Positions 1 to 64,000 of a stretch of 64,000 bases of DNA are shown here, in pieces. The position numbers and the translations under genes are program-made. Each line of letters begins with the position of its first letter. Within the stretch, counting starts at the first letter, position 1. The notes beneath the pieces are model-generated. The model did not search any database and was not told the origin of the DNA. It worked only from the letters and a program-made list of their open reading frames with translations. This stretch comes from the human T2T-CHM13v2.0 reference genome, Homo sapiens: assembly GCF_009914755.1 (NCBI RefSeq), contig NC_060938.1, one strand, 5' to 3'.

Positions 1-596
1 TGTTTATCAAGTAAATATTTTGAGATAAGAGATTTAGCAATCTTCTTGGAATCCTGAGGGATGAGGAAAAAGTACAAGTCATAGATCCCAATAAGATATA
101 GTTTTTACCCACAAAATGTTTTCAATATATTCAATGAACAATTCATATGTAGAACGAAGTATTCCCCCATGAATGAATAGCATAGCAGAGTAGATTATAC
201 TGTGTGCACAAAAGTACTATCTTTGTAGTTTACATATATGCTTGTACACACTATCAGTTAATTTTAAAACTTCATCTTTTGAATATGGTAAATTTCAAGA
301 TTCTTATGCAATCAGTGGGAGGCTTGTGATCTCAATCTTCTATATAAGTCTCTGTCTTTTTATTTTGTCTCTTACATCCTAATTTTTATCATATCATTGC
401 CTATATTTAGAATAACCTTACAATCAGTCCTCACCTTTTGAAATCTCACCTATCACTGAAGGTGGAGTTTAAATGTGCTCTCCTTCCAGAAAGAAGTCTT
501 CTTCATGAATATGTACAGAAACAATTACAAATCACTGATTTCAGATTAGTTCTTGTTTCTATAACCCTATGAGCTCTATACCTTGCATTAGCTTTA

Positions 597-1660
597 ACTT
601 TTAACAAGTATGTACTGAGTTATCACATGTATTAGGTACTAGAAATAGAAAGATGAAAACAAAATTGTTGTGCCTGCCCCTAAGTAAGTCAGTCTACATA
701 GGGAACTATATATACTTGCAAATAAAATGTAATGTGATAAGCTCAGTAATTTCAGGAACAGATGAAACAGAAAAGAAGGAATGAGCAGTTATATGTGGAG
801 TATAGAAAAACCTTCACAGAGAAAATAATAGAAGCTGGAATACAAGGGGGAAGGCATTTCAGACAGAAGCCTCTGTATCTGACAGAGGATTTTGAGGCAT
901 GAAATAATATGTTTTTGCAAAGCAATGAATAACTTGAATCGTTGGTTGAATATACAGCACACATGAGTGTGGGGAATGGGCAGAGGGAATGATGGGAGGT
1001 GAGACTGAACAGGTATGCAACACCCAGTTTGTAATGAATTTTACACGGTATGCTAAATATCTGTGAATTCATTTTTAAGTAGTAAAGTCCTATTGAGAGG
1101 GTTTATGCATGAAGAAACACAATCAGATTTATACTTGGACAAGATTAGTCTGTCACCACTGTGAATGATTTATGAAAGAGTGGAAGAGGGAGGAGATACC
1201 AGAGGCAGCTACTACCGATAAACCAGGTGTGATGATAAAGTTGTGAGTCTGTAGCATCTGAGAGGGAAAGGAGGGCACACTTAGATGATATTCAGAAGGA
1301 AAACCCAGGAAGACTTTCTGAGTTATTAACAGAGATGTATAAGGAAATGGGAGTTTTCTTTTTTAGGTACTATTCAGAGTGAGTGTTACAGAAAGGAGAA
1401 TCAGTTTTATTGGATTTATTCAAGTTTGGTATGTAGAAATAGAAAATGAGAGAGGCGGATTAAATGTATGAGACTGCAGCTCAGAAGAGTACCAAAATAA
1501 GAGTTGAAGGTCTTAAAAAAAAAACCTCACGTCATCATCCATATGGTAGCTGGAATCATGGGGTTGCTTAAGACTGCTCAGAATAAGAATATGCAGTGAG
1601 AAGGTCTCTTAAAGCCCTAAGTGCTACCAAATTTAGTGTGGGAACTGAAGAAGTGAATCC
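597..1660 (-). mobile_element. Degenerate L2 LINE 3' region
   Basis: Starts with the antisense L2 tail pattern (ttaacaagtatgtactgagt...taggtactagaaatagaaagatgaa) followed by purine-rich L2 body; boundaries approximate. Confidence 0.6.
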
Positions 1661-2129
1661 ATGAATGTAGCCTGAAAAGAATAGTCAAAGATATAGATGA
1701 AAAACAAAGTGTTGACATAAAAAACACGATTCTGGGAATATCTTAGCACTCTGTCCCTAGAAAATTCTGTCAGTATTCTCATTGGGTTTAACATCCACTT
1801 AGGCGATTCTTTCATTTCCTGGCTTCTCAGTTCCTTGAGGGCCATTACATATGATATTTTTTAAATTTGGCTTACAGTCAGAGGCTTATCCAATTAATTT
1901 ACTATGTTAAACCAGTATTTAACAAATAAAAGAAGAAAGAATACAGCAGGAATGGATTTTAAAAACCATCAGGGTGTATTGTGTGAAATGGGTATTATGG
2001 CATTCCTGGGAATGTGAAGCTCTCTTGTCCATTCATATAGCAAGCACCTATAATCCCACACTTTTTGAATTCCTGAAGCACTTTCTTCTTTGCATCTTCC
2101 ATAGGACATTTATAAATTCTGTAGTCCTT

Positions 2130-2266
2130 CTAGTAGAATAGAAAATCCTTGGGAAAAAGGAATCTTTTATGTGTGATTCTTCATTATATCCCCAGAATCC
2201 GGAACAGTTCCTGGTAATAATTAGACAAAAAGAAAAAAAAAAGTTGAATAAGTAAAATAAATGAAC
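2130..2266 (+). mobile_element. L2 3'-end fragment
   Basis: tatatccccagaatccggaacagttcctgg...gttgaataagtaaaataaatgaa resembles the L2 terminus. Confidence 0.5.
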
Positions 2267-3387
2267 ACATTCTTCCCTGTATCATATAATTTTATTATTA
2301 GTAGAGTGCACTTATTGCTGTGGATAGATCTTAGAATTATGATTAATTAAAATAAATTTAGCTATTATTTATGTGTTCAATAGTTTTCCTACCAAAAATA
2401 TCAACTATCTTGAGAAAAGTGGGAGCATCAAGCTTAATTTTTTTTACAGCCACTAAAATATTTATTGATACTTATAGCCACTGTATAATTCATCACAGAT
2501 GAGATGGAATCATGCTTGTTAAAAATAAGAATTAAAACATTTTTTCTTAATCAGAATATACTTTGTAACATGAAATTACTGAGGCTTTTCATTTGTGTTC
2601 TAATAATGTTACTATTTCTGCATTTCTCTTTCTTTATAGAATACTTTTTCCTAACTTATTTTTGCTACCAACTTTTAAAATTTGAGAGCAGATGGCTTTG
2701 CTACAACAGCAATAACTTATAAAAAATGGTGTATGCATGACCATATGAACACAGTTTTGATTATATAATCAAAGGAAACATATAAACTGAAGTGGCACAT
2801 ATATAACTGTATGTCTAATTATTTTACTGCATTGAAATTATTCATAAATAAAAGTAGTACACACAAGAACATAATATTGCATTTATACAACCAAACCAAT
2901 TATGAAATGGTTTATTTTTCTTTTGTTACTTCCCCAATATCCGTAATTACCATCAGTTTCAAAAACATTGCTTTACCATATGGGATATAAGCACAAATGC
3001 ACACAAATAAACACAGTCACACACTTAGTGATACTCGAGAACTAGCAATAAGTCTGAGCAGAAATCCACTAAGAAGATTGTAAGCTTGGTTTCTGATTCC
3101 AAGGCATCGAGGTATCATGGGACCAAAAGAAGTATGAAACTATAAGCCCCCTTAACCCTTGTGTTTCACTCCATTCCACCTAAAATAATTTTGATTCAGT
3201 CTTGTTCACAATCAAAAGAAGATCTATTGGCCTCAGTAGTGTCTTATGAGAACTCCAGAGAGACAACAACTATGTTGTGACTATATGCTCTTTGAAAATT
3301 CTGTGCTTGCTACTACCCTTCTCAGAAAAAGTAGGAAAAGAAAAAAAAAGTTGCTGAATATCTACTTTTAAATCTATGCAAACTTTT

Positions 3388-3685
3388 ATTTATTTATTTA
3401 TTTTTGAGATGGAGTCTTGCTCCATCGCCCAGGCTGGAGTGCAGTGGCACGATCTTGGCTCACCGCAAGCTCCGCCTCCCGGGTTCAAGGGTTCTCCTGC
3501 CTTAGCCTCCCAAGTAGCTGGGACTACAGGCACCCGCCACCACTCCCGGCTAATTTTTTGTATTTTTAGTAGAGACGGGGTTTCACCGTGTTAGCCAGCA
3601 TGGTCTCAATCTCCTGACCTCGTGATCCGCCCGCCTCGGCCTCCCAAAGTGCTGGGATTACAGGCGTGAGGCATTGCGCTTGGAC
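3388..3685 (-). mobile_element. Full-length Alu (AluY/AluSc-like)
   Basis: Both monomers and a (TTTA)n tail; perfect 14-bp TSD CTATGCAAACTTTT at 3374-3387 and 3686-3699. Confidence 0.97.
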
Positions 3686-5359
3686 CTATGCAAACTTTTT
3701 AAACATTAAATTAAGATTCTTTGTTCAGTGTTAACTGAACATAAAAGAATACATTTCCTGAAATGTTAAACTGTGAAAATATTTTGATTTAATATCCCAG
3801 AAATGCCACCTTTAGTTCTGTAGCATGTCGTGATCACAAGTTATAAAGCTTGTATATTACAGGAAATTGAGTTTTCAGATAATCTACATAAAGTGTTTTT
3901 CTAAATAGGAAATTCAGATTATTCATGTAGCTTGTAAATAAAATCATGATCCTAAAGGAACCCACCACTATGTAAATTAATGGATGTCCCAGTGTCAACT
4001 CCCTAGTATGGTGTGCAGGACAACACAGTGTTTACCCATAATGAGGATTCTCTTGTTGGACGGAAAGTACCAAATACTTTGAATATGTTAGAAACACTCT
4101 TTCAAGTACTTGGCAAAGAGAAAGCTGAATGCAGGCATAAGGTAGAACAGATCATTTCACAGAAAAAGTTAAATTACAAACTATACCTAAGTCTTTATTT
4201 AGCTTATTAATTTTAACCCCACAGTTATCTCTTTTTATTTCTTTTTTAAATTAATATCTGGAATAAAAAGAAAAAGCATCCAGTCTATTTTAATCTTAAA
4301 CATTTCCATTTTCTGCTCATGTATTTAATTTTCTTATTTTGATTTTTCTCTTTTCTTTTACTTTATTTTTTCCCTTTTGTTTTCCACATCTAAAGAATGT
4401 AGTGTACAGGTGAGATGTATTCTTGCTGTAAGAATAAGAAACAGATTATAATTATGCCTGTTTTTAACTAGAGTCCAAAATCATGTTCTACAATCTACAT
4501 TTTTCTCTTAGAGGAGGCTGGGTTTGAATTGGATTTTCTGTCTTTATATTTTTACATTGTGTTATAGTGAGAATTAAGAGAAGTGCTATCTATTGAACAG
4601 ACAGAGGTCCATAGATTTGGGTATATCTTGTATCATTATGATATTCCAAGGTCTGGTTCTAAGCTTCTCAGTCTCTGGAACCCTGCTGTATCAGAGCACT
4701 TCAAGTTTATTAATAGCTCTGGAACTGATTACTCAACTCACAAAAGTCTGATGTACAAATTGCCAACTTGTAAGTTAGAACTAAAACTGTGAAAGGGAGC
4801 CAAATATTCTCTCCCTAAAAGGAAATGGTCATTGGCTGCCAAAATTTCATCAGAAATGTACTGAGGAGCATGGCATTGCAGCAAGAGGAGACAGCTGGAT
4901 TATATGAGAAGCTGCTCAGTTTGACAACCTGATGTATCCTTCTCCTGGGTAAGAGTATACATGCCAAGTTAATACAAATATTGCTGCCAAAAGGTCAGAT
5001 ACCCTCTTCTAATCCATGTAAAAGGCACATCAATAACGTATCACTTGTAGATTTTCACCTGTCTAGACTTTAGAGAAACTATATGCATTTTGTTAACAAT
5101 CTTTCTTTAACCTGAGAACATAAGAGGTTTATATTTTGATGTAATTGCAATCATATTCCCATCTAGGTTCCTGAGTCTGTATTTTTATGAGACCAGGTGG
5201 ACTTTGGCATTCCCAAACCTTCTTTACTTCTCCCCCACTATCGTTTACAACGGCTTCTATGGTTTAACCATATCCATCTGTGTGAATTTTACTTCTACTG
5301 CTGCTAATGGTACCACTACTTCTATTGCGATTCTTATTACCACAATTTCTAACGGCGAA

Positions 5360-5540
5360 GACATACCGAGCATAAACCAATATCAGCTCTCATTTAATCT
5401 CCAAAACACAACTAGGGGGTAGGTATAATAATTATTATAGTATCATTTTACAAGTAAGGAAACTAAGGTTTAGAGAAGTCCAAACAGAAAGTGGTAAAGC
5501 TGAGATTTGAACTCAGATACATGTCTTCGATCTGGATTCT
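5360..5540 (-). mobile_element. MIR SINE fragment
   Basis: Core cattttacaagtaaggaaactaaggtttagaga...gatttgaactcag. Confidence 0.7.
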
Positions 5541-6344
5541 TATTCAGAGTAATTTTGCTGTTAATTTAGGGTGGCACTCTTTAACATCCAGAGACTTGTA
5601 AATGTCATTAAGCCATTGCTGAGATCTTTTTTTTCTTTTTAAAGAAAACTAGAAAAATTGAGTGGAATCCAAAAGTTGCTTTGGAACATAGATTTTTCTA
5701 GATAAAATATTATGAAGTAGGGAGCAACAGTAATTTATGTAGCTTTAAATCCACGAGGGTACAGTGACCCTGGTGAAATTGCTTGCCATGTTAGACTTGT
5801 CATACATATTCTGTGAGAATATTTATAGAGTATGGTAAGAGTCTGTGGAGCTTAGCAAAGCATAAAGCAGCAAAGACAAGGTGTTTGCCCTGAAGAGTTG
5901 GTGATTCAATTTAGATGTAGACAGAATACTAGATACCTATAAAATACAAATAGAGAGTTGGTTGATTGACTTATAACCTCAGTCATGGTACCATAAATCA
6001 GATGGTTACACTCTAAACATCTAATGAGCTGCTGGGTAGATCAGCAAGACCATGTCTGGCTACTATGACAGCTGTGGGTGGGTTTATTTTGAAATAACAT
6101 GGGAAGTGGCCAAAAATTCAGGGAAAAATATAATATACAACGGTCAACATGGCATGCCATACAATACAACATTCTGAAAAGGACAACTATACAAAGTCAT
6201 ATTCAAAGGAGACTTTTTTATTGTTATTCAGTGGGGCAACCTCATTTTTCTACTCCAGAAGGGAGTAGAAAAGAAATTATAATGCAGATTTTTAAAATCA
6301 GAATTTATCTGAATTTTATCAGTTAACTTATCTTTTACTTAAAT

Positions 6345-6653
6345 AACTATCCCTTGATATTCACCACACCCTTACCCCATGAATACCAAAATCAACAGAT
6401 GCTCAAGTCCATTTTATATAAAATGATGTAATATCTGCATAGAACCTATGCACATGCTCCAGTTTACTTTAAATCATCTCTAGATTCCTTATAATACCAA
6501 AAACAATGGAAATATTATGCACAGTTTTGTTATATGGTTTTGTTTTTATTTGTCTTGTTTTTTATTGTTGTATTATTAATTTTAAAAAATATTTTTGATC
6601 TATGATATGTTGAATGCCCATAAGTGGAGCCCATGAATATTGAGGAACAGCTG
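6345..6653 (+). mobile_element. MER2-like TcMar-Tigger MITE
   Basis: ataccaaaatcaacagatgctcaagtcc...ctttaaatcatctctagattccttataatacc matches recalled MER2 consensus. Confidence 0.8.
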
Positions 6654-7536
6654 CATGCTAATGGTATAATTATTCAAAAAAGCCAAATAAAGTAGAAGAA
6701 TATGGGCATCAGTCACAAAATTTCAGTGTCTGTGCAGTAGATAGAGCTGTGGAATGAAGGATCGTGATACTGGGTGCTCCTTGAGGCTACTTTGTGTTCA
6801 CATTGTTCACTACCAACCGCCAATACCCCTGGCACACATACAGGCATACACATGTAGATTTAAACATAAAAAACCCTGCCTGCCCACTTTTTTTTTTTTT
6901 TTTTTTGGTTAAGATTTGGGGAAAAAAATGACCATATGTCTTATTTCCTTCTACGCTTCCTCTTTTGGGGCAACATGCCTGGTAAGCCCAAAAGCATTTC
7001 TGTCCTTTTTGTTCCTTCATGTAGTAAGCTTGTAAGTCAGCCTTCACTCTAGTGAAAAGTGGGTATGGGGCAGCCAATAATTCTAAACAGCCAATTTTAA
7101 ATCAGTGAAAGCATCAGAAAGTCTGCTTGTGGCCAAATATTAATTTCTACCAGCTAGCCCAGCTTCATCAGTAATAAAACTGCCATTTTCTCTCCATCTG
7201 TCTGACTTTATGTTTTGCTCTCAGTTGATTTAAAACTTGAAAAGAAAGAGAAAGAGTGTGATTAAATTCCAATATACATAATAAGTGAGTATTGAATAAA
7301 TGGTTCAGGTAAATTAGCAATACGAAATTGAAAAGCTAATTAGGTTATATATGAGTTTGTGGATGTCTTTGTTTTAAATTATGTATTGTTGGTCCCCTTG
7401 AAGTCAAGATCTATATTACAGTCATCTTAGTAACAATTAGCACTTAATAGTTACAGGCATATAGTAGGTGTTAACTATACTTAGTATTAAATAGACTTGC
7501 TTATTTTTAGTTCTAAATTATACATGTAATCATATA

Positions 7537-8637
7537 TTAGGCTGGTGCAAAAGTAATTGCAGTTTTTGTTGAAATTTGCTATTTGATACTGGAATACATT
7601 CTTAAATAAATGTGGTCATATTATACATCATTTTAATGCACATTTCTTGCTTTATGTTTATGTTTTGCTAAGGACTTATTACTTGCTACTTATTTTAGAC
7701 TATGGAAATGATATTAGGCAAAAAGCAAATTTAAGCAATTTTCTTACTCGAGTTCAAAATGGGTCATAAAGCAATGGAGACAACTCACAACATCAACAGC
7801 TCATTTGGCCAAGGAATTGCTAATGAATGTACTGTGCAGTGGTGTTTCAGGAAGTTTTGCAAAGGAGACAAGAGCCTTGAAGATGAGCGTAGTGACTGGC
7901 CATCAGAAGTTGACAACGACCAGTTGACAGCTGATCCTCTTACAACTGAAGTTGCCAAAGAAGTCAGCGTCAACCATTCTATTGTTGTTTGGCATTTGAA
8001 GCAAATTGGAATGGTGAGAAAGCTCAAAAAATGGGTGCTTCATGAACTGACTGAAAATTTTTAAAAAATCGCCATTTTGAAGTGTTGACTTCTCTTATTC
8101 TACACAACGACAATGAACCATTTCTTGATTGGATTGTGATGTGCAATGAAAAGTGGATTTTATACAGCAACTGGAGATGACCTTCTCAGTGGTTGGACAG
8201 AGAAGAAGCTCCGAAGGCCAGACTTGCACCAAAAAAAGGTAGTGGTCAGTGTTTGGTGGTCTGCTGCTGGTCTGATCCACTATAACTTTCTAAATCCTGG
8301 TGAAACCATTACATCTGAGAAGTATGTTCAGCAAATCAAGGAGATGTACCAAAAACTGCATCATCTGCCACCACCATTGGTCAACAGAAAGGGTCCAGTT
8401 CTTCTCCATGACAACACCCCACTGCACATTGCACAACCAACACTTAAAAGTTGAATGAATTGGGTTATGAAGTTTTGTTTGATCTGCCATACTCGCCTCA
8501 CCTCTCACCAACTGACTACCACTTCTTCAAATATCTCAACAACTTTTTGCAGGGAAAATGCTTCCACAACCAGCAGGATGCAGAAAATACTTTCCTAGAG
8601 TTCATCAAATCCCAAAGCATTAATTTTTACTTTACAG
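7537..8637 (+). mobile_element. Hsmar1 mariner DNA transposon, 3'-truncated
   Basis: TA followed by left TIR TTAGGCTGGTGCAAAAGTAATTGCAG at 7537; internal transposase homology; no right TIR. Confidence 0.97.
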
Positions 8638-8640
8638 AGT
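7702..8640 (+). pseudogene. Inactivated Hsmar1 transposase (homologous to the SETMAR MAR domain; not SETMAR itself)
   Basis: ATG at 7702 reads MEMILGKKQI*. Three frameshifted ORF pieces carry WVLHEL (for WVPHEL), HDN and YSPHLSPTDYH (for YSPDL..D). The first catalytic Asp reads CNEKW (D to N). Confidence 0.95.
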
Positions 8641-8789
8641 GATATTAAAAAATACTTCACAGAGTGATATTAAAAACAACTTTACAGTATATTATATTCT
8701 AAACATTCTGTGGGATCACTATTTAACATGTTGCCATGGAAATACAAAAAGTTATCTACTTGAAATATCAGCATATAAACTTTATAACT

Positions 8790-11460
8790 AGGGCCTGAGA
8801 GAAGACACTGTATTAAAAACACGTTGTAGAAGATTGAATCTTGGAATAGAGATGTGAAGAGTGCAGCAGACCATTTCCCCAGCAAACAACCATGTAAATG
8901 AAGAACATTATATATGTGAAAAAAATCTGTAAATTATCCTTAGGGATTATAGATAATGGAAGAATATTCATTCAGAAAACCTACTAAACTTCATTGAGAA
9001 CAGTGAACGTTAATGTAGCCTAACTGTCATTGCTCTCCTACCCCCAGCTCTGTCTCAATGAAACTACTCTGGGAGTTGTAACCTTAGTGAGTGCTGTCAT
9101 AAGACAAGGATTCTGTCTCCCCCTACCTTCCAGTTTAGAACTACTTCACCTCAGAAGGGACAGGTCACAAGTGTTTGTCATTGCCTCCAGCCCCAAGATA
9201 CAGATCTACTATGCCAGGCAGGCACGGTGGAGATGTCTGTGGTTACCTTCCTTTACCCAAAACCAACTTCTAGGGCAAAATCCCTATTCTAGGCTGGCAG
9301 GCTGAGAATACTAGGCCCTAATTAACCACCAAAGCTGGCTCTGTGAGCAGAGTTTCACAATAGGAGAGGCAAGTCAAAAAGACTAAGGGGTCACCTAGCA
9401 CCATCTTTTAAAGCAGAAGTGGCACTCTGGGAGAAGTCCTTCCAGTTCCTATGCAGTGGTGCAGAGATCCTACCCATAAGGAAAGACAGGAGAGAGAAGC
9501 AAACCTTGAAAAGAGCTCCTTATCTCCACCTGAAGGAACTGACTTGATTTAGCAGAGAGGGTATAAACTTCCATTGCAAAGGATAAAGTGAAAAAACGAT
9601 GGAGATTTTTGTGGAAAGCAACTAAGAGAGTATACATATAACTCCATGATGTAAACAGCAAAAAGTAAAATTGCAGAGCAATAAGAAGTTTAACAAAGAG
9701 AACCAGGGAAAGAGATAGCCAAGAAGAGTCTTTCTGGGATCACAGTCAACTCTGGCAGTTGGGAAGGCTGTGCATATGTGCTAGAATGCAATCATTCAGG
9801 AGTTATCAGAGTAGAACATGGAAAAGACCTGAAAACATTTCCAAAGTCACACACAGAGCCATCAAGAGTGAGTCTTACTGGCATGAGGACTTAAACATAA
9901 TCTCTGTCCAACTACTAGCTGAATAATAATTTATTCTGACTCAGAGGCGATTTCTATTTAATACCGCCTTAAAAATAAAGTTACATATTCCGAGAATGTG
10001 GAAGACCCTGTGCATGCCCAATAGTTGGGCCTTTCAGGAGTGAACAAAGAGTGTAGGTTCAAGCTCTGAATGTGAGTGAAAAAATGTAAGCTTGTTGAAG
10101 GGTGATAGCAGCCTCCAAGCCACACACCCATTCAGTGGTAAATAAGAGGGCTTAAGCACAATCTTTAACCAATAAGAGGTGTATTTCAATACAGCGACAT
10201 ACCATAGGTATCCTAGATAAAAAAATTAAAAAACAATCTTTTTAGAGATATCAAAGACTGCACATTGCAAGAGTTATAGACTTCAGAGTCAGTCCAGCCA
10301 AGTCACCAGCCAAATAAACAATCAAGCAAACAACATCACATCTCCCAGGGATAAATAAAATTGGTATCCAGAGTTGCTAAGATATATTATCCAAAAATAT
10401 ACAGTTTAAAAAACGATGGAACATGCCAAGAAGCAAGAAAATGCGCCCCCTACACTAGGGGCATGGGAGAAGGCAGGCAATAAAATTTATTTTTTGAAGG
10501 GCCTAGGCATTGGATTGGGAGAAAAACTTTAAAGTAGCCAGTATAAATATTTTCATAGTACAGGAGACCCCATATGAATAATTATTTGAAACTAAGATAA
10601 TATGTCATCAAATAGAAAATATCAATTAAGATATGTTGTATTAAAAAGGAATAAACATGATTTTAGCATGCACAATAAATGAAATTAAAAATGCGCTAGA
10701 GAAGCTAGCTCAACAATAGGTTTTTGCTGGCCTAAGAAATAGAGAGCTTGAAAATAGATCAATAAAGGTTATTCAATCAGAACACAGAGAGAAAAGAAAA
10801 ACAAAGGCAAATGAACAGGGCCTCAAAGAAATGTAGATTATCATTTAGTGAACCAACATATGCATAATTAAAATGCCAGACAGTGATGAGAGAGAAAGAA
10901 AAGTGAAGATAAAATAGTAAAAGAGAACATTGTATAATATTTTAAAATTTATTGGAAACATCCCTGTATACCTACAAGGACCTCAAGAAATTCCAAGAAA
11001 GATAAACTCAGAGAGATTTGAATACAGACAGCATAGTAAATGTCTTTGTTGAAAGAAGATGAAGAAGAAACTGAAAAGAGCAAAGGAAAAATAACTTATC
11101 ATGATACATAAGATTACTCAGCAAGATTAGTAGCTATTTTTTTATCAGAAATTATATATTCTAGAAAAAAAGGGAATAACACAGTCAAAGCAAATAAAGT
11201 ACTGAATAGATAAAAACCAACAAATACTGTTAACAAAAAATCTTATACCAAGCAAGAATTATCTTTCAAAAATAAAGTCAAAAGAAAGACATCCCTGGAT
11301 AAACACAAGCTGAATTTTTTGCTAGCAGTCCTGCCCTACAAGAAATACTAAAGAAAGTTTTCAGGCCAAATGCAGGTGACACCAGGGGAGAGTAACTGAA
11401 ATCCCCATGGGGGAAAAAAAATACTGGTTAAGATAATTATATAGGTAATTACAAAATTAA
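8790..11460 (+). mobile_element. Old L1 (L1MB/L1M4-like) 5'UTR and ORF1, 5' part of an interrupted element
   Basis: ORF1-like A-rich sequence (gagcttgaaaatagatcaata..., aatgaacagggcctcaaagaaatg); appears to continue at ~20460. Confidence 0.7.
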
Positions 11461-12770
11461 GTGTGAATATTGACACAGATGGAGCAAGATAGCTAAACAG
11501 AAGCCTCCACTGATCATCACCACTGCAAAACCACCAAATTTCAACAACTAACTACACACAAGAAAGCACCAACATAAGAACCAAAAATCAAGTGGTCAAT
11601 CACAGTACCTGGTATTGACTTCACATCGCTGAAAGACACACTGAAGGTAGAAAAGATAGTCTTGAATTGACGATGCCACCCCTCCTTCCTCCACTGGCAG
11701 TGGCCACGTGACAAGGAGAGAGAATCTGTGCACTTGTGGGAGGGAGCACAGCAAATGGGGACTTGGCATTAAACTCCAATTGCAGCCCTGTCACAGCAGA
11801 GAGCAAAGCTATGTTGGGTTCAGTTGGTGTCCCCCATGAAGGGAGCATTTGGACTTGCCTTAGCCAGAAGGGAATTACCCATCCAAGCAGTTGGAACTTG
11901 AGTTTCTTGGCAGGCCTCACCACTGTAGTCTAAAGAGCTCTGGGGTCCTAGGTAAACTTGAAAGGCTTTCTAGGACAAAGGGACTGCAGTTCCTAGGCAA
12001 GTCCTAGTGCTGGGCTGGGCTTACAGCTAGTGAACTAGGGTGCCATGTGACCCAGGGGACACCTGACAGGGCAGCTAAGGGATTGCTTGCACCACTCCTC
12101 CTCCAACCCCAGGCAACACAGCTCACAGCAAGGAAAGTGACTCCTTCCTTTTGTTTAAGGAGAGGAGAGCAAAGAGTAAAGAAGAAGAGGACTTTGTCTC
12201 GCATTTTGGATACCAGCTCAGCCACAATAGGATAGGGCACTGGGCAGAGTTGTGAGGTCTCCATTCTAGGCTCTTGCTCCCTGATGACATTTTTAGACAC
12301 ACTCTGGGCCAGAAAGGAACCTGCTGCCTTGAAGGGATGGACCTAGTCCTGGCAGGATTTCTTATCTGCTGACTAAAGGGCCCTTGACCCCTGAATAACC
12401 AACAGCAATATTGAGATAGTATGCTGTGGGGCTTAGGTGAGACTCTGAGGCATGCTGACTTCATATAGGACCCAGCACATTCCCAGCTGTGGTGGCCACT
12501 CCTGCTTGAGAAAAGCAGGGGAAAAAGTAAAGAGGACTTTGACTGACACCTTAGGTATCAACTTGGCCACAGTGGGGTGGAGCACTAAGTGGGTTCTTGG
12601 AGTCCCAATTCCTGTCCTGGGCTGTTGGGCAGCATTTCTAGATCTCCTAGGGCCAGAGGAGATATCACTTCCCTGAAGGGCAAGTCCCAGGCTAGACAGC
12701 ATTTACTACAAGCTGACTGAAGAGCCCCTGGGCTTTAAATGAACATTGGCAGTGGCCTGGCAGAACAACT

Positions 12771-13217
12771 TGTGATGGTTAACAATCAAGTGTCAACTTG
12801 ATTGGATTGAAGGATGCAAAATATTATTCCTGGGTGTGGCTATGTGGGTGTTGCCAAAGGAGATTAACATTTGAGTCAGTGGAATGGGAAAGGGAGGCCC
12901 ACCCTCAATCTGGATGGGCACAATCTAATCAGCTGCCAGTGTGGCCAGAATAAAAGAAGCAGAAGAATGTGAAAAGGCTAGACTGGCTTTGCCTCCAAGC
13001 CCACATCTTTCTCTTGTGTTGGATGTTTCCTGCCCTTGAACATCAGATTTCAAATTCTTCAGCTTTGGAACTCAGACTGGCTTTGTTTCTCCTCAGCTTG
13101 CAGACAGCCTATTGTGGGACCTTGTGATCATGTGAGTTAATACTCCTTAATACACTCCCCTTTATATATACATTTATCCTATTAGTTCTGTCCCTTTAGA
13201 GAACCCTGACTAACATA
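12771..13217 (+). mobile_element. MLT2A (HERV-L) solo LTR inside the L1MA 5'UTR
   Basis: TGTGATGGTTAA...GTGTCAACTTGATTGGATTGAAGGATGCAAA start and GAGAACCCTGACTAACATA end. Confidence 0.92.
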
Positions 13218-16200
13218 CTCCCCATGGGCTGGTGGTGGTGGTAGCCACTGGGAGAGGCTCCTCTTCCTGGGGAAAGGGGAGGGAAGAGCAGAAAGAATTT
13301 TGTCTTCTGGTTTGAGGGCCAGCTTAGCTGCAGTAGAATAGAACATCAGGTACATTTCTACTTCCAAACACTGGCTCCCAGACTGGATCTCTGGATTCCC
13401 CATGGGGCCTGTAGGAACTCACTGCCCTGAAGTGAAGGACACAAACCTGGATGGCTTCCTCACTTGCTGATCATATAGCCCTAGGGCCTTGAGTGAACAT
13501 AGGCAGTAGCCAGATAGTGATTACAGCAGGCCTTAGGTGAGACCCAGTACTGTGCTGGTTTCAGGTCTGACCAAGTGCAGTCCCCAGTGATGGTGGCCAC
13601 AGGGGTGCTTTCATCACCCTACCCCTAGGTCCAAGCAGCTCAGCACTCAGACAGATAGAGATATTCTGTTTGTTTGGGAGAAAGTAAGGAAATAAAACAA
13701 GTGTCTCTGCCTGGTAATCTAGAGAATTCTTCTGGATCCTATCCAAGACCACCATGGCGGTACCTCTAAGAATGTGCAAGAACCACAGCATTTTCGGGCT
13801 GGAGGCCAAAGTCCCTTTAAACACCTGGAAGGCCTTCTGAAGAAAGATGGGCAGAAACAATCACAGACTGCAAAAACTACATAAAAGACCTAACTCTTCA
13901 ATGCCCAAACACCAATGAATATCCACAAGCATCAAGAGCATTCAGGAAAACATGACCTCACCAAATGAACTAAATAAGGCACCAGGGACCAATCCTGGAG
14001 AAACACAGCTACATGACTTTTTAGATAGATAATTCAAAATAGCTGTTTTGAGGAAACTCAAAAGAAATTCAAAACAGCAGAGAGAAGGAATTCGGAGTTA
14101 TATCAAATAAATTTAACAAAGAATAAAATAATAAAAAAGAATCAAGCAGAAATTCTGGAGCTGACAAAATGCAATTGACCTACTGATGAATGCATAAGAG
14201 TGTTTTAATAGAATTGATCAAGCAGAAGAAAATTAGTGAGCTTAAAGACAGGCTATTTGAAAATACATAGAGGAGACAAAAGAAAAGGGTAAAAATAGTA
14301 TTAAGCATGCCTATGAGATCTAGACAATAACCTCAGAAGGCCAAGTCTACTAGTTCTTGCTGGCCTTTAAGAGGAGGTAGAGAAAAAGACAGGAATAGAA
14401 AATTTATTCAAAGGGATAATATCAGAAAACTTCCTAAACCTAGGGAAACATCAACATTCAAGTACAAGGAGGTTATAGAATACCAAACAGATTTACCATG
14501 GTCCAAAAAGGACTACCTCAAGGCATTTAGTAATCAGTCTCTCAAAAGTTAAGGATAAATACAGGATCATAAAAGCACCAAGAAAAAAGAAGCAAATAAC
14601 ATACAGTGAAGCTTCAATATGTCTGGCAGCAGATTTTTCAGTGGACACCTCACAGGCCTGGAGAGAAGGGCATGACATATTAAAGTGCTGAAAGAAAAAA
14701 AAATCCAAGAACTTTTACCCAAAAGAGTATATCTGGCAAAAGTATTTTTTAAACGTGAAAGAGAAATACAGACTTTCCTTGATAATATAAAAAATAAAAG
14801 AAATAAAAAAAATAAAAGAAAAAGAAAAGCTGAGGGATTTTATCAACATCAGACTTGTACAAGAAATGCCAAAGGGAGTTCTCCAATCTGAAAGAAAGGA
14901 TGTTAATAGCAATACAAAATAAACTGAGGGTACACAACTCACTGGTAATAGTAAGCACACACAAAAAACTCAGAATATTGTAACACTGTAATTGTGTATA
15001 AACTCTTAAATAGAAAGACTAAATGATGAAACAATTAAAAATCATAACTACTGTAACTTTTCAAAACATAGGCAGTACAATAGAACAAAGAGTAACAACA
15101 AAAAGTTAAAAAGCATGCGGACAAGTTAAAGTGTAGAGTTTGTATTAGCTGTCTTTTTGCTTGTTTGTTTGTTTATGCAGTGAGTGCTGTCACCAGTTTA
15201 AAATAATGGGTTATAAGATTTGCAAGCCTCATGATAACCTCAAATAAAAAAACACACAACAGATACACAAAAAATAAAAGGCAAGAAATTAAATCATACC
15301 ACCAGAGAAAATCACTTTCACTAAAGGGAAGACAGAAAGGAAAGAAGGAAGATAAGACCACAAAGCAAGCAGAAAACAAATAACAAAATGGCAGAGGTGA
15401 GTTCTCATTTATCAACAATAATATTGAATGTACATTGACTAAACTCTTCAATCAAAAAACACAGAGTGACTGAGTGAATACAGAAAAAATAGAAGACCCA
15501 ATATCTGTTGCCAAAAGGAAACACAGGTCACTTACAAAGATATATATAGTTAGACTGAAAAAAAGGGATGGAAAAACATATTCCATAACAATGGAAAACA
15601 AAAAAGAGCAGCAATCACTGTGTTTATATCAGACAAGATAGATTTCAAGACAAAACTGCAAGAAGAGACAGAGAAGGTAATTATATAATCATAAAACAGT
15701 CAAGTAAGCAAGGGGACATAAAGACTGTAAACGCATATGCCCTCAATTCTGGAGTACCCAAATATATAAAGCAAATATTATTAGAGCTAAAGAGGAAACT
15801 AGATCTCAATAGAATAATAGCTGGAGAGTTCAACACCCCAATTTCAGCATTTCAGATCTTCCAGACAGAAAATCAACAAAGAGGCTTCACACTTCTGCAA
15901 ATTTCTGCACTATAGAATAAATGGACCTAATAGATATTTACAGAGCATTTCATCCAACAGTTGCAGAGTACACATTCTTTATCTCAGCACATGACTCATT
16001 CTCAAGGATAGACCATAGGTTAGGTCACAAAATCAGTCTCAAGACATTCAAAAATGAAAATAATATCAAGCATCTTCTCTTACCACAATGGAATGAAAGT
16101 AGAAATCAATGACAAAATAAATTTTGGCAACTATGCAATCACATAGAAATAAAACTATATGCTCCTGAATGACCAATGGGTCATTGAAAGAATTTAGAAG

Positions 16201-18335
16201 GAAACTGAAGAATTTTTTAAGTGAATAATAATGGAAACATAACATACCAAAGCCTAGGGGATACAGCAAAATTAGTACTGAGGGGGAAATTTATAGCTCT
16301 AAGTACCCACCTCAAGAAATAAAAAAAACTTCAAATGAATAACCTACCAATGCCTCTTACAGAGCTAGAAAGGCAAAAGCAAACCAAACCAAAAACTAGT
16401 AGAAGAAAAGAAATAATGAAACTGAAATGGAGAAAATACAAAAGATTAATGAAAAGGTAGGTTGGAACTTTGAAAAGGTAAATAAAATTGACAAACATTT
16501 AGCCAGAATAACTAAAAAAGAGAAGGTCCAAACACATAAAGTCAGAGATGAAAAATGAAAAATTACAACTGATACTGCAGAAACTGAAAAAAATCATTAG
16601 TGGCTACTATGAGAAACTGTATGGCAACAAAGTGGAAATTTACAGGAAACAGATAAACTCCTAGACACATACAACCTACCGAGAATGAACTAGAAAAAAA
16701 TAAAAAACTGGAACAGACAAATAACAAGTAATGAGATCAAAGCTGTAATACAAAGTCTCCCAGTAAAGAAAAGCCCAGGACTGATGGCTTCACTGCTGAA
16801 TTCTACCAACCATTTAAAGAAGAACTAATACCAATCCTACTCAAACTATTTGGAAAAATAGAAAAGGAGGGAACACTTCCAAACTCTTTCTATAAGGCCA
16901 GTATTACCCTGATACCAAAATCAAAGACCTATCAAAAGAAGAAAACCACAGGCCAATATCTCTGAAAAATATTGTTGCAAAAATCCTCAACAAAATATTA
17001 GCAAACCAATAAAACAATACATTAAAAAGATCACTCATCATGACCAAATGGGATTTATCCCAGGGATGCAAGGATTGTTCAATATGTACAAACCAGTCAA
17101 TGTCATGTCATATCAACAGAATGAAGGACAAAAACCATGTGATCATTTAAATTGATGCTGAAAAAGCATTTGATAAATTTCCACATCCCTGCATGATGCA
17201 AACACTAAAAAGCTGAGTACAGAAGAAACATAACATAATAAAAGCTATATATGACAGACCCACAGCTAGCATTATATTGAATGGAGAATCACTGAAAGTC
17301 TTTCCTCTAACATCTGAAACACGACAAGAATCCCCAGATTCACCACTGTTATTCAATGTAGTACTAGAAGTTCTAGATAGAGCAATCAGACAAGAAAAAG
17401 AAATAAAGAATGTCCAAATCAGAAAAGAATAATTCAATTTATCCTTGTTTGCAGATGATATAATCTTTTATTTGGAAAAACTTAAAGCTGCCACAAAAAC
17501 AAACTATAATAACTGATAAACAAATCCAATAAAGTTGTAGGATACAAAATCAATATATAAAAATCAGTAGCATTTCTGTATGTCAATAGTGAAAAATGTG
17601 AAAAAAATAAAAACTGATCCCATTTATGACAGTCACAAATAAAATTAAATACCTATGAATTAACTTCACCAAAGTGAATGAATTTTACAACAAAATATAA
17701 AACACCTATGAAAAAAGTTTAAAAGAACACAAAAAATGGGAAGATATTCCATGTTCATGAATTAGAAGAATCAATATTGTCAAAATGTCCATACTACATA
17801 AAGCAATCTACAGATTCAATACAATTCCTATCAAAATACTAATGACATTCTTCAGAGAAATAGAAAAAAACAATTCTAAAATTCATATGGAACCACAAAA
17901 GACCCAGAATAGCCAAAGCTATCCCAAGCAAAAGGAAAAAAATGAATAAATAACTGTAGAAGTCACATTACCTGACTTCAAATTATACTACAAAACTATA
18001 GTAACCAAAATAGCATGGTACTGGCATATAAACAGATGCACAGACCAATGAAACAGAATAGAGAACCCAGCAACAAATCCATACATCTACTGTGAGCTTG
18101 TTTTCAACAAAGGTGTCAAGAACTTACATCAAGGAAATGACAGTCCTTTTAATAAATGGTTCTGGGAAAACTGGATATTCATATGTGGAAGAATGAAATT
18201 AGATTCATATCTCTCAACATATACAAAAATCAAATCAAAATTGATTAAAGATTTAAATCTAAGATCTCAAACTGTGAAACTACTAACGAAAAACTTTGAG
18301 GAAACTCTCCAGGAAATTGGCCTGGGCAAAGATTT

Positions 18336-18643
18336 TTTTTTTTTTTTTTTGAGACAAGTCTCGCTCTGTCGCCTAGGCTGGAGTTCAGTGGTGAGACCGC
18401 AGCTTACTGCAACCTCTACCTCCTGGATTCAAGTGATTCTCCTGCCTCAGTCTCCTGAGTAGCTGGGATTACAGGCACCTGCCACCATGCCTGGCTAATT
18501 TTTTTTTTTTTTTTTGTATTTTTAGTAGAGACGGGGTTTCACCATGATGGCCGGGTTGATTTTGAACTCTTGACCTCAAGTGATCCGCCCACCTCGGCTT
18601 CCCAAAGTGATAGGATTACAGGCATGAGCCACTGTGCCCAGCC
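18336..18643 (-). mobile_element. AluS (Sz/Sx-like) inside L1MA ORF2
   Basis: Complete dimer; 11-bp TSD GGCAAAGATTT at 18325-18335 and 18644-18654. Confidence 0.96.
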
Positions 18644-19619
18644 GGCAAAGATTTGTTGAGTAATACACTACAAGCACAGACAACCAAAGCAAAAATGGAC
18701 GACAAATCGTATCACATGAAGTTAAAAAAGCCGCACAGCAAAGGAAACAACCAACAAAGTGAAGAGACAACCCAAAGTATGGGAGAAAATATTTTCAAAC
18801 TACCTATCTGAAAAAGGATTAGTAAGCAGAATATATAAGGAGTTCACACAACTCCATAGGAAAAAATTCTAGTAATCTGATTAAAACATTGGTAAAAGAT
18901 CTGAATAGACAATTTTTAAAAGCAGACATACAAATGAAAAACAGGTATACGAAAAGTGTGCAACATCATTGATAATCAGAGAAATGCAAATCAAAACTAC
19001 AATGAGATATCTCACTTCAAAAGACAGGCAATTACAAATGCTAGAAAGGATGTGGAGAAAGGGGAACTCACACTGTTGGTGGGCATGTAAATTAGTAGAA
19101 TCACTATGAAAAACAGTTTGGAGGTTCCTTAAAATACTGAAAATAGAACAATCATACAATTCAACAATCCCACTGCTGGATATATACTCAAATGAAAGAA
19201 ATCAATATATCAAAGGGGTATCTGCATTTCCGTGTTTGTTGCAGCATTGTTCACATTAGCTAAGATTTGGAAGCAATCTAAGTGTCCATCAGCAGACAAA
19301 TGGATAAAGAAAATGTGGTATGTATACACAATGGAGTACTATTCAGCTATAAAGAAAAATAATATCCTATCATTTGCAACAATATGAATGGAACTGGAGG
19401 TCATTATGTTAAGTAAAATAAGCCAGGCACAGAAAGACAAATGTCATCTGTTTTCACTTACTGGCAGGAGCTAAACATTAAAACAATTGAACTCAGAGAT
19501 AGACAGTAGAAAGATAGTTAAGATAGTTACCAGTGGCTGGAGAGGGTAGTTGAAGGGAATAGTGGAATGGTTAACTGGTATGAAAATGTAGTTAGTAAGA
19601 ATGAACAAAACCTAGAATT

Positions 19620-20219
19620 GTACACAGTTGATGGGAACGTAAATTAGTTCAACCATTGTGGAAGACAGTATGGTGATTCCTCAAGGATCTAGAACCAGAA
19701 ATACCATTTGACCCAGCAATCCCATTACTGGAAATATACCCAAAGGAATATAAATCATTCTACTATAAAGACACATGCACGTGTATGTTTATTGCAGCAC
19801 TATTTACAATAGCAAAGTCGTGAAACCAATCCAAATGCCCATGAATAATAGACTGGATAAGGAAAATGTGGTACATATACACCATGAAATACTATGCAGC
19901 TGTAAAAAGGAATGAGATCATATCCTTTGCAGGAACATGGATGAAGCTGGAAGTCATCATCCTCAGCAAACTAACACAGGAACAGAAAACCAAGCACTGT
20001 ATGTTCTCACTCGTAAGTGCAAGTTGAACAATGAAAACACATGGACACAGGGAGGAGAACAACACACACCAGGGCCTGTTGGGGGGTGAGGAGTGAGGGG
20101 AGGGAACTTAGAGGACAGGTCAATGGTGCAGCAAACCACCACTGTACACATATACCTATGTAACAAGCCTGCATGTTCTGCACATGTATCCCGGAACTTA
20201 AAGCAAAAAAAAAAAAAAA
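19620..20219 (+). mobile_element. 5'-truncated L1PA (L1PA8-like) inserted in the L1MA 3'UTR
   Basis: L1PA 3'UTR (gggaacttagaggacaggtcaat) with poly(A); host L1MA resumes at 20221; degenerate TSD aacaaaacctag / aagaagccctac. Confidence 0.9.
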
Positions 20220-20999
20220 GAAGCCCTACTATTTGATAGCACAACAGAGTGACTATAGTCAATAATAATTTAATTGCACATTTAAAAATAACTAAAGGAG
20301 TATAATTGTTGATAATATAAACAATAAATGCTTGACGGGATAGATACTCCATATACCATGATGTGATTATTATAGATTACATTCTAGTATCAAAGTACCT
20401 CATGTATCCCATAAATATCATAAATATGTACACCTACTATGTACTCATAAAAATTGAAAAAAGGAACTATATTTGCATATTCTTTCTTAACTTAGTAATA
20501 AATAATATGTATTTTTTTATTATTTAATATCTATGTAAAATTATATAAACAGACTTTTAAAACTTGTATCATGTATAAAAATGTAATATATTTGATAGTA
20601 ACCACACATAGGAGGGGATAGGACAAAACTTTAACAAGAGTAGAGAAAAAGATATCAAATGGTAACCTGAACTAACAGGAAGAAAGACTAGAACCAGAAA
20701 GAATAAAAGCATTAAAAAATTAATAAATATATACTTAATTTTCTTCTCTGAGCTTCAAGACATAAGATTATGTAAAGTAATAATAATAGCCATGTACACG
20801 GGTGCAATATGTGTAACCACAATAGTCCAACTGGGAGAAGGGAGTGAAACTATATAAGTAAATTTTCTATATTTCACTAGAATTTAAGTATAAATCTGAA
20901 GTACGTTCATATATACACACATACATATCTATGTCTACATGTACATAGTAAGCTCTAGAATAATCACTAAGAAGATAGTTAAAAATATACACAGTTTAA

Positions 21000-21362
<363 letters not shown>

Positions 21363-21519
21363 TGATGAAGAAGAAATGTCTAACACTATATTGTCTTCAG
21401 GAGACACAATTTAAAAATATAGGTTATAATGAAAATAATTGAGAAAGATTTATTTTTATTTTCTGTATGTCTTATGTTTTTGTATTTTCTAGTGTAACAT
21501 TTGAATTTGCTTAATAAGT

Positions 21520-21720
21520 TTTTCCTCTGTGCACATGCATTATGTTATCTCCTTTCATAAGGATACTAGTCATATTGAATTAGGGCCAATCCCAACAGCT
21601 TAATTCTAGCTTAACCACCTCTTTAAAAATCTTATTACCAAATATAATAACGTTCTGAGGTACTAAGAGTTAGAGAGTCAACATACATATTTTTGGGAAA
21701 AACAATGTGGTCCGTTATAC
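21520..21720 (-). mobile_element. MLT1 (B-like) MaLR LTR fragment
   Basis: ataaggatactagtcatattgaattagggcc...ttctgaggtactaagagttag. Confidence 0.75.
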
Positions 21721-24700
21721 TCATTTTTAGTAATGGATAGGAGAACCAGGCAAAAGCTCAACAAGGAAACAAGAGTTGAACATTATAAGCCAATTAAATT
21801 TGACAGAATCTTTAGAACACTCCTCTCAACAGCAGCAGAATATGTATTCATTTCAAGTGCACATGGAATATTCTTCAGGATAGACTCTGTGCTGTGTCAT
21901 AAAATGAGGTGTGAATAAGTTAACAGGACATGATGTCATACAAAGTAGTTTCTTTGATCACATTGGAATTAAATTAAAAATAAAAATAGATGGAATATTG
22001 GAAAGTTCACATATGTGGGAATAACACAATCATATATAACAAGGGATTAATCAAGCAATCACAAGGAAATTAAAAAATACCTTATGATGAATGAAAATAA
22101 AAACACAACATACCAAAACTTATGAGATGCTGGTAAAGTAGTGCTACAAAGGCTATTTATAGCCTGTACACACCGATATTAAAAAAGAACATCAAATATA
22201 AATAAAAAGTTTTATCTCAAAACAATGAAAACAGAAAAGCAATTAAATCCAAACCAATTAAAGAAAATAAATAATAAATATTGGAGCAAGAATAAATAAA
22301 ATACCTAATAGAAAAATAAAATACATAAAACCAAAATGTGGCTCCTTGGAAAGATCAACAAAATCAACAAACTTTTAACTAGACTGACCAAGATAAAATG
22401 GGAGAAGTCCTAAATTACTAAAATCAGGAATAAAAGATGACGCATTGCTACTAACCCTAGGGAAATGAAAATATTATAAGGGAATACTATGAAAACTGTA
22501 TGTTAAGTTAAATAACTTAGATGAAATGGACAAATTCATAGCAAGACATGAACTATTAAAATCGATTAAAAAACCCCTCAGTGAACCTATAACATGTAAA
22601 GAGATTGCAGTAATGATTTAAAAACTTACTGCAAAGAAAACTCAAGGCCCAGACCAAACCACTTCACTGGTTAATTCTACCAAGTGTTTAAAGAAGAATT
22701 AGCCTCAATTTTATACAAGCTTTTCCAACAACCCCTATTAACTTTCTGCTTCCCAGCCAAAAAAAAGAAAAAGGAAAAAACACTTCTTGACCCATTCTAT
22801 AGGGGTTATTATTTTCCTAATACCAAAAGCAGGCAAAGACATCACTAGAAAAAACAAAATAAAATAAAATCTACATATTCAATATTTCTTTCTCAACCTG
22901 ATAAAGAACACCTGCACAAAAATAAAATCTAACATTATACTTATTGGTAAAGGACAGTAACATTTCCACCTAAAATTATAAAACAAGAATGCCCACTCTC
23001 AAATTCTATTTAATATTGTACTCAAAATTCTAGCTTAGTCAAATAGGCAAGAAAAAGTAATAAAAGGCATCCAGATTGGAAAGAAATAATTAAACTCATC
23101 TATATTTAAAAATGATGTGATCTTACAGGAATCCACATACACAACAAAACTATTAGACTTAATAAACAATTTCAGTAAGGTTGCAAAATGCAAGATCAAC
23201 ATCCAAAGTCAATTGTATTTGTATACATTAATAATTAACAATCAAAAACTATTTTTTAAAAATAATTCTATATACATTGAATTGAAACAAACAAAACATT
23301 TAGGACTAAAACATAAGAAGTGCAGGACTTATACACTGAAAAATACAAAACATTAAATAAATTAAAAGACATCCCATGTTCATGGATTGGAAGACTATTA
23401 TTAAGATGACACTATTCCTCAAATTGGTTTATAAATTCAAGGTGATCTGTCTTAAATTTCCAGCTTGCTTTTTTGAAAAAAAAATTGGCAAACTGCTTCT
23501 AAAATGTATATAATATGAAATAAATATATATTTATATTAGCATATATTAATAAAAATATGTAATATTTTATAAATGTATTATCAGTTATAATTACATGTA
23601 TTGATATACTTTAATAAAAATATAAATTGTAAACCAATATAAAACACAGAATACTTAAAATGTATAGAGTAATAAACATATTTTATTTCTTTTTCAATGC
23701 TGGTTTGTCTATCTTGGTCTCAAAATAATCTTTAAAAAGAAAATCAAATTTGGAGGACTCACTTCCTTATTTCATACTTTATGTACAACTACCATAGTAA
23801 AGATAATGTGGTACTGATATATGGTTATTCTTTTATGTCACATGAATGGAATTGAGAGTCCTGAAATAAAGCCTGCTATGTACTATCAATTTAATTTCAA
23901 CTTACAAGTCAATGGAGAAAAATGACTTTTCAATAAGTAACAGTGGGACAACTGGATATCCACATGCAAAAGAATGAAGTGGGACCTCTTCATAATGTAT
24001 TACTTTCACACAAATTTAATAGCCAAAGTAAAAGTATACCTTTTACACAAAAATTAGCTCAATATATCAAAACCTAAATCTAGGTTCTAGAAATATAAAA
24101 TTCTTAGAAGAAAACATAGTAATAAATTGTTGTGACCTTCAACTAAGCAATGGTTTCTTAAATGTAATACTAAAAGCAAAAGAGGCAAATGAAGCAGTAA
24201 ATTAAACTAAATCAAAATAAAAAATTGCACTGTAAATAATACTATCAAGACAGTTAAAAAGTAACTCATAGTTTATGAGAAAGTTTTACAAACCTTATAT
24301 TTGATAAGGGTTTAATATCCAGATTATATAAAGAATTCTTAGAACTAAATAATTAAAACATTCAAATGGCCCAATTAAAAACTGGACAAAGCTTTGAGGA
24401 GATATTTCTCCAAAGAAGTTATACAAATGAGCATAGAAAAATATGCTTAATACCATTATCCATTAGGTAAATGCAAAGTAAAACTACTATAAGATATACC
24501 TTCACATCCTCCTAATGTCTGTAAACAAAATGAAAGATTATATGAGATGACACAGAAGTAGAACAATGGGAACTTTCACAAACATCCTCACATAGAGGTA
24601 GCAATTAAAAATGTTGCAGCCATTTTGAAAGACAGTTTGGCAGTTCCTTAAAATGTATACACAGAGTTCCCATATGACTCAGCAATTCCATTTCTAATTG

Positions 24701-24804
24701 TATATCCAAGAGAAATGAAAACACATACTCAAAAAAAACTTAAGGATGTTTATAGGAACATTATTCGTATTATATTACAAAATAGAAAACCCCAAATAAT
24801 CTAT

Positions 24805-25218
24805 TTTGATTTTTTTTCTTGATATGTCAACTTGGCTAGGTTACAGTCCCCAATTATGTAATCAAACACTATGATAGGTGTTGTCGTGAAGGTATTTGGT
24901 ATATGTAATTAAAGTCAATAATCAGTTAACTTTAATTAAGAGGGATTATTCAGATAATCTGAGTTTGGCCTTATTTAATTAGCTGAAAGTCGTTAAGAGC
25001 AGAGCTGAGGCTTCCCTGATGAAGACACTCTGCTTTGGTGAACAACAGCTTCAGCCATGCCTAAAAATTGTAGTTCATCTTTTCTCATTGCCTTCCTTGT
25101 AGACTTTGGATTTGCCTCACGAGTCCTTATAATCACATAAGCCAATTCATGGGAGTAAATATTTTAATGGATATCTCCTACTGAGTTCAGTTGTTCTGAT
25201 TGAACCCTGAATAATACA
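24805..25218 (+). mobile_element. MLT2 (C/D-like) ERVL solo LTR in the old L1 3' region
   Basis: tgtcaacttggctagg...gaaccctgaataataca terminus. Confidence 0.8.
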
Positions 25219-25640
25219 TCTGTTAATTGATGGGTTAAAAAAAAACAAAAAAAATCTACATAAGGGAATATTATTTGGCAATAGAAAGGTAGAAGTACGA
25301 TTTATGCCACTTCATGTTCACACCATGAAAACATTGCACTAAATGAAGGAGTCTAGTCACAAAAGAACACATATTGTATGATTTTGTGATTCTATTTATA
25401 TGAAATATCTGGAGTGGGGAAATCTATAGAGACAGAAGGTAATTACTGAGGGCTTAGTAAAAGCAATTACTGCTATTGCTTAGTGGGGATTCTCTTTCTG
25501 AGGAGTGATAAAAATATTTCTAAACTTAGATTGGGTTGATTTTTGATTACTCTGTGATTATACTATACTTATCAAATTATATATTTTAAATGAGTGATTT
25601 GTATGGCATATAAAGTATATCTCAAAACAAACATTAGAAA

Positions 25641-26600
25641 AATGAGAGAAACTTATCAAAAGGACACAGCAGCCAACTAGAAGGAGAACCCATTGGACAA
25701 ATATAGAACAATATGAGTATCAAAATAATGATAACAGATTACAAACATAGAAAAAAATAAAATTACATGTGCCAATAATGATATAAGTAAATGTATCAAT
25801 GAGTGTGTTGTCATTCCTTGTGATAAAATGCCAACTGTTAAATGTAGAAACAGTGACAGAAATGAAAAATCACCATTTGGCAATCATATTGGTGGGTGCT
25901 TTAGGTAAGAATCATCAAAGGATGCCAAAGACTGGTCAGTGGAGTCTAATGCAAACAGGATATTGACACAATCTAAGAAAATCTTTTCATAAAATTTTAC
26001 TTATTACAAAGGGTGAAACATATTATTGTGTATGGAGAAAGCTAGCGGAAATGTCACCCACTTGTCATGTTTACAACACCAGTGATGATAGTGGGGGATT
26101 GAACTTGTGTCTTTTCTGATGTGCTACACTGCACAGTATCATACCTGGGATGTTTCTGCTAGGAATGCCAAACCTGAGTCTGCTCAAGAGGGGAAACATT
26201 GGACAGACATTGACTGGGGGTCATCTATACTCTTTGAAGGTGTCAAGGATGTGAAAGTAAAGGCAAGACTGAGAGATAACTCCCAATTAAAGGAAACTGG
26301 ACCAGAATGGAAAGAAGAGCTATTGTCCAGACCATTAAGACATTTGGCCTAATTGGAAGAGGGTCTGTGGATTGGATTATAGCGTTGAAACAGTGTTGAG
26401 TTCCTCATTTGGGGGTTGGATGGAAGCAAAATGTAATGTTTTTGTTTGTTTGTTTGTTTGTTTGTTTTCTGAGGGAATCTGGAATATTTTCTGTGAATGG
26501 AGCAAATAATGTAAAACTTTAACAACTGTGGGATGTGGTTGAAAGCACACAGGAGTTCTTTTTACTGCTGTAACAATATTTTATGTTTGAAATTGTCTAA
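25641..26600 (+). mobile_element. L1MC/L1ME-like 3'UTR fragment
   Basis: aaaaggacacagcagccaactagaaggagaacccattggacaaat...tgtttgaaattgtctaaaaata. Confidence 0.6.
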
Positions 26601-27850
26601 AAATAATGTTTTTATAAATTATGTATTGTTTCAAAGGTTAGTTACTTGGTCTCGACCCAAACTTACAAATCTAAAATTCAACAGGTTCAAGGAACAAAAA
26701 CAAAGGAACAAAGCAGATTAAAAGCTTTTTAGTTTGTTTTGGCCTCTAAGCACTATTTGATTAAAAAAGTAAGAGTCTCGATCGAGGGATTTAGGGATGG
26801 ATACCAAGAGATTTCTACTCCAAAATCTAATCTAATAAGAGATTGAGAACTTCTCAAACAGTATTTAAAGTGATGAACAAGGATGCTTATATAGGAATCA
26901 GCATTGAAAACATTCTGTGAAGAAAGTTCTGCACAGTCTAAAAAACAAATGATTTGTAAATATTTCCTGAACCTTAGCTTGTATATTTTTCTTATAATAT
27001 TTCATATAACAAATTTCTTGTTGAACTATTTCAATTGATTCTTTTTTCTAATACTGATAGCCTTCATGTTCAATATTTGGTGAAAACTCTTACTCATGGT
27101 CCTAGCATATAATTACTTTTGGTTTTCAACTTTTTTTTTTAGATTCTTTCATCACATATGACTTCAGTTATGGGTGAATCCAATGCTTTTAAGAAGAAGT
27201 GAATGTTTATTTTGTATTATCAACTCAATATTTGAATTGGCACACACCTTAACAATGAATTTGATACTGTTGTTCTTTAACACAGAATTAGCTTCTATTG
27301 TGGTTTTGGAAGACATTCAGCATGAAAAAATCAATATGATATGAAAAGGGTAATATGGTGTAAATTATATTGTTATGACCTGGCCAGAAAAGCTGTTCCA
27401 TGACTTCATTCAGTTTATACTGTGAAAACAAGTCAGATTGACACACTGCCAAAAGCAATGCCATGTTTATTTACAAAATCATAAACCAAGGAAGATTATA
27501 AATTGACTCACTAGTGCATGATTTAATTTTTAAAAGAGAGTAAAAAGTCTTCAAATACTTTTAACACTCTCTTTAAAAATAAAACTTCAGCTTATTTTTT
27601 GTCATAAATTCAAGGCAGTCCTAGAGTTCAGTAGTATACCCTATAGGTAGCAAGATAGTGGGGCAAGAGTATATATTTTGGATTTAGATAGACATTGATT
27701 CAACTATTGTATCTGCATCTTAGCATATTTGGTCACAAAAATTATTTTAGCTTACTAAACTTTCTTATAATTTTCCCAAGGTGCTGTGTAGAAGAATTAA
27801 ATAAGGACACAAATATACAGTATCAAATATGAGACCTTATATCTACTAAC

Positions 27851-28239
27851 TTATGTGGTTTGCCTGTGCCCCCACCGAAATCTCAACTTGAATTGTATCT
27901 CCCATAATCCCCACGTGTTGTGAGAGAGATCCAGTGGGAGGTAATTGAATCATAGGGGCCAGTCTTACCCTTGGTATTCTTGTGAATAAGTCTCACGAGA
28001 TCTGATGGGTTTATCGGGGTTTCCACTTCTGCTTCTTTCTCATTTTCTCTCACCGCCACCATATAAGAACTGCCTTTCACACTCTGCCATGATTGTGAGA
28101 CTTCCCCAGCCATGCATAAGTCAAATTAAACCTCTTTTTCTTCTCAGTCTCAGGTATGTCTGTATAAGGCAAATTAAACCTCTTTTTCTTCCCAGTCTCA
28201 GGTATGTCTTTATCAGCAATATGAAAATGGACTAATACA
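27851..28239 (+). mobile_element. THE1 (A/B) MaLR solo LTR with an internal 48-bp duplication
   Basis: THE1 consensus-like throughout, ending ggactaataca; 5-bp TSD ctaac/ctaaa. Confidence 0.95.
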
Positions 28240-29389
28240 CTAAACATTCAAAAATTTCCAATTGTCTTCCCATTTCATTTACTTACTTTTGGGTAGTGGT
28301 CTTAACATTTTTTTTCTTCTGGTTTCTCATCGTGATTTTTACATTGAAATTACGTAGGGAAGTTTACAATATTGCTGTTTGCTTCAGTACACAGCTTGCT
28401 TTTGGAAATATGCTCATCATTCCTAGCTTCTTCACATCAAAATGATAGCTTCCTTCAGAAGAATGACAAGAAAACATAGGCATTGCAAATAAAAACTCTT
28501 GAGAATTACAGGCAATCGACTGAAGCTGAGCTGTGACTTCTAAACATACTCTGTCATTAAAATATATGCTTTGGGGGGGATTTAACAGTTCAATGCCATT
28601 CAGTGCCCTACTCAGAGTTCATATGTGGAGACTTCATCTTGTATTAAAGGAAACACAAAAGACAATCCAGGAGAGGGATGTTCTTTGAACTGAGTGGTCT
28701 GAGTAGTCCATAAAAATGCCATTGTAACGTTTATGGCAAATCAGCTTCACCATATCCTAGGGTCTGGACCTGGTGAGGGTTCTTCCTGTATACTTCATCA
28801 CTCATTAGTTAAATACCTGTCAAAGAAATACAAATGGAAACAAAAGCCCCATAGAAGAGGGAGTGTAAAAACAGAAATGAGCAATATTGTAACCGACCCT
28901 GAGTAGAGAGATAGAGGTGGAATCTCTTCACCTGGTTTTGCCCTTTCAGAGCTCCAGAATTCTGATTTTGTGTTCCCTGCAGCCCGCATGTCTATACCTT
29001 TCAGTGTTTTTTAAATCAGGAATTAAAACAACAAATAAATGTGTTTAAAATAACTAGATTCATATTCTGAAATAATTTCATATAATTTATCATGAAAAGT
29101 TAGCATTAAAATAATATATGCAGTATATTTTGATATCACCTCCTTGCTCCTTTTAAATGTCTATTAAATGTCTTTTTCCAGTTTTACTGTAACATAGCAT
29201 CATCTATTCTGTATGTTATTTTCTGCTACTTTCCTGTAAGAGTTTTTTAATGTAGGAAGAACCGACCTACGTACTCCACAGTTCATTCTTGTCTACATCC
29301 TTCCATTTATCAAATCTATCAAGCTTATACTATCAATAATGTATTTTTAAATTTCTAAATCAGGAAAACAGCTGACAAGCATTCAATAT

Positions 29390-29600
29390 GTCCCCATTTC
29401 ACAGTTCATCATATTTCATCTCCTCATACTTACAACAATTCCATGAGGTAGGTACTGTCCCATCTGACTTATAAAGATGCTAGTGAGACCAGGGAGATAA
29501 ATCAACACAACCTGGTCCTCCTTGAATAAGTTAGATTGCCTGTATTGCAAGTTGGCAATCTGATCAGACAGCATAGGCTTATTCTAGTATATTGTACCCT
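29390..29600 (-). mobile_element. MIR fragment
   Basis: acaacaattccatgaggtaggtactgtcccatctgacttataaagatg. Confidence 0.55.
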
Positions 29601-30124
29601 CATAATAATTATATAAATAACTACCATTTATTGATAGCTCACTCTTTGCCAGAAAGTGTGCTGACTTTGGGAGGATGAAAAAGAAAGTATAGTGTAGTGG
29701 GATGTAGTCCTGAAGCACAACAGATTCTAATTTGGGGAGCGATTTTTAAATAAATTAATACAATGATTCTGAGTGATATAAAAATGTTATTTATGTACCA
29801 AGTTCTGTCGGGATAGAGAGAAGAGGCTATGTGAGTATGTAGGACAGAATGTGAGGAACTACGCAATTGCTTTTTGCATTAGACTGTGTGGTTCTTGTAT
29901 TCTAGGTGCCAAGCTCTTGGCATGTGCTCAATACATATTTGTTGAGTTAGTTAATGGAAAGTGAATTAAAAGGTCAAACACCAGCTAGATTTTTAAAGAA
30001 AGGGTAGCAGTTATTGGCCAGGCCTGGAAGAGCAGTACAAGAATGACAAGTAGAGAGTACAGAATGTACAAAGGCAAACAGGGAGTGTATAAAAAGCTCT
30101 ACAAGGATTGGCTGCAGTGAACAA

Positions 30125-31070
30125 CTTGTTCATTCATCTATTTAACAAGCATTTATTCAGTGTTTACTACCTCAGGAACTGTTACGGCACCAGTAGTGAG
30201 CAATGCACATATTTCAGTGTGTCCATATTGCAATGGTTATGGAGAATATGGTAAGACAGGATGTCTAAAGTATAAGTGATGACCATTGATCATGAATATC
30301 AGGCTAAAGAGCTTTGATTTATTTTGAGAACAACGTGAAGCAAACTCTTAAGAAAGTAACTTGATGAGATTCAAAATAAAAAGCTAAAACTTTTATCTAT
30401 TTCATCAAATTTTCTTCGTAAAAAATTTGCTGAAAATTTAAAAAGAGAAGAGTAAAATATTTGATATTTACAAAGATCACACAGTTGTATGGGAGCATGG
30501 GAGAGATATAAGCGTGGTGAGAGTCAGACTGATGAAGACTGGGAATCAGTCAGCTGGAAATGAGGAGAAACTGACATCAGGCAATAGTTACCAAATAGGA
30601 ACAACTCTGGAGGGTCCTGTGGTAGGACTGTGGTAATCCAATGACTTTATATGGCAGGGTAATGTAGGAATAAAGGAGAGAGATGAGTCATGGATGAATC
30701 TGAGGTTTTCTTTTTATGCACATTGGTTATGCAATGTGGAGACACTGGCTCAAAGTGAGAGCTTTGGGGAGAAACACTTATCAATATGAGGGTAGAGGAA
30801 CAGCATGAGCCAGTTTTGGAAACGGTGGTTTGAGTTGTATTTAGTAGGCAGTAAGAAAGACAGGTGCGAAACTTCTGAAAAAGGCTGATACTGAAAATGT
30901 ATCATCAGAAGTCATCGTAATAGAGGTTTTAGCTGAAGCCAGGAAGGCAGATGTGCCAACCCAGGGAGAAAGCAAAACACATAAGAAGAGAAATTAGAAC
31001 TGCTCAAAAGCCTGGAAAGCCAACGGTTAATGGGAGAGAAGTGGAGAACCAGAAGGGGACTGGGAATGAG
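30125..31070 (-). mobile_element. L2 relic
   Basis: ttcattcatctatttaacaagcatttattcagtgtttacta start with purine-rich L2 body. Confidence 0.6.
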
Positions 31071-32078
31071 CCGGCAGAGAAATAGGTGGCATCCTCACTG
31101 GGGCCTCTGCATTAGTCTTCTGATTAAATTTGTTTACAAGCCTGGCAGAGCAATAATTAATGCTGATGAGCTGAGTTGTTTGCAGATCACAGATTCGGTT
31201 GTGCCCTTGACACTGGGAATTTCAAGGCTTCTCTGAAGATCTAAAAACAATAGGCAGCCTTTGCAAAATTTGAAAGCCAACTTTCAAATGGAATCTGGGG
31301 ACTTAATTCAACCCTTTTCAAAGAGAAGAATATTTCTCTAGTTGCTGCCAGGCATCTACTTTCTTTTCCATAATTGTTGCAAAAATTAACCTTTGCCGAT
31401 TAAAATAGTGTTAAGTATCGGGTTCTGGATGCTATGCTAGAACAAAGGCCTGGTTTTATAGGATCAGAAATGACTAAGTAAAGGGGATTCCTTCCAGAGT
31501 GACTTGGGAAATAAAGAAATTCTTCTTTAAGTATTTAATCAATAAATAGAGAAGTGAAAGCCTATATGTGTCTTAGAAAGATGAGGTTTCTTCTTATTAT
31601 TTCTACTTCTCCTGCCTCCCTGTTTGAATGTGTTACAGTGATCGTGATTGGATTAATTCAAAATAATGCTTATTTAAATGATAAGATGTTGCTTGCTAAT
31701 GTTACATAAATGTTTTTCTTGATGTTTTTAAGTTCCCACCCACTTTTCTTTCTACTTGAGAAGATGTTTTATATTTACAGAAAAGTTCCAAGTAATGCTC
31801 AGATTGAAAGAACCAAGGGTCTCTCATAAATCAGTGCCAGGTTACTGTTGACCATTAGAGGCAGACTGGGTGCAAACGTGATGGGCCAATAATGTATGGG
31901 CATCGACACCAGTCTCTGCCCCAACCTCCCTTGGGTCAGCAGTTGTACCTATGTCATCGGAACATCTGCATGTCAGATCAGCATTACTACAGATAACTGG
32001 TCTGACTATGCTTTAATCTGAGAGAGCTCAGCAGGATAGTGAGGTGTCTTGAGTCTGGAGCTTGAAGGCGTGGATTAA

Positions 32079-32472
<394 letters not shown>

Positions 32473-32880
32473 GCTTTGATTTTTAATATGTAAAACAGTC
32501 ATGGGGATAAGATTGTAATGGGGCAGATAAGACTTTCTGGGTTCTCATGAGGATTACATGATGAAATACATCAATACATGAAATGAGGAATCTGTGTCCC
32601 AGGGCCAAACAGCATATTTGCATTAGCGGCTTCACTAATCTGTTTCTGCAGTCTTCTGTATTTAACCTCTTGGTGCTTGTAAAGTCCTTTTAGATAATTT
32701 AATCTTAAAATGTTTAAAGTTATTTAATAAAAAGACTATAAAAATTGTATCTAATAGTATTGGTCCTTCTATTTTTCTCTTAAATTCATTTTGACTATTC
32801 ATTTGCATATTGCATTTGGCCAGGCTGGGCACGCTTCCTTTTTAGCTTCCATTGTTTCTAACATATTTTTTTTTAAAGTT

Positions 32881-32999
32881 TTAGAATTTTTAATTTAATT
32901 TAATTTAGAATTTAATTTAAATTAATTTAATTCTAATTAAATTAGAATTTAACTAATAATTTAATTCTAATTAAATTAGAATTTAACTAATAATTTAAT
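32881..32999. repeat. AT-rich tandem and palindromic repeat (34-bp unit x2)
   Basis: TAATTTAATTCTAATTAAATTAGAATTTAACTAA at 32923-32956 and 32957-32990. Confidence 0.9.
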
Positions 33000-33024
33000 A
33001 TCACTATTGTTAATATTTTAACAA

Positions 33025-33240
33025 CAAGACATTTGGAGCCAAACCATATGGATTTTAATTTTGGCTCCTCCATTAATACTTCCTTTGTCAATAAGCAAGT
33101 TGTGAAAATCCCTGTGCATCAGTTTCCTCATCTACAAATCAGGATAATTTAGTATGCAGCTTATATGGTTGGGAAGATTAAATGACTGGGCATAGGCAAA
33201 AGGCTTAGAAAAATGCCTGGTATATAAGTGTTTGCTCTTA
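33025..33240 (+). mobile_element. MIR SINE
   Basis: ctgtgcatcagtttcctcatctacaaatcagg...aggcttagaaaaatgcctggtatataag. Confidence 0.8.
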
Positions 33241-34581
33241 AGTTATGCAACCTTTATCTTTATTAAGGATGGATCCATCATTTTAATAACACTTTGGGAA
33301 TGAAGAGAAAGTCACTGTCATGCTACATTTAAACTAAGTGATACAACTAGTCAATTTAAAACATTTGAAGCATTTTCAAATTACTTTCTAAATGGAAAGA
33401 AATGACTTAGTGGAGTAGCTTTACTCTGAATGATAAGGCTGAGATGCACATGTGGGCACAAAGCCCCAGGTTTTTGGGTCAATTAAAAAAATGAAGAACC
33501 AGTATATTGATTTCAAGAGACCTGATGAAAAGGAACAATTTTTGTGATGACAGTAAAATTGCTATGGATCACATTATTATTTTTTTAAATTCCCTAATTT
33601 TTTCTCAGAGTATGCTTAAATGGTTTATTTGAAGAGCTAATAACTTAAGGTGGGAAAACTTGAACCAATTTTCATCCTGGTCACTCTTCAACTGACATAT
33701 ACTTCCTATGTTTATTTCATGTTTCTGACTTTGCTATTTTCCTAGAGTGGCTACCATCTTACTAAAAAATAATAATTATACAGTAAACAAAGATCAATAA
33801 TGTTGAACTGACTAACAATAAGCATAAGAAAGGAAATATTAGAATAGCCAGGTAAAAATAATCTCCCAGTTCATTCATTAATCATAAGTAGTCTTTCCTA
33901 TGATTGAATTATTTTACTAAATTGTCATTTCATTTGCTTGTTTTACTTCTTTGCTTTATTGTTGTACATTTTTCTTTCTTTTACATTCTATGCTCTTAGA
34001 ATAAAATAGTAATCATTTTTGAGGTCTGGGAGTGTCATTCTATCTGGTCTACCATTTTATTGGAAAGCTTAGGAAACTGGTCCAGAGTGATTTGTGACTA
34101 ACTCAAGATCATGTTTTATCTATTATTGGCTGCAGAACCAATAATAGAATTTGGTCTCCAGACTCTATTATCTCATCTATCTCTACAAGCCATGTTTCTT
34201 CTAATTGCACACATTCTCCTCAGATTACTTGTATTTTTGATATTTTTATTATGGTTTTTATTGCTTTTTCAGTGCTTTAAAAAATATTATTTTTCTATTC
34301 ACCAATTTCTGTAAAAAGAACAATGATGAATTCAATCTTAAATAAAAAATGCATTTATGAAAATACTAAAAAAAAGAAATGCCAAAAAATAGACGTTTTT
34401 CTATTTTCATGTTCCATCCTTGATTCACCATTGATTTATTCCTATAACTTATAGGAGGAATAGCTGAAATCTGTCATTGTCTCAAAATGAGAATTCTTTC
34501 TTCAGTTTGGAAGACCCATAAACACATCTGTTGCTACTTTTATCCATGAAAGAATAATGCAAAAAGATAAGTATTCACATT

Positions 34582-34924
34582 CATTTAGTCCTCTGTATCT
34601 GTCTGTAGTTTCCACATCAATGAATCCAACCAACCAATGATTGAAAATATTTGAAAACAACATAGATGGTTGTAACTATACTAAATGTCTATAGACTTTT
34701 CTTTTTTATCATTATTTCCTAAACAACACAGTATAATACTATTTACATAGTATTTACATTGTATGAGGTATTATAAATAATCTAGATATGATTTATACAG
34801 GAGGATGTGCATAGGTTATTTGAAAATACTACACCATTTCCTATAAGAGACTTGGGGATTTCATGGATTTTGTTATCCACAGAGATCATGACATAAATTC
34901 CCTGTAGATACAGAGGGACGCCTA
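34582..34924 (-). mobile_element. MER2 TcMar-Tigger MITE
   Basis: Antisense MER2 (caggaggatgtgcataggttat, taatctagatatgattta) with degenerate TIRs. Confidence 0.85.
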
Positions 34925-35052
34925 TATAGACTTAAAGAAAGTGTTTAATTCATCAATAAGAATTTCAAGCTATTTATATCTAATCAAATATAACTATGAA
35001 TTTTTACTTAGAATTGAAAAAGTAAAGATATCAGCTAGATGATAAAGAAATT

Positions 35053-35056
<4 letters not shown>

Positions 35057-35088
<32 letters not shown>
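35057..35088. repeat. (CA)16 microsatellite
   Basis: Direct reading. Confidence 0.98.
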
Positions 35089-35090
<2 letters not shown>

Positions 35091-35814
35091 GTACAGTGAG
35101 CTTTCTAAATGTAGTAAGATTAAATCAGAGGCCTATCTTATTATTTAAAATCTTAACCTGAATAAAATATTAAGTTAGTTCAAGTTGAATGTAGAATTTG
35201 GTGGATTAGTAATTTTATAAAATACATAATAAAATCACAAATAAATTATTTCACCAGGATATAGTTGTGAGCTTTTAAATTATTCAGTTTTTAGTGTAGG
35301 AAAAAAAGTGATTTGATTCTGATTTAAATTTAACAAAAGCAGATTTTCTTTTGGATGTGTGATTCACTATTTACATCCCCAGTTCTAATCAGAGAATGTG
35401 ATGCAAATTCTTAGAAATATTTTTTTCTAACTTCTCTCAGTATTTCTAGCCTATCATTTACAATTGAACGTTTTAAGTAGAATCTCCTTGATACAGGGGT
35501 AGAGATTTTTTATTTTTTATTTATTTTAAAATTTTTTCACGTGTGAGCATATTTAATTGCAGAAGTATAGTACCTGGAGCTATAATGTCACAGGACAAGA
35601 TATGCTAGGTAATATGTTCAAATTGAAATGCCTAATGGAGAGTTTGATGACATTCATGTGTTGTTACCAATTGCCTTAATGAAGTCCTGTCTCTCTTCCT
35701 CTGAGAGGTTCCCATAGTGTCCACAACACCTAATGGAGGGCTCACTGTGAAAACTGAGTAGGGGATGAGCCCAGGGTGCAGGGATTCAGCTACCTAAGAA
35801 GACAACTCAACTAC

Positions 35815-35880
35815 CTAACACAGGAACAGAAAACCAAACACCACGTGTTCTCGTTCATAAGTGGGAGTTGAACAATGAGA
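35815..35880 (+). mobile_element. Isolated 66-bp L1PA fragment (ORF2 end/3'UTR start)
   Basis: ctaacacaggaacagaaaaccaaacaccacgtgttctcgttcataagtgggagttgaacaatgaga; homologous to 19971-20036 in this window. Confidence 0.85.
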
Positions 35881-37565
35881 TTTCTTATCATCTTAATGTG
35901 CTGCAGCACAGTGACTTGTATACAGTATACCTGTAATATATATCAATTAATTGACATCAAGTTAATTTTAGGCCTATGGGCATTTCTGAAAGAAATCTGT
36001 TTCTAGATAGAGTTTATCTAGATCACTAACTTGCTTTTCTATGTTAATCATTGTATTGATTGATGAGGGAAAGAACTAGGATACAGATGGCTTAGTTATG
36101 CAGTGAAATGCTAATGATTACAATACATAGTTTCTTCATATGACATTGAAAGAACGTATGATAAACCACAAAAGAGATGACAAATTAAGGCAAGTGTTCA
36201 CATTTCAACTGTAAGTCATTTGAAACTTTATATTTCTGTTTTTAGGATAATATTTTAAAGATAGTGGCAGTATGTTCACTTTTCCTGTACATCCTTAAAG
36301 CTCAAACATACACAAAATATCTCCTGACATTCTATTCTATGAGATAATAGTGATTTTACAACTGTTTCAATCCATTGTTTATCAAGAGCCGCATGGGTGA
36401 CTCTTTAAAGTCAGCTCATAATAACATTTTTCTCCAGATTCACTGGCCTTCACTGAATTTTAATATGTCTAAATTTTAGTGCAATCCATTTGACTATACA
36501 AATACCTTCTATTTGTTTCTTTATATATGCCTGAAATTTCTTTTCCCCTCAACCAACTTGTAAGATAATTGAAGGCAGGACCTTTGACTTACATAATTCT
36601 TTTCCATCCTTCACATGGCTTAGCCTAGTGCACGACTTATGAACTGCTTAACAACTCCTTGAAAATATATTGTGCTTGGGTTACAAGTTACCTTAGAAAT
36701 TACATATTCACTATTCACAAAACATTTGAGTGCTCATTGTATACAGCATGGCATTAAGGAGTTGGGCTGTGGAACTGAAGACCATGCATGGATCTGTTAT
36801 TCTTAGCTGTAGAACATTGGTCAACTTTCCAAAAATTTCTGTCTGACATTTACATGCTCTAAAGTAGAAATAATTTAATTCTCCCAAGAAACAGCAGGGA
36901 AATTACATTATGTATGTAATATATATAGGGTTCACAAAACAAATACCTCTTACATGATAAACACAGTAAATATTGTCTCCTCTGTGATCATAATAGTGAT
37001 GAAAATGATGGTGACAGTGATGCTGATGTCAGGGACTGAGCACATATAGACAAAATTTTCCCTTTTAAAAATAAATGAGAGTAAAACTGAAACGGAAATC
37101 ACAAAACATGACACAATGTGATAAACTATGAAACAAGACTGAATAATAAAATGGAAGCCTGGGAGAAGAATACCTGTGGTTACCTAAAAGAATCAGTAAA
37201 TACCTCTCAGTTGGGAATACATTAAGAAGATCCTTAAAGAGATTAGCAATTTGGCAGGTGGACAGAATGTTAGTTCTTGTAAAGTGGAGCAAATGCATTC
37301 AGCCAGAAAGGACTGCAGATGCCAAGTATGAAGGCCCGGGAGGACATTCTGAGGTCCAAAAAATTCAGTAGCCCTGGAACATATTTTGAGAAAGAGATTT
37401 CTATGAAATTAGATCAAAGTAGATAGGGAACCATATATAATGCTACTAGCAAAAATAACAATGACAATAATAACAAGCTCATAGCTGCCAATGACTGATT
37501 ACTTACTATTTTTATGCGCTATACTATGTACTAATACTATATATGCATAAATTATTTCATTCAGT

Positions 37566-37849
37566 TTTTTTTTTTTTTTTGAGACAGAGTCTGGCTCTGT
37601 CACCGAGGCTGGAGTGTAGTGGCGTATTCTCAGCTCACTGCAACCTCCGTCTTCTGGGTTCAGGCGATTCTCCTGCCTCTGCTGGGATTATAGATGCCTG
37701 CCACCATGCCTGGCTAATTTTTGTATTTTTAGTGAGATGGGGTTTCTCCATCTTGGCCAGGCTGGTCCTGAACTCCTGACCTCAGGTGATCCGCCTACCT
37801 CGGTCTCCCAAAGTGCTGGAATTACAGGTGTGAGCCACCGCGTCCAGCC
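37566..37849 (-). mobile_element. AluSx-like element inserted in a MIR (~37470-38000)
   Basis: 12-bp TSD ATTTCATTCAGT at 37554-37565 and 37850-37861; ~13-bp internal deletion near 37680. Confidence 0.96.
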
Positions 37850-40800
37850 ATTTCATTCAGTCTTTACAACCACCCAATGAAATAGGTATTTTATTATCTC
37901 CATCTTAAACAAGGGAAAACTACTTATTAAGATGGAGCAATGTGCTCAAGTTCGCACAACTTTGAAGTGGTGGACTCATCTCTGAACTTAGGCAATTTGA
38001 TTGACATACAAACCAAGGATTCTTAAAGAGAATTAAAAAAAAATCTATGGTATACAGTTCCTAAATAAAATATGCTAAAAATTCTGTAAAAAAAATCAAC
38101 TAGGTATTAGAAATCACTATTTGGAATCTTAAGTTTGTGCCTTGGTTCAGCCTCTTAGATTGGCATTACTTTATGTAATTAGAAACATTGAATATGTAAT
38201 AATAACAATATAATAAGAAAAACTGGGTGATTAAAAGAGATTGAAGGTAGAAGAAAGACTACATTGCCTAATTTTTTACATCAGGGAATCTCTAAATACT
38301 AAATATAAAATGTGAGTTTATATAATGTATTAAGCAAACATGTTTTTAATTTTTTTATAATTTTGTATTTCAATGATCACCAATTAACATCTACTTGTCA
38401 CCAGAAATATTTATAAGGAGGCCAACATTTTCTTCAGCTTCTCCATAGCTTTTTCTTAAAGAAGTGAAACTGAATTTGATAATTTTAATATAATGCCTTA
38501 AGATGTTTAACCACAATTTTATGTAATATTTTCAATAATTTATATTTCTATCTGCCTTTTTTTTTACATGGAAACACATCTGAAATGATGTTCTTCAACT
38601 GTAAACATTTAAAAGATTTATAAGTTATTGTCACTGGCGTACATTTTTCCACTTTCTTAGACAATTTTGTATGCTTGTATAATTTGTATAGTAAACATGC
38701 ATAGTTTAATATGCAGTACATTTATTTAAAAGACTTTATTTCCAGTGTGGAGACCGGATACCAAAAAAGTGGTATCGGTAGACTGTTTTGAGGCTCCAGG
38801 CTCATGAGAGTGGGCTTTTCATGTTGTAGGAGGTCTGCCTCTCCAAGGCTCAGCAAGAGAATCAACCCCAGGCAGCCACAGCAGGGCAAAGGCAGAGTCA
38901 GGTGACCATGGATACTAGGATCCACTCTTTACCTGACTTCCAAATCAACAAAATCTTGTCTTGTCAATCATGTCAACTCCTAGTACTCCAGGGCTCTATT
39001 TCTGGCTGTGTTTGAAGCTTCCCTCACTCCCATTTGTTGATTATTAATCCCCAGACAGTTCCAAGTTTTTTGGTTCATTATCACATTTCATTTGGAGTCT
39101 CCTCCCATAAGGCATTCTCACCCAACACTAGCTGCACAGTTTTTCTCAAAATATCTTTCACAAGAGGCTTCAGAGCTCTGATAACTTCACACAGGAGACA
39201 GTTGGGTGTTGCAGTTAAAAACGGTGCCCATGGACTTCAAGGGGAAAGGGTGGCTTTTGTTTTCATACTTGTGAATATTTATATCTTCCTCTGTTGGCAC
39301 CTGACTCAGCATGGTAGAAGTGATCGGCTCATGTTCCCTAATGCTAATCACAAGAAAGAAAAAATTCCAGAATTGTTGCATTTCTTCTCTTTTCTCTTCA
39401 ACCTACATTTCTTCCTATCTTCAATCTACATCTGAGTTCTAAAATAACACTGGGATGCTAATTAAAACCACAAATAAAAACAAAAACAGTATAGGTGCTA
39501 AATATTATTTCTGTTTTTCTGAATCTCTGATTCATGGTTACCCTAAGAAGTAATGTATTATTTGCCAGTCACTAGAGCTTTGGGGTAGAATAAGAAATCC
39601 TCAATCAGCATCGAGTTAAATAAACTTACTGCAATTAAATTTTCTGTGGCATCATAGAGATTTCCAAGCTGATCCACAACATGACTTTGAAGGCTTTAGG
39701 ATAAAGATGAGGATGAACTGATCTCGCCAAACCACAGTTGACTCTCACCAGAATTCTACTGAGTTATAGAGATGTGATTTTTTTTCCCATTGAATAAAAT
39801 GTCTGCCTCAGCTGAACAGAGTTAGATACTAGGGCTACAGGGATATATTACACAGGCATAGATCGTGCTCTCAAGACTTGACAATCAAATAGGGCAGACA
39901 ATCAGAAAATTAAAATCCAGGAAGATAACAGCAACGATGAAAAAGAGTTCAGAACCCTGGAGAAGAATAACCTTACAAAAATTCTGGGGTCAGGAAGTCT
40001 TCCCAGCAGAGATGACATCTCAGCTGAGGATTAAAGTTTCCATGGGAATGACCCAGGTAAGATCTAATGAAATTCTCAGTGAGGAAATTATGTTTAAACA
40101 TCCCAGTTGAATTATTGTGAATGAAAGTGCTACCTCTTTTCCTCCTGGAACTTTTCTCCTCCCTGAGGCAATTATAGAAGCAAATTTTCCTGCAGAAAAA
40201 AAGAATCAACGTGTTGTTTTGAAACTTGGCCGCACCATCATAAAACCAGCAGCAGCCAAGCCTACAGATAGAAAAACCTGTAAAGAGGAGAAGGGAGGGA
40301 TAACAGAGATAGACTGTCCCAAGAGGCCTGTTTATTCCTTGATGAAGCTGGAGGAAGAGAAAGAGACAGAGAGAGAGAGAGATGGAAGCAAGATTCCATG
40401 TAAAAGAATCTTTCCCCTGAGCAGCAGAGATGCTGAGCAAAGTTGCTGGGTTATCAGTGTTGTGAATAAATGGTGTCAGCTTAACATTTTCCTGCTGGTA
40501 CAGACAGAACACCCCTGAGAAAAAGACACGGATCTTAGTTTTGTTTATTCAGTTGGGGGCGATGTCTTGCCAGGTTTTGATAAGTGTGTTTAGAAAGTGA
40601 AAGGGATATGGTTATTGTGTGGCTTCTGCTTTTTGCAATGTTAGTGTTACCCGTCTGAATTACAGAGTGAGTCTCAAGTGCTGCATATTTAAAACACAAA
40701 CCATCAGGTGATCATTACTGTGGCCAATGCCTATTAAGATATGCCTAGCGATGCCCCTCAAACTTGCTTTGCCCATTAGCCCAGATCAGGCTGTGTTTAT

Positions 40801-41634
40801 ACAGGATTTGAAGAAATATACCCTATTCCCTGTAATAGCTGGTTACTGGTGTATGAAATTCCTTTTAGTGAGATAAACTTTTCATTCGGCAAGCCGCAGC
40901 TGAGGCTCAAAATGCAAATAGCCCTATGGAGATGAAGCTGTTGGTTTTCATACTTTCCCATAAGTGAACTGAATGAAATGTTATCTTTTAAGAGCATTTT
41001 TAAAATGCATGTAGGAATTGAAGATGCTGTTGTGTTTCTGTGTGTATAAAAGAAAAAAAGAAAGGAGAAATAAAGGGATGAAGTGGGGGAAGAGAGAGAG
41101 GAGAGTGGCCAAGTTGCAACAGTAGAAGGTGAAAAGTAAAAAAGGCCTCCTCTGAGTTGCCACCATGATTTTTACATAGGCAGAATGGTTGAATAGAGAC
41201 CATCTGGAATTTAGATGAGGTAACATTAAATAGATCCATATATCTATATAGATACACACAGACACACACACACCACAGAATATATATATATAGATTCTCA
41301 CACAAATATACTACTTAGTCATGGGGTGTCTTGGAGAGAAGGAGATTTTATAGAAAAATGAGGCTGTTGGCAGTGTGTATACCCTTCCATGTCAGCATCA
41401 CTATCCCACCTACTTAGGAGGCCTACAAGACACTCACTTTTTAGGGAGTGTTGATAATAAATTAGTCAAAAAATTTTACAAAAAAGATGAGCTAAGTGAG
41501 GTCCTTACAGCTGGAGAAAAGAGGATGGGGATGAATGTCGGGAAAGGAAATCTAGCTCACTAAAAAATGAACCTTCCCTAAAGCCAACCCTTGAAAACAC
41601 CTTTTCTGACATCTTGCAATAGGTAAACAGCTGA

Positions 41635-41870
41635 AGCAATGGAGTATCATGAAAATTCTGCTGACTCCAGACTCAGGCAAACCTAGATTTAAGTCTGTGT
41701 GCTACCACTTACTATTTGTGTGACCTTGAACCTGTTAAACTATCTAAGCCTCAGTTTTCTTAGCTTTGTAATAGATATACTATCTAGATCATAAGAAGAT
41801 TTGTTGTGATAGAAGCCAAGTCATGACTACAGGAACACATAGATCTAGTTTAACTATTGTTGACATCATC
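41635..41870 (+). mobile_element. MIR SINE
   Basis: ctaccacttactatttgtgtgaccttgaac...tctaagcctcagttttctt. Confidence 0.75.
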
Positions 41871-42019
41871 ATTATCAGACCAAAAACTCATCAGAAAATA
41901 TCCACCAACTCTTAGCAATGCTTCTGTTGGGTGCTTTCAATTGGAGGCACAGCAAAAATAATAAGCAGTTACTTTGTTTGAAAAGCTAATTCTAAAGCAC
42001 TGCTCTTCTGGGGAAGTGG

Positions 42020-42240
42020 AGGTAGCACAGTGAAGGGTTTAAAGGCTTGCCCTTTTCAATTCAAGCTGGTTCAAGTGCTGATACCACCACTCCAAATTAT
42101 TTAACTTCTTTGGGTCTTAGTTTTTTAGTTAAACATGTTTAATAATAGCACTTACTTCATAGAATTATTGGGAAGGCTAAACGAGGTGACACTTGAAAAT
42201 TACCTGGCATAGGATTAGCACAATAAAAATTCATTTTTAA
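42020..42240 (+). mobile_element. MIR SINE
   Basis: tagcacagtgaagggtttaa...aataatagcacttacttcatagaattattgggaaggctaaacgag. Confidence 0.65.
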
Positions 42241-42413
42241 TATTGCTGGCCTCCATGTTTTGTTGCTTCTTAAGAGTAAACTTCACAAAAAGATTTTGAA
42301 AGATAAAATGTCCAATAGCAAGGGTTCCACAGAGAGGAATATCTGTGTTCATAGGCAGTTATTGCTTATAATGGCGAACCTTCGTTTTCCTGCCCCGCAA
42401 AATGGGCTTACTA

Positions 42414-42457
42414 TTAGCTTGGCGAAAAGTAATTGTGGCTTTGCAATTAAAAGTAAT
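42414..42457 (+). mobile_element. Half MADE1 (Hsmar1 MITE)
   Basis: TA + TTAGCTTGGCGAAAAGTAATTGTGGCTTTGCAATTAAAAGTAAT matches the MADE1 left arm and spacer; right arm absent. Confidence 0.8.
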
Positions 42458-42548
42458 TAATTTTTAATTAATAGCATAATGTTGGCCTCAGGATATAGGA
42501 GGTAAACGAGCCTGGTGGGGAGCAAGGAAGTGAGACAAGAACGGGAAA

Positions 42549-43486
42549 GATCAGTGATGTTGAGCTTTTTTTCATAGAATCGTTGGTCACATGTATGTTT
42601 TCTTTTGAAAATGTCTGTTCACATCCTTTGTCCACTTTTAAATGGAGTTTTTTTCTTATACATTTATTTAAGTTCCTTATAGATGCTGTATATTAGACTT
42701 TTATCATGCACAGTGTGCAAAAATTTTCTCCCCTTCTGTAGGTTGTCTGTTTATAGTTTCTCTTGCTGTACAGAAGTTCTTTAGTTTAATTAGATCCCAT
42801 TTGTCAATTTTTGCTTTTGTTGCAATTGCTTTCGGCATCTTCATCAGAATTGCTGTTATTAAAAAGTCAAAAAATAACAGATGCGGTGAGGTTGCAGAGA
42901 AAAAAGGAACACTTATACACTGTTGGTGAGAGTGAAATTAGTTCAACCATTGTGAGAGACAGTGTGGTAATTCCTCTAAGTCCTAAAGACAGAAATACCA
43001 TTTAACCCAGCAATCCCCTTACTGGGTTATACCCAGAGGAATATCAATCATTCTATTATAAAGACACATGCACACATATTTTTATTTCAGCAGTATTCAC
43101 AATAGTAAAGACATAGAATCAGCCTAAATGCACATCAATGATAGACTGGATAAAGAAGACATGGTACATATACACCATGGAGTACAATGCAGCCACAAAA
43201 AGAATGAGATCGTGTCTTTTGCAGGTACATGGATGGAAGTGGAGACCATTGTAAGTGAGAATTAAATGATGAGAACATATGGACACACAGAGGGGAACAA
43301 CACATACTGAGGTCTATCGGAGGGTGGAGGGTAGGAGGAGGGAGAGGATCAGGAAAAATAACTAACAGGTACTGGGCTTAATACCTCGGTAATGAAATAT
43401 CTGAACAATAAACTCCCATGATAGAAGTTTACCTATGTAACAAACCTGCACATGTACCCCTAAACTTGAAATAAAAGTTTAAAAAA
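42549..43486 (+). mobile_element. 5'-inverted (twin-primed) truncated L1PA13-15-like insertion
   Basis: 42549-42845 is antisense ORF2; 42846-43486 is sense ORF2 end and 3'UTR ending aataaaagtttaaaaaa. Confidence 0.9.
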
Positions 43487-44330
43487 TGACTGAGAAAGAA
43501 AAGCAACTTGTAAGAGAGAATGATCAATTAGATATCACTATGAGGTGATAGATGCTATAAACTGGACAAGGAACACTGATGCTAACAGGGGAAATTGGGT
43601 GGGAAACACCAGCCACATAGAGTATTCATTCCTCTCTTCAACATGCCAAACCCATATGTGATAAGTCATAGCATACAATTTATTCATAATCTCTTTGCAA
43701 ATTTATTATAAATATTTGTCCAATTCTAAAGAACATCTCACTTATAACATCTGTGTTTTTATTTTTCTAGTGAAGTAGTAAAGTCTTCCTCCCAGTGGAG
43801 GAGAGAGTAAAAGACAGTAATTATAGAGTTTTTATATAAGGCAGTTGATTCCAATATAATATAAACTCATAGGTCAAAAAAACCCCAAAAAGAATCAAAC
43901 CAAAATTCTTTTCCTCCAATCACTTTATAAAATAATCAAACCCGCCGTGTGTACTTTTCTTGCTAGTTGTTTAGTACAATCTTTGTATTTGTTTATTTAT
44001 TTACAAATTTGTTTTTTAATAGTATTTTAGGGGATATTTACCGTTTCAATTCAAAAATAAGGCATCTTGACTTATGGTTGGAAAGCTGAAAGACAGTAAA
44101 AAAGAAGATAAGTCTAGGTTGTAATGTTGCTGATGTGTAGAACATTATAAATGACAAATATCAGACTTCAGTGAAAGGCAATAGTGTAAATGTACTAATT
44201 TTCCCATTTTTATCATAGGAGGTCTACAGCTACTGACTCATATTGAAATATATGAAAACTCATATGCAAACACATACCAAACAAAAGCAATAATCCCCAT
44301 AATGTGTTATATATATATTTCATTTTAGAG

Positions 44331-44835
44331 CAGTTAGTTGAAAAGTACAGCCTATGAACCAAATCTGTTCTACCACCAGGTTTTTATAATAAACAAAGTT
44401 TTTTTTTTGAAACGGAGTCTCGCTCTGTCACCCAGGCTGGAGTGCAGTGGTGCAATCTCGGCTCACTGCAAGCTCTGCCTCCCGGGTTCATGCCATTCTC
44501 CTGCCTCAGCCTCCCGAGGACTACAGGCGCCCGCTACCACGCCCGGTTAATTTTTTTTCTTGTATTTTTAGTAGAGATGAGGTTTCACTGTGCTAGCCAG
44601 GATGGCCTTGATCTCCTGATCTCGTGATCTGCCCGCCTCGGCCTGCCAAAGTGCTGGGATTACAGGCGTGAGCCACCACGCCCGGCCATAAATAAAGTTT
44701 TGTTAAAACAGATTTACACCGATTCCTTTGTGTCTGTGGCACTACAATGCATAAAGCACTTGAATAATTATAACAGAGACTGTCAGGGGCCTGCAAAGCT
44801 AAAAATAATTACTATCTGTTCCTTCACTGACCCTG
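44331..44835 (+). mobile_element. MER58A hAT-Charlie MITE split by AluY
   Basis: CAG...ccaaatctg...ataaataaagtttt...cctgcaaagctaaaaataattactatctg...gaccctg. Confidence 0.8.
44403..44687 (-). mobile_element. AluY
   Basis: gcaagctctgcc, ttcatgccattct and caggcgcccgc diagnostics; TSD ATAAAYAAAGTTTT at 44389-44402 and 44688-44701; ~7-bp internal deletion near 44518. Confidence 0.96.
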
Positions 44836-46499
44836 TTTCAGAAGAATATTTTAGAAAGACTATCATTTACCAAGAATTATAAAATTTTCAATCACTTTAG
44901 TTTCACTTCAGTTACATTTTTATTTTGTTATAGTCAAGTGAATATTATGCTTTTAGTATAAATTTAAATATGAAATTGTGAAAAGATACATCAGATGATA
45001 TACATTAGTTCTACCTGCACTAGAGAAAATGAATGTGCAGAATATTTAGCAAAAACAGTCAGATGAATTGGATTTCTGTTGGGCTTTCTACTCTCTTTGT
45101 CCAGGTATGTCTTCTGTTTTTCTGGAAATAACACCTTATATAAACTTGGTGGCCAAGCCACCCTAGGTATTGTTGGAACAGAAAAACTTTCTTTACGACT
45201 GCTCATATATTTGCTGCCTCTCTCTTTCTCAATGATTTGAGCGCTGTTTTCCAAGTGGAAGAAAATGAAATCTAGAATTTTCCTGATTTGAAACCCTGAT
45301 TATATTACTCTGTCTCAGCCATGTTATAGGCCTAATAATTCCCAAAATTCCTGTTGAATTCTGCCTCCAAATAAATGACCTTCTTTTTAGGATTGATAGA
45401 AAGCCTCTTTCACTTTTTATTTTATATTTTATTTTAATCAATCAATCACTTGCTGAAACCCAGATAAACTAATCAGCATGTCATTTTATGTTGTAGTTGT
45501 AAATGCCACAATATATAGTGGAAAATTAGAAAATTTAATTTGAAATGTTTTAAGCGAAATGAAACGCCTATATTTCCTTTTCAAACCTTTTTTTGTTTCT
45601 TGTTTTTTTATCCAATTGTATAAAATTTGTATGTAGATTTAGAAATAATAAAAAATATGTTATTATGTAGAAGAGTATAATGGGCTTGATACATTTTTTA
45701 AAATCTCAGAAAATAAATGATTTAACGTATTTAGAAAGAAAATAGCTGAAATAACTAATCGTTTTAATAATTTTTAAAATTCATTTGTTACTCTCAGGTT
45801 AGAGTACCTATATTATGTTCTATACTCCCCGTGGTTAAAAAAATGAGACTATTAATGGATGCAAATAGATTAAAAATAAAAAGTTAGGATTAATACACGT
45901 TATTCAATTTTTATGCACACTAGAGCACAATGCAAACAATTTAGAATAGATTTACTTTTGACAATTATTTCAATAATTATCAAAAACACATACAAATATT
46001 TTAAAGGCAAACTTCTCCCCTTACCTTAAGATAGTAAACCTTGGGTTTTCCAAAAGTATTTGAGATGAGAAATAAAATACAGAAATTGATAAATGGTTTC
46101 CTATCATAGACATTGTTATATATGTATGCTTACACTGTAGTAGAAGACTGATTAAATGGGTAACTTGCTCTGAGTACAAAAGGTGAATTTTCTGCTACAG
46201 AATTCCTACATATAAACATGTGGCTACCTCATGATAATCTACCCTTAAAGACACAGCAAGGTAACATTAAGAAAACAACTGTGCTGGTTGCCAGGGACAT
46301 TTTCCACTTAGTTGATAGTGGTGAAGTGGTTGCTAGACAACTCAAGTGTTACATTTGTTCTAATGCTATTGTGCTTGGAGAGTCACAGATACTTAACCAC
46401 ATAGGATGGGACAGAAGGGGTTCTGTTAGCAAACCAATCATCTGTAAAATAGTTGACATTAGAAATGTATAAAAAATCTAGTTGCAAATGGTCAGATAT

Positions 46500-48390
46500 T
46501 TTATATATTTACTTCACTTCTTCCTTATGTAATAAGTAAAATTTACATCAGGAAAGAGTGCAGCAATTTTAAGCTTTTGACTCAAGGGATAGATACTTAA
46601 GTATATACATACCCATTTTACTACCCAAGATGAAGATATATGATATTTTCAGTACCTAGGAGGGATCCCTTATACTTCTTTCCATATCAATACCTCCCTA
46701 AAGGAACCAGTATTTTAACTTCTATTGCCATACATTCATTATGCTCATTCTTGAAATGTGTACATATAAAAGCATATTGTATAGAATTTTTTGCATCTGG
46801 CTTCTTTTGTTCAATATAGTGCCTTTAAGATGCAGTTATTACATCTATCTGCATGTTGCCTTATTTTATTTTCTTCTTAAAATTGCATAATAGAACATTT
46901 ATATACACTGAAATTTATTTATACATTCTGTTATTTGTGAATACTTGCACTGCTTCAAATTTAGGTTATTTAAGTAAAGCTTCTAGGTACATTCTGGTAT
47001 ATGTCTTTTTATAAGCAAATACATGACTTTCTCTTGGGTGCTTATTTAGGAGTAAAATTACTCTTATAAATACTACCAGTTTTCCATAGCTGTTTTACTA
47101 TCTTATACTGCTACCAGCAATGCAGCAGAGGTCCATAACCTTGACAACACTTGGAATTGTCAGTCTTTAATTTTAGTAATTCTAGTGCATGTGGGGGTTT
47201 TAATGTGTATTTTTCTGATAAGTAATGCCGTTGAGCACTTTGTTCATGTGATTACTATTTGGAGATGCTCTTTTGTAAAGGTAATTTTCAAGTGCTCTGT
47301 TCATTTTTTATTGGTTGTTTACATTTTTAAAAATTGATAGCTTAAATTGCAAATATGTGGGGATCTTCTCTTTACCTTTCTGTTATTGATCTCCAGTTCT
47401 GTTTTATTGCCACTTACTAAAAAACAATTTATATTGAAAATCCTTTGATATTTGTTGATATTTGCCTTTTATATTTCTTGATATTAACCCAACATATGAC
47501 CTGTTTTATTAAACATTTTGTGTGCACTTCAGAAGAATGTGTATTCGGTAGTTATTGAGTATAACGTTCTCAAAAGCAATGAAATTGAGTGGGCTAATGC
47601 AACTATTCAAATCTTCTATATCTTTGATGATTTGTATCTGCTTCTTCCATCATTTATTAAGAGAAGTTAATTAAAATATCCAACTACACTTGTAGCTTTT
47701 TCTATTGTCTTTATTTCTGTAAAATGTTGATTTTTACATTTTAAAGAAATATTATTAGTCAATACATATTTTCAACATTGTAGTCTTCCTTTTTAATTTA
47801 TTCCTTTCTAAAATGAAACATCTCTATCTTTAATCAGATTTCTTCCCTTTGTGTCTTCTTTGCCTGATATTAAGAAAGCCACGGTGGTTTTCTTTTGATT
47901 AGCATGTTTCTGTTGTTTACTTTCTACCTGCGTCTTTCTGTTTACAATGAATCTTTTTTAAAATTATAGAAGTGGGCTTGTTTTTTTTCTTTTTAACAAT
48001 CTGACAATATTTTCTTTTAGCTAGACTATTTAGTCTATTTCTGTTTAATACAGTGACAGATAGACTTGGTTTACCTCATCTTGTCCTTATTTATCTATCC
48101 TTTACTGCCTTCTGTTAAATTATCAAATATGTTTACAGTCTATTTTACTGCTTTTGTTTTAGTTATACCATAGGGTTTTTTTTTCAGTATGCCTTTTTGG
48201 TTGCTCTAAACACTATAATATGCAACCTAAATGTATTAAATTCTACATCAAATTAGTGCTATATTACTCTCAGTGCAACATGTAATTACTATTTACCTGT
48301 CTCTTATGATACATGTTATTATCATATATTTTTCTCTATTCATAGTATGACCATCATATGACATAGTTATTGTTTTTGCTTTAAATAGTC
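46500..48390 (-). mobile_element. Old L1M (L1ME/MC-like) fragments
   Basis: T-rich antisense L1 motifs (ccagcaatgc..., gaagaatgtgtattc, ttcaaatcttctatatc). Confidence 0.65.
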
Positions 48391-48406
48391 TGTGGTATAT
48401 TAGTAC

Positions 48407-48620
48407 TGTATCAACAAGCTAAGTTGGAACTACATTTTCTAAAATTTTATTTCCTATATGGTTTCAGGTTAGGCTTGGCCACAAGAGAATCTTGTGTGAT
48501 ATTGAAAATGTGGATGTGAAGCAGCAGCCATGATTCTGAGGTTGGTTAAGTGTCCTGGATGCTGCTGGAGCATGCATCCCTTGTGGCTAACCTACTGGGT
48601 CACATTGTGGCATGGAGACT
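48407..48620. mobile_element. Possible old ERVL-class LTR fragment
   Basis: ggaactacattttc motif and GC shift; family uncertain. Confidence 0.35.
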
Positions 48621-49272
48621 TGTAATACAAAAATATTTATCTTGAGAGTTTAGCATTAATGTCTAGCTACCAATATAAACGTTATCTAAATTTAAAGAAC
48701 TAATTTTTCACACATTTTGAAACATAATTCAGCAACAAGTATAAAAGGAATCACCTACAGATTATACACATTCTCAATATTTTAATCAGGTCAGCTGTAA
48801 ACACTTGCAAAGTGCATATAAAATTGAGTGCACCCAAATACAAGTGGATATTGAGTCCTGACACCATATGAACTATATGGAGATTGGATTATAAAATAAG
48901 AGTGATACCTTCCATTAATGAAAACACCATTTTGATTTGATATGTAGTGCCCATACAATTATGGGCTCGGTTGAACATTGAACATTGACCCAGGTATTTA
49001 GGCATATAATATCTATTTAGAAGGATAAATAACTTGTAAATTCATTATAACCAATCTGTTTCAGTAGAAAGTATCATCTCCACCCTTTAATAGTCATCCG
49101 ACATATTATACATTTATTTATTTATTTTTTGTTTTCCTTCACTAGAATGTAAGCTTCCTGGGAATCTATTTAATTACTGCCATATACTGCTATTTGTTTA
49201 ATGCTTTGTGCATTGCAATTGTTTAATTTTTTTTAATGAATAGACAAAACTCTATTAAGGATTTCAAAGGTG

Positions 49273-49622
49273 TGTTATGGATCGAGTGTTTTTGTTCCCC
49301 TAAAATTCATATGCTGAAGTCCTAACCCACAATGTAATGGTAGGGGGTGGGGCTTTTGGTAGACAATTGCATCATGAGGGTACAGCCCTCATGAATGGAT
49401 TACTGTCCCTATAAAACAGACTCCAGAGAGCTCTGTTGCTCTGTTCAATATGTGAGGGCACAAAAAGTTGGCCCTCTGCAACCTAGAAGAGAAGGTTTAC
49501 CAGAACTTCTGCACTGTGATCTCAGATTTCCTAATTCCAGTACTGTGAGAAATACATTTCTGTTGTTCATAAGCCATTCAGTCTATGGTGTTTCATTATA
49601 GAAACCCGAACTGACTAAGACA
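49273..49622 (+). mobile_element. MLT1A-like MaLR solo LTR
   Basis: TGTTATGG...gactaagaca; TSD aggtg/atgtg. Confidence 0.9.
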
Positions 49623-50008
49623 ATGTGTTTAGTAGATTCTACTAATAAAAATTATTCTTAGACCTGAGCTGACAGTGCAACCACCATTACAAATTTGGCA
49701 GTTGCTGTACTATGTGAGAAAAAGAGAGTTCTAGAGGAGTTTTAATTGGCAGTTAAATGCCAGAACTATAGCATGGCTCAACTCAACCACGAGGAGACCA
49801 ATAATACCGATCCTATAATTTTTGTGGAAAGTGGGCCAACTGATAATACCTGGAAAACAGCATGAAGAGCTACTCTACTGCATATACACTTTGGGATATA
49901 AATACTTAATTTTCTGTAAGTTTTTGAAGATATTAAACATTTTCCAATACCTTTCCAATGGCAACACAGTATCATATAATATATGTAATGTAATATCACA
50001 TGTCATAT

Positions 50009-50010
<2 letters not shown>

Positions 50011-50044
<34 letters not shown>
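50011..50044. repeat. (AT)17 microsatellite
   Basis: Direct reading. Confidence 0.98.
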
Positions 50045-50046
<2 letters not shown>

Positions 50047-50092
50047 CAATTATTTCCCTAGCATTTGTTTGCTAAAAAATTTTTTCACTTCA

Positions 50093-50383
<291 letters not shown>

Positions 50384-51071
50384 TTAAATCACACTGAAAT
50401 AAATGTTTTGTGCATAAATCTCGGCCCATATTTCATATTAACAATTAAGAAAAAAGTAAATAGAAATTTCCCTATGAAAGAACTATTAGGATATTTTTAT
50501 GATGATTTTGAGTGCCATAATATTACCTAGCTCCATATTTATTTTTATTGGTTTATCTCTGCCACAGGACTGCAAAGAAGGATGACAGATTAGTTATTTA
50601 TCTGAAACTCTTTAGATGTGAATTCTATGAATTTAATTCAAATAGCTAAAATTCCAAGTATCATTAAGGAAAAAATGATAATTTATTTGGTATATCATCT
50701 TTCTAAAATTTGTTATTCATCTCTTAGTTTATTTTGTGCTGTTTAACAAAATATCTGACACTGCATAATTTCTAAAGACCAGAAATTTACTGTCTCACAG
50801 TTCTGAAGGCTGGGAAGTCCAAGATCAAAGTGCTAGCAAACTCAATGCCTGCTGAGGGCTGCTCTCTGCTTCCAAGGTGGTACCTTGTTGCTGCATTCTC
50901 TGGAGGGCAGGAATGCTGTATCCTCACATGGCAGAAGAGCAGAAGATTAAGTGGGCCCAGTGTTGTGTGAAGCCTTTTATAACGACCTTAATCCCATTCA
51001 TGGGGGAGGAGCCCTCATGACCAAATCAATTCTTAAAGACCCCCATCTCTATCACATTGGTCATTAAGTTT

Positions 51072-51547
51072 TGTGAAGGCTAAAGCAACTCCATCTTTGA
51101 TGCTAATCTGCTATGTTAACTTCTGATTAACGCTTGTTCTGGGAATGCCTCTAAGACTTCCAGTGTATCTATTGTTCCTTGTGTAAGTGCACTTACTTAT
51201 GAGAAATCCTGTCCTCAGGTCAAATGATCTTGATGTTACCCTAAGTCTTGCCCTTAAGCAATTGTCCTACTTATCCCTTCTGAATCACTTATACCCCTTC
51301 CCTGTGGTATAGAAGCCGTAGGTCGGCTGGGCTTCTATACCACAGGGAAAGGGTGTACGTGATTCCCAGGTATAATGGCATGGGAATCCACTATCTTGTC
51401 TCTCTGCCACTCAAGACATAAATGTATGTTTTGTTTGTATGTCCCTGTTAAATGCTTATTTCTCAGAAACTGGATATACCAGCCTCTTTCTTTGACCTCT
51501 CAGCTCCCCCTGGATTTTGGGGGCAGGTTTGCATAGATGTGCCTACG
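51072..51547 (+). mobile_element. LTR47A-like ERVL solo LTR
   Basis: TGTGAAGGCTAAAGCAACTCCATCTTTGATGCTAATC start; perfect 5-bp TSD AGTTT at 51067-51071 and 51548-51552. Confidence 0.8.
51282..51365. repeat. 84-bp inverted duplication (36-bp arms, 12-nt loop)
   Basis: GAATCACTTATACCCCTTCCCTGTGGTATAGAAGCC versus the reverse complement of 51330-51365: 33/36 identical. Confidence 0.95.
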
Positions 51548-51609
51548 AGTTTCAACACCTGAATTTGGAAGGGGGCACATTCAAACCATAGGAACATCTT
51601 TTCTTTAAA

Positions 51610-51790
51610 GGGGTGGGGGGAGGGGGGAGGGATAGCCTTAGGAGATATACTTAATGCTAAATGACGAGTTAATGGGTGCAGCACACCAACATGGCACATG
51701 TATACATATGTAACAAACCTGCACGTTGTGCACATGTACCCTAAAACTTAAAGGATAATAATAATTAAAAAATTAAAATTAAAATAAAAA
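51610..51790 (+). mobile_element. Short 5'-truncated young L1PA (L1PA3/4-like) 3' end
   Basis: G-rich tract then aatgctaaatgacgagttaatgggtgcagcacaccaacatgg and A-rich tail. Confidence 0.93.
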
Positions 51791-52639
51791 AGGAGTATAA
51801 GGGGCATATACTTTCATCCTCTTAATGACTTGGGTTATCATTATGAAGATAAATGTGTTTCTCTTATTTTAATATGGTTAAAAATAGACCTTTTGGGGAG
51901 ATAGCCAGCACTGGGCACTTTTACATCTAGTTACCTTGGAATATTGGACAAACGACTTAACCTTTGTTTGAATCTCAATTTTCTTTTCTGTAAAATGGAG
52001 ACAATAATATTACTACAAGCAACTGACGCAGGGATTAGAAATCATACAGGGGAAAGGCATAAAATCACAGCAGGCCCAGTGTTGATGATAGCAAATGCCA
52101 GCTATGAAAATGATGTTACATTTGAAAACTACCGAGGCATGAAACTGTTCTTCCTTGCAGTAAATGTTAACAGTATTTTGCAACTTTAACTGGCATGTTA
52201 GTGGACATGTGTGTGAGTGTGTACATGTCTGTGTGTATGTACATGTCTGTGTGTATGTAAATATGTGTTTATGTACATGTTAGTGTATATATTTCCACAC
52301 TTGCTGTTAGTAACTATCCTTCTTCTGGATTCTAGCACCATTTAAGTAGCCTCTCCTGGTGTAATTTATTATATTTAATCAACGGAAAGTTTGGAAACCA
52401 GAAAGTCCTTTAGCAGTATTGACTTGAGGCTAAGTCCTTTAAGTAAAGTCAATAAACTCTAATGCTTTTGTTTTCCCACACTGACTTTATTTGTTAAGGG
52501 GCCTTTTTACTCCATTTTTATGCTACTGATTGTATTTTGAATAAGTGAGGTTGCAAGATTGCTAGGTTTCCAATAAATAAATGACATTAAACTGTAAATA
52601 TTGTAATATGAGAATTTGTTCATTTGATTTTAGTATTTA

Positions 52640-52882
52640 TTTTTAAAACCACTTTGTTGAGATGACTAACATATAAAAAGCTGTACCTATTTAATGTATA
52701 CAATTTGATAAGTACATGCCTGTGAAACCATCACCACCATCAAAGCCGTAAACATATTCATCATCTTCCAAAGTTTCCTCCCAGCCCCTTTATTTATATT
52801 CTTATTTTTGAAGGTAAGAACACTTAACATAAGATCTACTTTCTTAGTAAATTTTAAGCATATGGTACAGTAATTGCTATAG
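52640..52882 (-). mobile_element. L1MA9-L1MB2-like 3'UTR fragment
   Basis: cctgtgaaaccatcaccaccatcaa...gtaagaacacttaacataagatctac. Confidence 0.8.
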
Positions 52883-53258
52883 GGTATTTATTCTTCAGCC
52901 CCTGAAAAACCGGTGTTCTACTAAAAGTTATTTGTCTCTAACTTATCTCAACCCTTCAGACCAAGATTTAAAAAATTAAGTAGAGGAGTGTATTCACCAA
53001 TCTTCTGAAGATTTCAGAGTCATGTTTCTGGAAAGATCTAACTCTTCATTTACTGCCTTTATTACTTACTTCCTTAAAGTTTCACACCAGTGAACATTTT
53101 CAGATAATAATGTCTGTTTTACCAGGAAAAGACTGGTAAATTCTAGTTGATTTTTGAGCTCTCAGCTCAAGGTCCCTCTCCAAAGCAGTGTGTGGGGCCT
53201 GGGGACTGCCCAACCAGGAGAGGAAGCAGTAGCCACTTATCTTCCAGCACTGGAGAAG

Positions 53259-53393
53259 CAGGACCAGCTACATAATTTGCGGAGTCCAGTGAAAAATGAA
53301 AATGAGGGATTCCTTGTTCAAACGTATGAAAGATTTCAATATAGGGACAGTAGAGCATTAAATCAAGCACTGTTGCCCTGAAGGCTGGCCTTG
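53259..53393 (-). mobile_element. MER45A hAT-Tip100 MITE
   Basis: CAGGACCAGCTACATAATTTGCGGAGTCCAGTGAAAAATGAAAATG...agagcattaaatcaagc. Confidence 0.8.
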
Positions 53394-55389
53394 TGACTAG
53401 ACGCTTCCTAGGGTGGCCCTGGACTTTGCACCAGAGGAAGAGGTACAAGCTTTGCATCCCTAAACTGCTGCTTTCTCCCAAGTTAGACCTTGTGCAAAGG
53501 AAAGGGGGATGAGACTGTCCTCTATGGGCTTTCAGCTATGTGTCAGAGTTTTCCTGCATCTTATTTAATTCTTACAATAACTCTGTAGGCAAGTCTTGTC
53601 ACCACATTTTTGCATATGTGAGAGTCAGAAAATTTGTTTAATTTGTCAAAGTCATAAGTGTTTCTCTCTGGATCCCTGGCTTCTTCTGCCAAACCCCCTT
53701 TCCAGTTTCCAGAGACTGCTGGACTTCTCTTTCATTTACAAATGAATGTATCTCTGAGGGAGTGTATTGGACTGCTGGGAATTACAGTGTGGTTTGGATA
53801 ACATTAAGCTCTTCCCCACCTCTGGCTTGGCTTTGGTGATTCTCAAACATAAAACTAAAAACAACTTAGCTCAGGATCTGTGTTATTCTAATGCCTTTCT
53901 GTAACTAGGCTAAGGATCTTATTAATTAGCAAAGATCTTCTTACTTCAGGGTTTCACACCTGAAGCCTATTAGCTGCCCAGGCTCTCTGTGTATAAAAAT
54001 AAAGTAGCGCCTATTCACTCTTTCCTAAATGACTCCTGGGATTTCTCATCCCCTGTTTCTATAAGCAAAAACTACCAAAAATTTATTCTCAAAGACCCTG
54101 ATAGCTCCTTTAATAAGTAAAAAAAAAAAAAAAATAGAATTTTGAAATTATCTAGGAAGCTAAAAGAAGCAAAATTATGTTACCCTCTTCTCTGTATAGA
54201 TACTACATCTATACAAACTATACTTGAGTTCATATTAATTCTAAATAATGCCACTGTAACATCTATTTTTAAAAAGGCCAAATTATTTAACAAAACTTAA
54301 TCTTACGGAAAATTACATTTAAATACAAACAATTTACAATTCTTGTCACCAGAAGAGGAATTCAGTTATTTGATCCTTTTGAAAATTTCTGCCCATAAAC
54401 ATGATGAAGCCAGTAAACTGCTAAAATGATCTAGAAAAAGCTGCTGGACATACTCTAAGTTACTTGATAGGAAAAAAAAAAAAAAAAACCTAGAATAAGA
54501 TGTGTACATCATTACCAAACAAAATCAGAAAATTCACTTCCACAAAATTTTTGAACCTCAATAAGCAATGCCTCTAATTATCTAAGCATGTTTGGACTAT
54601 TTGGAAAGACTATTTTACCAAAAAATGAGGTAAAACCTTGATTGGTTATAGTTAAAATGAAACCTAAGTTTTCCTTCTCCAAGATATCCTGAATAAGATT
54701 CACAATAAATAAGTTCAGTAGTTAGATGTTTTTATTTGGTAGAAATAATCTGCTTTACTTATTTAGCTTGATGAAAACCCTAAAGTGCTTTTAAGTCCAG
54801 TTTATATTTCTATATTATTTTAGAGAAAATATGTTGTTAATGACCTCTTGGTGACAAACTCTCAGCACTTATGGAAATAAAGAGGAAGTAAGAGTAGTCT
54901 GTGGTCACTCTGATTTTCATAAAACAAACTTTCTTTGTCTGAATTGGGCAACTAATGTATCAGAGGAGAAATATCTTTCTACATATAAATGTGTTGCTTT
55001 AAAAATTGGTATTCTTGTATTTCTTAGTTTCCGTTGTCAATTTTTGTTAACTTGATTTTCAGTCCAATTGGGAAGAAAGTAGAGGTAGGGATAATAACAC
55101 CAGAGACAGTCCAATAAACACCAGTATATTAAGAGATTATGAATGACTATACCATTGTACTTATTCACTTACTCAATTTATATTTATCAAGAACCTAGTT
55201 TTGCCAGGCATGTGGATAAGGGCTGGGGATGAAAAAGTAAATAAGACAGAGAAGTTACTATTTGCCTGAATCTTATGTTTCAGTAGTATGAAACATAAAT
55301 AAATAAATAAATAAATAAATATCTAGGTGATTTTGTCTAGTGCTACTTTCCATGAAGATAGACAGGATGGTGAGCTGAGGATATCTTTT

Positions 55390-55395
55390 GAGTGA

Positions 55396-55431
<36 letters not shown>

Positions 55432-55432
55432 T

Positions 55433-55463
<31 letters not shown>

Positions 55464-55486
55464 AATGGAGAGAGAGAGAGAGAGGG

Positions 55487-55517
<31 letters not shown>
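55390..55517. repeat. Compound (TG)n/(GA)n microsatellite
   Basis: Three TG runs alternating with GA runs; (AAAT)n nearby at 55295-55320. Confidence 0.97.
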
Positions 55518-55563
55518 AACATTTATGCAGAGAGTAAACCACTTGCTTTCTTGATTTACTTGG

Positions 55564-55921
55564 TACTATGGTTTGATCATGTGTCTTCAAGCATGTGTTA
55601 GAAAATTAATCCCCAATGCAACAGTGTTGGGAGGTGAGGCCTAATGGGAAGCGATTCAGCTATGAGAGCAGAGAAAATGAATAGATTAATGCTGTTATCC
55701 CCAGAGTGGGTGTGCAACATAGGGCAAGTCCTATCCCCTTCTATTTCCCCTCATTCTCTCTCTCACCTTCTGAAATGGGATGACAGACATAGAAAACTTG
55801 TGCCAGATGCTTGCACCTTGATATCAGACCTCCCAGCCTCCACAACTGTGAAAAATATATTATTTTCTTTATAAATTACCAAGTATCTGAAATTCTGTTT
55901 TAGCAGTACAAAATTAAGGCA
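55564..55921 (+). mobile_element. MSTD-like MaLR solo LTR
   Basis: tactatggtttg...aatccccaatgcaacagtgttgggaggtg...ctcccagcctccacaactgtga. Confidence 0.8.
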
Positions 55922-56494
55922 TTTGGCTAAGTGGCCTCATACTCAAAGATCTTTGAAGTTTCTTCATTCCCTAAAATCATATGTTTCCTCCACATTCTCA
56001 TATGGCTATTTGAGTTTAAAATAAGCACAGTATCCAACATCAGGGAACCTTTGTTTAGACCATGGAAGTGAAGTCACTGCCACATAGTAGCTTGCCCACA
56101 AAAAAAAAAAAAAAAAAAAAAAGAAAAGAAAAAAAGAATTCACATCAGCCATCCCTACCTTAGTTTGCAGAGAAATAAACAGGATCCAAACCCTAACTAT
56201 GTTTGTTAATCGAACCCTAACTATGTTTGCCAGGAACCTTGAAGGATGTTGAAAAGGAGAAAGGAAAGTAGAATCAGTCAATCATTAATCAATCAGTAAG
56301 CAAATGTGCATAGAGTTCCTACTGTGTACCAGACATAGAACCTGAGCTTTAGAAGTGAAGTTTTATGGGGTTTCTAGACCAGGAAAATTTATAGCCCTGG
56401 AGGTGCCTATGAATCTTTATGAACTTATGGCCACTGGAAAAGGAGAAGTGAATGTGAGAATGTGGACACTATAAAATTAATATAATGCTTTGGG

Positions 56495-59400
56495 GTTTTT
56501 TTTAATTTCAATTTTTAGTTTAGATTCAGGGGACACGTGTAGGTTTGTTAGATGGATATGTTGTGTCATGCTGAGCTTTGGGAAACAAATGATCCCCTCA
56601 CCCAGGTAGTGAGTATAATATTCAAGTAAGTTTTTCAACCTTTTTCTGCCTCCCTTCCTCTCTTCTCTAATAGTCTCCAGTGTCTATTGTTGCGAACAAT
56701 ATGTCCAGATGTTTAGCTCCTAGTTACAAGGGAGAACATGTAGTATTTGGTTTTCTGTTTCTGCTTTAATTTGCTTAGGATCTTGGCCTCCAGCTGCATC
56801 CATATTGCTGCAAAGGACTTGATTTTATTATTTTTTCATGGCTATGTAGTGTTCCATGGTGTATACGTACCACATTTTCTTTATCCAACCCACTGTTGAT
56901 AGGCATCTAGGTTGATTTCCTGTCTTTGCTACCGTGAATAGTGCTGGGATGAACATATAAGTATATTTTTTTTGGTAGAAGATTTATTTTATTTTGGGTG
57001 TATACCCAAGGTTGAGATTATTGGGTCAAATGGTGGCTGTTTTAAGTTCTCTGAGAAATCTCAAAAGTGCTTTTCATAGTGGCTGAACTAATTTACAGTC
57101 CAACCAAGAGTGTATAAGCATTCCTTTTACTCTGCAGCCTCACTAGCATCTGTCCTTTTTTTTTTTTTTACTTTTTAGTAATAGCCATTCTGACAGCTGT
57201 GAGATGGTTATCTCATTGTGGTTTTAATTTGCATTTCTCTGATGATTAGTAATTTTGAGCATTTTTTTTCATGTGTTTGTTGGTAGCTTGTATGTTTTCT
57301 TTTGAGAATTGTCTTTTCATGTTTTTGCCCACTTTTAACAGGGTTGTTTTTTGCTTGTTAAATTGTTTAAGTGCTTCACAGGTTCTGGATAGTAGACCTC
57401 TATCAGATGCATAGTTTACAAATATTTTCTCTCTTCCTGTAGGTTGCCTGCTTACTCTGTTGTTAGTTTCCTTTGCTGTCCAGAAGCTTAGGTTAAATTT
57501 ATCTGTTTTAGCTTTCGTTTCAATTGCTTTTGAGTACTTAGTCATACATTCTTTCCCAAGGCCTATGTCCACAATGGTTTTCCTGGGTTATCTACCAAGG
57601 TTTTTATAATTTTAGGTTTTACATTTAAATCTTTAATCCCTCTTGAGTTGATTTTGTATATGGTGTAAGGAAGGGGTCAAGTTTTATTCTTCTGCATTTG
57701 GCTAGCCAGCTAACGCAGCACAATTTATTGAACAGGGAGTCATTTCCCCATTGCTTATTTATGTTGACTTTGCCAAAGATCAGATGGCTGTAGGTGTGCA
57801 GCATTATTTCTGGGTTCTCTGTTCTGTTTCATTGGTCTATGTGTCTGTTTTTGTATTAGTACCATGCTGTTTTGGGTTATTGTAGACTTATGATATAGTT
57901 TAAAGTCAGGTAATGTGATGGTGATGCCTCCAGCTTTTTATTTTTATTTTTCCACTTAGGACTGCTTTGGCGATTCAAGCTCTTTTTTGTTATTTTTCAG
58001 TTCTGTGTGAATTTTAGTCTATTTTTTTCTAATTTGTGAACAATGATATTGATTGTTTGATAGAAATTGCGTTGACTCTGTAGATAGCTTTGGGCAGTGT
58101 GGCAAGCTTAACAATACTGATTCTTCCAGTCTATGAACATGGGATATTTTTCCACTTGTTTGTCTCATCTATGATTTCTTTTAGCAGTGTTTTGTATTCT
58201 CCTGGTAGATATCTTTCATCTCCTTTGTTAGATGTATTCCTAGGTATTTTTTGGGGGTGTGGCTATTGTAAATGGGACTGTTTTCTTGATTTGGTTTTCA
58301 CGTTGAACATTATTGGTGTATAGAAATGCTACGAAGTTTTGTATGTTGATTTTGTATTCTGGAAGTTTACTGAAGTCACTTATCAGTTCTAGGAGCTTTT
58401 TGGCAGTCTTTAGGGTGTCTTAGGTGTAGCGTCAAATGATCAGTGAAGAGAGATAGTCTTATTTCTTCTATACCTGTTTTGGATACCTTTAATTTATTTC
58501 TCTTACCTGATTGCTCTGGCTAGAACTTCCAGTACTGTGTTGAATAGGAGTGGTAAGAGTGGGCATCCCTGTCTTGTTCCAGTTCTCAAAAGGAAATACT
58601 TCCAGCTTTTGCCCATTCATTATGGTGTTGGCTTTGGTTTGTCGTAGTTGCTCTTATTTTTACATATTTTCCTTTGATGCCTAGCTTCTAAATGGTTTTT
58701 ATCATGAACGGATAGTTAATTTTATCACAGGATTTTTTCACATCTATTGATATAATTACATAATTGTTGGTTTTAATTCTGTTTATGTGGTGAATCACAT
58801 TATTGATTTGCATATGTTGGACCAAACCTGCATCACAGGATTGGAGACTACTTTATCATGGTGAATTACATTTTGATGTGCTGCTGGATTCAGTTTGCTA
58901 ATACTTTTTTGAGGATATTTTCATCATTTTCATCAGGTTATTGGCCTGTAGTTTTTGTTTTTGTTGTTGTTTAGATGTATCTTTGCCAGGTTTTGGTGTC
59001 AGGATAATGCTGCTTTCATAGAATGGGTTTGGGAGGAAACCGTTCTCCTCAATTTTTTGGAATAATTTTAGTAGAATTGGTACCAGTTCTTTTTTGTCTG
59101 GTAAAATTTGGCTGTGAATCAATCTCCACTGGGGCTTTTTTTGGTTGGTAGGATTTTTATTACTGATTCAATTTTCGGAACTTGGTACTGGTTTGTTTAA
59201 AGTTTTGATTTCTTTCTGATTCATTCTTGGGATGTCGTGTATTTCCAGGAATTAATCCATTTTCTCTAGATTTTCCAGTTTGTGTGCATAGAGGTTTTCA
59301 TAATCCTCTCTTAGGATCTTTTGCATTTCTGTGGGATTGATAGTATTGTTACCTTTGTTGTTTCTAATTGTGGTTATTTGGATCTTCTCTCTTTCTTTCT

Positions 59401-62400
59401 TTGTTAATCTGGGTATCTAGCTACTGATCTTGTTTATTTTTTCCAAAAACTGACTTCAGGTTTCATTATTCTTTGTATGAATTTTGGGGTCTCAATTTCA
59501 CTCAGTTCTGCTCTAAGTTTTGTTATTTATTTTCTTCTGCTAGCTTTGGAGTTAGTTCATTCTTTTTTTTTTTTTTCTCGTTCTTCTAGGTATTATGATA
59601 GATCATTAATTTGAGATTTTTCTAACTTTTTGACATCTCCATTTCATGCATAAGCTTTTCTCTTAATGCTGCTTTTGCTGCATCCCAGAGATTGTGGTAT
59701 GTTGTGTCTTTGTTTTCATTTATTTCACAGATATTTTTGATTTCTGCCTTAATTTTATTGTTTACCCAAAAGTCAGTTAGAAGCATGTTGTTTAATTTCC
59801 ATGTAATTGTGTGGTTTTGGGAGAGATTCTTGGTGTTGATTTCTGCTTTTATTCTATTTTATTCTAAAAGTATGGTTGGTATAATTTTGCTCTTTAAAAA
59901 AATCATTGAGAGTTGCTTTATGGTTGCGTATGTGGTTATTATTACAGTATGTTCCATGTGCAGATAAGAAGAAGGTATATTCTGTGCTTGTTGCGTGCAG
60001 TATCCTGTAAATATCTATTAGATCCAATTGGTCAAATGTGACATTTAAGTCCAGAATTTGTCTGTTACTTGTCTGCCTCAATGACCTGTCTAACACTATC
60101 AGTGAGGTATTGAAGCCCTCAGCTATTACTGTGTCATTAATTCTTTTTGTAGGTCTAGATGTAGTTATGTTGCAAATCTGGGGGCTCCAATGTTGGGTGC
60201 ATTTATTTGTAGGTGACTTAAGTTTTCTTGTTAAATCAAATTCTTCATCATTATGGAATGCTTTTCTTTGTCCTTTTTCATTGTTGTTGATTTAAGTGTT
60301 TTTTAATGATATAAGACTAGTGACCCCTACTCTTTTTTGTTTTCCATATGGGTGGTAGATATTTCTTCAGCCCCTTTCTTTGAGCCTACGTGGCTTATGT
60401 GCGAGATTGGTCTCTTGAATACAGCAGATGGAGTTTTTAAATCCATCTTGCAATTCTATGTCTTTTAGATGAGGAATTTAGACCTGTTATATTACGTTAA
60501 TATTGATATGTTCTTTCATTTTCATGTTTAGAATTCCTTTAAGAATCTCTTGTAAGGCTGATCTAGTGGTAACAAATTCCCTTAGCACTTGCTTGACTAG
60601 AAAATATTTATTTCTTTTTCACTTATGAATCTTAGTTTGGTGGGCTATGAAATTTCTTGGTTGGAATGTCTTTTCTTTAAAAATGCTCAAAATAGACCCC
60701 CAATCTCTTCTGGCTTATAAAGTATCTGATGAGAAATCTGTTGTTAGCCTGATGGGGTTTCCTTTGTATGTAATCTGATATTTTCTTCTAGCTGCCTTTA
60801 AGACTTTTTTCTTTGGCATTGACCTTGAACCATCTGGTGACTATATACCTTGATGATGTTCGTTTTGTATCTCATAGGTGTCCTCTAGGTTTCCTGTATC
60901 TGGATGTCTACCTCTCTAGCAAGATTAAGGAAGTTTTCTTGATTTATTTCTTTGAATATGTTTTCCAGGTTGCTTACTTTTTTTCCTTCCCTCTCATGAG
61001 TATCAATAATTTATAAATTTGGTTGCTTTACATAATCCTTTATTTCTCAAGGACCTTGTTCATTTTGAAAAATTGTTTTTCTTTATTTTTGTCTGACTGG
61101 ATTAGTTTGAAAGACTGGCTTCAAGCACTGAATGTTTTTCTTCTGTTTGGTCCATTCTATTGATAAAACTTTCAACTGTATTTTGAAATTTCTTATGTGA
61201 GTTTTTCAATTTCAGAATCTCTGATTGATATGTTTCTAGAATGTTTATGTTTTCCTTTATTTCCTCGATTGATTGAGAAGCTTCTTTGTGTTGATTTTTA
61301 GCCTTATCTTGGATCTCATTGAGCTTCCTTGTATTCCATGCCTTGAATTATTTTGTCTGTCATTTCTGAGTTTTGATTTTGGTTAGAGACCATTGCTGGA
61401 GATTGAGTATAGTCCTTTGGCGGTGTCACTACATTCAGATTTTTCATGATGCCGGAATTCTTGTGCTAGTTCCTTCTTACATGAAGGTGCCAACACTAAC
61501 TTTTGTAATTATTTTAATGTGGGTAGAATTTTTTTTCTTTTTCTCTGTAATACCATTGTGTGTGTTTTTTTCCTTTCCCTTCCCCTTTCTCCCCATTCCC
61601 AGGGGGTGTGAATGTGGGGAATGTTGCATAGAGTCTTTCAGCTTTGTTTCTGTAGCCCTGTGGATATGTTTTAGCTGGTTTGACCTACCTGCTGGGTTAT
61701 GCAGTTTGACCTACAAGCCAGTAGATAACACTTATGGGTAAGGTCTGACTGTGGCCAATGTGGCCGGGTATACCTTTGATCCTTGTTTACTGGGAGAAGC
61801 TCTTTATTGTCTCAGGTAATGGGCTGAACCATGGAGTGCACAGTGGTCTGAGCTCCCTGCTCATCCCTGACAGGTGGGAGGGTCAGAGGGAAAGTTATAC
61901 AGGACCAGCCTGAGGAGACTAACCTATAGGTCCCTTGATGGCAGGCAAAAGCCCTAGCCACTAAGGGAGAATCCAGTGGGAAATCAGTTGTCCAGAGGTG
62001 TGCCTAGGCATGGAACTGCGAAACTTCCTTGACTGCAAATTCTCTGCATGGGGGAAGTGGGTGGCCTAAACTCCTAATTCAGTGGGGTGGGTGCTCCAGA
62101 TGCCTGGAGATCTACATAGGGATGAACTACAGAGGGCCCACTGTACCACAATCTGCATAGGAAGGGTAGGGTGGCAAAGGCTGCTAATCTAGGAGAATAG
62201 TGCTTTAAATGCCTGGAGATCTGCCTGGGCATGGAGCAGAGAGGGCTCTGTTGCATCACAATCTCTGCTCAGGAAGAGTGGGGCAGTTCAGGCTGCTGGA
62301 CCAGATAAGCAAGTGCTTTGAATGCCTGGAGATCTGCCTGAGTGTAGAGCAAAAAGGGCGCTTTTCCACCACTATCTATGCACAGGCTAGAGTGGGATTG

Positions 62401-62420
62401 CTCAATTTGATTATCCAGTT
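56495..62420 (-). mobile_element. Near full-length L1PA16-like LINE (degenerate)
   Basis: 3'UTR tttagattcagggg...atgatcccctcacccaggtagtgag; antisense ORF2 peptides ([32 protein letters not shown]); GC-rich 5'UTR with ~110-bp repeats. Confidence 0.92.
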
Positions 62421-62552
62421 TGTAGTTGTATGCTACCCCCACCCACCCACACACACTCAGGCTCTCGTACCCATATATGCCTGCATTTACACATACATGA
62501 GAATCAGAACTACTTTTCCTACATTTTTACCTCTTTAGGCATAAATTTTAAG

Positions 62553-62746
62553 CAGTAGTGCACTGAATACTGCTCCTACTAGTGCATAATTACTATAGTT
62601 TCACAAATTTTTAAAGGTGTTTTGCATCACGTTGACAGGTTGAAATTGGTCATGGTAGGATTATTTACAGATGGCTAATCAACAAATGGTACAATTCACA
62701 GCTTGTCCTCCAGGTAGGCAGTTAAGCTTTTACCAGCATATCATTA
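62553..62746 (+). mobile_element. MER63A-like hAT-Blackjack MITE
   Basis: cagtagtgcactg...ttgaaattggtcatggtaggattatttaca...ttaccagcatatcatta. Confidence 0.7.
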
Positions 62747-62802
62747 GACTCTAAGCATCAGGAAGGGTCTCTCCTTCTTTCCTTTAGCACTTGTAATACT
62801 TA

Positions 62803-63009
62803 TCATGACATCAAGCAGCACACAAAAAAGCAGTATTTAGGGAGTATTTAGAGAGTGACCACTATTTAGGTTATATTAAGTAACTTAAATTAAGTAACCC
62901 ATATTAAGGTAGTGTTTAGGGAGTAACCACTATTTAGCAGTAGTTAGGGATTGGTTGCTCCCTAAATACTTCTTAAATAATGCTTTTTTTGTGCTGCTTG
63001 ATGCCATGA
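62803..63009. repeat. 207-bp imperfect inverted repeat (58-59 bp arms)
   Basis: Arms 62803-62861 and 62952-63009 differ by 7 mismatches and 1 gap by manual alignment. Confidence 0.9.
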
Positions 63010-64000
63010 GTTTAGCCTAGATAGATAAATAAATTTGTGGAAAGGAAAGACACTTTCTGCTTTGCACTGAGGCACCAGTTTCTTTAAGAGTTCCCAAGAG
63101 AAGGTAGGCCCTTTAAAGTTTTTCCAGAGGGGTTGACCCTCTTGGACTGGTCTCTGGCTGATTTCCTAGGACACTGCCTGCTGCTTCATGCTCAGCACTC
63201 CCTGCTGACATCTGGGGAACCGAGTTGGCAGCACACATGCTAAATGTAGGCCAGAAGCCTACAAGGTGCATAACTATCCTGCTGATGCTGTTTCCTCAAC
63301 TCAGAACGGTTTTCACGCATTTTCGTATATTAGGTGTATTGGACAGCATGCACCTCGTGCCCTAGTTGGATGGAGGTTTTTAAACAATGTGCTATTGGAT
63401 TGGTGGCTTCTCTACTATAATTCCTTAAGGAATTTTACTTAGCTACATTCACATTTTAATCCTACCCTTAGAGTTCTATCTTAAGTGACACCTGGCATCT
63501 TTTTCTTTCTCATTCTGTTAGCTATAATAATTCCAATGTTTAACGTCGGGTCTATTAATATATTTCCCAGGATTGTTTTGGAGTTCAGGGAAACAGATTA
63601 TGTCCCAATGTCAGCACTTTTTCAAGATGTGACTTTGGGGAAATAATTAAATCCTGCTGTCTGTGAAATGGGTGTCAAGATTTCTTTCCAAAAGGCCTCT
63701 TGAGGAAATTGTGCAAATAAGTAAGACCATGTGAGATGTTTTATACTTCATGAATAATATATTGCATACATGGAAATACAAAAATGCCATTTCGAGATTT
63801 ATGCAAAGTTCTTTTTTCCCTCGTAGTTTCTTCTCTACTTGGATATTCCAATGCATCTTGCTGCCTCTCTTGACCACTCCTATGTTAAGCCATTTGCTGC
63901 TCTCATGCAAGTTGAGATTACTGTTCTGCCACTTAGTGTTGCTTTGAACATTGATCTTTTCAAATCTATTGACCTTGTTTCAGTATTGTACTGAAATTAT

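What the first reader, a model, noticed from the sequence alone, without database searches (positions are those of the whole stretch)
51282..51365. Pre-miRNA-sized hairpin created by an inverted duplication across an ERVL LTR TATA region
Seen: 36-bp arms (51282-51317 and 51330-51365) with 33/36 identity, the inner 20 bp perfect, and a 12-nt loop. In + strand RNA one mismatch becomes a G:U pair. A nested mini-hairpin AGCCG-TAGGT-CGGCT (51314-51328) sits at the turn, as expected for fold-back template switching. From my recall of LTR47A, the left arm is native (covering the TATA-like TATAGAAG) and the right arm is an extra copy. Known: a ~35-bp stem with a >=10-nt loop fits Drosha substrate geometry, and many young primate miRNAs arose from TE inverted duplications. 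Inference: a candidate lineage-specific miRNA/endo-shRNA, or a cruciform with opposed TATA-like boxes.
Basis: partly seen in the sequence, partly recalled or inferred. Interest (0 to 1): 0.7.

Follow-up and report, generated by a model that had tools for sequence, protein, structure and literature searches.

The report
Inverted duplication hairpin in old LTR
A 36-base stretch of an ancient solo retroviral LTR was copied backwards right next to itself, giving a real microRNA-sized hairpin of an already described and common kind, with nothing so far showing that it is transcribed or used.

Summary
Arms 51282-51317 and 51330-51365 match at 33/36, the inner 20 bp are perfect and the spacer is 12 nt. 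Both RNA strands fold far better than shuffles (z -8.1 and -8.9).

The hairpin sits in a + oriented solo LTR, 51072-51547. A perfect 5-bp duplication (AGTTT) flanks it, and it lies inside an older LTR-like repeat.

The left arm is native. The right arm is absent from 0 of 20 aligned copies and 0 of 29 fetched copies. So it is a local inverted duplication, best explained by a replication template switch, a published source of such hairpins (PMC10710096).

The arms differ by K2P 0.089. That puts the event tens of millions of years back, about a quarter to a third of the LTR's age.

The microRNA reading has no support:
- No Rfam family reaches threshold.
- No annotated gene or transcript covers the site, and the nearest MIR gene is 5.1 Mb away.
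- One of three processing motifs is present on +, none on -.
- Both TATA-like boxes would start RNA inside the opposite arm.

The 5-bp duplications fit the ERVL class. The name LTR47A could not be tested. Interest is low.

The parts
51282..51317 (+). Left arm of the inverted repeat; native LTR sequence holding the TATA-like octamer
   Evidence: One search gives the arm; the other copies align across it. At 33 arm positions both arms agree, and at 31 of those at least half of the copies share the base.
51318..51329 (+). 12-nt spacer (hairpin loop). Its first part aligns with native LTR sequence; with 51314-51317 it forms the small alternative stem AGCCG/CGGCT, which is out of register with the long arms
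51330..51365 (+). Right arm: reverse-complement copy of the left arm, found only in this copy of the LTR
   Evidence: 0 of 20 copies have any base aligned to 51326-51364; 0 of 29 loci have a second, inverted arm; the arm plus its downstream junction matches nowhere else in the genome search.
51326..51366 (+). Stretch present only in the window's copy, a net gain of about 39-41 bases; the exact edges are ambiguous by a few bases
   Evidence: 0 of 20 copies aligned at 51326-51364; at most 2 of 20 at 51326-51366.
51072..51547 (+). Solo LTR, 476 bp, TG...CG ends, of an old multi-copy family.
   Evidence: 569 candidates, 40 scored, 66-79% identity; copies have a median of 425.5 bp, TG in 10 of 14, CA in 13 of 14. 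Searches give the bounds.
51067..51071 (.). Target-site duplication AGTTT, left copy
   Evidence: the host repeat reads ...AAGTTT|CAACA... without a break in 8 of 9 other copies (the ninth reads AAGTT|CCAACA). The window has AGTTT on both sides of the LTR.
51548..51552 (.). Target-site duplication AGTTT, right copy
50725..51071 (+). Left part of the older host repeat that the LTR split. It is MaLR-like by its look; that name is recalled, not tested
   Evidence: 3736 candidates, 40 scored, 74-78% identity.
51553..51595 (+). Right part of the same host repeat
   Evidence: in 9 of 9 other copies the sequence after the empty site matches the window from 51553 on.
51308..51315 (+). TATA-like octamer of the LTR. 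The window has G at 51312, a base shared by only 2 of 20 copies
51332..51339 (-). Copy of the TATA-like octamer on the - strand, made by the duplication and facing the first
51447..51452 (+). GTTAAA at the place where 11 of 20 copies read ATTAAA (poly(A)-signal-like); supports the + orientation of the LTR
   Evidence: One search gives the place. The share is counted by eye on the alignment.

Best explanation
An ancient solo LTR (51072-51547, + strand) lies inside a still older LTR-like repeat; its 5-bp target duplications fit the ERVL/ERV3 class. Long after it integrated, it suffered one local mutation. While the DNA was being copied, the growing strand switched template about 12 bases past position 51317. 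It copied about 36 bases of the opposite strand, or of itself folded back, then returned. This added about 40 bases that are the reverse complement of 51282-51317. The result is a 36-bp, 12-nt-loop inverted repeat. Three substitutions have accumulated in it since. It is most likely an inert by-product: a hairpin-capable stretch in an untranscribed gene desert, not a working microRNA gene. Shown: the repeat, its stability, the LTR bounds and target duplication, and the absence of the right arm from other copies. Inferred: the template-switch mechanism, the date and the lack of function.
For: The repeat and its folds are. The right arm is unique to this copy: 0 of 20 aligned copies have bases at 51326-51364, and 0 of 29 fetched loci have matches to the arm on both strands within 200 nt, while the window used as positive control does. 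The right arm with its downstream junction matches only itself, its own left arm and one other copy's left-arm homologue. The right arm keeps bases seen in other copies at 2 of the 3 sites where the arms differ (like 5 of 12 and 11 of 20 copies, against 1 of 12 and 6 of 20 for the left arm). The left arm does so at the third (11 of 12 against 0 of 12). So both arms descend from one earlier sequence and each has changed since. LTR nature: perfect AGTTT duplication and an uninterrupted empty site in 9 of 9 host-repeat copies; family copies show 5/5 duplications in 6 of 14 and at least 4/5 in 8 of 14, against 0.5% in mismatched controls. Mechanism in print: PMC10710096 (abstract, introduction, sections 5 and 9 read). 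It reports that template switching makes whole hairpins in one event, with 6,054 miRNA-sized ones in human genic regions, of which 57 (0.9%) are annotated miRNAs. Against function: no Rfam match at gathering score in the window, and no gene, transcript or functional element at the site.
Against: Paralogous copies stand in for the ancestral state; no orthologous primate sequence could be read, so the single-step origin and its date are inferred. Only 40 of 569 candidate copies were scored and 29 examined. The edges of the inserted stretch are ambiguous by a few bases, and the spacer differs from the native sequence of other copies, so more than one event cannot be excluded. The right arm is as close to the left-arm homologue of another copy on chromosome 8 (33/35) as to its own left arm (33/36). 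Sequence identity alone therefore does not prove a local template; adjacency and inverted orientation do the work. Absence of annotation is not absence of expression, and no small-RNA or RNA-seq data could be consulted.
Confidence: 0.8

Rival explanations
1. The hairpin is a lineage-specific microRNA or endogenous short-hairpin RNA gene. An RNA reading through the LTR folds into the 36-bp stem and is cut by Drosha and Dicer.
For: Stem of 36 bp (34 paired on + RNA) with a 12-nt loop, and very stable folds on both strands. This geometry matches the preference cited in PMC10710096. A UG sits at the base of the stem on the + strand. Template-switch hairpins have become miRNAs elsewhere: 18 in MirGeneDB according to that paper.
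Against: No Rfam family reaches its gathering score. The best hits are far below it (47.3 against 142, 44.6 against 88 bits), fall on both strands, and are to unrelated families including plant ones, so they reflect the bare stem. No RefSeq gene covers the site: the nearest annotated transcript starts 11 kb downstream, the nearest upstream gene ends 336 kb away, and the nearest of 102 MIR-named genes on the chromosome is 5.1 Mb away. Neither loop has UGU or GUG. On the + strand the only CNNC in the 30 nt after the stem starts at base 23, outside the usual place (recalled), and the - strand has none. RNA started 25-32 nt after either TATA-like box would begin inside the other arm. The published base rate is 0.9% even inside genes. 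A full-text search for the stem core found 0 papers, though lists of new miRNAs usually sit in supplements, which were closed.
Confidence: 0.03
2. The right arm is not a local copy. It would be a short piece of another copy of the same LTR family, placed there in reverse by repair of a break (filler DNA) or by a nested, truncated insertion.
For: The right arm is 33/35 identical to the left-arm homologue of a copy on chromosome 8, about as close as to its own left arm.
Against: The piece lies 12 bases from its own homologue, in inverted orientation and matching it from end to end. A random donor would have to land exactly there. The arms share two bases that are in the minority among copies (5 of 20 and 2 of 20). 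No LTR ends and no target duplication flank the piece. The similarity to the chromosome 8 copy is expected if that copy simply changed little.
Confidence: 0.05
3. The inverted repeat acts at the DNA level, as a cruciform or as a pair of facing TATA-like boxes that alters promoter or enhancer use of the LTR.
For: The DNA fold is strong (-32.2 kcal/mol, z -11.2). The duplication did create a second, facing copy of the octamer at 51332-51339. A 2026 paper (PMC13100816, search listing and abstract start only) links template-switch expansion of inverted repeats to promoter evolution in yeast.
Against: The 12-nt spacer and three mismatches disfavour extrusion (general knowledge, recalled). The octamer reads TATAGAAG, with a G shared by only 2 of 20 copies. 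RefSeq lists no functional element within 48000-54000 of the window. The arms have drifted at a rate in line with the rest of the LTR, which gives no sign of constraint.
Confidence: 0.03
4. The repeat is a chance match.
For: None.
Against: 0 of 200 shuffles fold as well on either strand. It is the only complex-sequence inverted repeat of its size in 64 kb. By direct calculation (mine, no call), 33 of 36 complementary bases at a given pair of places has a probability of about 4e-17.
Confidence: 0

Closest known systems
Template-switch mutation (TSM) hairpins of the primate lineage, including TSM-born miRNAs such as hsa-mir-4713 (PMC10710096)
   Same: An inverted copy of adjacent sequence, at least 15 nt long, appears as one block and creates a near-perfect stem of miRNA size with a loop of 10 nt or more. 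Later point changes put mismatches in the stem.
   Different: Here the ancestral state is inferred from paralogous LTR copies, not from orthologues. The site is intergenic in a gene desert, whereas the TSM-born miRNAs are enriched in introns. There is no annotation or expression evidence. That paper's genome-wide count covered genic regions only, and its polymorphism set left out repeats.
MicroRNA genes derived from transposable elements, for instance the palindromic MADE1-derived mir-548 family (recalled, not tested here)
   Same: The hairpin arms are made of repeat-element sequence.
   Different: In those families the palindrome belongs to the element, so every copy has it. Here 0 of 29 other copies have it. 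It is a private, later mutation of one copy.
Solo LTRs of the ERV3/ERVL class; LTR47A and LTR47A2 are listed among ERV3 LTRs without a characterised internal part (PMC5753468, Table 4 passages)
   Same: About 425-bp LTR, TG...CA ends, 5-bp target duplications, TATA-like box and ATTAAA-like signal, hundreds of old diverged copies, solo state.
   Different: Identity with the library entry LTR47A was not testable. This copy carries a ~40-base inverted duplication and a 12-base private insertion, and lacks about 9 bases near its 3' end.

Membership tests
LTR of an endogenous retrovirus, ERVL/ERV3 class | Dispersed multi-copy family with defined ends (TG...CA) | tested here: met
   569 candidates, 40 scored, on many chromosomes. 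TG in 10 of 14 copies, CA in 13 of 14, length 420-436. The window copy starts TG and ends CG.
LTR of an endogenous retrovirus, ERVL/ERV3 class | Target-site duplication of 5 bp. That 5 bp marks ERVL/MaLR, 4 bp ERV1 and 6 bp ERVK is recalled knowledge | tested here: met
   Window: AGTTT on both sides, and an empty site in 9 of 9 host-repeat copies. Copies: 5/5 in 6 of 14, at least 4/5 in 8 of 14, 6/6 in 0 of 14; control 0.5%.
LTR of an endogenous retrovirus, ERVL/ERV3 class | Association with an ERVL-type internal region (pol) | not tested
In print, LTR47A has no characterised internal part.
No repeat library is on hand. RefSeq's masking carries no family names and does not mask this stretch.
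Template-switch mutation product | Inverted fragment of at least 15 nt copied from adjacent sequence (criterion in PMC10710096, section 5) | tested here: met
   36-nt arm, 12 nt from its source.
Template-switch mutation product | Absent from the parental state and gained as one block | tested here: inconclusive
   Absent from 0 of 20 aligned and 0 of 29 fetched paralogous copies. Those are proxies; no orthologue from another species could be read.
Canonical microRNA gene | Stem of about 35 bp with an apical loop of 10 nt or more | tested here: met
Canonical microRNA gene | Membership of a described miRNA family or annotation as a miRNA gene | tested here: not met
   Rfam: 0 matches at gathering score in the window, and the sub-threshold hits are structure-only. 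RefSeq: nearest MIR gene 5.1 Mb away. The LTR shares nothing with the mir-558 locus beyond an 11-base match at E 0.21.
Canonical microRNA gene | Primary-sequence processing motifs: basal UG, apical UGU/GUG, downstream CNNC (definitions recalled) | tested here: not met
   + strand: UG at the stem base only. - strand: UG displaced by 2 nt and no other motif. No well-placed CNNC on either strand.
Canonical microRNA gene | Transcription across the hairpin and discrete ~22-nt products with 2-nt 3' overhangs | not testable with these tools
No annotated transcript covers the site.

The most novel reading that the evidence does not exclude
The duplication created a primate-specific small-RNA locus. 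In some tissue with read-through transcription of this desert, for instance germline or early embryo where old LTRs are derepressed, the near-perfect 36-bp stem would be diced into ~22-nt RNAs. Because the arms are LTR sequence, these could pair with transcripts carrying other copies of the same LTR family.
Probability: 0.03. Interest if true: 0.45.

Novelty: new member of a known kind. Interest (0 to 1): 0.18.

Why it matters
As it stands this is one more example of a well-described mutational process, template switching, which leaves thousands of hairpins in the human lineage. It is a clean one, because about 29 paralogous LTR copies serve as an internal record of the state before the event. 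It would matter only if expression data showed processed small RNAs. In that case it would be an intergenic, LTR-borne case of de novo miRNA birth, with possible targets among sister LTR copies.

Tried and rejected
Rfam at permissive thresholds gave 25 weak hits over the hairpin. All were far under their gathering scores, many on both strands, and to unrelated families including plant ones. I rejected them as matches to a bare perfect stem.

The weak mir-558 hit (27.9 against 90 bits) was followed up. The real mir-558 locus was found on chromosome 2. It shares only an 11-base match (E 0.21) with the LTR. Rejected.

RefSeq's repeat masking carries no family names and does not mask the LTR, so it gave no help with naming.

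My first LTR query began at 51082 through a miscount. The true start, 51072, was set later from the flanks. The alignment therefore lacks the first 10 bases of the LTR.

My end-motif script failed on 2 of 16 copies and mis-set the end of one more (L003). By eye, those three would add one 5/5 and one 4/5 duplication; the counts given are the script's.

The nested mini-hairpin was considered as the primer of a fold-back and rejected as evidence, because it is out of register with the arms.

A full-text search for the stem core found nothing. Supplements of papers were closed, and Datasets S1/S2 and Table S1 of PMC10710096 may list hairpin loci that I could not see.

Papers naming LTR47A (7): only PMC5753468 was opened (passages). 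The other six were seen as listings only.

Full report
**1. The observation**

The inverted repeat is in the sequence exactly as described.
- Arms are 51282-51317 and 51330-51365, 36 nt each, 33 of 36 complementary, with 12 nt between them.
- The three mismatched pairs are 51289:51358, 51292:51355 and 51297:51350. The inner 20 bp are perfect.
- On + strand RNA the second pair becomes G:U. On - strand RNA the third does (folds).
- A 124-nt RNA centred on the repeat folds at -68.2 kcal/mol on the + strand (shuffles -36.5 ± 3.9, z -8.14). On the - strand it folds at -66.3 kcal/mol (z -8.89). None of 200 shuffles did as well on either strand.
- As single-stranded DNA, the 84 nt fold at -32.2 kcal/mol (z -11.2).
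- Among 11 inverted repeats of 22 nt or more with partners within 120 nt in the whole window, this is the only one in complex sequence. The other ten lie in AT-rich or (TA)n stretches.

Chance is excluded.

**2. What it sits in**

A genome search with 51082-51553 found 569 candidate places. Forty were scored, at 66-79% identity, on many chromosomes. Full-length matches span about 400-410 bases of the copies against 455-465 of the query, so the window's copy is about 50-60 bases longer.

Flanks of 16 full-length copies show the family starting TGTGGAGG and ending ...AGAACA. A script set both ends in 14 of the 16:
- median length 425.5 bp (range 420-436);
- TG start in 10 of 14 and CA end in 13 of 14;
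- a 5-bp target duplication matching 5/5 in 6 of 14 and at least 4/5 in 8 of 14;
- 0.5% of 182 mismatched control pairs reached 4/5, and no 6/6 match was seen.

In the window the LTR runs from 51072 to 51547 on the + strand. AGTTT is at 51067-51071 and again at 51548-51552.

The DNA on both sides belongs to one older repeat (3736 candidates, 40 scored, 74-78% identity). In 9 of 9 copies of that repeat whose match reached the insertion point, the sequence runs straight on into what the window shows from 51553. In 8 of 9 it reads AAGTTT|CAACA.

So this is a real, complete solo LTR nested in an older LTR-like repeat. The host looks like a MaLR to me, but that name is recalled, not tested.

The + orientation is supported by a TATA-like octamer at 51308 and by GTTAAA at 51447, where 11 of 20 copies read ATTAAA (share counted by eye). 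Private features of this copy, seen:
- a 12-base insertion near 51258-51269;
- about 9 bases missing just before the 3' end;
- a terminal CG instead of CA.

**3. Which arm is native**

In the alignment of the window with 20 copies, all 20 align across the left arm and none has any base opposite 51326-51364. At most 2 of 20 have a base anywhere in 51326-51366.

BLAST of the LTR against all 29 fetched copies finds the right arm only as a reverse match onto each copy's own left-arm homologue.

A direct test asked for matches to the arm on both strands within 200 nt. It gives 0 of 29 loci, while the window itself, as positive control, gives both. Three of the 29 gave no short-word match to the arm at all, and several matched only in part, so this test is weaker than the alignment.

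The right arm with its downstream junction (51318-51400) matches only three things in the genome search: itself, its own left arm, and the left-arm homologue of one copy on chromosome 8 (only 2 candidates were scored).

The left arm is native and the right arm is an extra, inverted copy private to this LTR.

**4. How it arose**

The right arm starts 12 bases after the end of its source and mirrors it from end to end. There are no LTR ends or target duplication of its own.

At the three sites where the arms differ:
- the right arm carries the base seen in more of the other copies at two sites (5 of 12 against 1 of 12; 11 of 20 against 6 of 20);
- the left arm does so at the third (11 of 12 against 0 of 12).

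At two more sites both arms share a base that is in the minority among copies (5 of 20 and 2 of 20).

Both arms therefore descend from one sequence that had already diverged from the family, and each has changed since.

This is the pattern of a template-switch mutation during DNA replication. PMC10710096 (abstract, introduction, sections 5 and 9 read) describes such events:
- they create whole hairpins in one step;
- the paper's criterion is an inverted fragment of at least 15 nt;
- it counts 53,666 putative events in human genic regions since the primate ancestor, 6,054 of them forming hairpins of miRNA size.

The mechanism here is inferred, not shown. The edges of the added block are ambiguous by a few bases.

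The small stem AGCCG/CGGCT in the loop cannot have primed the copy as it stands. It pairs 51314 with 51328, while the arms pair 51314 with 51333.

A donor from another LTR copy is a weak rival. The chromosome 8 copy's homologue is 33/35 identical to the right arm, as close as the window's own left arm. Position and orientation argue for the local source.

**5. Age**

Kimura distances on the alignment:
- window against 20 copies, mean 0.304;
- among the 20 copies, mean 0.250 (190 pairs);
- between the two arms, 0.089 (3 of 36).

Taking half the mean distance among copies (0.125), or the window's own share (about 0.18), and a neutral rate of about 2.2e-9 per site per year (recalled), the LTR is roughly 55-85 million years old. 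Subfamily structure inflates this figure. Subfamilies are visible, for instance a 6-base indel inside the arm region that leaves only 12 of 20 copies with a base at 51289.

For the duplication, 0.089/2 per arm at 1 to 2.2e-9 per site per year gives about 20-45 million years. That is about a quarter to a third of the LTR's age. With only three changes, the Poisson range spans roughly a fifth to three times that figure. Only orthologues can settle it, and none were available.

**6. Is it a microRNA?**

For:
- the geometry fits (36-bp stem, 12-nt loop);
- the + strand has UG at the stem base.

Against:
- No Rfam family reaches its gathering score anywhere in the window.
- Permissive searches give only weak hits that fall on both strands and on unrelated families. 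Examples are MIR6425 at 47.3 against 142 bits, mir-4679 at 44.6 and 42.3 against 88 on the two strands, and mir-558 at 27.9 against 90.
- The true mir-558 locus is unrelated to the LTR.
- RefSeq has no gene over the site. The nearest transcript, a lncRNA, starts 11 kb downstream. The nearest upstream gene ends 336 kb away. The nearest of 102 MIR-named genes on chromosome 14 is 5.1 Mb away.
- No functional element is listed within 48000-54000 of the window.
- Neither loop has UGU or GUG. The only CNNC within 30 nt after the stem starts at base 23 on the + strand. The - strand has none.
- RNA started 25-32 nt after the LTR's TATA-like box would begin at 51333-51340, inside the right arm. The mirrored box would start RNA at 51314-51307, inside the left arm. 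The LTR's own promoter, if it still worked, could not make an RNA with both arms.
- The published yield of annotated miRNAs from such hairpins is 57 of 6,054 (0.9%), and that is within genes, where a promoter is at hand.
- A full-text search for the stem core found 0 papers. Supplements were closed.

Expression itself was not testable here.

**7. Family name**

In print, LTR47A and LTR47A2 are listed among ERV3 LTRs not associated with a characterised internal part. LTR47B to LTR47B4 go with ERVL47 (PMC5753468, Table 4 passages).

The 5-bp duplications measured here fit ERV3/ERVL. The rule linking duplication length to class is recalled; that paper does not state it.

Whether this LTR is LTR47A rather than another ERVL LTR cannot be tested without a repeat library. 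Naming by inner genes was not attempted.

**8. Verdict**

The functional reading is unsupported and a priori unlikely. The hairpin is a new instance of a known and common kind, a template-switch hairpin, here in an old solo LTR in a gene desert. Interest is low.

Noticed in passing
window 51258-51269: A 12-base stretch present only in the window's LTR copy; all 20 aligned copies have a gap there. It resembles the bases just before it, so it is probably a small tandem or slippage duplication.
   Followed up: partly
window 51535-51547: The LTR's 3' end lacks about 9 bases that the other copies have before their terminal CA. It ends in CG, yet the 5-bp target duplication is intact, so a small internal deletion is likely.
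   Followed up: partly
L029 (chromosome 8 copy), left-arm homologue: This copy's homologue of the arm is 33/35 identical to the window's right arm, as close as the window's own left arm. It has probably changed little since integration.
   Followed up: partly
alignment A1, columns about 219-224 (window 51288-51293): 8 of 20 LTR copies lack about 6 bases inside the arm region, which points to at least two subfamilies. The window belongs to the longer form.
   Followed up: no
window 51573-51798: A RefSeq-masked repeat right after the host repeat. By its look it is the 3' end of an L1 element with an A-rich tail (name recalled, not tested).
   Followed up: no
window 50001-50050 and 50086-50412: A (TA)n stretch followed by a masked repeat with sub-threshold signal-recognition-particle RNA matches (56.7 against 70 bits), so Alu-like.
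   Followed up: no
window 32881-32999: An AT-rich low-complexity block holding seven overlapping inverted repeats of 22-39 nt.
   Followed up: no
window 52201-52300: A cluster of weak sub-threshold hits to several miRNA families (best mir-297, 34.9 against 90 bits). The sequence there was not read.
   Followed up: no
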